Under the pieces are notes generated by a model. It saw only the letters and a program-made list of their open reading frames with translations, did not search any database and was not told the DNA's origin. A stretch of DNA of 64,000 nt from Podarcis cretensis (taxonomy: Eukaryota). The stretch spans positions 32,550,001 to 32,614,000 of the forward strand of contig OX638163.1 in assembly GCA_951804945.1 (NCBI GenBank). The letters are read 5' to 3'. Position numbers and translations under genes: made by a program. Below are positions 1-64,000 of the stretch, in pieces (the first letter of the stretch is position 1; each line of letters starts with the position of its first letter).

Positions 1-142
1 CCCCTGCTTCAAATAATATAACGGATTACATATTCCTCAGGTATATGCAATGGCACAGCATAGACATGTCTCTTGGATAACTGTAGGAGCATGCACCCAC
101 AAACACCTGCCTCCTCATTGTTGGGCCACATACCTAACATTA

Positions 143-384
143 CAGCGGTACCTCGGGTTAAGTACTTAATTCGTTGCGGAGGTCCGTACTTAACCTGAAA
201 CTGTTCTTAACCTGAAGCACCACTTTAGCTAATGGGGCCTCCTGATGCTGCTGCGCCACCGGAGCACGATTTCTGTTCTCATCCTGAAGCAAAGTTCTTA
301 ACCTGAAGCACTATTTCTGGGTTAGCGGAGTCTGTAACCTGAAGCGTATGTAACCTGAAGCGTATGTAACCCGAGGTACCACCG
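143..384 (+). mobile_element. Tc1/mariner (Tigger-like) MITE
   Basis: TIR CAG(C/T)GGTACCTCGGGTTA, TA target duplication; four copies in the window. Confidence 0.88.
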
Positions 385-980
385 TACTGCAATGAATCAA
401 AAGTTATTTGTAACTGTAAAAAAAATCTCTCCATATGCCATCCAACAAGATCAATTCAGAGCACAGCCTGGAATCTTTTAACCTACTTTTAAGACTGGAG
501 ATGGTATTCTCCTTTTCCGCCCTGAGTGTTGAAGGCAGTTTGTATGTGAGAGAGATACTGTTGTGTTTGGTGAGTATGCCCTCATCTCGCCATCACTTCT
601 GATAAACAGATTTCCATAGGGTGTCAAAAAAACCTCTTGGAAAAATAGCAGCAGCAGTGAGACAAAATAAATATGCATTTGCACCAAGAACAACACTCAT
701 TCAGTCATGCCGCTCCCAAGTCTCCAAACAGCCAATGACAACAAGGACTAGAATCTTGTTTTGCAAAGGAATAAGAGAAAGAGGTGAGAATATCAGGACA
801 CTGAATTGTGAACTATATAATGAATTACATGCACGTACGTGAAACAGCTACACCCCAGGCACAAGTCAGTGCCTGGCAGAACAAGGTAAATTACAGGAGA
901 ACTTGGCAGGTGTTTCATAGTACTTCATCCCTTGCAACTGTATTTAATCAGGCAGATGCAAGACTTACATTCTCCAAGTA

Positions 981-1206
981 CAGTGGTACCTCAGGTTACA
1001 TACGCTTCAGGTTACAGACTCTGCTAACCCAGAAATAGTGCTTCAGGTTAAGAACTTTGCTTCAGGATGAGAACAGAAATCATGCTCCGGCGGCACGGCG
1101 GCAGCGGGAGGCCCCATTAGCTAAAGTGTTGCTTCAGGTTGAGAACAGTTTCAGGTTAAGTACGGACCTCCGGAACGAATTAAGTTCTTAACCCAAGGTA
1201 CCACTG
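981..1206 (-). mobile_element. Tc1/mariner (Tigger-like) MITE, inverted relative to the 143-384 copy
   Basis: Same TIRs and TA TSD; internal sequence is the reverse complement. Confidence 0.88.
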
Positions 1207-1589
1207 TACAAGGTTCCTTGCATATCCTTAATCCATACTTAAAAAGATGACAGGCACTTTTCCATCAAACATACCTAATTGAAAAGCATGGTATCATCTT
1301 TTTAAGGCAGGAGTGAGAAACCTGCTGCCTGTCCACACATGTTGTTGGACTTCAGCTCCTATCAACCCTGATGGTTGGCCCCGATGGCTGATGGCAGGTG
1401 GAGTCCAATAGCTTCAGACACAGATTCACCATCCTGGGTCTAACAGTAAATTGGCCAACGTATGCTTTGTCAGTTGAAAACAGCAAGTTCAACTGAAAAC
1501 AAAAAGTCTTATAGAACTTTAATAAATATCATCATAGCATAAGCTCTATATAGCATATGCTATTCTAGCATATATCATAAGAGGTCTGT

Positions 1590-2290
1590 AATGGCTGCTG
1601 ATTTGTTATCAGGTTAAATTCAAAGTATTACTATTGGCACATAATGCCCACAACAGCTTGGGATCAATTTACTTGGAAGGAACACCTCAACCCATCTGTG
1701 CCTAGTTGATCACTTAGATCTGCAGAGCCGGCACTTTTACAAGCGTCAGTTAATCTCCATTCTGTACTTGCAAAAAATCAATCTCTTAAGTGTAGCAGCA
1801 CCTACACTTTGGAACTCCTCATCCATTGATATTTAATAACAACAACCCCATTTATATGCCAGCCATCTGCCTGGGTTGCCCCAGCCACTTTGGGCAGCTC
1901 CCAACAAAATATAAAAGACACAGTAAAACATCAACCATTAAATGCTTCACTGACTAGGACTGCCTTCAGAAGTCTTCTAAAAGTCAAACAGTTGTTTATC
2001 TGTTTGACATCTGATGGGAGGGCAGCCTTCACTGAATTGTTTTCAGTGCCTGCTAAAATCTTTTACTATTTCAGGCATGTAATTCTGACAGGTGATTTTT
2101 GTAGGTACAAACGTTTTAAAATTACTGCTTCTATTTTATATTTCAATGCAACTTGTTTTTAATGTTTGTTCTCATTGGTATTTTAAATGAGTATTTCAGA
2201 TCGACTTGTAAACTGCTTAGAGCTCTTTTGCGCTAGCAAGCAGTATGCATGCACACTGAGTTAACCTAAATAAATAAATAAGCTTGCACA
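1590..2290. mobile_element. Degenerate L2 fragments (older + strand piece with a - strand 3' end nested in it)
   Basis: The + strand piece resembles L2 ORF2 3' sequence (ttcaaagtattacta...ggaactccct). A - strand L2 3' UTR lies at ~1835-2022 (gccagccatctgcctgggttgccccagccact). Confidence 0.55.
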
Positions 2291-3344
2291 GACTACATCA
2301 GGTGCACCGAATGAAGGCATAAGTGAAACAGCCGTTACAACGAAACACATCAGAGACTTTAAGAACTAGAAATTTGCCTTCGTTTACCATTGGAGATTCC
2401 TGCAAAACTGAACAAGTACCATTCTGATTTCATGCTAATACCATGAAATCATACACTGTGCACAGTCCTGATCTGGAGATACATGTGTTTGAATGGGTGA
2501 GCTTAGAACTCAACCAACAACCAAATTTAAATGTTTTCGCTAAACCCAGAACACTGAATTTGTAAGTGATGTATTGTAAGGTGGCCATAAAGTAGCATGC
2601 ATGCCTCATAGGACCACACGTCCTCTGTCTGCCATGGGGGACAGGGCATGTTCCTAGGGTCCACAATGACCACTCCTTAATCTGATGTGTGGGTAGACTT
2701 GCAGGACCCGGGAAGGGGGGTGGGATTGCACCTCTGGGAACAAAGGATTGTGCTCCTCTGTGCTCCATGCTCCTTCCTCTTAAGGAGGAAGCATCAATGA
2801 AACGGGGGGAAGAGAGGATATTTCTGGAATCTCCCAGGGGACTCCTGACCTCATCAGGTCACACCAGTTCCTTCTTCCTACTATATACATCCATACCCCC
2901 TACTTCCTCTCCCTTCTGTTTCATCCCTGTCAACTTTCCACCAGCCCCCAGGTTTTGCTGCTCAAAGTAGCCTGCGTGGAGTAAGGGTCAAATGCAGCAA
3001 ACCAGAGTTTACTGGTTCAACACAAGGGCCAAATTCCCTCCCAGGCAACCTTCTGGGGGGCCACAGTGTGCAGAGCAATGAATGTGTTGATTTTGACACA
3101 TTCCTCTCAATGCTCCGTCCAGGGCGAACCAGAAGCACTGATCTGCTTGATATTTTGGAAAGCTACCACGAGTCCTGGGTTAGATGGGATCAGCGGTATG
3201 ATTTGGACTTGGTACAAAACAGCTCCTTACACAGGGCTGAAAAGTCCAAACTGTGCCAACCCCTAAAGCAACACAAGCATGAACTGGCACGTTCATCTGT
3301 CTTAATTTTGATCTGCCAGGGCTGTGTTCATAATCACACATTTA

Positions 3345-3760
3345 GAATATTTTATTTCTTGAGGTGCGGGAAGTTAAGAAGTCAAAACCATTTGAAATTA
3401 ATGGACTATGCAGAATTAAGTAAATTAACAGGAAAGAATCAAAACCTGCAGGATCAGAGATTCTTAGAGGACTGGAGTAAATATTTGAATTATTTGAAAA
3501 GCAATTGTGATAAACAGATTACGCTAGTGGTACTGCAAGAAGTTCTATAAGGAGGACTTTGTGAAATATTGCAAGAAAGACTTTGAAAAGAATGATTAGT
3601 TAAGGACAATTAAAAGTAATGGAGAAATAAGAAATGCAGAACAAGGGATAAAGAACAGAAAATCTTCAGAGGTTGTTGACGGAAGTCTAAAATATTGTAT
3701 AAGATAAGAAGTTATGTTAAATGATTGTTGAAATTTATATGTTAAAAAATTAATAAAAGT
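3345..3760 (+). mobile_element. L1-clade LINE 3' end fragment
   Basis: KLMDYAELSKLT...FLEDWSKYLNYL resembles an L1 ORF2 terminus; A-rich 3' UTR with AATAAA. Confidence 0.65.
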
Positions 3761-4215
3761 GTGTGTGTGTGTATGAGAAGTCAAAACCATTGATCTGGAA
3801 GTCATGCCTCTATATCTTCTAAGAGCCTGAGAGTAAGGTGCAGTTACTCAGTGAGGCAGGAAAAACACTTTGTGCATGCTCAGGAGCATTCTTCACCAAA
3901 AACATCACACACACACAGAAAGAAAGAAAGAAAAAAAAAACACGGCCTGGTTCTGCAGCCTGGCTGAAATCAAGCCTTACCAGTGCAGATCACATTTTCT
4001 CATTCATAAAATGTGCAAATGGGATTTTCAGAATAAAAATTTGTTTGTGCCACACGGAACTTTTCATTAATAGGAATACATTTGAAAAACAATGACAACT
4101 AGCAGTGCTTGGTTTATAACACAGAGCACAACTACTTTATAATATGCTCATGGGATATGCAGAAAGTATTAAACAATGCAACTACATTAAAACATGAATC
4201 TGTTCCCAAAATATA

Positions 4216-4992
4216 CCGTATTTTTCGCCCTATAGGGTGCACCAGCCCATAGGGCGCACCTAGTTTTCAGGGGGGGGAAATCACGGAAAAAAATATGACA
4301 CCCCCCCCCGCAGCTCTGGGAGCAGCGGACAAGCTGCACACAGCCTGTGCACTACTCCAAGACCTTCTCCCTGCTTTTGCGGGAGGTGGCGGAATTCCCC
4401 CAAGTCCCGCAAAAGCCCACAGGAGCTGCGCACGACTCCTGCGGGCTTTTCAACCAGGAGGGAGAAGGGACTGAAACGGCCAGTCAGTCAACTTGTCCCG
4501 CCTCGGGGAAAAGCCCCCAAGAGCGGTGCGCTCTTTAAAGGGTGTGCGGCATCCTGCAGGCTTTTCTACGAGGTGGGGGAATTCCCCCATCTCATAGAAA
4601 AGCCCGCAGAAGCCGCGCACCCTTTAAAGAGCGTGCGGCTCCTGCGGGCTTTTTGACCCAGATTGTGGGGAAGCGCTGCTTTCCCCCACCGCCAGCCTCA
4701 AAGCCGGGTCGGGGAGCAGCGCTAAGGCGTCGCGCGCCTTCCCGCTGCCCCCCCCCAGCTTGTGGGGGTGGCGGTGGGGGGGAAGCGCTGCTTTCCCCCA
4801 CCACCAGCCTCAAAGAGCAGACTCTCCTGGCTTCAGCGAAAGCAACGCGAAGCCTCCGGAGCGCAGGCCTCGGAGGCTTTGCGTTGCTATCGCTGAAGCC
4901 AAGGAGCCTGCATTCGCCCCATAGGACGCACACACATTTCCCCTTCATTTTTGGAGGGGGAAAAAGTGCGTCCTATAGGGCGAAAAATACGG
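4216..4992. mobile_element. Tc2/pogo-like non-autonomous DNA transposon
   Basis: TIR CCGTATTTTTCGCCCTATAGG, TA TSD, GC-rich interior with sub-repeats. Confidence 0.85.
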
Positions 4993-5566
4993 TAATTACA
5001 AATGAGCCTCTTACATATCATGTACATTAAGTAAGTATACAAACTCGTGTGAGCTTGCCTTTAGGCCTAATTTGAGACAAAATAACTCTCATTTCCTCAT
5101 CAATGCAAATTAGCCTTACACTTTTCTGATGTTTTATATTTGTCAGAATTGAAAATCCCGTTTCACAGCAATTAAGTTATCAGCATCACTTGATGCTCAT
5201 TGGGGGGGGATTCATTCTGCATATAAAATTTTGTTTTGATTCTATACTGTACTACACTGAAATGTTTAAATGTTTCCTTGATTGTCCTTCAATCTTCCAG
5301 CCACACTTGACATCCTCTCCTGCCACATCAGTGTTCAAAACAGTAACCATTAATTACTCATTTGTTCAAAATCCAGTTAAAACTATTTTGTTTAATTAAT
5401 TCAACAAAGCTGATGAACTTGATTAAGTGACACCAGCTTTTCAATGTCTGATAGTCAGTTACACCTCCAATTTTTTCCTCCCATTGCCTCTTAGCAGCCC
5501 CTAGGTAATCCCTTCCCCGGGGGGCAATACTGCCCAGCTTGAGAAGCATTGCACTAGATTTTACTT

Positions 5567-5918
5567 AAAGGTAAAGGAACCCCTGACCATTAGGTCCAGT
5601 TGTGACTGACTCTGAGGTTGCGGCGCTCATCTCGCTTTATTGGCTGAGGGAGCTGGCGTACAGCTTCCGGGTCATGTGGCCAGCATGACTAAGCCGCTTC
5701 TGGCAAACCAGAGCAGCGCATGGAAACGCCGTTTACCTTCCCGCCAGAGCAGTACCTGTTTATCTACTTGCATTTTGACATGCTTTCAAACTGCTAGGTT
5801 GGCAGGAGCAGGGACCGAGCAACAGAAGCTCATCCCGTCGCAGGGATTCGAACCGCCGACCTTTTGATCGGCAAGTCCTAGGCTCTGTGGTTTAACCCAC
5901 AGCGCCACCTGTGTCCCT
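5567..5918 (-). mobile_element. Sauria (Squam1/POM-type) SINE
   Basis: tRNA-derived head with B-box GGTTCGAATCC, (ACCTTT)n tail, TTACTTA flanking direct repeat. Confidence 0.9.
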
Positions 5919-6845
5919 TACTTAGAGTAGACCCATTCAAATTAACAGGCTAAAATTAATCATGTTCACTAATTTCAATGGGTCTACTCCAAGCAGGATT
6001 AGCACTGAATTCAAGCACCCAACACATTCCAAGATTATGGTCTGGCTTCCTCCTGCTATTTAAGGTAAATTGCCCAGTAGTCATGGCAATGGGCCCAGGC
6101 CTCAAAGCCCATTTCCTGAATTATCTCAAACAGGAGCCATTCAGTAGTAAAACTATTTCCTTCAGCCCCACAACCTGCTACTTCTTACTGCTGGCTCATA
6201 ATGTGCTATGGCCACATTCACACCATTTTCTTAAAAAAAACACTTTAAGCTGTAATGGCTTCCCCTAAATAATTATGGGAGCTATAGTATGTTAAGGTGC
6301 CAGGAACTGTCAGGAGCTGCCTCCTGCAGCTACAATTTCCAGAGCTGTCTGTGAAGAGGGATTGGCTGTTAAATCACTCAGAATTGCAGCTCTGCCTCTG
6401 TGAAAGAGCTCAGGCACATCTGGCCCAGGCAGCATAGCCAACAGCCAGAGATGAGGGGAACTGGGAGTCCAACATCTGGAGGGTGTGAAGTCACAAAGAC
6501 CCCATCTGCACTATAGATTTAAAGCACTATTATATCACTTTAAAAACAATCATGACTGGAGGGTTGGGGGAAGAAGAATCCTGTGAACTGTAGTTTGTTA
6601 AAGATGCAGAATGTTTTCCCCATCCCACAGAATTTGAATTCCCAGAGTTCGCTGAGACAAGGGATTGATTGTTGAACCAGGAGAAGGGCTATAGCTCAGT
6701 GGTAGAGAATCTGCTTTGTTTTCTGAAAGTCTCAGGTTCAATCCCCAGCATCTCTGCGTAGGGCTGGGACTCTCCTGAAACCCTGGTAAAAGGCAGCTGC
6801 CTATGTTCCTAAGCACTCTGAGCACCCTTAACAATCTACATCTCC

Positions 6846-8000
6846 AGTAGTAGTAGTTATAGTAATAATAATAATAATATTTATATCCAGCCATTCTGGG
6901 CGGCTTCCTGCATGTATGAAAACATCATAAAACATAAAACATCGAAAACCTCCTGATACAGGGCTTCCTTCAGATGTCTTCTACAAGTTGTGTAGTTCTC
7001 CCCCCCCCCCATTTTAAAAATGTTTTATTCATTTTATGTACAATCTTTACAACAGAAGACTTCACATCCAAAGTAAAACAGTATATAACAAAACCTTGAG
7101 TCTCAAGCTTTCATTTATACTGATTCTTCTCAGGTTCCCTTATTTTCGTATTCCTTAATATCTGTCTCCTTTTTTTGGTTCCTTATTCGTAATCTCTTAG
7201 ATCCCATATATATATTTAACAATTTTTCAATTAATGCTCTCACCTCCCTCCCCCTAAACCCGTTGCTTCCCTTCACCCATGTGGGATCCTCTTTACCTAC
7301 TGTTGCATTAACAGCCATTTATATTTGTTGTTCTATATTTGTTATAATATCATCCTATATCCTTGCGCCCTTTAAGCTATTGCCTATTAATTTTAAGTTC
7401 TGAAACCAACTCTTTTCATGTAAACTTTACGCATTCCCACTCTTTGTAATTTTTTTGGTTGGGACAGCCTCTAATTGATGCTGTTACCTTTACCATCTCC
7501 ACAAATTCACAAATTTTAGCTCGCCATTCTAGTAGTTCTGGTATTTTGTCTGTTTTCCAATTTTTTGCCACTAATATTCTAGCTGCTGCTGTTGCATAAA
7601 GGAATACATTCCTTTTATCCTTGGGGATGTCACTAGATATTAAGCCCAGCAGGAATGCTTCTGGCTTTTTAGAAATTGAACTCCTAAATATCTTTGAGCT
7701 CTTCATGTACCACAGTCCAGAACTGTTTAAACACCTACACCCCCACCACATATGATACAGTGTCCCCACCTCTGTTTTACATCCCCAACAGAGATTTGAG
7801 TGTTTTTTGTACGTCTTTGATAAATTTACTGGGGTGAGGTACCTACAATAAAACATCTTCATTATATTCTCCTTAATCAGATAGCAAGCTGTAAAGTTTA
7901 TATCTGTTTTCCATAATCTAAGTTGTGTAGTTCTTTGTCTCCTTGACATCTGACTGGAGGGTGTTCCACAAAGAGGGTGCCACTGCTGAGAAGACCCTTA
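6846..8000 (-). mobile_element. L2 3' fragment interrupted by an L1 insertion
   Basis: (TAG/TAA)n tail and L2 3' UTR at 6846-6999. The L2 sequence resumes at 7920 (ttgacatctga...ggagggtgttccaca...gccact). Confidence 0.75.
7000..7919 (-). mobile_element. 5'-truncated L1-clade LINE
   Basis: ORF2 C-terminal Cys/His motif CWGCKTEVGTLYHMWWGC; AATAAA near the 3' end; 15-bp TSD AAGTTGTGTAGTTCT at 6985-6999 and 7920-7934. Confidence 0.85.
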
Positions 8001-10307
8001 GTAATATTCGAGGAAAGCCACCACTATTTTCAAAGTGCTGCAAGAGTGCTTCAGATGTAGAGCACAGAGGCAGGGATGTAATTTAATCCAGCAGCATCCA
8101 ACACTGGCTGATGGGGACTGAGGATGCAAAATGAACAGATTGTCTGGAAGCGACTATGGCTTTCTTCCGATAACTCCAGCACCCATGCTACTAGAAGATT
8201 TAGGTGCAGTAGCTAAGTCCTGTCTGGTTTTTGGCCAAGATGCCCTTTGCTGGCTGTGCCACAGTGGAGATGGCACTTTTCTGAAGCTTCTTGGGGATGT
8301 TGTCTTGACTTCCCTTTCCAGACTGTGTGGCCTCCACAGGATGGTGTTTGTTACTGCTATGAAAAGAGCTTTGTCTGAGCTGTTATTTTTGGGTGGGGGT
8401 GGGAGGGAGGAAGAGCACTGGATTCCTGTCAACAAAGGCCCATCGGCCAGACCTGCATGGCGGCAAGCATCTGCCTGACACGCACCAGAACTAGACACGT
8501 TGCTACTGGAAGCGGCATCAGAGGCTCTTTTCTTTAAATTAGGACCCATGGCAACAGTCCAAGTTGAGTTCAGTGATGGGGAAAAATGTCAACGCTGCTG
8601 CCTAGATGATATTGTCTTGCTGTGCCTTGGACAGATATGCCACTTTATTTATTTATTTATTTAATGACGAATTACATAATATTTGGCTGTATGAAAGGAC
8701 ATTTAATTTCCTTCTTAAAAATTATTGTTTTTATAATTATACCTTTTATAATAAACAAATACCTTCCATATCTCCTCGAAATCACTTCTCGTGCATATTC
8801 CCTGTCTTACCTTAATAGCACTTGTTAATTTATCATTAATAGCTATATCCCACACCTCTTTTTACCATTCTTCCATTTTATATTCACCTTGCCCCACGGC
8901 GTTTCATTCTCATGCAGAAATGCCTCCCAGAGACAAGCTACCATGAGAGATGGTCTAAACTTGCTGAGCAACATGCCCAGAGCTGACCCAAGGGATCCAA
9001 GCACTTTATTGTGGACATGGTGATGCATGCATGGAAGTTTATAGTGTAGCATCCACACAACACAGTCCGCACTGTAGTGCCATCCTATACCCCTTTACTA
9101 TTTCATATGGATTTACCATTTCCACAGAAAATCCAGTAAGAAGAAAAGCAATGCAGAAAACTGTCCCGATTAAAAGGGGGTGAAGAGAAATATGGGGTGG
9201 CATTTTGCAGAGGGCGGCTTCATGCAGATGCCGTGATAAAGATGTATGTGTGAACAGCACCAATTCCACAATAAACTACTGTGTGAAAGCCACCCCAGTT
9301 AACATTCAGCATCTTATAAACTTTGGCTCTCCTACACACTAGTGACAAACAGAAAGACCTACCACCTTTGATGATATTAACCAATCCTCTTTTCTGTCGG
9401 CTGCATTGCAACACCCTGTGTTATGTGAAGACACATGTCCACTTTCAGGGTTATTAACAAGGTTCAATGAGAACCTTCCAGTGGATAATAAAAGCAGGGT
9501 TTTTTAGGGGGAGGGGTGTGTGTGTGTGTGTTTGTAGAAACTGTGGCAGTTGCTATTTAAAGCAAAATAAGGATACAGCAAAATCAAATACAGTTGAAGT
9601 AAAATTAAATTAAAAACCCAGTGACTCATTTAGCACTGCATATCATTTTACCCTAAATCTCACAGTTTTGTTACAAATTTTCAGAGCTATAGTGATTGCA
9701 AGAAGACTGTGAGATGACCAAAGCTGTAAGCAATTTGCCAGCACCCTGTTTCCCATTTTTTGCACCGCTGGGTGGATAAAATTCTCAATGTCCTGTTTCT
9801 ATTTTCCCTCTTTTCAGTGGGGACCTGACTCCTTACCAATCTGTAAAGCACCGAGCATAATGATGGCAATTGGCATCATCTTCAGACTAGGATAGAAGTC
9901 TACATTTCAAACAACTGGCAAGAGATCCTGGTTTTATGGCAGTTGCTACTTGTTAAGAATTGGCACCTCTGTGTAAAGACAGGAAAACAGGTATCCAATA
10001 TCATATGCACAATGCAACATCCAGGTGCTCCAGGTTAATTAACCCATGCTCTGGTTCTATTTTCACCTGCATTAGTAATCTTCACTCTGTATACGTGTCT
10101 TCAAACGCCATCTTTTCAGCTCTTTAACTTTATTGACAATGTGTCACAAAGTGGTTTAAGTGCATTAGTCTAACACAGATTTACCCTTCTATTCTGCACA
10201 TACCTTTAACATGTCCTTCTGCTATAATTCAAATGACAGGGGCCCGCTGAGCAGTTCTGGGAAAACATACACACACGAACAATGGTTCTGCTGTGGATTA
10301 GGCAAGT

Positions 10308-10515
10308 GAATTATGGTGCTGGAGGAGACTCTTGAGAGTCCCATGGACTGCAAGAAGATCAAACCTCTCCATTCTTAAGGAAATCAGCCCTGAGTGCTCA
10401 CTGGAAGGACAGATCGTGAAGCTGAGACTCCAATACTTTGGCCACCTCATGAGAAGAGAAGACTCCCTGAAAAAGACCCTGATGTTGGGAAAGATGGAGG
10501 GCACAAGGAGTAGGG
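10308..10515 (+). mobile_element. BovB (RTE) LINE fragment
   Basis: WRRLLRVPWTARRSNLSILKEISPECSLEGQIVKLRLQYFGHLMRREDSL, a characteristic BovB ORF C-terminus. Confidence 0.9.
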
Positions 10516-10849
10516 GACTGCAAAAGCTCTCCCCAAAGTACTTGCCCATTTGTGGATTTAATTGAGGGGAATGAACCTTTTCACCATCAGCATGCAGTAA
10601 GTAATGCAGGAAATGTCTTTCACATACACCTGTGCTTGGAGGAAGCACCAGCTTCACCTTCTAAGAAAGGGCCATAGCTCTGTGGTAGTGCACAGAAGGT
10701 TTCAAGTTCCATCCCTGGCAATCTCCAGACATGACTGAGAAATCTGTCTGAAAACACTGAGAGCCACAGTCAGTTAGTGTAGATAATACTGAGCTAACGC
10801 ATCTTCCTGTGTTCCCAACAGGGTAAAAACATTCCCCTCTATCTAATAA

Positions 10850-10991
10850 GGTAGGGTGAGGAACCTGTGGCCCTCCAGGTGTTGCTGGACTTCAACTCCC
10901 ATCAGCCCCCAGCCAGCATAGTTAGTGTTGAGAGAGGATTGGAGCTGCAATCTAACAACATCTGTAAGAGCCACAGGTACCCAACCCCTGC
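10850..10991. mobile_element. ~140-bp palindromic hAT-type MITE; other copies near 1308, 15560, 22230, 23300, 37290, 60838
   Basis: gaacctgtggccctccag.tgttg.tggact.caactcccatca, followed by its reverse complement. Confidence 0.65.
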
Positions 10992-13899
10992 AACAAGTCC
11001 TGTTTATTTGCAAATGCTTTAACAGGAGCCCTTAAATCTCCCTGCGCACTTGACAGTCAGGTCCTGGAAGACCTTTGCTTTCTCCTGCTCTCATCAGGAC
11101 TCACATTCAAATGCTACAGCAGTGTGACTTTTATGAAAGGTATGGCATAGGCACACAAAACACACCTCAAGGGGAAGCACTTGATAGACTGATGTTTGCA
11201 CAAGCGAGGGAACTTATCTGAACAGCTGAACTGTTAAGATTTTGGGGAGGTGTGCTGCACGGAATGCCCACAGCAGGTCTGTCCTCCCCGCCACTAATTA
11301 AGATATCTATTTTTCTTTTTCAAGCAGCCCAATAACAAGTTCACCTTCCACCCTCATTTATCCTCAGTTTATTCTCCATCCCACATACTCCCCTCCCAAC
11401 ATGCTTTGCTCCTTTCTGCAGCCCATCCTGGGCAGCTGTTCCCGAACAGCTGTGGCTTGGGCACTTCCCATTCAAATGTTGCTACTCAGAGCCACTTCTT
11501 CACACACCGCAGAAATGCATTCCATGCAGATCGTAAAGTGAAAGGAAGGCATAAGTCGCTAATTCTAAGCATTTGTACTTGGAAGTCAATCCTGCAGTTT
11601 TTGATGGAGCAGGAACTCAGTGTACAAGTCAGACCCAAGCTCAAATTTCAACTCTGCCATTCACTCCCTAGGTGTCCTTGCGAAAGCCACCATCTCCATG
11701 TCTCATATCTGCAGTATAAGGATAATAATATCAACCCTCCTTTCATGGTTAACATTGTAATGATTACTGATATCAAAGCATCTTAAACAGCCCAATTACA
11801 GGGGTTGTTATTTTGTACTAATGAGCAGCTATGGTACATACCAGGTTTTTCAACTATGACATGTGAGCTGGTTTAGATGGTCCTATCTCACCTTAATAAG
11901 TAAACATATATGCAAGTCTTGTAGCTTTCCTCCTTGATGTGAGCTGGTTAAAGCTGGAAGTGTCCAAATAACCAAGGTTTCCCAGTTCCTCAGGACTAGG
12001 AAACTATAATATCCTGGGGCGCTTCCAGAATGATGCTATTTTGGAGTGGGATTGAATCACATGCTGGCAAATTCAGGTTGCACATTTAAAGTTGCATTTG
12101 GTGCTCTTGTGCAATAAAACCACTTCCTACAAAAAAGCAGTTTTTCTTTACAATAAAGAAAGTAAGGGGAAGTGCTTTGGAAAGTGTTTGGATAATAATT
12201 GCTTGATGCAACATCATCTAACCGCCCTGTAGACAAATCAGAATGAATGTGCAAGATACATTCGGTGTCATCTAACCTCCATGCAAACTTTGTGCAAACA
12301 AATCAGGATGAATGTTCAATAAACAGGTTTCCTGAAAGGACCACCTTTTTGGAACAAGCTAGGATCACAAAACATGCTTTGAAGTTTGTTTACGATCCTG
12401 GCTTGTTTCCCAACCTGGTAACCATAGTTTCCAAGTTCAAACAAAATAGGAAACTGATACCAACTGATTCTTGGTAGACTTTGCTGTAACTGACTCGTGC
12501 TGAGAAGGAAAGGGTGATGTACCTATCACAAAGCTTGTTCACGGGCACCATTGCCCAAACTGGATCAATGTAAAAAAAATCATGTTCGCCATCACATTAC
12601 ATGTTAAGCATGTATTTATGAGGCACATTAGAAATCTGACACACATGCATATTCAGAGGGCTAAGATGTCAAATGCTCGAATGTCAGGCTCAGTGGAGAG
12701 GAGGGCGCAACGCAACCTTGTATTCTCCAAGATGGTCAAATGCTTGTGAGATCAATCTATTTCAGCTCCCTTCCCTACCCTACCCCTCTGGCTGTCTTCC
12801 AAACCCCCATCCTCTGGCTCTGCATCCCTTTGGGACACTACCTTAGTCCCTGGTGCCTTACAAAATGCCCATGACCTACCTTGCCACTACAGGGCACAAA
12901 CTGGAGGCAAAGACCAGAGAAAGATCACTAGAGGAAATGCCAACAGGGAGGGTAGAGAAGAGACAAGCACAGTGGCTCAAACCTATTTAGAAGCCACACC
13001 TTTTGCTTCCCATCAGTTTCCAGATATGGGGAAGCTGGCTAAAGATTTATAGTAGAGGTGCAGATTTGTAGCACAGTGCTCTCTGCCCGTGCTCAGAGGC
13101 ACTCCTTCTCCACAGGGTCCAAGGTGGAATGCCAGCACTGGAAACGGGTCCCAGGACTAAACCCTGCCTCAAATTAACCTTGGCAGTAGCCATTAACCAC
13201 AAAAAGAATCAGAGTACACACAGAGGGACATTATCAGCACCTAGCAAGAGGGACCATCTTAAACAGCCGGAAAGAGCAGGCTGGTGCCAGTCTCCTTCCT
13301 CCCATCCCAACCTGCCCACGAAGTGGTACTCGAATGCACCACCCTGGGCAAGCTGGTCCTGGCTGTGCCAAGAGGGGGATGTGCTAAGATCTCACATTGG
13401 CTACAGTCCTTTGGCATCTTCTGACAAGTAGTGGAGGGTCAGGTGGTGCTCCAGTCAGCTGTTGCTCTTTAAGCCTGTAAGGGCAGCCCAAAGCTGCCCT
13501 CTTTACTCCCTGCTGCTACAGGTACCCTGGTGCCCCCTCAAGGTCTCCTCACCTTGAAAGCCTCTGCAGCCCCTTCCCCCTCAAACTGAAAAGCATTCCC
13601 CAGGGTAAGAGTTGTCCTATTTTCCCTGCCTCTTGCCCCATTGCCCACATGTGGCTCTTCATTAGAAGGGCAGCCAGGAATTCAACAGATGAAGCCTTCC
13701 CCAGCAGCGAGTGCAAAGTGTTCCCCTTTGGGACGTCTGCTAGTGAAGCCGCTGCTAAACAGGCAGACATTCAGCAGGTAAAAGTATTCCCCAGAAGTGG
13801 GTGCATAGCCTTCAGCAGCTGAATCTGCGCCGATTCAAGTGGCTGCTAAAAGGCAGAAAGTGAGCCGCCTTCATCTGTTGAACATCTGCCAGCAGAGCA

Positions 13900-14950
13900 G
13901 AGGCTAACAGGCACGATCCCTGCAACTTGCACGGGACCCGTTTTGGGACCCTCCCCGCCCCCAAAGCAAGCGGGTTCTGGACAGCTGCAGGGTGGCAGGG
14001 AGAGGGTGAAACCCCCACTTCCACCAGACCCTACAGGCAGTCCCACGCTGGTTTGTGATGTGCTCGCGTGCAGAGAAGCATGCATGCCGCGCGCGGGGAG
14101 CCGGGGGGAGCGCAGGCTTCCCCGATCTTGCTGCAACAGGCGCTGCCTGCCAGGGGCGCAGCAGAGAGCAGAGGAGGACCGGCGCTGCTGCCCGCCCGCC
14201 CGCCATCTCGCTGTCCGTGCCAGGCCGTCTCTTTCTGGCTCTCTCGTAACCGGAGAAGGGGGCGAGAGGGCGGCGCGCCGCCTGGCACGTCCCCTCCTGG
14301 CCGGGCGGGCGCCCCGACGGCGAGCAGAGGGCGAGAGGTCGGGCTGCAGTTTGGTCAGGAGCGCGTCCTTCGCGAGGGAGAAGAGGCGACCCGGTCGGCG
14401 CTGATCCCTCCTTCCCACCCCGCCGCTTAGCGTGCGTGCCCGGCAACAAGTGCGGCGCTCTGAGCCCCGATCCCGCCCGCCCTCGAGGGTCAAGCGAAGC
14501 AGCCACCCACCTCCGGAGCCGGGGCTGAGAGCCAGCCAGAGAAGGAGCAGCGCCAGCAGCCAACGCCGCACGCCCATCGCGACGCCGAGGGCCGAGCCAC
14601 GCCAGCCGGCTGCAACAGTCACGCAGCGAGCAGCAGCAGCAGCGATCGCGCCCGCTCCCGCCGCGGCCCGCCTGCATTTGTAGGCGGGCGTCGGGGGAGA
14701 CCCAGACCGTCCGCCTTGGCTCGCAGCCCGCCCGGTCATGTGGCTGCCTCCACACGCCCCCCCCCCGCGCGCGCCTGCCGCCACCTCCGCGCTCTCCTCG
14801 TGCAGCTGCCCTCCCCCTCACCCCACCCCACGCCCCACACAGCAGCTTTGCCTCCTGCGGTGGGCGAAGGACGCCCCCGCTAGGAAGAGCGGCATCCACC
14901 ACCACCCCGCCCATCTGCGGGATTTACCCCGCCCCTGACAGAGCCGTTCA
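13900..14950 (-). promoter_or_regulatory. CpG island / APLN promoter and 5' end
   Basis: Very GC- and CpG-rich. TATA-like TACAAAT on the minus strand at 14676-14682, E/M-box GTCATGTG at 14735-14742, several GC boxes, and a short (CTG)n run in the 5' UTR. Confidence 0.8.
14511..14577 (-). CDS. APLN: Apelin preproprotein, first coding exon (signal peptide)
   Basis: ATG at 14577-14575 gives MGVRRWLLALLLLWLALSPGSG plus 1 nt, then donor G|GTGGGT. A 22-aa signal peptide with a phase-1 intron resembles mammalian apelin (MNLRLCVQALLLLWLSLTAVCG|G). It sits in a CpG island, divergent from XPNPEP2 as in the conserved vertebrate arrangement. The mature-peptide exon (RPRLSHKGPMPF) was not found in the window. 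Confidence 0.88.
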
Positions 14951-15126
14951 GGACACCCCCAAGAGATCACATCCCCTCCTCCATACACACAACTAGTATC
15001 GCAGTTCCCAGCCTCTCCCCTCCCCCCCAACCTGGCTCTCAGATACCGGAACCCCCTTCCGCCCCTCCTCTTCAAACACTCCAAGGTACCCCTTCCAAGG
15101 CCTACCCCCAGGACTGTCTATGGGTG

Positions 15127-15457
15127 AAGGTAAAGGGACTCCTGACCATTAGGTCCAGTCGTGGCCGACTGGGGTTGCAGCACTCATCTTGCTTTATTGG
15201 CCGAGGGAGCCGGCATACAGCTTCCGGGTCATGTGGCCAGCATGACTAAGCCGCTTCTGGCAAACCAGAGCAGCACATGGAAACAGCGTTTACCTTCCCA
15301 CCGGAGTGGTACCTATTTATCTACTTGCACTTTGACGTGCTTTCAAACTGCTAGGTTGGCAGGAGCAGGGACCGAGCAATGGGAGCTCACCCCGTCGCGG
15401 GGATTCGAACCGCCAACCTTCTGATCGGCAAGTCCTAGGCTCTGTGGTTTAACCCAA
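15127..15457 (-). mobile_element. Sauria SINE just upstream of the APLN promoter
   Basis: Near-identical to the other copies; slightly 5'-truncated. Confidence 0.9.
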
Positions 15458-18244
15458 GTCCCCCTTAAACTTAAAGCGCATCCACATGGCCCTGGAAGGG
15501 TTGTCCTGATCGGAATTTGGCCCTCGGACCATAAAAGGTTGCCCATGGTTGGTCTTTACCAGGCGTGGGGAGCCTCTGGCCCTCCAGATGTTACTGAAGC
15601 ACCATTCCACTCATCCTTGGCCATTGGGTCATGTTTGCCACAGGCTGATGGGAACTGCAGTTCATCAATATTAGGACAAAGAGGTCCCTACTCCTGGTGC
15701 ATTCCCCAGGCATTTTGCTGCCCAAGGCAAAGGACAAGATGGCTTCACCCTGCTCAGTCCTCATTCAAAAGCCGACCAGACTGAGAGCGTCATTTCTGTA
15801 CTGTTGGTGACCTGTGTCAGCATCCCTTAGCCTCACCAGAAGTCTATAGCCTAGTTTGGCTGGTGCAAGGACACACAGCCCTGCTCTCTACCTGGACAGC
15901 ACGGCTCGTCCTCCAGCAGCTGTTGCCTGAAGCAGCTGCCTCATTCTGTACAATGTTAGGGCTGGACCTGCTTCCTACCCCTGAGAACTGTCATCACCTT
16001 TAATTTAATTTCCCTCCTCCATCAACTATATTTTATCCATACGAAAAAACCACTCAACGCACAATCTAAATGAGCCATAATATAAATGCCAATATACTTG
16101 CCATAATATATAACACATACTGATTTCTTTATTGTAAATGACTTGGTTTGAATCAAGTGCTCCGTATATACATTAGAAATATTAAAAGCAATTTGACTCC
16201 ACATAATAACTCCATTTACTTGATAATATATATATATATTTTCCCCAGGCCATTGGCTAAGTAAGCAATCTGTGGCCTTTATGAGTTTTTGGGAGGGTGT
16301 TATTGTTTTGTTTGTTACTGTGTTACGTATTTTTGTGCTTTTAAATTGTAAACCACGGTACAGAAATTAATAATCATACTAATAAAATAAATAAAATTAT
16401 TTGGGAGGTGAAACTTCTACCGCCACCACCCAGCTCCCAAACTTACGTGTGAATGAGCCAACATCCCAGGTAATAAATGAGCATGGATAGAATGTCTGCA
16501 CCAGTTTGTTGCTGAATCAAATACTTTTCAGTGGAGAGGAAGTTTACACCCTCAAGGGATGGTATGCCTGGGCTTGGGATGAATTGCCCCCCTGAGACTA
16601 TAGGAAAGGTAGCAACTTGCTCTCTTTTGCTACAGAAGAACTAATGGGTGGAAACGGCAGGGAAGTTGGATTTTGAGCTAAAGACTGGAGGGAGCTTCCT
16701 AGCTAAAGGAGCTGTGGAACAGGCTGCCTCAGGAGCTGGTGACTCTTTTGCTGGAGATACTTGTGCAGAGGCTGGGCAGCTGTCTGTCAGGGATGCTGCA
16801 GTTGCATCCTGTATTGCAGATCCTACATTGAGGAAAGGGTTGGACTAGATGAGGTGCCTTTCAAGTCTATGATTTGAGTCCATTCACCCCTTTTGGGCCA
16901 CAATTCCTCTTTGAGTGAGCATCATCATGGCATGCTCCTTTATTTCCCTTCTTCACTATTCATTTCCCCAAACGTCTCACAGGAGTGTTTAGCATCCCTT
17001 TATCAGTAATCACTATTCTCTCTGTATCTTTCGTTTTTGGAAGCCAGCCACTGAGTTTAGCCTCATTGCTTGTCACTCTTTGGTACGCACCGATCACTCC
17101 ACTTAGAAGATTGCATTGAACCAAGTGGTGGGCACATATACACATCAGAAGGGGAGATGCTGTTGGGCTCCCAATTCCTATCAGCTCCCCCCCCCCCAGC
17201 ATTCCCAGTGGTCAGGGATGATGAGAGTTATAGTCCAGAGACATCTGAATTCCCTTATTGTCTTAAGTCCAAAAGTTCATCTAGCCCAGCACTCTGCCTC
17301 CAACAGTGAACAGCTAAGAGCTCAAAACAGGAATGTTGGCAAGCTGAGCGTGTAGGAGACAGAAGAAGATCAAAGGTCCACCTAGTTTAGCATCCTGCTT
17401 CCACTGTAGCCAATCAGCTGCACTAAAAGAGCAAAATAACTCAGTATAGAGAAAAGTTATGAGGAAATGCAAAACAATTGTCACTTTAAAGGAGTTTGCT
17501 TTAAGTTGCTACACACGCCACAGTGAAAGAAAAGATAATGGGAGCTGCTTCTCCCCAAAATCATCCTTGCAAGGCCCATCCCCTTTAGTTGGGAGGAGAT
17601 CTTATGTGCTCATCCTATCCTTGAATCTCTGGAGCATTTCTGCTTCTCCAGGCTTTTGCAATTTGTGTCTTGGCAGCTGTTAACTACATGACAATTAGGC
17701 CTTTTCTGAGAAATCCTCCCAGATTCAGTGCAGTCAAAGTGTGCAGCCGCTGAAGTAAAAGGCATTTTGAAATAGTTTTTTTTTAAAAAAAAAAAGTTTG
17801 CTATCCTTCCCCCACCCCTCCACACTTGCAAACCCCTAAATTCTCTTTCACCATCACCAAACATGTAATACGTGCAATGCAACCACATGTTTTTGCAGAG
17901 TGGTTTAGAATGACCTTTCCGTAGGTGGTTTACCACTCATGTGAAGTTTCTCTTACGTTAAAACAGGACAGGGAGTTTTTTTTCCTTTTTCTGTTGAGGG
18001 CTGCATTCCCTTGGGAGTAATCTGTCAAGACCTGAATGCGAGCTGCGTGGGAGGCCAAAGCCAGTGATGGACAGGGCTGAAGCCAGTGGTAGCCAGGGTC
18101 AGATCTGAAAGTGAGTGAGGCACTCCTTTGTGCCCTCTTCCTCCCCCCCCCCTTGCTTTCTCGGTCCAAAACCAGTGATGGCCTAGGGACAGACCCAAAA
18201 CTGAGTGCAGCATGGCTTTGCTCACTCTCTCCTGCCACTTCTTC

Positions 18245-18320
18245 TTTCTGTGTCACCCCATTTTCTCTCTCTGTGTCACCCCATTTTCTCTCTCTGTGCC
18301 ACCCCTTCTCTCTCTCTGCA
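18245..18320. repeat. Short pyrimidine-rich tandem repeat (~2.5 x 22-24 bp)
   Basis: tctgtgtcaccccattttctctc repeated. Confidence 0.85.
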
Positions 18321-19434
18321 GCACACCTCTCTCAGCTCAGTCTCTCAGCATGAGACATGTGGCTTCAAGCCCCATGGTGGGCGAAAGATCACTGCCTTGC
18401 AGGGGGGGTTGGACTAGATGATTCTCATGGTCCCCTTCCAACTCTGCAATTCTGTGGTTCTAGGATTCTGCCATTCCTTTTCTTCTCTCTCTCTCTCTCT
18501 GCCACTCCCTTCCACCCCTGTTTCTTCTTCTTGCTACCTGCATGAACCTGGACAATTGAGCTATAATTTGCCCATGCCTGTATTGAAAAGAGGAAAAGAA
18601 GAAGAGCACTCCACCCAAAGAGGGTCTTCATATTTTGTTTATATGAATGTACAGCCCAGCAGTGATAAAAGGGGCCATGTACACATGCATATACCTCTTC
18701 CTTGGTGATATTTTCTGACACAGATCTTCAAGAAAACCACAGTATAGTACACATGGCAGTGCACACCCCAGAAAAATGAGCAAATCATAAGGTTGCTGGT
18801 GGAATAACAGTTCTACTGGCCCCAGCCAAGCAGCTCCCCTTCCTACCCTCACTCCCCGAAATCTAGCCTTTGTTGAAAGATTCTTTATCTAAATGCTCTC
18901 AGAATTTGAGGGCAGACAGAAACAAAAGCATGTTGAATCGTCCCCTTCAGGCTTAGACTGAAGAGAGCAAGGGGGCCTCAAATGATCTCTCTTCTGAAAT
19001 TTGCTACTCGCTGTCAAGCTTCCATCCAAACAGCTGTGGTCAAAGGGAATCTGGGCGGAGGTGGAATAGCTGGCAGAGGAGACTGCAAGCAGAGAGACCA
19101 CCAGGCCTTCGCAGGGTGTTGCTGGGTCAGACTGAGGGAAAGCCAAGTGTGCACCCACCCACCCACCCACCCTCTCTCACTCTCTCATATAGAAAAAGGT
19201 CAGGCCTCAATCTCGCATCACTTAAGGGGTGAGTATGGGTGATTATGTTAGGGTTGACATATTTTGAACAGCAAAAAAGAGGACACATTTGCCGACTTCT
19301 ACATTTAATTATGACGACTCTCGTTTTACATACCCTTGAAAAAGAGGACGTGTTCTGGAAAAAGAAGACATATGGCAGCCCTCAGCTTCCTCCCCATTTC
19401 TTATTGTCCTAGTCTTGAACTCAGTTCTCTACAC

Positions 19435-19790
19435 TTCTTCTTTGGCAATCACTTGTAGCCGAGTAAAATTGTCTTCCATAAACACGGTTTTAACAATGAG
19501 TCCGTAAGTGACTATGGAGGGCTATTCTGGATCCACACACCCTTCCACAGTGGGCGCATTGGTCTCTGGACGGGAGTTGATCACGGTGTGGATTTGCCAA
19601 GTGTGCCTTCCTCTTAGCATGTTTCCCCCTTGCGTCTTGAGTTCAAGTGTCTTCAAAGCCCATGGCACCTTTGGTAAAGGCTGTCCTCCAACTGGAGCAC
19701 TCACAGGCAAGTGTTGTCAGTGTTTATACTACATTTTTTTAGATTTGCCTTGAGACAGTCTTTAAACCTCTTTTGTTGACCACCGTATTA
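19435..19790 (-). mobile_element. RTE-clade LINE 3' fragment (non-BovB)
   Basis: Minus strand encodes HCGRVCGSRIALHSHLRTH, a zinc-finger-like RTE C-terminus, followed by a (GAA)n tail. Confidence 0.7.
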
Positions 19791-19868
19791 CGCTACACTT
19801 ACACATCAGTTTGTGATTTTTTTAATTAAAAAAAGCAGTCCTCAATAAAACTCTTCAGCAATTTAGTG

Positions 19869-20006
19869 NNNNNNNNNNNNNNNNNNNNNNNNNNNNNNNN
19901 NNNNNNNNNNNNNNNNNNNNNNNNNNNNNNNNNNNNNNNNNNNNNNNNNNNNNNNNNNNNNNNNNNNNNNNNNNNNNNNNNNNNNNNNNNNNNNNNNNNN
20001 NNNNNN
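19869..20006. other. Assembly gap (138 N)
   Basis: Run of N. Confidence 1.
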
Positions 20007-20609
20007 GGCCACTGTCATGCTGCTGTTTGCATGGCCACCAACAGGTGGCCACACCAGTTCCACTGTGAAGAACAGTGGGCAACCAAGCTGTTCAGCATTA
20101 TATTTAACTATTTAACTATATTCAGCATTTATATTTAACTATTTAACAGAGGAGGAAGGCACTTATCTCCCACAAACAAAGCACAGGTAACCCAAGAACA
20201 AACCTTGATTGCAGCTCATAGTTTGTCACAGCTTAGCCCTGGGAAATGGAGATTCACCCATCCCTAGCGAGAACTGTACATACTGCTACCACCTTCATCT
20301 ATAGGTAGCCAGCAGCCAAAAGACATTCGTTTTTGCTTCCACCAAGGATTGCATCAAACTAATCATCTTACCAACAAGGGGAGTTGTGAGAAGATGGAGC
20401 AGGGGGCTCTTTTGCACTAGTCCTCAGAACTTCTGCCCTTTTACCTTTTTTGAAACACTGCTTACAGGGGGGTGGAAAAGAAAGAAGCTTGATGAACTGT
20501 AGCCATCCAGATTCTGTAGCAGCCTCTCTCTCCCTGAAATTGCCACTACAGCAGCATTTTATGGACCACCTTACCCTGAGAGGGTGGGGAGGGGGAGAAG
20601 AACAGAAGC

Positions 20610-21116
20610 AGTGGTGTCGCAACAGGGGCTGCGGGCGGTGTACCCTGGGTGCCATGTCTGGGGGGGTGACAAGAAGGCAGTATGTGGGGGCTTGCAGTAG
20701 CATGAGCAGCCATCGCGCTGCCGCAGCCGCATGTGGAGGATCCTCCGCAGCTGCAGCCACGAGCAGAGGATCCCGGCGCCAGCAGCAAAACTCTATGTAC
20801 AGCACATGTGCGGCTTTGCATGCATGCGCCGTACGTAACGATGCCGCACATGCGCTGTACATAGTGGTTTGCTGCCGGTGCTGCTTGAGCGCCGTACGGA
20901 CAGCGGTGGGATCCCTCTTTCACCACTACAGCTGTGAACGGAGGATGCTCCATTTGCGGCTGCAGCTGTGAGCAGGGGACCCCGGCACCGTCCGTACGGC
21001 GCTGGAGTGCCGGCGCCGGCAAACCGCTATGTACAGCGCATGTACGTACGCTGTACATAGCGACGCTGCACATGCGCCGTACATAGCGGTTTGCCGCCCC
21101 AGGTGTCACGACGCCT
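20610..21116. mobile_element. Probable Harbinger-like MITE with nested internal hairpins
   Basis: CpG-rich; degenerate termini GGTGTCGC...CGACGCC with GGGTGAC/GTGTCAC subterminal motifs; three internal inverted-repeat pairs. Confidence 0.55.
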
Positions 21117-24100
21117 TTGTTCGCCCCTGAGCAGAAGTGCTGTCTTTTCCATTCTTTTCCAGCTTTCTTTTTAAAAATAAAATTAAAATGATGCTTATTG
21201 TTGTAAAGACCTTATGTGAACCACTGAGGTCTGCCTCAAAAGTGATGTATAAATACATAAAATAATGGTTGGTTTCCTTGCTTTCCATCCTACCAACTCC
21301 AATGGCCACCAGCCACAACTGCATACAGCTGGAGGTTTCTGAAACTGAATTTTTTTGGGGTTCACCACCTTCTCAGTTTCTAGAAGATCTGCCTCTGGGG
21401 GATCGCTTTGTCTCTACTGAATGTATAGGTAATGCACAACCATAAACAACATTAAAGCAGTAGCATATAGCCAGCCAGCTCCCACACTGCAGCTGCTGAG
21501 CTCATTTGAACTGTTGATAACCTATTGTAAGATAATTATTTTTCTAGCGCTGTATTATCTAAGCAAAAAGGACACATGCTGTCCTGGCTTTTAAATCGGT
21601 GGAAGCAAGGCTATTGCGTAGTAAACAATTGCAGCATAATGGAAGTGTGGTGGATATTTCAGCATTTTTTAAAGCTTCCATGATCTTCCCCACTATTAAA
21701 TACTCACCCTTGCAAAAAAAAAAAAAAAAAGCCACCTAAAGCCCTACTCAAGTCTACTCAGAAGCAAGTTATACTAACTCCAATGGCTCTTACTCCCATA
21801 TAAACAAGATTAGGATTACCACCTTAGTAGCTCAGATATGGGGATAGTGATTCTGATCTGCGTTACACGATTGTTTTAAAGATTGCAGCAAGAGGGTATC
21901 TGTAAAATGCTTGGCCCACTTGAAAAGCTCACTCCTTTGGGAGGAAGGGCGGGATATAAATTGAATAATGATGATGATGTTAAATATTTATATAGCGATT
22001 ACATTTCCTGGATGTGTAATGCTTACATGAGCTAGAATGAACATACGGTTCAAAATGGGGGCACTTTCTATCCTGCACAAATAGATGGATGCATGGAAAA
22101 CACAAGAGGCTTAAGATAAGCTTTCAGGGTGATGTGTGAGAAGAGTAATACTTGAAATCTGTACAGTACTTTCTAGTGTTTAAGGCTTTTCTAAGATGTA
22201 AACCTTACCGCAACCTTGTTGTAAAGTAGGAATAGGTAAAACCTTCCAGATTTTCCTGGACTCCAATTCCCATCAGCCCCAGCTAGCACAGGACGATGTG
22301 AACTGGAGTCCAATAGCATCAGGAGTGCCATAGGTTTCTTACCTCTGTTATAAGGTTAATTCGCTAGTATTGCCCCCACATTTGCAGAATGAGGCTGAGA
22401 GAGGCCTTAGGCCACCAGGTGAGTTTATGGCAAAGGAGAGATGCCTATCAAGGACTTCCTGGTTCTCGGCTCCATCTCTTAATGCTACAGCACAGCAAAT
22501 ATTCTATGCCAGAACCACCTCCAGCTTTGTTAGCCAAGAGTCACAATCTTTTAAAGAGCTGCAACCCAACCAACGAAACATTTTCAGCCTTAGAGTTTGG
22601 GCCAGTCAGTTGATTAATCTGCCAATTAGATTTGTGCACATCTACATGTTGGTAGAAACCATAATGCCAAAGCAGTAAAGATACTTCCTTTGTTCTTAGA
22701 TAATGCATTAACGTGTTGCAGCAAGCATCACCTTAAAAGAGTATTTCCCTCCTGGGGACGGAAGAATGGAGAATGCCTCTTTTATTATGGGGCTTGTGGT
22801 ATGAACTTTATAACTCCTTGTTTTTTAAATGGAGTAATAATACATTGGGTGCCCCTGTCTCTCATTTTTTTCCCCTTGTCCAATTAATCAAGAACAAATT
22901 TAGTCAACTAAAGGTATTTTAAAATCAGTTAATCTAACATTTATTTTTTTAAATTCTGTAGTCCTAATTATAATGTCAAAATGTCAGACTGACAGGTGTT
23001 CTATCCTGTTCTACACTCAAGGTAGGAGTTCCTGGCAATCTTTGGGCTTTTCCAGGCAAATGTTCATTATGGGATGGGCATTCCTCATGACTGCATTCCC
23101 GCCCCCCACAAGCATTCACACAATGAGTTGTATTCAACAGAGTAGAGCCACTGAAATCAGTGTGCCTAAGTTGTCATGTGCATTAACTCCAGGTCCACTC
23201 TAGGTTTATTGTCTTATGCCACGCAATACCATTCCAGGGGGATCCGATGCTAAGAAAATCCAATGACCCATTTGTGATATCTGAACAACTCTGCAAAAGG
23301 AATGGGAAACCTATTGTCCAGATGTTGCTGGACTCCCAAATCCCATCAGCCCCAGCCAGTCTGGGATGATGTGAGTTATAATCCAGCAACATCTGGAGGA
23401 GCACAGATTTCCTACCCTTGGTTTATATGAAACCCCTATCTGGAGATCACTTTTTCCTCTGAATTCCCTGTAGTTCAGGACATAGGAACATAGGAAACTG
23501 CCTTATACCAAGTCAGACCAATGACCAATCTTGCTCAACATTATCTACACTGACTGGCAGTGGCTCTTCTGGGTATAGTTTTCTCCCAGCCCTACCTAGA
23601 GATGCTATGGATTGAAGCTAGGAACTTTTGCATGCAAAGGAGATGCTCAACCACTGAGCCCTTTCCCAACAGCTATCTCCAAGGCTTGAGTCACTTGTGT
23701 CTTGATTGAAAGCCCTTATTGACATCTATCTTGGATTTTATTTTTCGCTGATGTTTAAAGTTTGCAAGGGCATTGTTTTTGTGCTCAAGACACCTGACAG
23801 AAACATAAAGAGGAAAAACGTTAGAGCAGTGGAAGCATTTTTGCAGCCTTAGCTGGCACGGGTTGCCAAGTTCCTCCTGCAACAGAAACATCTGCATCGC
23901 AAGCAGAGCCAACACAACAAAAGATGTAGGGCAAAAGATGTAGGGGATGGAGAGATTAAAGAGAGGGAGGGAGGGAGAGACATTGAAGTGCCTCAAGGTG
24001 TCTCTGCAAATGGCCTGGAGTCTGGGGGATAAACAGGAACCAGCCAAGGAAGTGCTCTTAAGAGGAAGGATGCCGTGACAGAGTTGGTCTCAAGACAGCT

Positions 24101-25387
24101 CATGCTCTTGGAATGTCAGTATTGACCTGGATGCAAAGTGGGGGAAGGGATGCGGGGGAAGCATTTCCCCAAGCGCATCTGCCACAAGCCGCTTCTGCCC
24201 ATTGCAATTTTGGTGGCTCATGAACCACTCATTCTGTGTCATAATCATCAAGAATGTCTCTGGTATCTTTAAAACACCACTACTCCTGACCATAGGAAGC
24301 TGCCTTATATTGAGTCAGACCATTGCTCCATCCAGCTCAGTAGTGTCCACAATGATTGGCAGCGGCTCTCCAGGATTTCAGACAATGGGAGTCTCTCTCA
24401 GTCCAACTTGGAGATACTTGGAAATAAACCTGGGACTTTCTGCAAGCAAAGCACAAGCTCCACCACTGAGCCTTCCCCTAAATGTACCCATGGCCAAGTT
24501 TCTCCAGCAATTATTTTTTCTTTGTTCTTGGGAACAGGGCCCCTTTGAGAAGTGCCAAAACTTGCTCACTATTCCACTTTGATTACAATGAAAGATAAGG
24601 CTTGCAGTGGGAGCTAATTCAGGCAATGGCATATGCGTGTTTTGTTTGTTTATACACCACTTTTTGACCCGAAGGCTCCCAAAGTAGCAAACAGCATGTT
24701 AAAACAACAAAATATGGAGTAGATCACAATACAAAATCCCTAAGTCAACCAGCAAGCGACACATTTAGCAGCTAGTTTCACAAAGTCTGTTGCACGTACT
24801 CCATAGAAACAGTCATGGTCAAACAACCTATCCCAGGGGAGCAACCAAAGCACTACCACTTAGCTAAGTCCTTTCCCCTCAGTTGGGGTTCATGTCCTAG
24901 AGAGCACTAGGGGTGATTTTTTATTATTTAATCAAAGGAAACTCTGCCCAGCTCCCTATAGGCCTCTATGGGGGTTGGTTTCACAGCACTTGCTACAAGG
25001 AAGGAGCCAAGGCTCAGTGGCAGAGCACATGATTTGCATGCAGAAAACCCCAAATTCAATCCCTGGCATCTCCAGTTAAAGATGGAACAGGTAGCAGATG
25101 CTGGTAAAGACCCCCTAGACCCCTGATTGTCAAGTAGTCAGACCTGGAATTATGGTCCATGCCTACATGGTACTAGTAAGTCTTCTCTACATCAATGATG
25201 TCCGTTTTTCAGAAGGGTGATGGTTAGATTCACTTGTGCTATCCTGGAAGGCAAAGTACTTGGTGCCAATGTGTCAAAATAAAGTGGGGAGGGGGGCGGT
25301 AAGAGAAATATTCAAATCCAGCCTTCACTAACCTGGTGGCTCTGGAGGTTTTTGGCTACAACTCCCATCAGCCCCAGCTAACACAGC

Positions 25388-25883
25388 TTGGACTGCTGCA
25401 ATGTGCTCTACATGGGGCTACCTTTGAAGGTGATCTGGAAACTACGAATCCAGAATGCGGCAGCTAGACTGTTGACTGAGAGTGGCCACCAAGACCATAT
25501 AACACTGGTCCTGAAAGACCTACATTGGCTCCCAGTACGTTTCCGAGCACAATTCAAAGTGTTGGTGCTGATCTTTAAAGCCCTAAACAGCCTCGGCCCA
25601 GTATACCTGAAGGAACATCTCCACCCCCATCGTTCAACTGAGGTCCAGCACCGAGGGCTTTCTGGCGGTTCCCTCCCTGCAAGAAGTGAAGTTACAGGGA
25701 ACCAGGCAGAGGGCCTTCTCACCAGTGTCACCCCCCCCCCCCTGTGGAATGCCCTACCATCAGATGTGAAGGAAATAAACAACTATCTATGTTTGATCTT
25801 TTATCGTGTTTTTAGTATTCTGTTGGGAGTCGCCCAGAGTGGCTGGGGAAACTCAGCCAGATGGGCAGGATATAAATAATAAA

Positions 25884-25924
<41 letters not shown>
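25388..25924 (+). mobile_element. L2 LINE 3' fragment
   Basis: LHWLPVRFRAQFKVLVL, near-identical to the 50.3-53.6 kb element; (ATT)n tail. Confidence 0.9.
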
Positions 25925-25925
<1 letters not shown>

Positions 25926-26930
25926 GCTGTAGTCAAAATACCTGGCAGGCACCAGGTTGGCAAAGGCTGTTTTGTCATCTCTGTGATTTAGGGTGACCGT
26001 TCTCACCCACGTTGGATGTGCTTTAAAAAACAACAAAAAAAGTGCAACAGCACAATCTGGATTGGGACCTGGCAGGGGAGGGGAGATTTACCCCTTTGCC
26101 CCCACCAAGGTCCAGATCTGGATCAGGGAGCCTCATGCTTGCTGTTTGATACGTGTGTAACTTCACGCTGAGGCTTTATAAGACCAAACCAGAATGCATA
26201 AAAATCAGACTGATCCTGAAACATCACTCATCAGCCCACATTTCCACAAGGCTATAATGCTGACAAAACTCCACTTTCTCTGTGTGCCAAGTGAATGATG
26301 GAATCATTTATTTGTGATAAGGGGTAGCTGTCACCAGCGCAACCACAGTTGTGTGACAGCTTTATCTGCACTTATATTTTTCGGTGTTCTTTGTAGGCAC
26401 AGGTCTGCACTTAAAAGCTTTGTGTCCAAGCGGGTGTCGTTCCCTGCCCCCTGCTCCTCGCCCGCTCAGAGCTTTTCCCATGAAAACCCACTCTTTAGTG
26501 TTAAAGCAAGGCAAATATCAGTTTAGGTTTTCTGCGAATTGCAGTTTGCTCTCATTCAGCGTGGGGGGTGCAAGGAAAACTCTGGAGCAAAAGGGGGGGG
26601 GGTCACTAAGACATGAAACCTTAAAGTGTGGGCTACAGGGGACAGGTAAGTATGGATAAGCCCTGAATAAGCACTCAATCAAAGCATGTCAACAGTTTAG
26701 TCACCAGAAACAGCTGAGCAGGAAAAAATAGTGTGTCCTTTTTTTCTTGTTGTGTATTGTATGCAAAGGAGCAGGAGCCAAGATGACAGCTATCTGTGCC
26801 AAGAGACATTTTCAAAGACCATGTGTGTGGCAGGGTTCTATAGAAGCACAAGAAACACAAAATGAGGAACACAGAATTCAGCTCCCAGAAAATCTTTCTT
26901 CTTTTAAAAAAAGGAACAAAGTCTCTAGCA

Positions 26931-27254
26931 CAGGGGTCAGCAAACCTTTTCAGCAGGGGGCCAGTCCACTGTCCTTCAGACATTTTGGGTGGGGCTGGAC
27001 TATATTTTGGAAAAAATAAATGAACGAATTCCTATGCCCCACAAATAACCCAGAGATGCATTTTAAATAAAAGGACACATTCTACTCATGTAAAAATACC
27101 AGGCAGGCCCCACAAATAACCCAGAGATGCATTTTAAATAAAAGGACACATTCTACTCATGTAAAAACATGCTGATTCCTGGACCATCTGTGGGCCGGAT
27201 TGAGAAGGCGATTGGGCCGGATCCGGCGATTGGGCCTTAGTTTGCCTACCCATG
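26931..27254. mobile_element. hAT (Charlie-like) MITE with internal direct duplication
   Basis: Ends CAGGGGTCAGCAAAC...GTTTGCCTACCCATG; a ~60-bp unit is duplicated at ~27037 and ~27107. Confidence 0.75.
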
Positions 27255-27875
27255 CACTTAAGGCTAAGAAGAACTACTTGCAAGAATGTGGACAGCACAT
27301 GCTAAAATATCAAAAACCAGAAGAAGTAGCTGAAGGTTTTCAGTGGTTGGTGGCATGGGGGTTTCAATGCCTTGCATAGTTCATTGCCCCTCCCCTTGAT
27401 TTGCATAATTAGAACAATTTATTGCAAAAAGGTAAGTATTGTGGAATACATTAAGTTAATTTTAAAGTACGCAGAATTTTGCTGGATATTTTAAATCTGC
27501 ACAGGCTGCAGCATCTGGTTTGATCAGTGCCAAATTTTGATGGTCACGGGGCAGAAATTCAATATTATACAGCATGGTGTATAGGCAGCCTTGGCCACCC
27601 CTTCCTTTTCAGTTATCCTAGGACTGGAAAGTACTTTGGATGTCATTTGATCCAACCCCTTGCTTCAATGCCGAATATGTGATACAGGATGCAAGGAGAG
27701 CATCCTTGACAGACAGCCTCCTAGCCCCCCTGCTTAAATACCCCCAATGAAGAAGAGCTCACCACTTCACAAAGAAGTTTATTCCAACTGGTGGGCAGGA
27801 AGCTCCTTACCTATGACTCTGTGGTAACAGAACTGGGGAGAGATGCCCAAGGTTGTCTGTACACTGTCCTATATG

Positions 27876-28396
27876 CCGCATTTTTCGCTCTATAAGACAC
27901 ACTTTTCCCCTCCTAAAAAGTAAGGGGAAATGTGTGTGCGTCTTATGGAGTGAATGCAGGTGGGAGGCTCTGCTCAGCACTCCCTTTAAAGAGCCGTGTG
28001 GAGCGTGTTTGTATGGCATTTGCAGGCTTTTCCCCAAGGAGGGAGAAGGGCAACCCATGACGGGCTGCTCTTCTCCCTCCTCGGGGAAAAGTCCCTAAGA
28101 GCTGCGCACACGCTCCACAGCTCTTGGGGGAGCCTTCCTCCCGCTGCCTGGTGATTCCTGGCTTATGGGATAGCTGCACACAGCCTCTCCCGGGCAGTGG
28201 GATGAAGGCTCTCCCTGCCCGGAAGAGGTTGCACACGGCTATCCTATAAGCCAGGACAGCAAGAGGCTATTCCAAAAGCCAGATCCCTCTTGCTGTTCTG
28301 GCTTCTGGGATTCAGAATATTTTTTTTCTTGTTTTCCTCCTCCAAAAACTAGGTGCGTCTTGTCGTCTGGTGCGTCTTATAGAGCAAAAAATACGG
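27876..28396. mobile_element. Tc2/pogo-like non-autonomous DNA transposon (related, opposite orientation)
   Basis: TIR CCG(C/T)ATTTTT.GCTCTATAAGAC; shares subterminal sequence with 4216-4992. Confidence 0.8.
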
Positions 28397-29300
28397 TATG
28401 TTCTGCCCCCGAGGCCGTCCAGATTCAGAGGATGTAGAATGTCCCTGCAGAAAATCTCTATCTTCTGCCCACAATGTCTGTGCCACCCATCCATTCCCTT
28501 CAGTCACTTCACAGACTCACTTTGTGCACCAGTCTCAAGCTCCTGGGACAGAGTCACATGACTGGGACCCCCCAACACCACGCCATAGCCACTTAAAAGC
28601 TTTCTGTGCCGCAACGATAATCACATAAGGAGCCAGTCTTCAGTAGCCTTCAATTACAGTGGTCAAACTCACTGTTATCACTGCCACCCCACAGGCGCTA
28701 GGAAATCTAGGAGACTGGAGACCACCAAACCAGCCAAGCCTTTCCCAAAATTGCTCTGTGGATCTCTAGGATTTGTGTTGATTGTTGTCCATCAGCTAAA
28801 AGGGTTTTGCAGAAGCTCCTGCCAGGGTGCCAGCTGACCATCTGGCTCTGCTGATGGGCAGTGGTGGGGGGTTGGGAATGCTGAATCAAGAGTGTACATC
28901 CTTTCCCACTTCTGTTAGTGAATTTCCCTTGCTGGGATGAGAAATCCTGGTGATTCTCCAATATGTGTGTTGCTGTTTGGCTTTTTCTCATTCTGATGCT
29001 TAAAAGTTATTTTTTAATGGGGTGGGAAGAGAATGTCGCACTTGTGTGCCCCCCCCACACACACCATAGGGAAGTGCAACACTTGCACAAGCACAAAGGT
29101 CCACACCTGTCCTGGCTGCACAGGCTGCAACCTTATGCACACTTACCAGGGGATAAGCCCCTTTTGAACACAGTGGAGTTAACAGCTGAGAAAAAATGCA
29201 CAGGGTTGCACTGTTAGTTTAGGAATGCAGAGCAAGGCAGTATGTCTGTCCTCCATTAACTGTGAACCCCCAAATCTGGTACCCCCCCCCCAAAAATATA

Positions 29301-29543
29301 CAGTGGTACCTCAGGTTAAGAACTTAATTTGTTCCGGAGGTCCGTTCTTAACCTGAAACTGTTCTTAACCTGAAGCACCACTTTAGCTAATGGAGCTTCC
29401 TGCTGCTGCTGCGCCGCCGTCGCACAATTTCTGTTCTCATCCTGAAGCTAAGTTCTTAACCCGAGGTACTATTTCTGGGTTAGCTGAGTCTGTAGCCTGA
29501 AGCATATGTAACCCTGAAGCGTATGTAACTTGAGGTACCACTG
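29301..29543 (+). mobile_element. Tc1/mariner (Tigger-like) MITE
   Basis: Same family; TA TSD. Confidence 0.88.
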
Positions 29544-32500
29544 TATGCCAAAGTTGTGTGTTGATAGTATTATTAAAAAGATAGTATTATTAAGCTTAGG
29601 GGCTTATCTCTGCTTCACTACTGCTGCTTAAACATGGGTAGGGAAATTGGCAGGGCTGAGGGGGTGGGGAGGCTTATCTCTTAATTCTCTAACAAGTATA
29701 TCATCTTTCATATAGTTTTGGAGGGGGAATCTAATTGGAGAGTTCATAGTTACTGAGGCAACAGAGATGAGCTGTTGGGCAGAGAAACCTTTTTAATAGT
29801 AGCGCTCTCTATATACAAGGGAATAAGGGCAAACGCTGTTCCTTTTCTTCATAGCCTGAGGACAAAGTATGAAAAAGGAACAATCATGGCTTATGGTGGT
29901 GCAAAGAGCTCAGAAGGGAAATGCTTTAAAAAGGAAACTAATGTGGGACTAAACTACCAGTGCTCACTTCCAGATGAATTGTTTATTCAGCATTTATCCT
30001 GATTTGTTTGCATAAGTTTTGTGTTTAGACAAAATTGGCTATTTATTGAGCACTCATTGTTATTTGTGGTTAGGTTAAGCCACAATGCATCAAACCATTG
30101 TTTTCCTAGGACATTTCTCTATCACTTTCCTTGTCATGAAAAGTCTGCCTTTGGGGGGTGGGGGAAGGGGGTCTGTTGCACAAGAGCACACTTGCTGCAC
30201 AAATCCACTTTAATTGTGCAACCTAAATCTGCCGGTATGTGATTAAATTGCATTCAAAAATAGTGACAGTCTGGAATTACCCAGTATGTGCAAAATAAAT
30301 GTTGAGTTTACATGAAAAGTAACAGATTGGATGAAAACCACATCTCTAGCAAGTAATACCACCCCTGCCTTCCACACTATCAATCAACCCATAGGTATAT
30401 CTATACTATAGAGCTAACCTAGATGCATAATTTTATATGCTCAGACAATATACCACTTTGATTTCTCTCCCTTCTGTCCTCACCCACCTGACAGTCCCAC
30501 TTCCAACACTGCCAGATGTTTGCATGTGTGCATAACATTTGGGTAGTGCATATGTACATAAAATTCAATGCACGTAAGCCTGAATGGTGCAAGGAATAGC
30601 CCTGACAAAATCCAGGACTCAGCCATGCAATCGGAGCCTATGGATGGTAGGTTTTAAATGCATATGCCCCTATTCAAATACTATGTCAATGTATGGACAC
30701 ATAGTGGTGTTGGAGTCATGACAAGAGAATCAACTCTACAATTCTGTGATTCTATTATCTCTATCACACATGGGAAAAGTATGTGATGAACTCAGCAATG
30801 GAGACAAACCTGTATGTTAGGCTTTGGTCACCTCCCTTTGGCACCTTCCATAAAATATTTGAGGGGGCTGCCCCCCCCCCACTCGATGGACATTGCCATT
30901 CAAATTGTGTGTTCATACCATGTCTTGTGATTGATTATGTGGGGCAGAGCTTACCTGCCCTCCTTATTCAAGTTGTCAGCCCTGCTCCAATCGCTCCAGG
31001 ACAAAATCTAAGTGGAATGGATCCTATTGACATCTAAACCAGAATCAGTATACAGCATCAGCATCATCCTTGGTGATGATCCAAGGAATATGGGGACCAA
31101 AAGCAAATCTTGCAAGGTTAGAGCTCCAGGAAGAAATAGACAGAGCTTTGTCTGAAGCTTCAGAGGAGGCTTCAGACATGACCGAAGGCAACATGAAGGC
31201 CCCAAAAGGTGGGAAAGTAGCTACCATAATGGAAGAGATTTGGTTGGGTACATTAAGAAGGGAGAGAGGGTTGTGCTCCTTGTGGGTCTCCCACAGGCAT
31301 CTGACCACTGTGAAAAAACAATGCTAGACTACATGGGTCATTGGTCTGATCCAACAAGGCTCTCTCATTCTATGGGAAGCCATTCATAAATGGAATCCAA
31401 TAATGTTCTCATATTAAAACAAGGCTGCAATCTTAGGCATGTTTACATGACAAGTTAACTCCATAAAAATCACCAGGACTCACTTCAGATAAAATATGCT
31501 TAGTATGAGAGTGTTAAGGTGAAATATATGGCTATTTCTCTTTCAGAGAGATAACATGTGAAACAAATTTCCCTTCTCCCTTCAGGGCAGCGGGTGAGAG
31601 GAAAGTGAGCAGGGCAACAGACATCTTTCTCTAAGTAGGCTACATTTCAACCATACAAAAGCCAGAGGATTGTGTATGAACAGCTCACTTCATCCTCCAT
31701 CCAGGCATTATCACAATTCTAAGGACATGTTTCAATGTGGACGGGTGTGGCTTGGCATAGGGAGAGGCCTGGAAAGGGCCCCATTGACCAGTTTGAGAGG
31801 CCTGATTTGGCCCCTGTGTTTGTGGTTCCCCGTTCCTCTGTTACATGATAAGGAAGCCTGAGAGGAGACCATCTGGTTCTCCGGAATGCCAAGCCATTGC
31901 TACAGTCCCTGGCAGCTTCTCACTCCAGATTCTCCTGAAACACCTTTCTTCCCCCCCCCCCCGGTCATAATCCACAATCATCTAATTTTCCAACATTCTG
32001 GGGAACTCTTCCTTCCACCAGAACCCCCGCCCCAGTATCCGCATTCCTGCGTTCCTTGGCCCCCACCCCAGGCCACCTCACTGCCATGCATCCTGTTTCC
32101 TAGAGACATAGCAAGGGCCTGAGTCACGCCACCAATGGCTTCTGCAGGTGACGGAAGGCTAACAATAGCCAACAAAGGGAGGATGTCTCCCTTGCGCACG
32201 CTCCCGGGCCAACCTGGAAAGCATCCTGCCACAGTCCTTCGAGGAAACTCCGAACGGAGGACAGCAGCGCAGATGAGCTTGGCAGCTCAAATGAACGTGC
32301 CTTTTCCAAGGAAATTCTATTTCCTGTTTGCAAAAGAATGTTTTGTTTGGGGGTGGAAGGGATGATGGGGCTGAGGGAACTGCCCTCCGAAGCAGGTGCT
32401 TGGCAGGGGCACAATCTCCACACCTTGCAACTAGGGATGGAGCAGAAATTTACTTTGGCTTGCATTTAAAGACGAACCTACCTGATTGCCAAAACAATGC

Positions 32501-32742
32501 ATCCATTTGTTAGAAATTTGCCCTTCTCTTAATTTTGCAGTGCAGTTCTCCTAGCAAAGAAGGCATAGAAAAATGCACATATGCAGGGAAACTGTGCATA
32601 AAGATGCATATGTATCTGAAAGCAGCGTACAAAAACGCATCAGAATGTGGAAAACTTGTTTGCAAAAATCTTTTCCTTGGTCAAAACCCACACATAGAAA
32701 TGTGTTCATTAGGAGAAATTTGTACTAAAATCCTGAAAATAG

Positions 32743-33165
32743 TGTTACAAAACCCGGGTGTCTGCTGAGTGGTGGCAAAAGCCCATGGACTCCTAGGTAC
32801 GTACACTGGGTCTGTGTCCCTTTGGAGAATGGAAGTCATGGCGGAGACTGTTGTGCTTTAAGAAATAGGGTTTAGTCACCTATTTACACCTTCAGTCTGC
32901 ATGGAGGGAGTCCAGATCTTACAGCATAGGCATTTCAAGAGGCAACAAGGCAGGCAGCCTCCAGTCTGCCTCTGCCAAAGATGGATCCCAGACCTTGTCA
33001 TGTTGATGGCCCTCTATTGTTCTATTGATAGCCATAGCTCAGCCAAGTTGGTTTGCATAAGCCAGCCCAGGAATTCCTCTGCAGCTTGTATTTCTCCCTT
33101 CCCACCCCAAATAATCACAATCCTAGAATTTATTGATTTCTAGGGTTTACCCTAATTCTATAACA
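32743..33165. mobile_element. Probable solo LTR
   Basis: TGTTACA...TATAACA termini; imperfect 4-bp TSD ATAG/ATAC; interrupts the TAGGGATG-family element, which resumes after it. Confidence 0.5.
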
Positions 33166-34529
33166 ATACTAACAAGGCTTTTTAAAGATAATGAATTAAT
33201 TAACTTGCATCAGACAACTGAATTTAAGATAGGGAAAATGGTAAACTGAGAGAACCAAAACACCCTTACTTGCAGCTCATGCTGGCAAAAGCCCCTCATC
33301 CCCAAAGGGACGGATACCATCACAGCCCCATTAAGGTCTTCAGAAAATGTGCTCAGCACACAAGCTCCTTTATTTCTGTAAAAATCATTATTATCAGACT
33401 TGACATGTTGGGTCAGGCAATTGGTACTTCTAGTTCCAGGGTTCAGTTGCCAGCAGCCCCAGGAAAATTCATAAACAGGACAAGACAGCAACATTCACCC
33501 ACTAATAGTAAGGGAAATCAGCAGAAAGGCTCTCTCAGCACATTTGCTCCAAGACTCAAGAGGCACTTAAGAAAATGTTGTGGCTCTAGACAGGGGGCTT
33601 CCAGAACTCCCGTTCCCATCCAGCAGAGGGGCTTTGTATCAGCTCCTCCTTTCAAGAGGTGGGATGGGGGATATCCCCCCCCCCAGAGTGGGTTGAGGGA
33701 CATCACCACCACCACTCCAGTGACAAAGCTGGATGGCAGAAGGCCTCCCTTCTCACTGGCTTAGCATGAGGGGAGGTGTTCCACATAGCTTTGCCCTTGG
33801 TCTCCTCCTGCCCCTGGAAGCCAGGGAGACCAGCGGCAAAGCTAGTCACTGGAACAGAGGTGATGCCTCTTGGGGGTGCCGCCTGGGGTGGCTGTCTCAC
33901 CCCACCTCATGTGTGGGCCGGCTCTGTCTCTAGATACCCAGAGACATTTGGTGGTATCCACCCACATTTTACTCGGAGTGGACCCTAACTTAGGTTCTAC
34001 TCTGAATAGACTCAGAATAGAACCTAAGTTAGGCCCATTCATTTCAGTGGGTCTGCTCTTGAGTAAAGCTTAGGTGAATACTATTGTTATTATCCGTTAT
34101 TACAACTCCTTCGCCGTAAGGTCCAAGGGCAGGCTGCAGCAACATAAAAAATTCAATATTAAAATCAATTAAAACAAATGACTGTGCAGCCAGATGAAAT
34201 TGGATGTATCCTAAGAATTATATAACTCAGGTGTCAAAGGCCAAGGTAAAGAAGTATATCTTCAGAACATAGGGAAAGCTACACCATGACAGTGCAAGAC
34301 ACACTTCTGTGGGGACGGAATTCCACAGCTCGGTGTCAAGTATCAATTAAATATCAACATGATGGACAGCGGTAGATGGTGCCCATTGGGACTGGAAGGG
34401 CAGAAGGTGTGGAGACCAACAGGAGACGAAGCCAGGCCCAATGACAGGCAGAGCCCCCACCCAATTGGCTTTCAGCAAGAAGCCAGACAAGTGGAGGCTG
34501 GCTGAGGACAGTCTGAAGTTGGTGGTGGT

Positions 34530-34598
34530 AACAACAAGAACAACAGCAGCAGCAGCAGCAACAACAACAACAACAACAACAACAACAAAAACAACAAC
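34530..34598. repeat. (CAA)n/(CAG)n compound microsatellite
   Basis: Direct observation. Confidence 0.95.
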
Positions 34599-34674
34599 AT
34601 GTTATTTATACCCTAGTAGTGTCCCAGTTGTCTTAATGGAGCAGCATCCACTAATTACACTTTAATTAACTGTT

Positions 34675-34870
34675 TCCAGAGGGGTGGTCATGTTAGTCTT
34701 TTTCAGCAAAAACAACCAAGAGTCTCATGGCATCTTAAAGATTAACTTGTTCATTATGACATAAGCTTCTGTGGGCTACAGCCTCTCAGAGGCATGATAT
34801 TTCACAGACTAAAACCTGGTACATATCTATAACTCAGGGAAACATTTCATGCATCTGAAGAAGTAGACTA
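34675..34870. mobile_element. Penelope-like element terminal fragment
   Basis: gttagtc...agcaaaaacaaccaagagtc...ggcatcttaaagattaac...cataagcttc resembles reptile Penelope terminal repeats; a similar remnant lies at ~1450-1545. Confidence 0.5.
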
Positions 34871-36117
34871 GGTCCCGCCCGCCCCCAGAAAAAAGCAGGT
34901 TGGCCCCCACGGCCCTTCACTTCATCAAATCTGGCCCTTTTTGAAAAAAGTTTGGACACCACTGTGCCCTTTAGCCCTGAGCTGTGAGCCTTAGAAACTA
35001 CCCACCACCTCCAAAGTTGCCTAAGGGGAATCACCAAGCCATTTTCCTGTTTTCCTTTCTCAACCTTAGTGTGAGATGACCAAATTAATTGAACCAATTA
35101 TTCTGTTTAACAAACCACTGTCCACAAAAAAACAGTGTGAAGTAGGCAAGAACCTACCCGACCCTGCCTTCCCTTCCCAAACCATGACAAACTGGTGAAT
35201 ATAACTGCACCAAAGTGATCACCAATAGCAGTGGCTATATCTTCCTGCAAGTTACTCATATTTGAAGAGAATGAAGCTCTTCAGCAAGGAAGATACAAGA
35301 ATGTCTCACATGTCCTCAGCAATAGCAGCCTATCCATATGTCCTAGAAAACTGCCTCCATATTTTGCTTTCTAACTTTCTTTACTGATGTCAGATTTAGC
35401 TTCCATTTTTGTTTTTAAAGGTAAACCAGAATCTGGGACTCCTGCTGGGGGTTGGGGAAGAGAGAAGCAGACATCATTCCAAGTTTTACCCCCAAATTAA
35501 CTTAACTCACCTTTAGTTCACTCATACGCAGGTTAGAGAGCTTAAAAAGTTCTTTCCACAGCGGGTGTTCCCACCATGGAAAACATTTCTAAGCCCTCCA
35601 CTTTGCTTACTGGGCTCTGGGAAGGTCGCACGTGGGGTCTGGGTGCCTTAGTGAGATCACATGAGATCTTGAACGGTCCTGTGAGATCTTGTGCTGGCTC
35701 CAGAAGGTAATATGGCATGCACAGGGTGATGGTTCCAGGGAATTGTTCTGGCTTTACACAATTTTGCTTTTCCATGCTACTCCTCTGGAATGTATCCCCT
35801 ATAGAAAGCGCAATTCTCCTGTATTATATATATCTGCCTTATATTGGGTCAAGACACTGATCCATGTACCCCACTTTCCTCTGCTCTGAAAGATAGGGAT
35901 CATCCAGGATCACACGTGGGTATCTTTCCCTTCTGTTATGAGATAGGGATGGGTGAATCTGTCAATTCTGGTTTTCTCTCAGTTTCTAATTTTGCCAATC
36001 CTAAATTCAGTTCACCGCATTTTTGGATCAGTCTGCAGTTACAATTTTGAAGTCCTCGTGAAAACTTGTCAGCATTTTAGTGCAATTGTGTTTTTTTTTA
36101 TTAATATGCACATGAAG

Positions 36118-36451
36118 AGGTAAAGGTAAAGGGGCCCCTGACCATTAGGTCCAGTCATGGCTGACTCTGGGGTTGCAGCACTCATCTCGGCTTATTGGCT
36201 GAGGGTCATGTGGCCAGTATGATTAAGCCGCTTCTGGCGAACCAGAGCAGCACACGGAAACGCCATTTACCTTCCCTCCAGAGCGGTACCTATTTATCTA
36301 CTTGCACTTTAATGTGCTTTCGAACTGCTAGGTTGGCAGGAGCAGGGACCGAGCAACGGGAGCTCACCCTGTCACGGGGATTCGAACCACGACCTTCTGA
36401 TTGGCAAGTCCTAGGCTCTGTGGTTTAACCCACAGCACCACCCGCGTCCCT
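36118..36451 (-). mobile_element. Sauria SINE
   Basis: Same family; TTAATATGCACAT flanking repeat; nested in an older TAGGGATG element. Confidence 0.9.
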
Positions 36452-38974
36452 TAATAATTAATATGCACATTACTTGCATGCAATCTTCTCCAACATAATG
36501 CATTATTGTGTGTTATTTCCCCCCAATATAAGGTTTTCATGTTTGCATTCCCTGAATATACCCATTTCTGTACATATTATTTGCTGGGAGAACTACAAGA
36601 TTTGGATATGGGCACATCTTAAAAGCATGGCTCATATTGTTTCAGGAAGTATGAAGGTTCATGGAAAAATGTAAACTGAATCACATTTCTCTCCCACCCT
36701 TAAATTCTGATATCCTTTTAACTGGTGATGGGAAGGATTGAACCAGGGGAATGTGTGCTCTACCACTGAGCAAAAAAGATGAATAATTATTTCGCAGAAG
36801 GAGTGTCGGGCACTGATTTGAGAATTCCATCTGAAACAGAAACACTCTATTCCAACTTATCAGTAGCAATCCTTATGTTCCACTTGTAATAATGTCCTTA
36901 ATTGCTGCATAACAGAAAGATGCTGGCAAGAGAAGTTTTTCCCCTGGCATGATGATGCAGCAATGGAAAATTTCACCTGCTGGTTTCTACCTGTTATGCC
37001 ATGGCACAGGGCCTCAGTCCACAAAAGACAGTGTCATACTTTGCTTTTAGCATGCCATTCAACAAGTGCCTGGAATGAACATAAATATAGACCACCTAAT
37101 CCCTGATCTATTATTATTTCACATTGCACTTTTATTCTACCTTTACTCCACAGAGGTCAGAGCTCCACCCATTTTATTTTTATCATCATAACAACAACTG
37201 ACCCAGAGCTTCAATGCCATCATGACAAAACAGAGATTTCAACCAGGGTCTCCCAAATGTAGTCCAACATGCCAGCCATTACACCAAAGGATGGAAATCA
37301 GTGACCTTCCAGGTGTTGGTGGAACACCATGATCCCTGCGTATTAGCCATACTAACTAGGGACAATGGGAGTTGTTCACCTGGAGAGCCACATGTCCCCT
37401 ATCCCTGTGCCACACACTATACTGGATCTGGGCTGATTCACCCATGCATTTTTCATCATGTGATCACTGCAGCTTCCACTGAGGCCTCACGTGTGAGTCT
37501 TTACAGATCAAATGGCAGAGAAAGCTTCCATGTCATCTTAAGCACACAGTGTATTTCAGCGTGGAGCCAGTTCACACTTTCGGTTACTGGTCAGCATCTG
37601 TTTGCTGAGTAACCCAGTAAGGAGAAACCAAGTGATGTAAAGGGATGTATGAACCGGTGCTTTGTGTTCCTGGCTTTATTTTAGTCCTGTGAAAAGGATC
37701 AGGGCTTTCTGGATCAAGGGGGGTTGGGAATCCTAGGAGCTTTATGCTCCCTTCTTCAGCAGTGTTTCCAGGTATCAGCAGGCATATTGGAAAGACAGAA
37801 AAGTTGATGATTGCCTCTTCAAAGCTTAACCCCTTTCCCCTCCAAGAAACCGATTAGTGGCAATCTCTAGCGCTGCGATATAAGGACATTAACCAGCAGC
37901 CTGGGGAAGTTTATAGGAATGCAGGCTCAGAATCACCGACAAAGGGTGAGAGGTGCTGGCCCTGCCCTGTGGCCTAGCAGGCCATGACCTCTGACCTGGC
38001 TGTAAATGGTGATACTTTACAGGCTAAGCTAAGCAGCCAAGGAAGCACACACACAACCCTCATCGGCTGTATTTTTGACCTGGCTGAGTGGCCACAAGTT
38101 GTTTGCTGAAATGCCTTCTTCCTATCCTTGCACAGCTGCATCCAAGCGCAAGCGTCATCATGAGGCTGCCCAGGGAAACCCTTTTTTGTAATCCTCCCAG
38201 GGTTTGAACTAGAAAATCTGGTAACAGTCCCCTGATAGGAACTTAAAGCAAAACGGGCACTTGTGCTGCTAGCTCAGTCAATTTATGTTGGTGTCACCCC
38301 TCTCCTGTGGCCATCTGTTTATGCTCAGCTTAAGTAGAACATGTTCACAGCTCACAATCCATGCAGGTAAGGATCAATGAACAGCATTCGCTGCTGACCC
38401 CAGAGTCATTTTTGGGAAAGGACATAGATCTCTCTAATGCTGCTTTCCAAATGCTGCCAAGTTATTCAAATCATGCAAAACTGCACACATACACACAGAC
38501 ATTTTTTATCATTTATAACTTGTACTTGGTTGAATATATTGGAAAGAGATCATTTGTTCGTTCGTTTCCTCCAGAAAGGGAGTGTTTGGTGCAAGGTATT
38601 TAGAGGAGTTTCAATGTACTGAAACGCTAAGTACCGGTAACTCAGGGTTCAAGTTTAGGGTTTCCAACAGGTCAGAACAAAGTAAAAAAAACAACAACTG
38701 CCCATTTTCCTGAGGTTTGCTATGCAGAAGTCAACGAATAAAGGCTACTTGCTCATTGAGCCAGATGGAATTGCTGTTAACAGAACAGTTTCAGTTCAAA
38801 GTTAGCAGCCCTATTTTAGTTCCATCTCTTATGTGGTGTTACTCTATGGCAGCATTGGGAAAGTCAGTCTCCAGCCGTCTCATCACTTTTTAGTTTAGTT
38901 TCACCTGGCTTGATACATTGGCATATCTTTGGCTACTACTACAGTATTTGTTTATATTATTATATGTATCAGAG

Positions 38975-39336
38975 CAGACCCTCCAAGTGTCCTTATTTTC
39001 CAGGGACATCCCTGATTTAGAGAAGCTGTCCTGGTTTCTGATTTGATCCTGGAATGTCCTGCTTTTCCTTAGGACGTCCCTATTTTCATTGGGAAAATGT
39101 TGGAGGGTGTGGAGTTTTCCGATCCCTGAGCCGTCTGAAGGCAATCCTGTATAGGGAAGTTTTTTTGGGTTTTTTAAATGTTTAATGTTTTATTATGTTT
39201 TTATATGCGTTGGAAGCTGCCCAGACTGGCTGTGGAAACCCAGTAAGATGTGTGCGGGGGGGGGGGTATAAATTGTAAAATTATCATTACGGAATGGGAC
39301 ATCCCTATTTTCATTGGAGAAATGTTGGAGGGTATG
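38975..39336. mobile_element. hAT-like MITE containing an L2 3'-UTR fragment
   Basis: TIR CAGACCCTCCAA...TTGGAGGGTATG; right end duplicated; L2-like tail between the duplicated ends. Confidence 0.7.
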
Positions 39337-40993
39337 TGAGAGTTGCGGAGCTTTTTCAGCCTGAGGGCCACATTCCTTTCTGGGAAGCCTTCCAGGGGCC
39401 ATATCAGTAGTGGGTGGGACCAGAGGAAGAAGCGAGCAGAACGAAGGCAAATTTTGCCTTTTATAGGCTTTTGGCACCTTTTCTCTACCTAGATGGGCAA
39501 AATCCAAAAGGCATTATCCTATGAGGTGGTGTGTCTTGGGAAGAATTTTAAGGGCCATAGAGAGAAGTCTAGATGGCCATATTTAGTACCCAGCCCAACA
39601 CTTTCCCACTTATTTTATATATAAAGAATTTATAAGGCTTTCCACTCCGTAAATACTCAGTATCCCTGGGACAAAACGCCAAACACAAATATGGACTTGA
39701 TATTTTTTGTTTCAGATGGAAGCTTTCTATTCAGAAACCTGTTTGAAAGTCCAAATGGATTAACGTTATTCAGAAAGCCCATAGGTATTCAAATTCTAGA
39801 CAATGTTTTGCCAAGAAATGACAAAAATACTCAAGCTTCCCATTCCAACTTCACTGCAGCTTTGATTACGAAATCTATGGGATGTTGAAAGGAAGTCCTG
39901 ATGTGGATATAGGTGGCTTACTTGCCCCAGAGTGGAAAACCTTGCAGAATTTGCTACTTTGGGTTTTGTTTAAAAAAATATGTGGAGTTTAGCCTGAGTT
40001 GAAAAAGTAACTCATAATTTACCATGTTGCCAAAGGCTTGGATGACCCTGAAAAATTATGTTGTTTTGTGGGATTTTATCTTATATGGAACAAATACACA
40101 CACACAAGATTCCCTCCCCACAGTGTAACGTGAATACAATGTACATTACGGGCCTTTTAGTTTAATATTTGCTACACAAGCTTCATTCAGGTGGTCTGGA
40201 ATGTTTCTTCGAAGATCAGCAGGAGCAGTGGCTATGAACAGCGGGTGCAGAACATTAAATATTCATGTTGCTTTTTAATTGAATTTAATGCTTCTTTTCT
40301 TTCTTATAGTGTATTTTATTACTTTATATTTTGTTTCATAATGCATTCTATGAAATTCAATTTGCAATACAATAAAATACAATATAAGTAATAAAAGAAG
40401 CAATAAAAATACAATTAAAGCCATACAGCATCTAGCAGAGCAATTGCTACTACAGGCAGAAAAATCATTTAAGTGGTCCGTCAAGACCCTAAGCAATTTT
40501 CAAGTGGTCTGGGGGGTTGGGGAAGCTTAGAAACCACTGTTCTACACTGATTGGCAGCAGTTTCTCCAGGGTTTCGGGCAAGAGTCTACTTCAGTCTTTC
40601 TTGGAGATGCAAAACATGAAAAGCAGATGGTTTATCGTTAAACTATGCCCATTCTCCAAGGAATAAACTAAAAAGACAAAGCATCCAAACCATCCAGTCC
40701 CCCTCTCCTAATGTTTGGATACCTGTGCAGAATTAAATGTTACCTGGTAATATTATCCCTATCTCTGGCATAAAATGAGTAGCAAAATATGAGACCTTTT
40801 CCCCTGCCCAATAATTTTGAACAGTGCTGCGGGGGAAGATGATGCTAGGCTGAGTTATCTAGATTGCCATTAAATGAATTAAGATCCTCAAACGGCAGGC
40901 TGGTCGCCATATGAATGGCAGGCTAGAGAAGTGGCCAGTTAGGATGCTATTTTTAATTACTAGCAGCAGTGGAAAGAAAACCCTCGCCTCCTT

Positions 40994-41048
40994 GTTGCCA
41001 TGGCAACTTTAGTTCCCATCAACCTGAAACTTGGGTTGCCATAGCGAC
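40994..41048. promoter_or_regulatory. Tandem RFX X-boxes
   Basis: Perfect palindrome GTTGCCATGGCAAC at 40994-41007 and GTTGCCATAGCGAC at 41035-41048. Confidence 0.7.
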
Positions 41049-41875
41049 ATGAACTGCCAAGCCACTTTCCATTACCAGGCCCCAATAAGGAATCAAGATG
41101 GCTCCTAAAGTAGTTAGTTGGAAGTTTTCCATACCTGAAAATCTTGGGTGCTGCTATTTCTCCAGGGTGGTGGTAGAGGGTGGTGCTTATTTGCCTATGA
41201 TAATTAATATAAATGTCAAAGCACCCCCTTGATTGAACTGAGATTGATTTTAAACGCATTAAAAACCATTTCCTGAAAAATAACACTGTTATACGACACC
41301 CATTTGATGGCTAACACACGTTAAACGGGGGCTTCCTCCTTTCAAAGGACACCCCAGCATTTCAGCATGTCTCCAGCATTAGTTTCGCATTTCTCTGTAA
41401 TAAAGTCCCCCGAAATCCCTAGAAAAGTGGGGCCCTGCTTCTCAGAACCCCATAATAGAGCTATCTTCCACTCAATACAGCCCCACAAGTCTCCATCAAA
41501 CGCAGTAAGTGTGGCATGAAAATGTAATAAATAATCAATAACTCTGTTCCACGTCAGGAGAAGATCATTACTTCATGTGTCACAGGTTCAAGCCTTGCTA
41601 GTAAACTCAGGTGTTCTGGGATGGATCCTTGACTTATATTAGGGCCTTCCTGCTCAGCTGCACTAACACCAAACCTGAGATCTAGGGGCTGCCCCTGGTA
41701 ATATCATGGGGCTGAGGCCTGGAAACAGAGGTTAACTGGGAGAGGGAAACAGTGGAGGGAAGACACCCCGCCCCACCTCAGAGTAATTTGTAGGCAGGGA
41801 TAGCCCACCCATGAGGTAAAGTGAGGTGACTGCCTCATGCAGCAGGATCCACAGTGGCAGTACACCTGGCCTCCA

Positions 41876-42207
41876 AGGACTCTTGAGAGTCCAATGGACT
41901 GCAAGAAGATCAAATCTATCCATTCTTAAGGAAATCAGCCCTGAATGCTCACCCGAAGGACAGATCCTGAAGCTGAGGCTCCAATACTTTTCCACCTCAT
42001 GAGAAGAGAAGACTCTCTGGAAAAGATCCTGATGTTGGGAAAGATGGAGGGCACAAGGAGAAGGGGACGACAGAGGACGAGATGGTTGGACAGTGTTCTC
42101 GAAGCTACCAGCATGAGTTTGACCAAACTGTGGGAGACAAGGAGTGCCTGGAGTGCTCTGGTCCATGGGGTCATGAAGAGTCGGACACGACTAAACGACA
42201 ACAACAA
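41876..42207 (+). mobile_element. BovB (RTE) LINE 3' end
   Basis: Same BovB peptide (LEKILMLGKMEGTRRRGRQRTRWLD), ending in agtcggacacgactaaacgac(aac)n. Confidence 0.9.
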
Positions 42208-43114
42208 TTTTCACTCATCTGCAGATCCAATTCCATTACCTGGAGGGGACCATGCAGACCTGGAGGCTTTAGGTCAGAAATGGAGGTCTGGCAACCGTAG
42301 TTCCAGGGTTCAGCCCCAGCTATGAAAGCAGAGTCTTGACATCAATTAAACACAAAGGAACCCTAACATAACAGTATGTTCTAGCCGTGCTGTTGGAAAT
42401 ATAGTAAGGACCAGGCCTGAGTTTTAAAGAGACCTATCTCAGTTAAATCCTCTTTCATCCCCAATATGGGAAAGAGATGTGCGTCTTTGTGTGCTTGTGC
42501 AGAACCCCCTGAATTTTGTACAGTGGAAATGTACCCCCGCCCGTTGCCCCACCCATTTTGCGTTTGACTCTGCCCACCACTGGAATGTGGGCCCCAGAAG
42601 CTTACACCTAAGGGAATGTGGCCCTTAGGCTGAAAAGGTTTCCCCATCTGTGAGGTAGGTAGATGAAAACTAGAAGATAGAGAAATAGACAGATATTGCT
42701 AGGATAGCAACAGGAATCAGAAGGGGGGCGTTTCTCAAGAGTAGAGAGCATATTCCTTGGATGACAGCAGTCCCTGGTTCAGTCCTTGCCATCACCAGAC
42801 TCACAGGTACCAGGGCTGAGGGGAAACCCCATCTGAAGTTGCTAACCAGACACCACCAGATGCATTAGGAAGCACCAGGCTAGACACACCAGAGGTTTAA
42901 CTCAAAGCAGGACCACTTCATAACCGTTACTTCCTTGAACAGCCTTCTTCCTTGCAAAAGTATTCATTCAACCAGGGAACGCTAGCGCTCTCCACTGCCT
43001 CACAGCAGAACATGTTTCACCGCCATCCTGCAAACCTCCCTTTTGCTTTTCACAAAAGGGCCTCAGCACCTTCCTGAGAGCGCCAGCACCTGGCCAATAT
43101 ACAATGCGACTGGA

Positions 43115-43129
43115 CTGCCACCTAGTGGT
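43115..43129 (-). promoter_or_regulatory. CTCF core motif
   Basis: ACCACTAGGTGGCAG matches CCASYAGRKGGCR. Confidence 0.55.
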
Positions 43130-46100
43130 TTGTCCAAGATGCTTCCAGGTAGTCATTTATTATTATACGGGACATTTTGTTATTTTAAATGATTTGTTCG
43201 CTTTATTGTAGAACTCTGCATTGTCATTGTGCTTTTCTGCACTGATGGATACAACCATATGCTTTGGTCTTTGGATCCTGTGCCACTATTCATAGGCAAA
43301 ATAGGGTCAAGGGAAACTGCCTAGGAAGACCAATAGTCCATCTAGCTCAGTATTGTCCACACTGCCTGAAAGCCCACCTGGGGGGGGGGTTGAACCCGGG
43401 ACCTTCTGCATGCGAAGCAGATGATCTGTCAGTGAACTCTGGCTCCTCCTAACATCAGTGCAGGAGACTCGTAGGAGACTCTACAGCAAGGTGTTTGGAC
43501 ATTTGCTGAGATATGGAATGAGAAAAGTTGACAAATTTTCTCTACCATTAGTGTAAAAAGAATAAGACTCCAAGTTACATAGAATGCTTTGTCAGGCAGC
43601 TTCCACACCTAAGTACTTAGCAGTTTGAGACTTTGGCCTCCCCATAGCTTTCTTCCCTGTGTTCCATCATAATGTTAAGATAGGCATTCTTCTGTCTTGC
43701 CCCCACCCCATTCTTGACTAAACCTTACCTTCTTTCCCTGTTCCATCCCTATTCCTATACTATTTTAGGTGGAATTGGTGGGGACTGGATTTAAGCACTG
43801 CCTGACACTGCCCCCCCCAGGCCATCACTGCCCCCCCCCCACTTAGCCTTACCCCTGGCCCATCTCAAAACAGCAACATAAAAGCACCACCACATTTCAA
43901 GCAATCTCTGCAAGTCCATTAAGTTTTGGTCATCAGACGCCTTTTGGTTTCAACAGATTGCTGAACAAATGGCTGGATTTTGAGAATGTACAGATGTTTG
44001 GCTAAGGATAAGTCCTTCCCCTCCCACATCTTTTTTTGGATTCTAGGAAAACAAAACAAAAAACAGCTTGAGACACAATAACAGTTACAGTCACTAGTTT
44101 CCCCTCCCTGGCCATGGGCAGGGCTCGCTTTTTTTTGCTCAGCAAAGAGCAATTAGGGCTGCATATTTCCAATATGAGGGAAATGATCCAAAGGTCCGGT
44201 TTTGCTGCTGCAGCCATGTGTGGGATGCCAATGGCCATTCCTGTAGAAGGACGTCAAGCTGTAGAAACTGCAGCTGGACTTGTCTCTCTCTGTCAAGTCC
44301 AGCTCCTCAGCTTTAAAGCAGGTGGCCCAATGTCAGCCCCAAGGGAAGAGCTGGAGAATGCCCTTTGGAGACCTTGAGGAGCAGCTCTGCAGCTCCACAT
44401 GCCGTCAGCCTTCCTGAACGAGAGAGCCTTGCTATGGACTTCTGTAAAGCAGGCCCCAATGGCAACAAGATTCTGCCAAATCAACAGATGCATCATCTGT
44501 CGACACAACTTTTATCAGTATGGGGTAGGGATGTGTGGATCTGCCAATTCCAATTCTCTTGATTTCCTGTTTTTCAATCTGTGGTTAAAAACAACAACCT
44601 AAAGAAGATTCATCAGCATTTTAGTGCAAAATTTCATCTAATAAACCTGTTTTTCTATGCAGTTTGGCCTAATATAGACAGCTTTACAAAGCAATTCCCC
44701 CTAATATCACACATTTCTATGTTATTTTCATAAATATATGCAATATTATGCACAAATATATTCATTTTTGTGCATGTTACTGGGCAAGAGAAATTGCATT
44801 GCAAAATTCAAGCAATGTAAATGTAAAACGATGGCCGTTCTTTGCTTTGCATATTCTTTCACAAAGTGCAAATTTGGTAATTTTGGAATTAAAAGAGAGC
44901 TTAAATGAATGTCTTCCCCATCCCAGCTTTCCCCTAGGAAAATTCGCAGATTACCACTGAATCAGAGCAAACATTAATGAGCTTCTCTCCAGATTGATGT
45001 TTGCTACAATTTAGCAGACATTTTTAGTTTTGGGAGGGAAAGTGGTGCAGCATAGGCAAAGCCACTGAGACCAGTGTCTAGAAAGCACAGGACAACTACA
45101 AGAGTGGTTGGGCCCAGAGCAAGCAAAACAAATTCTGCATGTGTACCAGAGGCCTTGGATCTTGAAGCAACTAGGGTTCCCAACTTTTCAACAGGCTGCT
45201 TCCACCCTGTCCTTAACTGTTGCTTGGTGCGCAGCCATTAGCAGACAGCCATGCTAGTGCTGGGAGCTTCACCTGCTCAGGTAAGCTGCAGTTTCAAGTA
45301 CAATCCTCCAAGTCCAAGTGTGGCAAGCAACTTTCTTCAGAAACAAGGCATTGGCTACCCCAAGCCTGTTCTGCTCACTCTCTGATGTACCTGATTTCCT
45401 AAGCACTTTGCATGTTAAGATTTACAAATGCTTTCAGAAGACTGTGATGCACCAGCTAAGCAAGCAATGGGAAGGAGTTAAAAGTGTTGAGCTGGCCGGC
45501 TTCTCTGTGTTGGCAGCCAAGGAAGAGGCTTCCTGGGAAAGCTGCAGTGTAAGGGATTGATTTCCCTTGGAATTTGCCTTTGACTGGGTGAACGTTCTTG
45601 ATGATACAAGGCGGCTCCGTGGTAGGCGGGAGAGAGTCCTAGCCAAGGACAGCAACAATAGCAACAGTTCATTAGAAACCCCAGCAGAGCCCTCACTATT
45701 CCACAAGACAGTTCTAGGTGGATCCCTAGGACAGGACTTTGTGACGGGGTGGCAGCAGCTGCAGCACATTAGAAGAACGGAGGAAGCAGGCTGCATTCAA
45801 TATCCTTCTAACTCCTGGATTCAGCAAGTATTAAAATACATGCCAGGCTACCTTCCTGTATTGAGGTGATCTCCTGGGTTATGGGCCATTAAGAGAGCAA
45901 AGGGAAAATGAGAAGGCAACTCAGAGATACTCCTCATTCAACTCAGAGATGGTTAGAAAGGCGAAGCTGAAGTTTAAAGTAGGCAGTGATGTGATCTAGA
46001 AGAAAAGCAGCAAGCTGGAGACAGAGTCCAATCAGCATTTGAGATCCATGTTTTATTTCTGCTTGTTTCTTGGGAGAAACAAGACCCTTTGGGGGTGCTG

Positions 46101-47972
46101 ATGCTCTGCACCCCTCCATCACAGCCTAATAAAGCCTCATATATCATAAAGACACCACAGTTTTCACTGTGCTTCATTCCAAAAAGAAACACAAACCTTG
46201 GGTACCTCCAGAATCTCACACTGCTCAGAGATTGGTGGCGTGCAACAATATTCAGAAGCTCAGGAAAAGCAAGGAAATGTGAATCCAAAATGTCTGTGGT
46301 CTGTCATTACATCTCTGGACAAGTGTTTGTGGATAGATTCAACAGCAGGATTGTTACTTCTGACAGATGCCGCTCACAGTTCGCCAGAAAAAAACAGTGT
46401 GTCTTTAGGGTCACTAAGGAGTTGAAACTGAAAGGCATTGAAATACCCTTCTTGCAGTTGGCAGCAGTTGTTGGCATAGGGCTAACAACACCCCTGGAAC
46501 AGCCTGCAGGTTTTGATTGTGCCCTCCTTTCGCACAGCACTAGCAGTCAAGGGAGAAGCAGACGGAAGATTATCTTAGGCAGCAAAACTCTCGCTAAAAT
46601 CAGGGAGTGGCTAATGGAAGCTTTTCCAGGAATCTGTGCGTGCATTTCTGCACGTTAGCAGAATCATGAGAGGCTTCCCGCAATGATCATAGAGGGAGGG
46701 AGGGAGGAGGTATGATGGTGTGCCTTTTGCCAGCACCCCCGGGTGAGGATTGCCATGCCCAGAAGGAAATAAATGATGCACCAGCTGCCCGCTGAAGGCA
46801 AGTGCCTTGGCATAGCCCATGGAAAGGAAAGCAGCTGACTCTCCTGCTTCCTAGAGAGACTCCTGTTCATAGTCATGCCTTGCAGGCACAGCCGTCTCCG
46901 CTGTAATTTGAAGAGCATTTATTAGACTTACATAACCCAGGCGGATTGTGGCACTCTCTGCCAGCTGCCTTCTTGCACAGCAGAGTCAGAGCAAGGGCAT
47001 GGATGGCAAGTGAAATCCTCTAGTGTTGAAAGTCAATCTGGAAACGGCTGGGAGGGAAGCAGAGGTGTTTCTCTGGCCCTCTCGGGTACTGTACAAGCAG
47101 CGAAAGAGGCGGGCGGCAACGGAGCAAAATGTACCAGTTGTAAGAGCCAATGCCAGGCTGTTGATGCTGTTCCCATGGTGACAGCATCCCCAGGGATGCC
47201 TGAACACAGCTCTTCCACTTCTTTACCCACAGAGATGTAAGTAGCAACCCTTGCATTGTTGCCAGTGCTTGGAGTTAGCTAGTTTTGGGGGTTCTTTCCT
47301 GAAATGTTTTATTTGGGCGAATTAAGGCCCAGCTCTCTGGACTGCAGAATCGCCTTTAAAACACCCAGCCCTTACAAGTTGGGGAGGTACAGCCCCAAAC
47401 CCCATCCAAGAGCATAAACGAATTCCCAGGATCATCTTGGTAGTCTACAGCAAGTGTGGAGAACACATTCCCAAAGCGGTTTAACAACTGATCCCTCTTG
47501 CCAGCTCTGTGAAGGGAATAGGTGTCTCCTATCAACTCTCAGCACCCTTAGCAAACTACAGTTCCCAGGATGCTTTGGGGGAAGCCACAACTGATAATGT
47601 GGTATAACAGTGCTTTAAAAGTCTGGTGTGGATGAGACCATTGTTTGGTTTGCTTTAAATTGATGCTGCTGCTGCTTCTTTTGGATTTTAATATTATGTG
47701 CTTCTAACCTACCCTGGGAACTTATAGTTAAGGGCAGGCAAGAAATTTCTGAAATAAATACCTAATAATTAAATATTTAACAAATCAATGATGATGACAA
47801 TAATCATCACCACCACAGCATGCAACATAAAAGGAGTCTGGTGTACACTCAACATTTTTCCTTGAGTGGAAAATCTATTTATTTCACGTGATTCATATAC
47901 CTCTTATTGTAATAAAGCCTCAAAGTGGTTTACAAATCGTACGTTTGGACACAATTTATTAACATCATTGTA

Positions 47973-48563
47973 AAGGTAAAGGTAAAGGTAAAGGTAAAGG
48001 TAAAGGTAAAGGTAAAGGTAAAGGTAAAGGTAAAGGTACCGGTACCCCTGACTGTTAGGTCCAGTGATGGACGACTCTGGGATTGCTCATAATAATAATA
48101 ATAATTTATTATTTATACCCCGCCCATCTGGCTGAGTTTCCCCAGCCACTCTGGGTGGCTCCCAATCAAGTGTTAAAAACAGTACAGCGTTAAATATTAA
48201 AAACTTCCCTGAACAGGGCTGCCTTCAGATGTCTTTTAAAGATAGGATAGCTGCTTATTTCCTTCACATCTATAGGCCGAGGGAGCTGGCGTTTGTCTGA
48301 AGGCAGCTTCCAGGTCATGTGGCCAGCATGACTAAGCCGCTTCTGGCGAACTAGAGCAGTGCACGGAAATGCCATTTACCTTCCCGCAGGAGCAGTACCT
48401 ATTTATCTACTTGCATTTTGACGTGCTTCTGAACTGCTAGGTGGGCAGGAGCTGGGACTGAGCAACAGGAGCTCACCCTGTCATGGGGATTTGAACTGCC
48501 GACCTTCTGATCGTCAAGCCCTAGGCTCTGTGGTTTAGACCACAGCACAACCTGCATCCCTTC
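47973..48563 (-). mobile_element. Sauria SINE with expanded tail and nested L2 3' fragment
   Basis: (TAAAGG)x11 at 47971-48036; L2 3' end at ~48089-48271; TSD ACATCATTGTA at 47962-47972 and 48564-48574. Confidence 0.88.
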
Positions 48564-50274
48564 ACATCATTGTACCCTTAGTTAAACGAATGTCTACCAA
48601 ACTTTTTGCTCTTGAGCTCATGAACAATCTCTTCTGCATTACAGCACTATCTGGAATGACATTTCCTAGTGTTTTATTCAATAATGATTTCGTGCTTAAA
48701 ACAAAAACAAAACAAAAAAACTACCTTGTACTTTATTTCTTCCTTTACCACCAGGTTTCAGGCTGACTGTTTTCAAGAGAAATGCAAAACCGACCACCAT
48801 CAACTTCCTCTCTATTAAACGTCAGCAGCATCAAAGGACGATTTCCTCTGTTTATTATCTTCAGCTCCTTTCAAGTTGCTGCACTTTGGTTTTAAGCAAT
48901 CTGTGTTAGATGAAACCACAGAGCAGTTCAGCTAGGGTACATTGACTCTGATAGGACGAAACCTTCACCAGTCTGCGTACTCTGGTTTGGGGCAGGACTT
49001 GCAGTTTGAGATAAACACGGACTTCCCCAATAGCTTAACCCTTCTCCTGCCTTCAGCGGTTAGGTAATTTTAGATTCTGGAGTTATTGGGGTATGGGCGT
49101 TTGGAGTGAGAGTGCATTAACTCCACGTATTTCAGAATAAACAGCTGAGCTGCAACGTTGGGAGTGGGGCGGCTTTTGTTCATTCTGCTAAGTGGGACCC
49201 TGGACTTTTGCCCCAAAGTCCCACCCAGACTGTGCCGCTTCTTGCCTGCAAAGTTCAGTTCTCTCTTCCGATGCTCCTAAGCTCATACTGTAAATAAAAA
49301 TTCCGTTGAGGGGAAAAGAACTGCCTTGAGGGAGGGGGTGTTTTTCTTTCTTTTTCTTTCGCAATATTTTTGTTTTGTTTTCCAAAAAATAACTGGGTAC
49401 AAGTCTAGTAATATAATACAATCTCCACCAAAATAAAAATAATAAAAATCATTGAGTTTGTAGTGTCATTTCAAGCATATTCTTAAGACGTTAATGGTTA
49501 AAATAGCCTCTCCACAGCCAAATTTGAGTAGTTGGTGGAAGTGAATTGTTATCTTCTTCCCTTACATATGAAAAGAAAGAAGATCAGGTTTCAACAAAGG
49601 TATCTCTCTTTGTAACAACTTTTGCTACGCTCTTAAGTGACAGCCAGATCCCAAATGTTGTTGAACCATACCTGGAGGCGTAGCTTAGGCTGAAATTTCC
49701 AAAACTCCGTTTATCTTGAGCAGATTTTGCAGTTTCACACATTCCCTACACTAAAAAGGAAAGGAAACCTGAACTAACACAAAGCGATATTTGCCGTTTC
49801 CGTGATGGTTTCTCCATAGAAGTCAGTAGTTCTTATCTACTGTAATAGTAGATTCATTTATGACTCTGCCTTAGTTAAGTAGCTTAACAGGGAGAAAAAC
49901 AAGAGTACTTTAAGAGTATTTGCAAGTAACAAAAGCATTACTTGGCCAAAGAGGAAGGTGAAGGAGAAGAGGAGCTTCTGTCCCAAAAGAAGGTGTTTTA
50001 ATATAGTTTGGGCAGTTTTGCCTAAGTATGGAAACTGAGCACATTGTACCCTTGTGTATATGCTGTAAACAGCATTTCTGTAAATGCTATCTCTGACATT
50101 GCCTGTCACATAGGTACTTAATAAGCATAGAACCTCACGTGCCTGATCCCCTGCTTTTTTCAAACTTGACATTATCGTTATCAGCTTTCCAACCAAACAA
50201 CTTTTTTTTTTACAACTCCACGTTTTGTATCCACCTGCACACTAAAAAACAACAACCACCACAACCACACACAG

Positions 50275-50277
<3 letters not shown>

Positions 50278-50319
<42 letters not shown>

Positions 50320-53300
50320 TTATTATTTGTACCCCGCCCATCTGGCTAGGTTTCCCCAGCCACTCTGGGCGGCTTCCATAAAAACCAAAAATACACTAAA
50401 ATATCACAGATTAAAAACTTCCCTGAACAGGGTTGCCTTAAGATGTCTTCTGAATGTCAGCTAGTTATTTATCGCTTTGACATCTGATGGGAGGGCGTTC
50501 CACAGGGCGGGCGCCACTACCGAGAAGGCCCTCTGCCTGGTTCCCTGTAGCTTTGCTTCTCGCAATGAGGGAACCGCCAGAAGGCCCTCGGCACTGGACC
50601 TCAGCGTCCGGGCAGAACGATGGGGGTGGAGACGTTCCTTCAGGTATACTGGGCCGAGGCCGTTTAGGGCTTTAAAGGTCAACACCAGCACTTTGAATTG
50701 TGCTCGGAAACGTACTGGGAGCCAATGTAGGTCTTTCAAGACCGGTGTTATGTGGTCTCGGCGGCCGCCCCCAGTCACCAGTCTAGCTGCCGCATTCTGG
50801 ATTAGTTGTAGTTTCCGAGTCACCTTCAAAGGTAGCCCCATGTAGAGCGCATTGCAGTAGTCCAAGAGGGAGATAACTAGAGCATGCACCACTCTGGCGA
50901 GACAGTCCGCGGGCAGGTAGGGTCTCAGCCTGCGTACCAGATGGAGTTGGTAGACAGCTGCCCTGGATACAGAATTGACCTGTGCCTCCATGGACAGCTG
51001 TGAGTCCAAAATGACTCCCAGGCTGCGCACCTGGTCCTTCAGGGGCACAGTTACCCTATTCAGGACCAGGGAGTCCTCCACACCAGCCCGCCCCGTCCCC
51101 CAAAAACAGTACTTCTGTCTTGTCAGGATTCAACCTCAATCCATTAGCCGCCATCCATCCTCCAACCGCCTCCAGGCACTCACACAGGACCTTCACCGCC
51201 TTCACTGGTTCTGATTTGAAAGAGAGGTAGAGCTGGGTATCATCTGCATATTGATGAACACCCAGTCCAAACCCCCTGATGATCTCTCCCAGCAGCTTCA
51301 TATAGATGTTAAAAAGCATGGGGGAGAGGACGGAACCCTGAGGCACCCCACAAGTGAGGGCCCAGGGGTCTGAACACTCATCCCCCACCACCACTTTCTG
51401 AACACGGCCCAGGAGGAAGGAGCGAAACCACTGTATAACAGTGCCCCCAGCTCCCAGCCCCTCTAGACGGTCCAGAAGGATGTTATGGTCGATTGTATCA
51501 AAGGCCGCTGAGAGATCCAGCAGAACTAGGAAACAACTCTCGCCTTTGTCCCTAGCTCGCCGGAGATCATCAACCAGCGCGACCAAGGCAGTTTCAGTCC
51601 CATGATGAGGCCTGAATCCCGATTGGAAGGGATCCAAATGGTCCACATCCTCCAGGCGTGCCTGGAGTTGTTCAGCAACCACGCGCTCAATCACCTTGCC
51701 CAAGAATGGAAGATTTGAGACTGGGCGATAGTTGGCCATACTGGCCGGGTCTAAAGATGGTTTTTTAAGAAGCGGTTTAATGACCGCCTCTTTCAGCGGA
51801 TCTGGGAATGTTCCCTCACAGAGGGAAGCATTCACCACCCCGCAGAGCCCATCACCCAGCCCATCCCGGCTTGCTTTTATTAGCCAGGATGGGCAAGGAT
51901 CCAGGAGACAGGTGGTTGGTTTCACGCGTCCAAGCAGCCTGTCCACATCCTCGGGGGTAACGGATTGAAATTGATTCCATGCAACTTGACCAGATAGAGC
52001 TCCAGCACTCTCCCGCCCCATCCCTGCTCCCACGGTGGTGTCTAGCTCCTTCCAAATATGAGTGATTTTATCTGCAAAAAACTTTGCAAAATCGTTGCAG
52101 GAGATCTTGGGGTCTTTACGAGGCCCCGGTGGTAAAGGTGGTTCCGTTAAATTACGAACCACCTGAAAGAGTCTCCTGCTACTATTTTCTGCAGATGCAA
52201 TAGAGGCGGCGAAGAAAGTATTCTTCGCCATCGCTATCGCCACTTGGTAGGCTCGACGTTGAGCTCTAACCTGTGTCCGGTCAGATTCGGAGTGAGTTTT
52301 TTGCCACCGACGCTCTAGCCGTCTCAGCGATTGTTTCATCGCCCTCAGCTCCGAAGAAAACCACGGGGCTGTCCAGGCTCCATGCAATAGGAGAGGGCGC
52401 TTCGGAGCCAGACAGTCGATAGCCCTGGTTAACTCCACATTCCAGCGGGCCACCAGGGAATCAGCTGAAAGGCCATCAACATGGGATAAAGCATCCCCTA
52501 CCACTCTCTGGAAACCATTTGGATCCATTAAGTGGCGGGGGCGGACCATCCGAATTGGTCCCACCTCCCTGCAGAGGGGAAGGGTCGCGGAGAAGTCCAG
52601 TTGCACCAGGAAGTGATCTGACCATGGCACTTCTTTTGTTTAACTTTTACTTAGTGTCAGATCACCCACGTCACTAGAGGTGAACACCAGGTCTAAGGCA
52701 TGTCCATGACTATGAGTTGGGCCAAACTTATTCAGGGACAGCCCCATGGAGGCCATGCTTTCCACGAAGTCCCGAGCAGCCCCTTGTAAGGTCGTGTCGG
52801 CATGGATGTTAAAATCCCCTAGGACAACCAAACTAGGTGTCTCCAGGAGAAAATCCGCCACGACCTGAAGCAGCTCAGACAGGGAATCCTTGGTGCAGCG
52901 GGGAGGTCGGTACACCAAAAGGAATCCTGTACTGCCCCTATTGCCCAACTTCCAGAACATGCACTCAGAAAACTGGATCTTCCCAGTAGGACGCCTGGTG
53001 CAAGCTAGTGACTTCCTAAAAATCCCCGCCCCCTCCCCGCCCCCTCCCCGCCCACATGACCTGGGTTGCTGTGCGTAAGAGAAACCTGGTGGGCAAGCAG
53101 CGGCAAGGACAGGCCCATCTGCTTCCTCCAACCAGGTCTCTGTCACACATGCCAGGTCAAATCCTCCATCCACAATCAGGTCGTGGATGGCAGTGGTTTT
53201 ATTCATCATTGACCTGGCATTACACGGCAACACCTTCAGGTCATGTAGGTTTCCCCTGTTGATTCCAGTATCCATCCGGTCAAGGCCAGACCTGGAGGCA

Positions 53301-53640
53301 GGGATAGTCTTCAAACAACGACTAAACCTGCCTCCTCGGTAATGACATGGTCTGGTCTTAGCGTAACTCCGCCTCCTGCCCATGATCACCGAGATCGGAT
53401 GTCCCAGTGCTTCCCCCCCTGTGGAACTTGTCCCAGCCATCATGTTGGCTGGGGCCCCACTCCCAGGCAGCCCTGATCCCGCCCCTTAAAAACAAGACAC
53501 AAACTATACAGAACCAATAGAACAACAACAAAAAGGAACAGAACAATTATACTAAAATTAATCCCCAACCAAATATCCCACCCACCCACCCCCAACAATG
53601 GAAAAAAGGAAATAAAGAAATAAAAATTTAGTGAAATCCC
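50278..53640 (-). mobile_element. Near-complete L2-clade LINE (APE endonuclease + reverse transcriptase ORF2), disabled
   Basis: APE domain in ORF 52640-53443 (VTETW, LGDFN). RT in 51056-52630 (QSGFR, LLDLSAAFD, GVPQGS, YADD). C-terminal LHWLPVRFRAQFK in 50461-51081. (TAT)n 3' tail at 50278-50319. In-frame TAA at 52640-52642 and a frameshift near 51095. The 5' boundary is approximate. Confidence 0.93.
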
Positions 53641-54029
53641 GCCAAGTTAAATTATTTTAGCTTATTACATATAACAAGACAAAGGTTTGAGAGGTACAGA
53701 AAAGAGCAATGATATCATCTGGTCCACAACTTAAGAAAGAAAATGATTCTGAGAAGAGAAATGGTTATTGCAGAGATATAAACAATGCCACGAATAATAA
53801 GATCATGATTCCACACAAACGGGGTGAGGTGGGTGGGTGTATGTGCTGGGAAGAATTTGTGGGAAAGAGAGGTATTAATCACCCCACCCACCCACCCACC
53901 TGCCAATTTCACCTACAAATACCCCTCCCCACCTTGAATCGCATTATAAACAGCAAAAGACACAAGACTGGGAGAGGACTTTGTGAAGATAATGAGCGCT
54001 TTTGCCCTCACACCTTTGAAGCGTTTGGC

Positions 54030-54225
54030 GAATAATATTAACTAGCTGTCTTGCTTAACTGCAAAAAAAAAAACACTAGAAAGTGTTCCAAGAAATAACA
54101 GGACTCCTCTGGAAGTTGGACTTTGCACCCCCATCATGTGCCTCATTATCTGTTTGTTTTATCTGGTGAACATAACCTGATCTCTGGAGCGCAGAGACTT
54201 ATGCAATCTGGAAAGTTATCAGGGC
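54030..54225 (+). promoter_or_regulatory. XPNPEP2 proximal promoter with HNF4/GATA/HNF1-like/C-EBP/FOXA motifs
   Basis: TGGACTTTG (HNF4) 54117-54125; TTATCT 54146 and 54159, TTATCA 54216 (GATA); GAATAATATTAAC (HNF1-like) 54030-54042; TTATGCAAT (C/EBP) 54199-54207; TGTTTGTTT (FOX) 54151. All lie 130-330 nt upstream of the ATG. Confidence 0.6.
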
Positions 54226-54355
54226 TCTCTTGGGCCACTCTGCCACAAGACACACACATCTGTAGTGGCAGACACAGGTCTTCTAGTGCTGGCCGGTGTT
54301 TTAATCTTTCTTCAAAAACCTTACCTTGCTGAAGAGTCTCCAGTCTGAAAAGGAC

Positions 54356-54404
54356 ATGGCCTGCTCTACCCGCATCATAGCAGTCTGGATTTTTCTTCTT
54401 CATG
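54356..54404 (+). CDS. XPNPEP2: Xaa-Pro aminopeptidase 2 (membrane aminopeptidase P), coding exon 1 (signal peptide)
   Basis: ATG gives MACSTRIIAVWIFLLH plus G (49 nt), donor GTATGT. Phase 1 matches exon 2. Hydrophobic signal-like sequence. Confidence 0.82.
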
Positions 54405-56845
54405 GTATGTACATTGGTGGAACAGGGACCGTGGAAAGAGGGAGGGAGGGCTTGTCTACAAAACCATCCCCAAAGGCCAGTCCAGTCCATATGACTACAT
54501 GTTCATGGTGAGTATGGCAGAACTGAATGGATCTTCTGGGCTGATTTGGTACACAAGGTTGACAAATTTTTGGTTGCTTTTCTCATGAGCATCCAGCTTA
54601 CCATGACATTCCACTTCCCTCAGATTGTTCAGGGCCTGCACATTCAACCACTTCAGCACCTGCGAGCCATGCGGAAAGCCTTGGGTTTATTGAGCATTCC
54701 CGATTTGCTTTCACAAAGCTTTCACAGAGGTTAGATTATAGTATTCATTGAGCATTAGGGATGGGAGGATCTTATAATTTCAGTTCACATTTTGTCATTC
54801 TTAAATTTAGCTCACCACATTTCTGCAGAAGTTTGCTACTGGGGGGGGGGGGGAAGTACTCATGGAATTTATTCAGCATTTCAGTACAACTTTTCTTCTC
54901 ATAAGCACATTTTCATATGTAGCTATGACCGGTGTACATATTTTTGCAAGCAATTTCTTCTAATGCTATGCATTCTTGTGTGTTATTTTCACTAATGTAT
55001 TTGTTTTTATACCCAGTTTCTCCTAATACATTATTATTATTATTTTGGTAAACACTCTGATTGGAGAACTGCATTGCAAAATTTAGTAAGTGGGAATTTC
55101 GAAGGATGTCTGTGTTTCGGTTCTCATATTGTTTCAGAAACTACAAATTTAGCTTTTAATGTGAACTGAATATAATTTCTCCTCGATCTGGATCAAGCAT
55201 TCATTCTGATTTGCTTGCAGGGAGCTTACATATCTTCCCATTTATCATTTGTTCAACCACACTTTTCAATGCATTTCTCTGTCATTTTCCAAACTGCAAA
55301 AACAAAACACCAATATGCATTATATTAGGAGAGTGTGCTTTACTCAAATGTAAAACTGCACACAAACAAATGTATATTAAGACAAATCAGTACTAAAATG
55401 CTGGTGAATTTTCATGAGGGCTTTATTTCCTTTTTTTAAAAAATGGAAACTGGTGTAGAAATATGGAGAACTGAATTTAAGGGGGGGGGGGGAGAGAGAG
55501 AGAAACAAAAACTGAGAAATTCACCCATCCCTACTCTTCACAAAGGGAACCTGTAGAAAGAGCAGAAACGTCCTGCTTCAAGTCCTGGCTAACTCTGGTG
55601 CCTCGTCAACTCAGACTCTGGTAAACTGCTCAATGGCATTCTCCAGTCAATTTATGGCACTTAAAATGATAAGCCGGAGGGATGCTCAGCAAATCCTACA
55701 TTGTGCCAAACATAGCCAAGAACTATCCAGTCTATGCTTATCATGTTCCATGATTTGTGTCATTGGGCTTCCACCCTGTTATCAGCTGCTGTTCCCTTTG
55801 GGGCAGCGGCAGAGAACAGACACTGAATTGTCATTAATTGCACCTGTCAGTACAAGCACTGGATGCAGGCATCATGCAGGCTAACTCTCCAAACTCACAA
55901 CAGTACGAATCAAATTATCTCCCCTACCCCATTCCCAGGCCTTTTCCCCCCTTGCACCTCTTTTTCTAGGGGGGGGACACACACACACTGCCCATCCCCA
56001 TGGCTTTTGCAATTTTAAAAGCAGCAAAAGCTGGGAGGAAGATATAGTCAAACTACCATTAGCTGATTCTGCCTGCCATTGGCTCTGCCTCCACTTACTT
56101 CTCTCCTGTCTGCCCCCCCAATCCCAATGGGCACCAGCCAACACTGCCCAGGAGCCTAAAAAGACTCCTAGGATCTCAAACCATTTTTCTTTGTTTACTG
56201 TACCTACTTATTTATGTGTCCTTTAACAGTGTCTCAGCATGCAGACCATATTAGGGAAAGGGAACTTTTCCTGGCATGAAGATAAAAGTGACAGACATAG
56301 TTCTCCTTGTTGGATTTCTTCCTGTCATCAGGTGACTGTTAATTTGAAAAGAAAACCCAACAGGAGCATAAAAATAAAAGCAGACCCACCCCCACCCCCA
56401 ATTTTCCCTGTGCTCCATTAACTCTATCTAAATATGCTTTCAGCCCTGAGCATGGCTAGCTGAATTTCTAAGGCTGCAACACAGAGCCAAAGTACTGTAT
56501 AGCACCGCATGCTCCTTCGATGATGTAAACCTCTGCCTGCTGCCAGCAGGGAAAACGTGGCACATCTGGTGCCAATTGCTAGAGCTGATTACTCTCTTGC
56601 CATCCTTGCTAATGGAACGGACCACACACTCTCACGCCAAGTGTCATCTCTCTCTACTGGAAACCAATGGTAGCATTAATCCAACGGGATCAGCTCTGCA
56701 CAGCCTCTTACAGGGGCAGTAAACTTGAAAAAGTTCAGGAAACTTGTACGGTTTGCCTGGGCAACTAGGATCAGTGCAGTGCACCTGAAATCAATAAAGA
56801 AGCAAAGGCAAATGATCATTGGGACTCCTACACTCAGTGAATAGG

Positions 56846-57045
56846 GGGAAGAGCCATAGCTCAGTGGCGGCAGAGCATTTGCTTAGCATGCAGAAGCTCC
56901 CAGGTTCAGTTCCCAGCTTCTCTGGATAGGGCTAGGAGTGCTCCCTGCCTGAAACTCTGGAGAGCTGCTGCCAGCTAGTGCAAGAAATAAAGAGCTAGAT
57001 GGACCAATGATCTGACTCCACAGAACAGCAGTTCCCTACATTCCA
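56846..57045 (+). mobile_element. Short tRNA-Ala-derived SINE (possibly Squam2-like); other copies near 6680, 10667, 23490(-), 24290(-), 25000, 43310(-), 57690
   Basis: A-box TAGCTCAGTGG, B-box GGTTCAnTCC, conserved body CCTGAAACCCTGGAGAGCTGCTGCCAG, TTCCTATG-type tail. Confidence 0.7.
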
Positions 57046-57197
57046 GATTTAAATATTTATATATCTTGTTGGTAAATTTTTGCAAAGGTAGGCTCATTCA
57101 CACTTGCAGGTTGATCACTGCAGGACCAGCTGATGATTTGCATGTGTGAATATGCCACCACTGAGTTAGCCACTAGAGGTCTTGTCTAAAGGTTGCA

Positions 57198-57543
57198 AAA
57201 GGTAAAGGGACCCCTGATCATTAGGTCCAGTCGTGGCCGACTCGGGTTGCGGCGCTCATCTCGCTTTACTGGCCGAGGGAGCCGGCGTGCAGCTTCCGGG
57301 TCATGTGGCCAGCATGACTAAGCTGCTTCTGGCGAACCAGAGCAGCGCACGGAAATGCCGTTTACCTTCCCGCCGGAGCAGTACCTATTTATCTACTTGC
57401 ACTTTGATGTGCTTTTGAACTGCCAGGTGGTTGGCAGGAGCAGGGACCAAGCAACAGGAGGTCACCCCGTCGTGGGGGTTCGAACCACCAACCTTCTGAT
57501 CGTCAAGTCCTAGGCTCTGTGGTTTAACCCACAGCGCCACCCG
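57198..57543 (-). mobile_element. Sauria SINE (XPNPEP2 intron 1)
   Basis: Same family consensus. Confidence 0.9.
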
Positions 57544-58302
57544 TTGTAATGTGTCTTAATTTGCAATACAGACCTCTGTTTGAAGGGTTGCCAGAAGACA
57601 GCCCTCTCTTTGAAGGGCCGTCAAGTCCAGTTTAAAGATATAGAACCAGGAGTACTGGTTGGTTCTTAAAAGACTAGAGGAGAAAGCTGAAGTGGTGGAG
57701 CCTCTGCCTCACAAACAGGAAGATCTCAGGTTCATCCCTCAGCATCTCCAGATAGGGAACGTCCCCTGCCTGAAACCCTGGAGAGCTGCTGCCAGTCAGT
57801 GTAAACAATATTGAGCTAGATAAGACAATGGTGTGACTCTATATAAGGCAGCTTTCTATGTTCCGAGAAGACTATACATATGTGGAGGGTTCCCCCACCC
57901 CAGCATATTTACTTTTAGAGACTTTCCTATTCCCTGAAGCACAATACCTGCAGGAGCCAGGCTTCCCTGCTCACCTTCCCCAGTTATTTAAGGCTATATT
58001 TCCTCTGTGATACAAGAGGAGATGTGAAATCAATATTCCATGCAAGCACTCAGTGAATTATAAATCTAACCCCTGGCTTCCAATGATGGTCCTACTCAGA
58101 CTAGACCCAACTGAGATTATAGGCATGGCTGCCTTAGGTCCAATAATTTCAACGGGTCTCTGAGTAGGACTTTAGCATTTTAGCAAACAACTGCAACAGG
58201 ATGGGTGAACGAGCATTTGGCCATACATCCTCTCCCCCGCTCCCCATACACAACCCAGACATTCTTACTCGAATATGAATGGAGTGTTTCATTCTTTTTT
58301 AG

Positions 58303-58376
58303 GCCTCATCACAGGTTACCCCAGGAAAAGAAGTTCTGACTCAGAAGACATCAGAAACTGTACAATCACTCCTCCG
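58303..58376 (+). CDS. XPNPEP2: XPNPEP2 coding exon 2
   Basis: Acceptor ttttttAG, 74 nt, (G)LITGYPRKRSSDSEDIRNCTITPP, donor GTGAGA. Resembles mammalian ...DVRNCSTNPP. Confidence 0.9.
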
Positions 58377-58481
58377 GTGAGATCCTTAATATTGCTCAAA
58401 ATTGAGGAATCTATTATTTGTGTTTGTGTGTGTGTGCATGGGGGGGGGGAGGGAGAACGCCCTTCCCAAACTGTCTAGCAT

Positions 58482-59162
58482 CTAGGGATGGCAGAGAAAC
58501 TCTATTCAGTTCGCATTTGAATCAACTTTATCAAATTCACACTTAACTGAAACAATACACCTACCTTAAAATACAGCTGTGCTCTGAAATTAGCACTTAT
58601 CGAATTTTGTGGTGCAGTTCTCCAACCATCTTTTAAAAAATAATAATGTATGTATTAGGTTAAAACATGCATAAAAATAAATATACTCATGAAAATAACA
58701 TGCAAAAAGGGCATCACAAAAATGTGAATTTTAGTTCAAAACTGAATATAGTGGTACCTCGGGTTAAGAACCTAATTCGTTCTTGAGGTCTGCTCTTAAC
58801 CTAAAACTGTTCTTAACCTGAGGTACCACTTTAGCTAATGTGGCCTCCTGCTGCCATCGTGCCGCCACCACACAATTTCTATTCTCATCCTGAAGCAAAG
58901 TTCTTAACCTGAGGTACTATTTCTGGGTTAGCAGAGTCTGTAACCTGAAGCGTCTGCAACCTGAAGCGTCTGTAACCCAAGGTACCACTGTACAAAAATG
59001 TGCAAATTGGGTAGAATTGCATACAACGATGTGTATATTCAGAGAAATTTGCACTACAATGCTGACGAATTGTCATGAGGATTTAAAAATAAATAAATTG
59101 CAAATTGCTGCAGAAACGTGTAAAAATGAGAAACCGAAAGAACGAAAACTGACAGATCCCTA
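58482..59162. mobile_element. Old AT-rich hAT(Ac)-like non-autonomous element (TAGGGATG...ATCCCTA); relatives near 32432, 35943, 44526, 54757, 55533, 62754
   Basis: Ac-like TAGGGATG termini and shared internal blocks (ttcagttcgcattt, gcagttctcc, gaactgaatttaag) across several degenerate copies. Confidence 0.6.
58749..58990 (+). mobile_element. Tc1/mariner (Tigger-like) MITE nested in a hAT-like element
   Basis: Same family; TA TSD. Confidence 0.85.
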
Positions 59163-59344
59163 CGAAGGTGTAGTCCAGCCCTATGAAGCACCTAGTCAGG
59201 CAGCCTCTGAGGTCCAAGTGTCAGTGCTTTGCTGAGACTGTGAGGCAACATTGAGAAGGGGCCAGTGGAGGAGAGTGAATGGCTGCCCTGACCCCCATTT
59301 CTTCCTCTTCTGCCCTTGTACTGATCATCCATTTGTGCTTTCAG

Positions 59345-59455
59345 CACTTGCCTCCTACAGTCACCAATACAAGTGAGCGCCTGAGCACCCTGCGGCTGCA
59401 CATGCAGTCTCACAACTTCTCTGCCTACATCATTCCTGCCACGGATTCACACATG
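59345..59455 (+). CDS. XPNPEP2: XPNPEP2 coding exon 3
   Basis: Acceptor tttcAG, 111 nt, HLPPTVTNTSERLSTLRLHMQSHNFSAYIIPATDSHM, donor GTAAGG. Carries the aminopeptidase P N-domain motif AYIIPxTDxH. Confidence 0.95.
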
Positions 59456-59667
59456 GTAAGGCAAAGGGTGCAGTCGTTCCACCTTTATCAGGGGTGGGAA
59501 GGGACTGGGTTCTGTCCAAAAAGAAACACTACATTTCCATACCTGAAGCTACAAAGATAGGATGGCAAGTGTGTCATAAGAGACCTGGCCATGTATGTGG
59601 CTTCAGATTCCCAGGACTAGCAGAAGCAGGGTAGGTTATGCAAGACAATCTATTTCTATATGGTAAA

Positions 59668-60039
59668 GGTGCAGGTGGCACTGTGGTCTAAATCACTGAG
59701 CCTCTTGGGCTTGCCGATCAGAAGGTCAGCGGTTCGAATCCCCACGATGGGATGAGTTCCCATTGCTCTGTCCCAGCTCCAACCTAGCAGTTTGAAAGCA
59801 CACCAGTACAAGTAGATAAATACCACTGTGGCGGGAAGGAAAACAGCGTTTCCATGCACTCTGGTTTCTGTCACTGTGTTCTGTTGCACCAGAAGCAGTT
59901 TAGTCATGCTGGCCATGTGACCCAGAAAGTTGTCTGAACAAAAGCCATCTCCCTTGGCCTGAAAGCGAGATGAGCGCTGCAACCCCGTAGTCACCTTTGA
60001 CTGGACTTAACCGTCCAGGGGTCCTTTACCATTTACCTT
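59668..60039 (+). mobile_element. Sauria SINE, longer subfamily
   Basis: B-box GGTTCGAATCC, extra internal segment, ACCTT tail. Confidence 0.88.
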
Positions 60040-60173
60040 CTAATTTGCATATATCTGCACACTTTGTATAATGTACGCAGATTGCAGAATTCTGTTTTTC
60101 TGGACACATAATTTTGATTTCCTAGCTGCATAAGTTTTCTGTTTTGTTTTGGGTTTTTTAAGAGGAGATAATA

Positions 60174-60525
60174 GGGACGCGGGTGGCGTTGTGGGTTAAA
60201 CCACAGAGCCTAGGACTTGCCGATCAGAAGGTTGGCGGTTCAAATCCCCGTGACAGGGTGAGCTCCCGTTGCTCGGTCCCTGCTCCTGCCAACCTAGCAG
60301 TTCGAAAGCACATCGAAGTGCAAGTAGATAAATAGGTACCACTCCGGCGGGAAGGTAAACGGCATTTCCGTGCGCTGCTCTGGTTCACCAAAAGCGGCTT
60401 AGTCCTGCTGGCCACATGACCCGGAAGCTGTACGCCGGCTCCCTCAGCCAATAAAGCAAGATGAGCACCGCAACCCCAGAGTCAGTCACGACTGGACCTA
60501 ATGGTCAGGGGTCCCTTTACCTTTA
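60174..60525 (+). mobile_element. Sauria SINE, full length
   Basis: GGGACGCGGGTGGCG head, CCTTTACCTTTA tail, TSD AGGAGATAATA at 60163-60173 and 60528-60538. Confidence 0.92.
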
Positions 60526-60691
60526 AAAGGAGATAATATAGTGGTATGTTATTAGAAAGGGGAACCTTTCTTGCACTTAAGTGCATTGCAGGGGGTTGGA
60601 CTAGACAGCCCTAGAGGTCCCTTCCAACTCTACAAATCTATGATTCTGTGAAGACAATTCACTGCACTCAGAGGGCTTTTCTGTTTCCCAG

Positions 60692-60755
60692 AGTGAATAC
60701 ATTGGTGAACGGGACAAGAGGCTATCCTGGATGACAGGCTTCACAGGATCGGCAG
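60692..60755 (+). CDS. XPNPEP2: XPNPEP2 coding exon 4
   Basis: Acceptor tttcccAG, 64 nt, SEYIGERDKRLSWMTGFTGSA plus G, donor GTAAAT. Conserved GFTGSAG motif. Confidence 0.95.
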
Positions 60756-61994
60756 GTAAATACTCTTTCAGACTTACCATCCCACTTTTCCTGGTCTACA
60801 TTGGCCAGGACCCTAAGATACACAGGTCCTGAACAATAAATGGGGGACGTGTGGCCCTCTGCAAGTTGTTGGCCTTCAGCTCCCATCAGCCCCAGCCAGC
60901 ACAGTCAGTTATTAGGGGGGATAGGAGCTCTGTAGTTCAGAAATATTTAGGTCCCAGGTTTCCAATCCCCAGCCTAGGCCTAATACAGACTTCTGTTCAC
61001 TGGGAGTTAGAACCAGCACCTAAATGGAATGCCAAGTTAATGGAATGTGCATAGAAATATCAACAGCACATTACTGTTAGCAAAGTCGCTTCTATAATAC
61101 AGGAGTCCAGAGTGAAATGAAATCCTGATAACACATTACTCAGAAAAGCTGAACAATACAGTATATAAATTGGGAAGAAAAGAACAAAGAGATTTTGTCT
61201 TTATTACTTCACAACATCCACATAACCAAACATACAGAGAAAAGAATTCCCTCAGAACTACACAGCCAATCAGGGCATGTGCTACCTCAGCAAAAATCAT
61301 TTCCCCCTGCCTGCCTGTTTCCCTCTTGGCTAGTTGACTTTAGCATTGACAGAACTAACCCTTAAGCCATATGTGGGGAACCCCTGATCCTCTGGATGTT
61401 GCTGAACTACAATTCACATCAGCACTTGGCATGATCGCTGTCAATTGACTCATTATGAACATGCAAAGGAAGGAAGGCAGGGAATAAAAAAAAATTCTGA
61501 ATTTTTGAAGAAGAAAAGTAGCTGCATTTAATGTTTTAAAGATGTTGAGAGGTGTCATATTCAAGGCACTGTATTTGCTTGTTTAAAATAAAAAAATTAA
61601 AGGGGAGGGGGACACAAAGGGCAGAAATTCACCATATCTGATTTCTCACACCTGTAATATGAGTGTGAAGCTTGCATCGGCAAAGATTCACATGTGGTCT
61701 AAACTTGGCACTCATGTTCTCTGTGTCTTTTCATTGACATCATTTATAAATGATGCACTTCACATGAAAGAGCACTCACAACATCGGTTGTGAAACACAT
61801 TGCCACATCCATTCTACACCATGCATATAAAGGACATTTAAAGCACATGGCTCCCCCCCCTGCAATGAAACCTGGGAACTGCAGTTTATCATCACAGAGC
61901 TACAGTTCCCAGCACCCTTAATAAACTACAGTTTCCAGGATTATTTGGGAAAAGACATGTGCTTTAAATGTATGGTTTGGATATGACCTATTTA

Positions 61995-62362
61995 GGACGT
62001 GGGTCCAAACCACTGAGCCTCTTGGACTTGCTGATCAGAAGGTCGGCGGTTCGAATCCCTGTGACAGGGTGAGCTCCCATTGCTGTGTCCCAGCTCCTGC
62101 CAACCTAGCAATTCGAAAGCATGCCAGTGCAAGTAGATAAATATGTACCACTGCAGCAAGAAGGTAAACAGCATTTCCATGTGTTCTGGTTTCCATCATG
62201 GTGTTTTCTTGCACCAGAAGCGGTTTAGTCATGCTGGTCACATGACCCAGAAAGCTTGGACAAATGCTGGCTCCCTTGGCCTGAAAGCAAGATGAGCGCT
62301 GCAACCCTATAGTCGCCTTTGACTGGACTTAACTGTCCAGGGGTCCTTTACCCTTTACCTTT
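61995..62362 (+). mobile_element. Sauria SINE, longer subfamily
   Basis: Same diagnostic segments as the 59668 copy; TATTTAGG flanking repeat. Confidence 0.88.
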
Positions 62363-62582
62363 TATTTAGGCCTTGTTTAGCTCTGGGATACCAAGACATA
62401 GTAAAGAAGCTTATAGGCATGTACAGAGTATATTTCCTTCACCAAGTAGTAACCAGTTCCAGCAAGTGCTAGGAAATAGGGCTGAGGAATGTGTTTTCAA
62501 GCAAGCTCAGGTCATAGCAACTCTGATGTTAGGAATTTATCATGATACACACACATTAAATTGTTCTGCTTGTTTGTTGTAG

Positions 62583-62687
62583 GGACTGGTGTGGTCACTT
62601 TGCAGAAGGCTGCGCTCTTCACTGACAGTCGCTACTGGATCCAAGCTGAGCGGCAAATGGATTGCAACTGGGAGCTGCAGAAATCAA
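62583..62687 (+). CDS. XPNPEP2: XPNPEP2 coding exon 5 (gene continues beyond window)
   Basis: Acceptor ttgtAG, 105 nt, (G)TGVVTLQKAALFTDSRYWIQAERQMDCNWELQKS, donor GTTAGT. Conserved TDSRYWxQAERQMDCNW. Confidence 0.95.
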
Positions 62688-63068
62688 GTTAGTGCCCTCC
62701 ATAAAAATGTCTTGGGGTGCAGTTCCCCCTCTGGCCACCAGGGCTGCAAAGAGATAGGGAGAAATTCAATTCAGCTCACAATTAAATGTGAACCTTCTTA
62801 ATTAGCTTTTCCTGAAACAATATGCAGATTGAAAAGCAGCCGTCTTTCAAAATTGGCACGTCTGAATTTTGCAGTGGAGTCCTCCAGCCAAATAATGTGA
62901 AGAAAAATGCATCTACTAGGACAGTGTGTGCATAGAAATGCATATAGCAGTGAAAATAACATAGAAAAATGCATTGTACTAGGGGAAGTTGCTTTGTGAA
63001 ACTTGTGCATACAAAAATGTGAAAATGAATAAATTTGCACTAAAACACTGGTGAATTTTCATGAATAC

Positions 63069-63108
<40 letters not shown>

Positions 63109-63110
<2 letters not shown>

Positions 63111-63460
63111 GTGGTGCCCTGCAAGACGAATGCCTTGCAAGACGAAAAACCCGCTAGACGAAAGGGTTTTCCGTTTTGGTGGTGCTTCGCAAAACGAATT
63201 TCCTATGGGCTTGCTTCGCAAGACGAAAATGTCTTGCGAGTTCCTGCGGGTTTTTTTCCCTCCCCCCCCCTTTCTAAGCCGCTAAGCCGCTTATCAGCTG
63301 ATCCGCTAAGCTGATAAGCCGCTAAAAGCCGCTAAAAGCCGCTAAACCGCTAATAGCGCTAATCCGCTAAGCCGTCAATGGGCTTGCTTCGCAAGACGAA
63401 AAAACCGCTAGACGAAGAGAATCGCGGAACGGATTCTTTTCGTCTTGCGAGGCACCACTG
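63109..63460. mobile_element. Second Tigger-like MITE family with an internal CCGCTAA(G) tandem array
   Basis: TIR CAGTGGTGCC(C/T)..GCAAGACGAA; flanked by (TA)n/(CA)n. Confidence 0.85.
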
Positions 63461-64000
63461 TATATATATATTGCACCCAGATGTGGAAATGCAGAGAAGT
63501 GAACTTAAGACTGGAAAAATGAGAAACTGAAATCGACAGGTTTGTTCATCTCTAGTGCCACACATCAGCAGACAAGCCCTTCTAGACTAAAGCAGGTGTC
63601 CTAGGAGACTTCAGTGTGAAATGGATGACCAGGTCAAACAGATACTCCAACCACAAGTCCTGGGCTGCTTCCACCGTGTGAATTTCTTGTGAAACAGCTA
63701 TGCTTTGTTCACCCACTTTTTTTAATGAGGCACCTGCATAGCTAATTAACTAATTCAATTCATTAATCAGTGCCCATAAAATATCTCAATATGATTTCAC
63801 AATAAATTCACATCAAGAATAAAAGCAATTATGCGATTTCATATATGAAAAACAGGCACACAGACTCAGGAACCGCTGACACGTGACACCTACATCTTGC
63901 TAGGATTCAGACTCAAGTCTACTGACCTTTATCAAGCCCATCACAGAGCAACTGGTCCAGGGCTGGCATAGTCTCTCCTGATTGCTTCATATTGAATAAC

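What the first reader, a model, noticed from the sequence alone, without database searches (positions are those of the whole stretch)
40994..41103. Orphan RFX-type promoter: two X-boxes 41 bp apart plus CCAAT and YY1-like motifs, far from either known gene start
Seen: a perfect 14-bp palindrome GTTGCCATGGCAAC and a near-perfect GTTGCCATAGCGAC, spaced about four helical turns, followed by CCAAT (41082) and CAAGATGGC (41094). Two such sites together are unlikely by chance. Known: X-boxes of this form are bound by RFX1-3 and typify promoters of cilia and spermatid genes; neither APLN nor XPNPEP2 is a classical RFX target. Inference: the promoter of a hidden transcript, or an RFX enhancer.
Basis: partly seen in the sequence, partly recalled or inferred. 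Interest (0 to 1): 0.7.

Follow-up and report, generated by a model that had tools for sequence, protein, structure and literature searches.

The report
Paired RFX sites, probable distal enhancer
Two strong matches to the binding site of RFX transcription factors sit 41 bases apart in single-copy DNA between the apelin and aminopeptidase P2 genes; they are likely an ordinary distal RFX-bound enhancer, and no hidden gene was found beside them.

Summary
Both X-boxes are real (40994-41007, 41035-41048) and far beyond chance: a strict pair occurs at 4 loci in the 1.5-Gb genome against under 0.001 expected. The element is single copy by four tests. It lies 26.4 kb from the APLN ATG and 13.3 kb from the XPNPEP2 ATG, outside any CpG island. 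The promoter reading is not supported by the added motifs: CCAAT occurs near 16 of 40 control palindromes and in 90 of 202 random tiles; the YY1-like 9-mer is rarer (2 of 202) but imperfect. Being 'orphan' is normal: 35 of 40 sampled perfect palindromes lie outside CpG islands, and in mouse about two thirds of RFX ChIP peaks lie outside promoters (PMC7498320, PMC4498915). No coding gene was found nearby. Transcription start, RFX binding and deep conservation could not be tested. Best reading: a homotypic RFX enhancer, likely with weak promoter activity of the kind shown in PMC4971761 (0.55); a tissue-restricted promoter stays open (0.25). A new member of a known kind. The scan's earlier notes held nothing similar.

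The parts
40994..41007 (.). X-box 1, perfect 14-bp palindrome
   Evidence: Sequence; one of 84 exact copies genome-wide. Unchanged in DNA runs X4 and X7; one low-depth contig of run X1 reads G>A at 41003, which may be an error.
41035..41048 (.). X-box 2, 12 of 14 identical to box 1, carries one of the few CpGs of the region
   Evidence: Sequence; spacers behind the two boxes match at only 10 of 27 (p 0.14), so not a recent tandem duplication. Unchanged in X1, X4, X7.
41082..41086 (+). CCAAT pentamer, at background frequency
   Evidence: 16 of 40 control palindromes and 90 of 202 random tiles also have one.
41094..41102 (+). YY1-like 9-mer CAAGATGGC, imperfect; significance uncertain
   Evidence: 2 of 202 tiles, 0 of 40 controls; its 22-nt context is unique in the genome at up to 2 mismatches. 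YY1 consensus recalled.
40859..41055 (.). Stretch covered by one unspliced 197-nt contig (depth 3.7) of a run guessed to be RNA, from a related organism; spans both boxes
   Evidence: run X1. May be DNA; shows no start or strand; the run was picked for holding part of this stretch.
14511..14577 (-). APLN coding exon 1 in a CpG island, 26.4 kb from the element (context, candidate target)
   Evidence: Signal-peptide frame and donor; exon 2 ending in the apelin peptide lies just left of the window (peptide motif recalled).
54356..54404 (+). XPNPEP2 coding exon 1, 13.3 kb from the element (context, candidate target); exons 2-4 at 58303-58376, 59345-59455, 60692-60755
   Evidence: Exon frames and splice sites; a downstream exon matches Xaa-Pro aminopeptidase 1, PDB 3ctz, E 2e-9. 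Paralogue name from the signal peptide and recalled synteny.

Best explanation
The two X-boxes form a single-copy, CpG-poor homotypic cluster that likely binds two RFX1/2/3-type dimers and would act as a distal enhancer in RFX-rich cells (ciliated, neural or germ cells). Shown: two near-consensus sites, far beyond chance, unique flanks, 13 and 26 kb from the nearest gene starts. Inferred from established RFX biology: each palindrome binds one dimer; bound RFX opens the site and gives weak, probably bidirectional eRNA-type transcription; the site loops to a promoter in the domain. The target is not shown; XPNPEP2 or APLN are the nearest, OCRL (promoter-like CpG island 132 kb left) and a CpG island with its own X-box-like site 147 kb right are alternatives.
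For: Pair statistics. Single copy: one DNA match in the genome, unique 25- and 22-nt flanks at 2 mismatches, flat one-contig depth over 40692-41087 in two whole-genome runs laid at 80% likeness. Boxes share 12 of 14 while spacers share 10 of 27. 35 of 40 sampled palindromes and 8 of 17 relaxed pairs lie outside CpG islands; 3 of 40 palindromes have a second relaxed box within 100 bp, against one other relaxed site in the 64-kb window, so clustering is a regular feature. Passages read: under a third of RFX1-3 peaks are in promoters (PMC7498320); about a third of RFX2 testis peaks (PMC4498915); RFX motifs are biased to distal enhancers and give them promoter activity (PMC4971761); Rfx2 binds promoters and enhancers equally and sits at loop anchors (10.1101/085571).
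Against: No binding, chromatin or reporter data. No constraint shown: differences in relative X7 near the pair are not significantly low (1 within 150 bp against 2.9 expected, p 0.17), and the X1 contig differs inside box 1. The APLN, XPNPEP2, OCRL-side and ZDHHC9/UTP14-side promoter regions have no relaxed X-box, so the 'RFX at both loop ends' model has no near partner. The strongest RFX2 peaks are enriched at promoters (PMC4498915), PMC5838959 calls distal functional X-boxes the exception, and 9 of 17 relaxed pairs here sit in CpG islands.
Confidence: 0.55

Rival explanations
1. CpG-poor, tissue-restricted promoter of an unannotated transcript: a lncRNA in either direction, or a distal first exon spliced into XPNPEP2, fired by RFX2/3 in spermatids or ciliated cells.
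For: Tandem RFX motifs alone generate promoter activity without TATA or CpG (PMC4971761); strong RFX2 peaks are promoter-enriched. A TATA-like word at 41208 and a donor-like GTAAGT at 41505 lie on the plus strand. Two runs guessed to be RNA each hold one low-depth contig at 40618-40817 and 40859-41055. This genome has a multi-copy CpG-poor promoter-like module built round an X-box, so such promoters are plausible here.
Against: CCAAT is at background. The X1 contig runs unspliced across both boxes with no loose end listed, and may be DNA. No Pfam hit in nearby frames; the 46-codon frame before the donor has no homologue among longer proteins (a weak negative); a 10-base insertion in relative X7 at 41180-41181 would shift the frames 41098-41229 (+) and 40963-41259 (-). 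XPNPEP2 already has its own first exon 13 kb away.
Confidence: 0.25
2. Remnant without present function: an old local duplication of one X-box, or a decayed copy of a repeat-borne X-box promoter.
For: Repeats do carry X-boxes in this genome: of 4 strict pairs one lies inside a copia-like polyprotein frame and one is a tandem duplication in a multi-copy module; 5 of 17 relaxed pairs are tandem-like by flank identity. No significant constraint in close relatives; a possible change inside box 1 in organism A.
Against: No paralogue at 80%. The 100 nt behind box 2 score no better against 11 representative copies of the X-box module than 10 of 80 control flanks or 103 of 500 shuffles. Flanks at the 41-bp period match 22-37% while the boxes match 86%, which a neutral duplication would not keep.
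Confidence: 0.2

Closest known systems
RFX-motif distal enhancers with promoter-like activity (Nguyen et al. 2016, PMC4971761; passages read)
   Same: Near-perfect RFX motifs far from gene starts, no CpG island, no obvious core promoter; the paper shows better motif matches give more promoter activity.
   Different: Shown in mouse cortical neurons on CREBBP-bound sites; here no binding, eRNA or reporter data exist.
Rfx2-bound distal sites at chromatin loop anchors (Quigley and Kintner, 10.1101/085571; passages read)
   Same: Distal Rfx motif in an AT-richer setting that could loop to a promoter.
   Different: No forkhead motif within 400 bp by a simple pattern, and no X-box at the nearest promoters.
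X-box promoters of cilia and spermatid genes (PMC4498915, PMC5838959, PMC7498320; passages and one section read)
   Same: Same 14-bp motif class; a Y-box is among motifs enriched in RFX peaks.
   Different: Those boxes lie mostly within 500 bp of a start site; here the nearest known starts are 13 and 26 kb away and the CCAAT is at background frequency.

Membership tests
X-box (RFX1-3 site) | 14-bp imperfect inverted repeat matching the RFX consensus | tested here: met
   Both boxes match GTYRCYATRGYRAC exactly; consensus recalled, 14-nt length confirmed in PMC4498915 passages.
X-box (RFX1-3 site) | Bound by an RFX factor in vivo | not testable with these tools
   No ChIP or binding data.
RFX target-gene promoter | Within about 500 bp of a transcription start site | tested here: inconclusive
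   Known starts are 13.3 and 26.4 kb away; only contigs, no raw RNA reads, were offered, so an unannotated start cannot be seen.
RFX target-gene promoter | A downstream gene or exon | tested here: inconclusive
   No Pfam hit in 121 frames of 36000-50000; one sub-cutoff hit in 94 frames of 15500-36000; short exons and non-coding exons would be missed (the true XPNPEP2 exon 3 also gave no hit).
CpG-island promoter | GC at least 0.5-0.55 and CpG o/e at least 0.6 | tested here: not met
   GC 0.43-0.45, o/e 0.24-0.26.
Distal enhancer | Single-copy intergenic cluster of transcription-factor sites | tested here: met
Distal enhancer | Open chromatin, H3K27ac, reporter activity or loop to a promoter | not testable with these tools
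   No such data.
Conserved non-coding element | Lower divergence than flanks across species | tested here: inconclusive
   Only close relatives (about 1-3% apart); p 0.17-0.70.
Dispersed repeat | Other copies of the flanking sequence in the genome | tested here: not met
   copies under about 80% identity from an unknown family are not excluded.
Structured RNA or tRNA gene | Rfam or ARAGORN match | tested here: not met
   0 Rfam matches at E up to 1 in 36000-46000; the only tRNA-like call is at 56848-56924.

The most novel reading that the evidence does not exclude
The pair is a stand-alone, CpG-poor RFX promoter with a preferred 37-41 bp two-dimer spacing that puts an unannotated first exon of XPNPEP2, or a lncRNA running toward APLN, under the cilia/spermatid programme in reptiles. 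The hint for spacing: all 5 non-tandem pairs with 24-54 bp spacing fall at 37-41 bp (p 0.002, post hoc; 5 of 12 over 24-85 bp, p 0.06; one of the five looks by eye like a 20-bp array).
Probability: 0.12. Interest if true: 0.55.

Novelty: new member of a known kind. Interest (0 to 1): 0.2.

Why it matters
As a distal RFX site it is one of thousands expected in a vertebrate genome and matters little. It is still one of the strongest X-box pairs in this genome and the only pair in 464 kb around it, so it is a clean candidate for testing whether apelin, aminopeptidase P2 or OCRL receives RFX input. If it proved to be a promoter of a hidden testis or ciliated-cell transcript it would add a gene or isoform to a well-known locus.

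Tried and rejected
RNA: no RNA holder listed for 40560-41860; this is no evidence either way. In the two runs guessed to be RNA no contig covered 41056-41700; a hole in contigs proves nothing. The 20-kb lay was swamped by repeats; 221 joints were not shown, none of the 15 shown touches the element, so splicing to XPNPEP2 could not be judged. Repeat origin: rejected at 80% identity. By-eye resemblance of box 2's flank to a multi-copy X-box module: not significant. Recent tandem duplication: rejected. Hidden coding gene: no support; the wide HMMER search over protein representatives was not run, so distant homologues of short frames remain open. Structured RNA: none. A ZNF143-like reading of the spacer was considered from memory and dropped as a poor match, not tested. 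Helical phasing: spacings of other pairs show mixed phases. A genome search with PF00557 did not hit this locus (short exons), so the gene was identified by motifs and a PDB match instead. Literature: searches for XPNPEP2+APLN+RFX (1 paper), apelin+enhancer+RFX (19), XPNPEP2+testis+alternative promoter (0), APLN+XPNPEP2+lncRNA (2), RFX+homotypic+X-box+enhancer (1) gave, by listing only, nothing on this interval; subscription papers and supplements were not seen. Xie et al. 2007 (RFX1 motif frequent in conserved non-coding elements) is recalled only; it is not held.

Full report
Observation. The genome is a 1.5-Gb vertebrate assembly, window at G000:C19:32550001-32614000; that it is a lizard is my inference from the look of its repeats and was not tested.

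Chance. The exact palindrome occurs 84 times, with 0 for the reversed control, against 5.9-14.9 expected from order 1-4 Markov models built on this window only. A strict pair 12-42 bp apart occurs at 4 distinct loci, ours included, control 0, against 0.0002-0.0008 expected. The pair is not chance. The extra motifs are weaker. I fetched 40 of the 84 palindrome sites (the first listed, leaving out the C3 pair already held as L002): 16 of 40 have CCAAT within 150 bp, as do 90 of 202 random tiles of the window; the YY1-like 9-mer is in 0 of 40 and 2 of 202.

Position. APLN exon 1 starts at 14577 on the minus strand in a CpG island; its peptide-coding exon lies just left of the window. XPNPEP2 exons 1-4 are at 54356, 58303, 59345 and 60692, and a later exon matches Xaa-Pro aminopeptidase 1. 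The element is therefore intergenic, 26.4 kb and 13.3 kb from the two start codons, with GC 0.43-0.45 and CpG o/e about 0.25. Across 464 kb there are 9 relaxed X-box sites; ours is the only pair; none lies at the APLN, XPNPEP2, OCRL-side or ZDHHC9/UTP14-side promoter regions; one lies in a CpG island 147 kb to the right (gene names other than OCRL rest on recalled motifs).

Is it a repeat? A 281-bp DNA search found only itself (the tool skips very common words). The 25-nt spacer and the 22-nt YY1 context are unique at 2 mismatches. Two whole-genome contig sets laid at 80% likeness give flat, single-contig depth over 40692-41087; one run has a short extra piece in the bin 41088-41131. The check mattered, since 2 of the 3 other strict pairs are repeat-borne: L002 lies in a copia-like frame and L003 in a multi-copy module. 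That module has at least 26 matches, one of them 92 kb from our element. Our box 2 flank resembled it by eye, but its score against 11 representative copies was reached by 10 of 80 control flanks and 103 of 500 shuffles, while true members score 23-107 against our 3.8. A recent tandem duplication is unlikely: spacers match at 10 of 27, p 0.14.

Is 'orphan' unusual? No. Only 5 of 40 sampled palindromes lie in CpG islands, and 3 of 40 have a second relaxed box within 100 bp. Relaxed pair searches (reversed controls 1+2 and 0) gave 17 distinct loci after merging overlaps; 9 of 17 are in CpG islands, 5 of 17 tandem-like. [quoted passage not shown] Against this, PMC5838959 section 9 calls distal functional X-boxes the exception.

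Is there a hidden transcript? No Rfam match in 36000-46000. No Pfam hit in 121 frames of 50 aa or more in 36000-50000 and one sub-cutoff hit in 94 frames of 66 aa or more in 15500-36000; this test misses short exons, as XPNPEP2 exon 3 shows. Two frames that overlap the element would be shifted by a 10-base insertion in relative X7. A plus-strand model with a TATA-like word at 41208 and a donor at 41505 holds a 46-codon frame without homologues among longer proteins (weak). Two runs guessed to be RNA each hold one unspliced low-depth contig, 40859-41055 across both boxes and 40618-40817; they were selected for holding part of the query, may be DNA, and show neither start nor strand.

Conservation. 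Only close relatives were reachable. X7 differs at 17 letters plus 10 inserted over 1301 bases, none in either box; counting the cluster at 41177-41196 as one event, 1 of 12 events lies within 150 bp of the pair against 2.9 expected, p 0.17. X1 reads G>A at 41003 inside box 1 in a single contig of depth 3.7. This is inconclusive.

Mechanism. Shown: two near-consensus X-boxes, unique flanks, intergenic and CpG-poor position. Inferred: two RFX dimers bind, open the site in RFX-rich cells, give weak local transcription and loop to a promoter in the domain (0.55). Rival: a true tissue-restricted promoter (0.25). Rival: a remnant (0.2). The target gene is unknown. The 41-bp spacing is not a shared helical phase, though non-tandem pairs cluster at 37-41 bp (5 of 5 within 24-54 bp, p 0.002; 5 of 12 within 24-85 bp, p 0.06; post hoc, and L093 looks like a 20-bp array), while relaxed second sites in the 40 controls fell at 29, 35 and 69 bp.

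Verdict. Real and probably functional, but an ordinary class of element. Five literature searches found nothing on RFX control of this interval by listing. The scan's earlier notes held nothing near this place and one unrelated bacterial note by words. Interest 0.2.

Noticed in passing
L061:9250-9400 (G000:C19:32499270); L155:9162-9700; L157:550-1060; copies on C3, C4, C5, C6, C9, C10, C15: A dispersed multi-copy module: GC-box, X-box, CRE-like TGTGACATC, TATA-like TTAAAAG, then in the copies read an 84-90 aa frame without Pfam match. At least 26 matches, 10 of them arrayed 8-17 kb apart on C9 at 63.26-63.37 Mb. It looks like a spermatid-type promoter of an expanded gene family or a non-autonomous mobile element (inference). 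Possibly more interesting than the finding itself.
   Followed up: partly
L004:1500-1590 (G000:C13:18325905): Three X-boxes 37 and 39 bp apart in CpG-poor DNA; with L090, L095 and our element it forms the 37-41 bp spacing group.
   Followed up: partly
L002:1500-1570 (G000:C3:6241745): Two perfect X-boxes and a third near-match inside a copia-like polyprotein frame, made by a short tandem duplication.
   Followed up: no
L088, L091, L093 (C1:3.50 Mb; C4:57.38 Mb): Tandem arrays whose unit carries an X-box, in L088 alternating with YY1-like words.
   Followed up: no
window 50461-53485 (-): LINE copy with endonuclease and reverse-transcriptase frames broken by a stop and a frameshift, under 1 kb upstream of XPNPEP2 exon 1.
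   Followed up: no
window 54117-54312: HNF4-like and HNF1-like words upstream of the XPNPEP2 ATG (motifs recalled, seen by eye), in keeping with a kidney/gut promoter.
   Followed up: no
window 56848-56924: tRNA-Ala-like call by ARAGORN inside XPNPEP2 intron 1, probably the head of a tRNA-derived SINE.
   Followed up: no
window 20845-21046: 99-bp inverted repeat with 4-nt loop, 73% complementary, in a CpG-rich patch.
   Followed up: no
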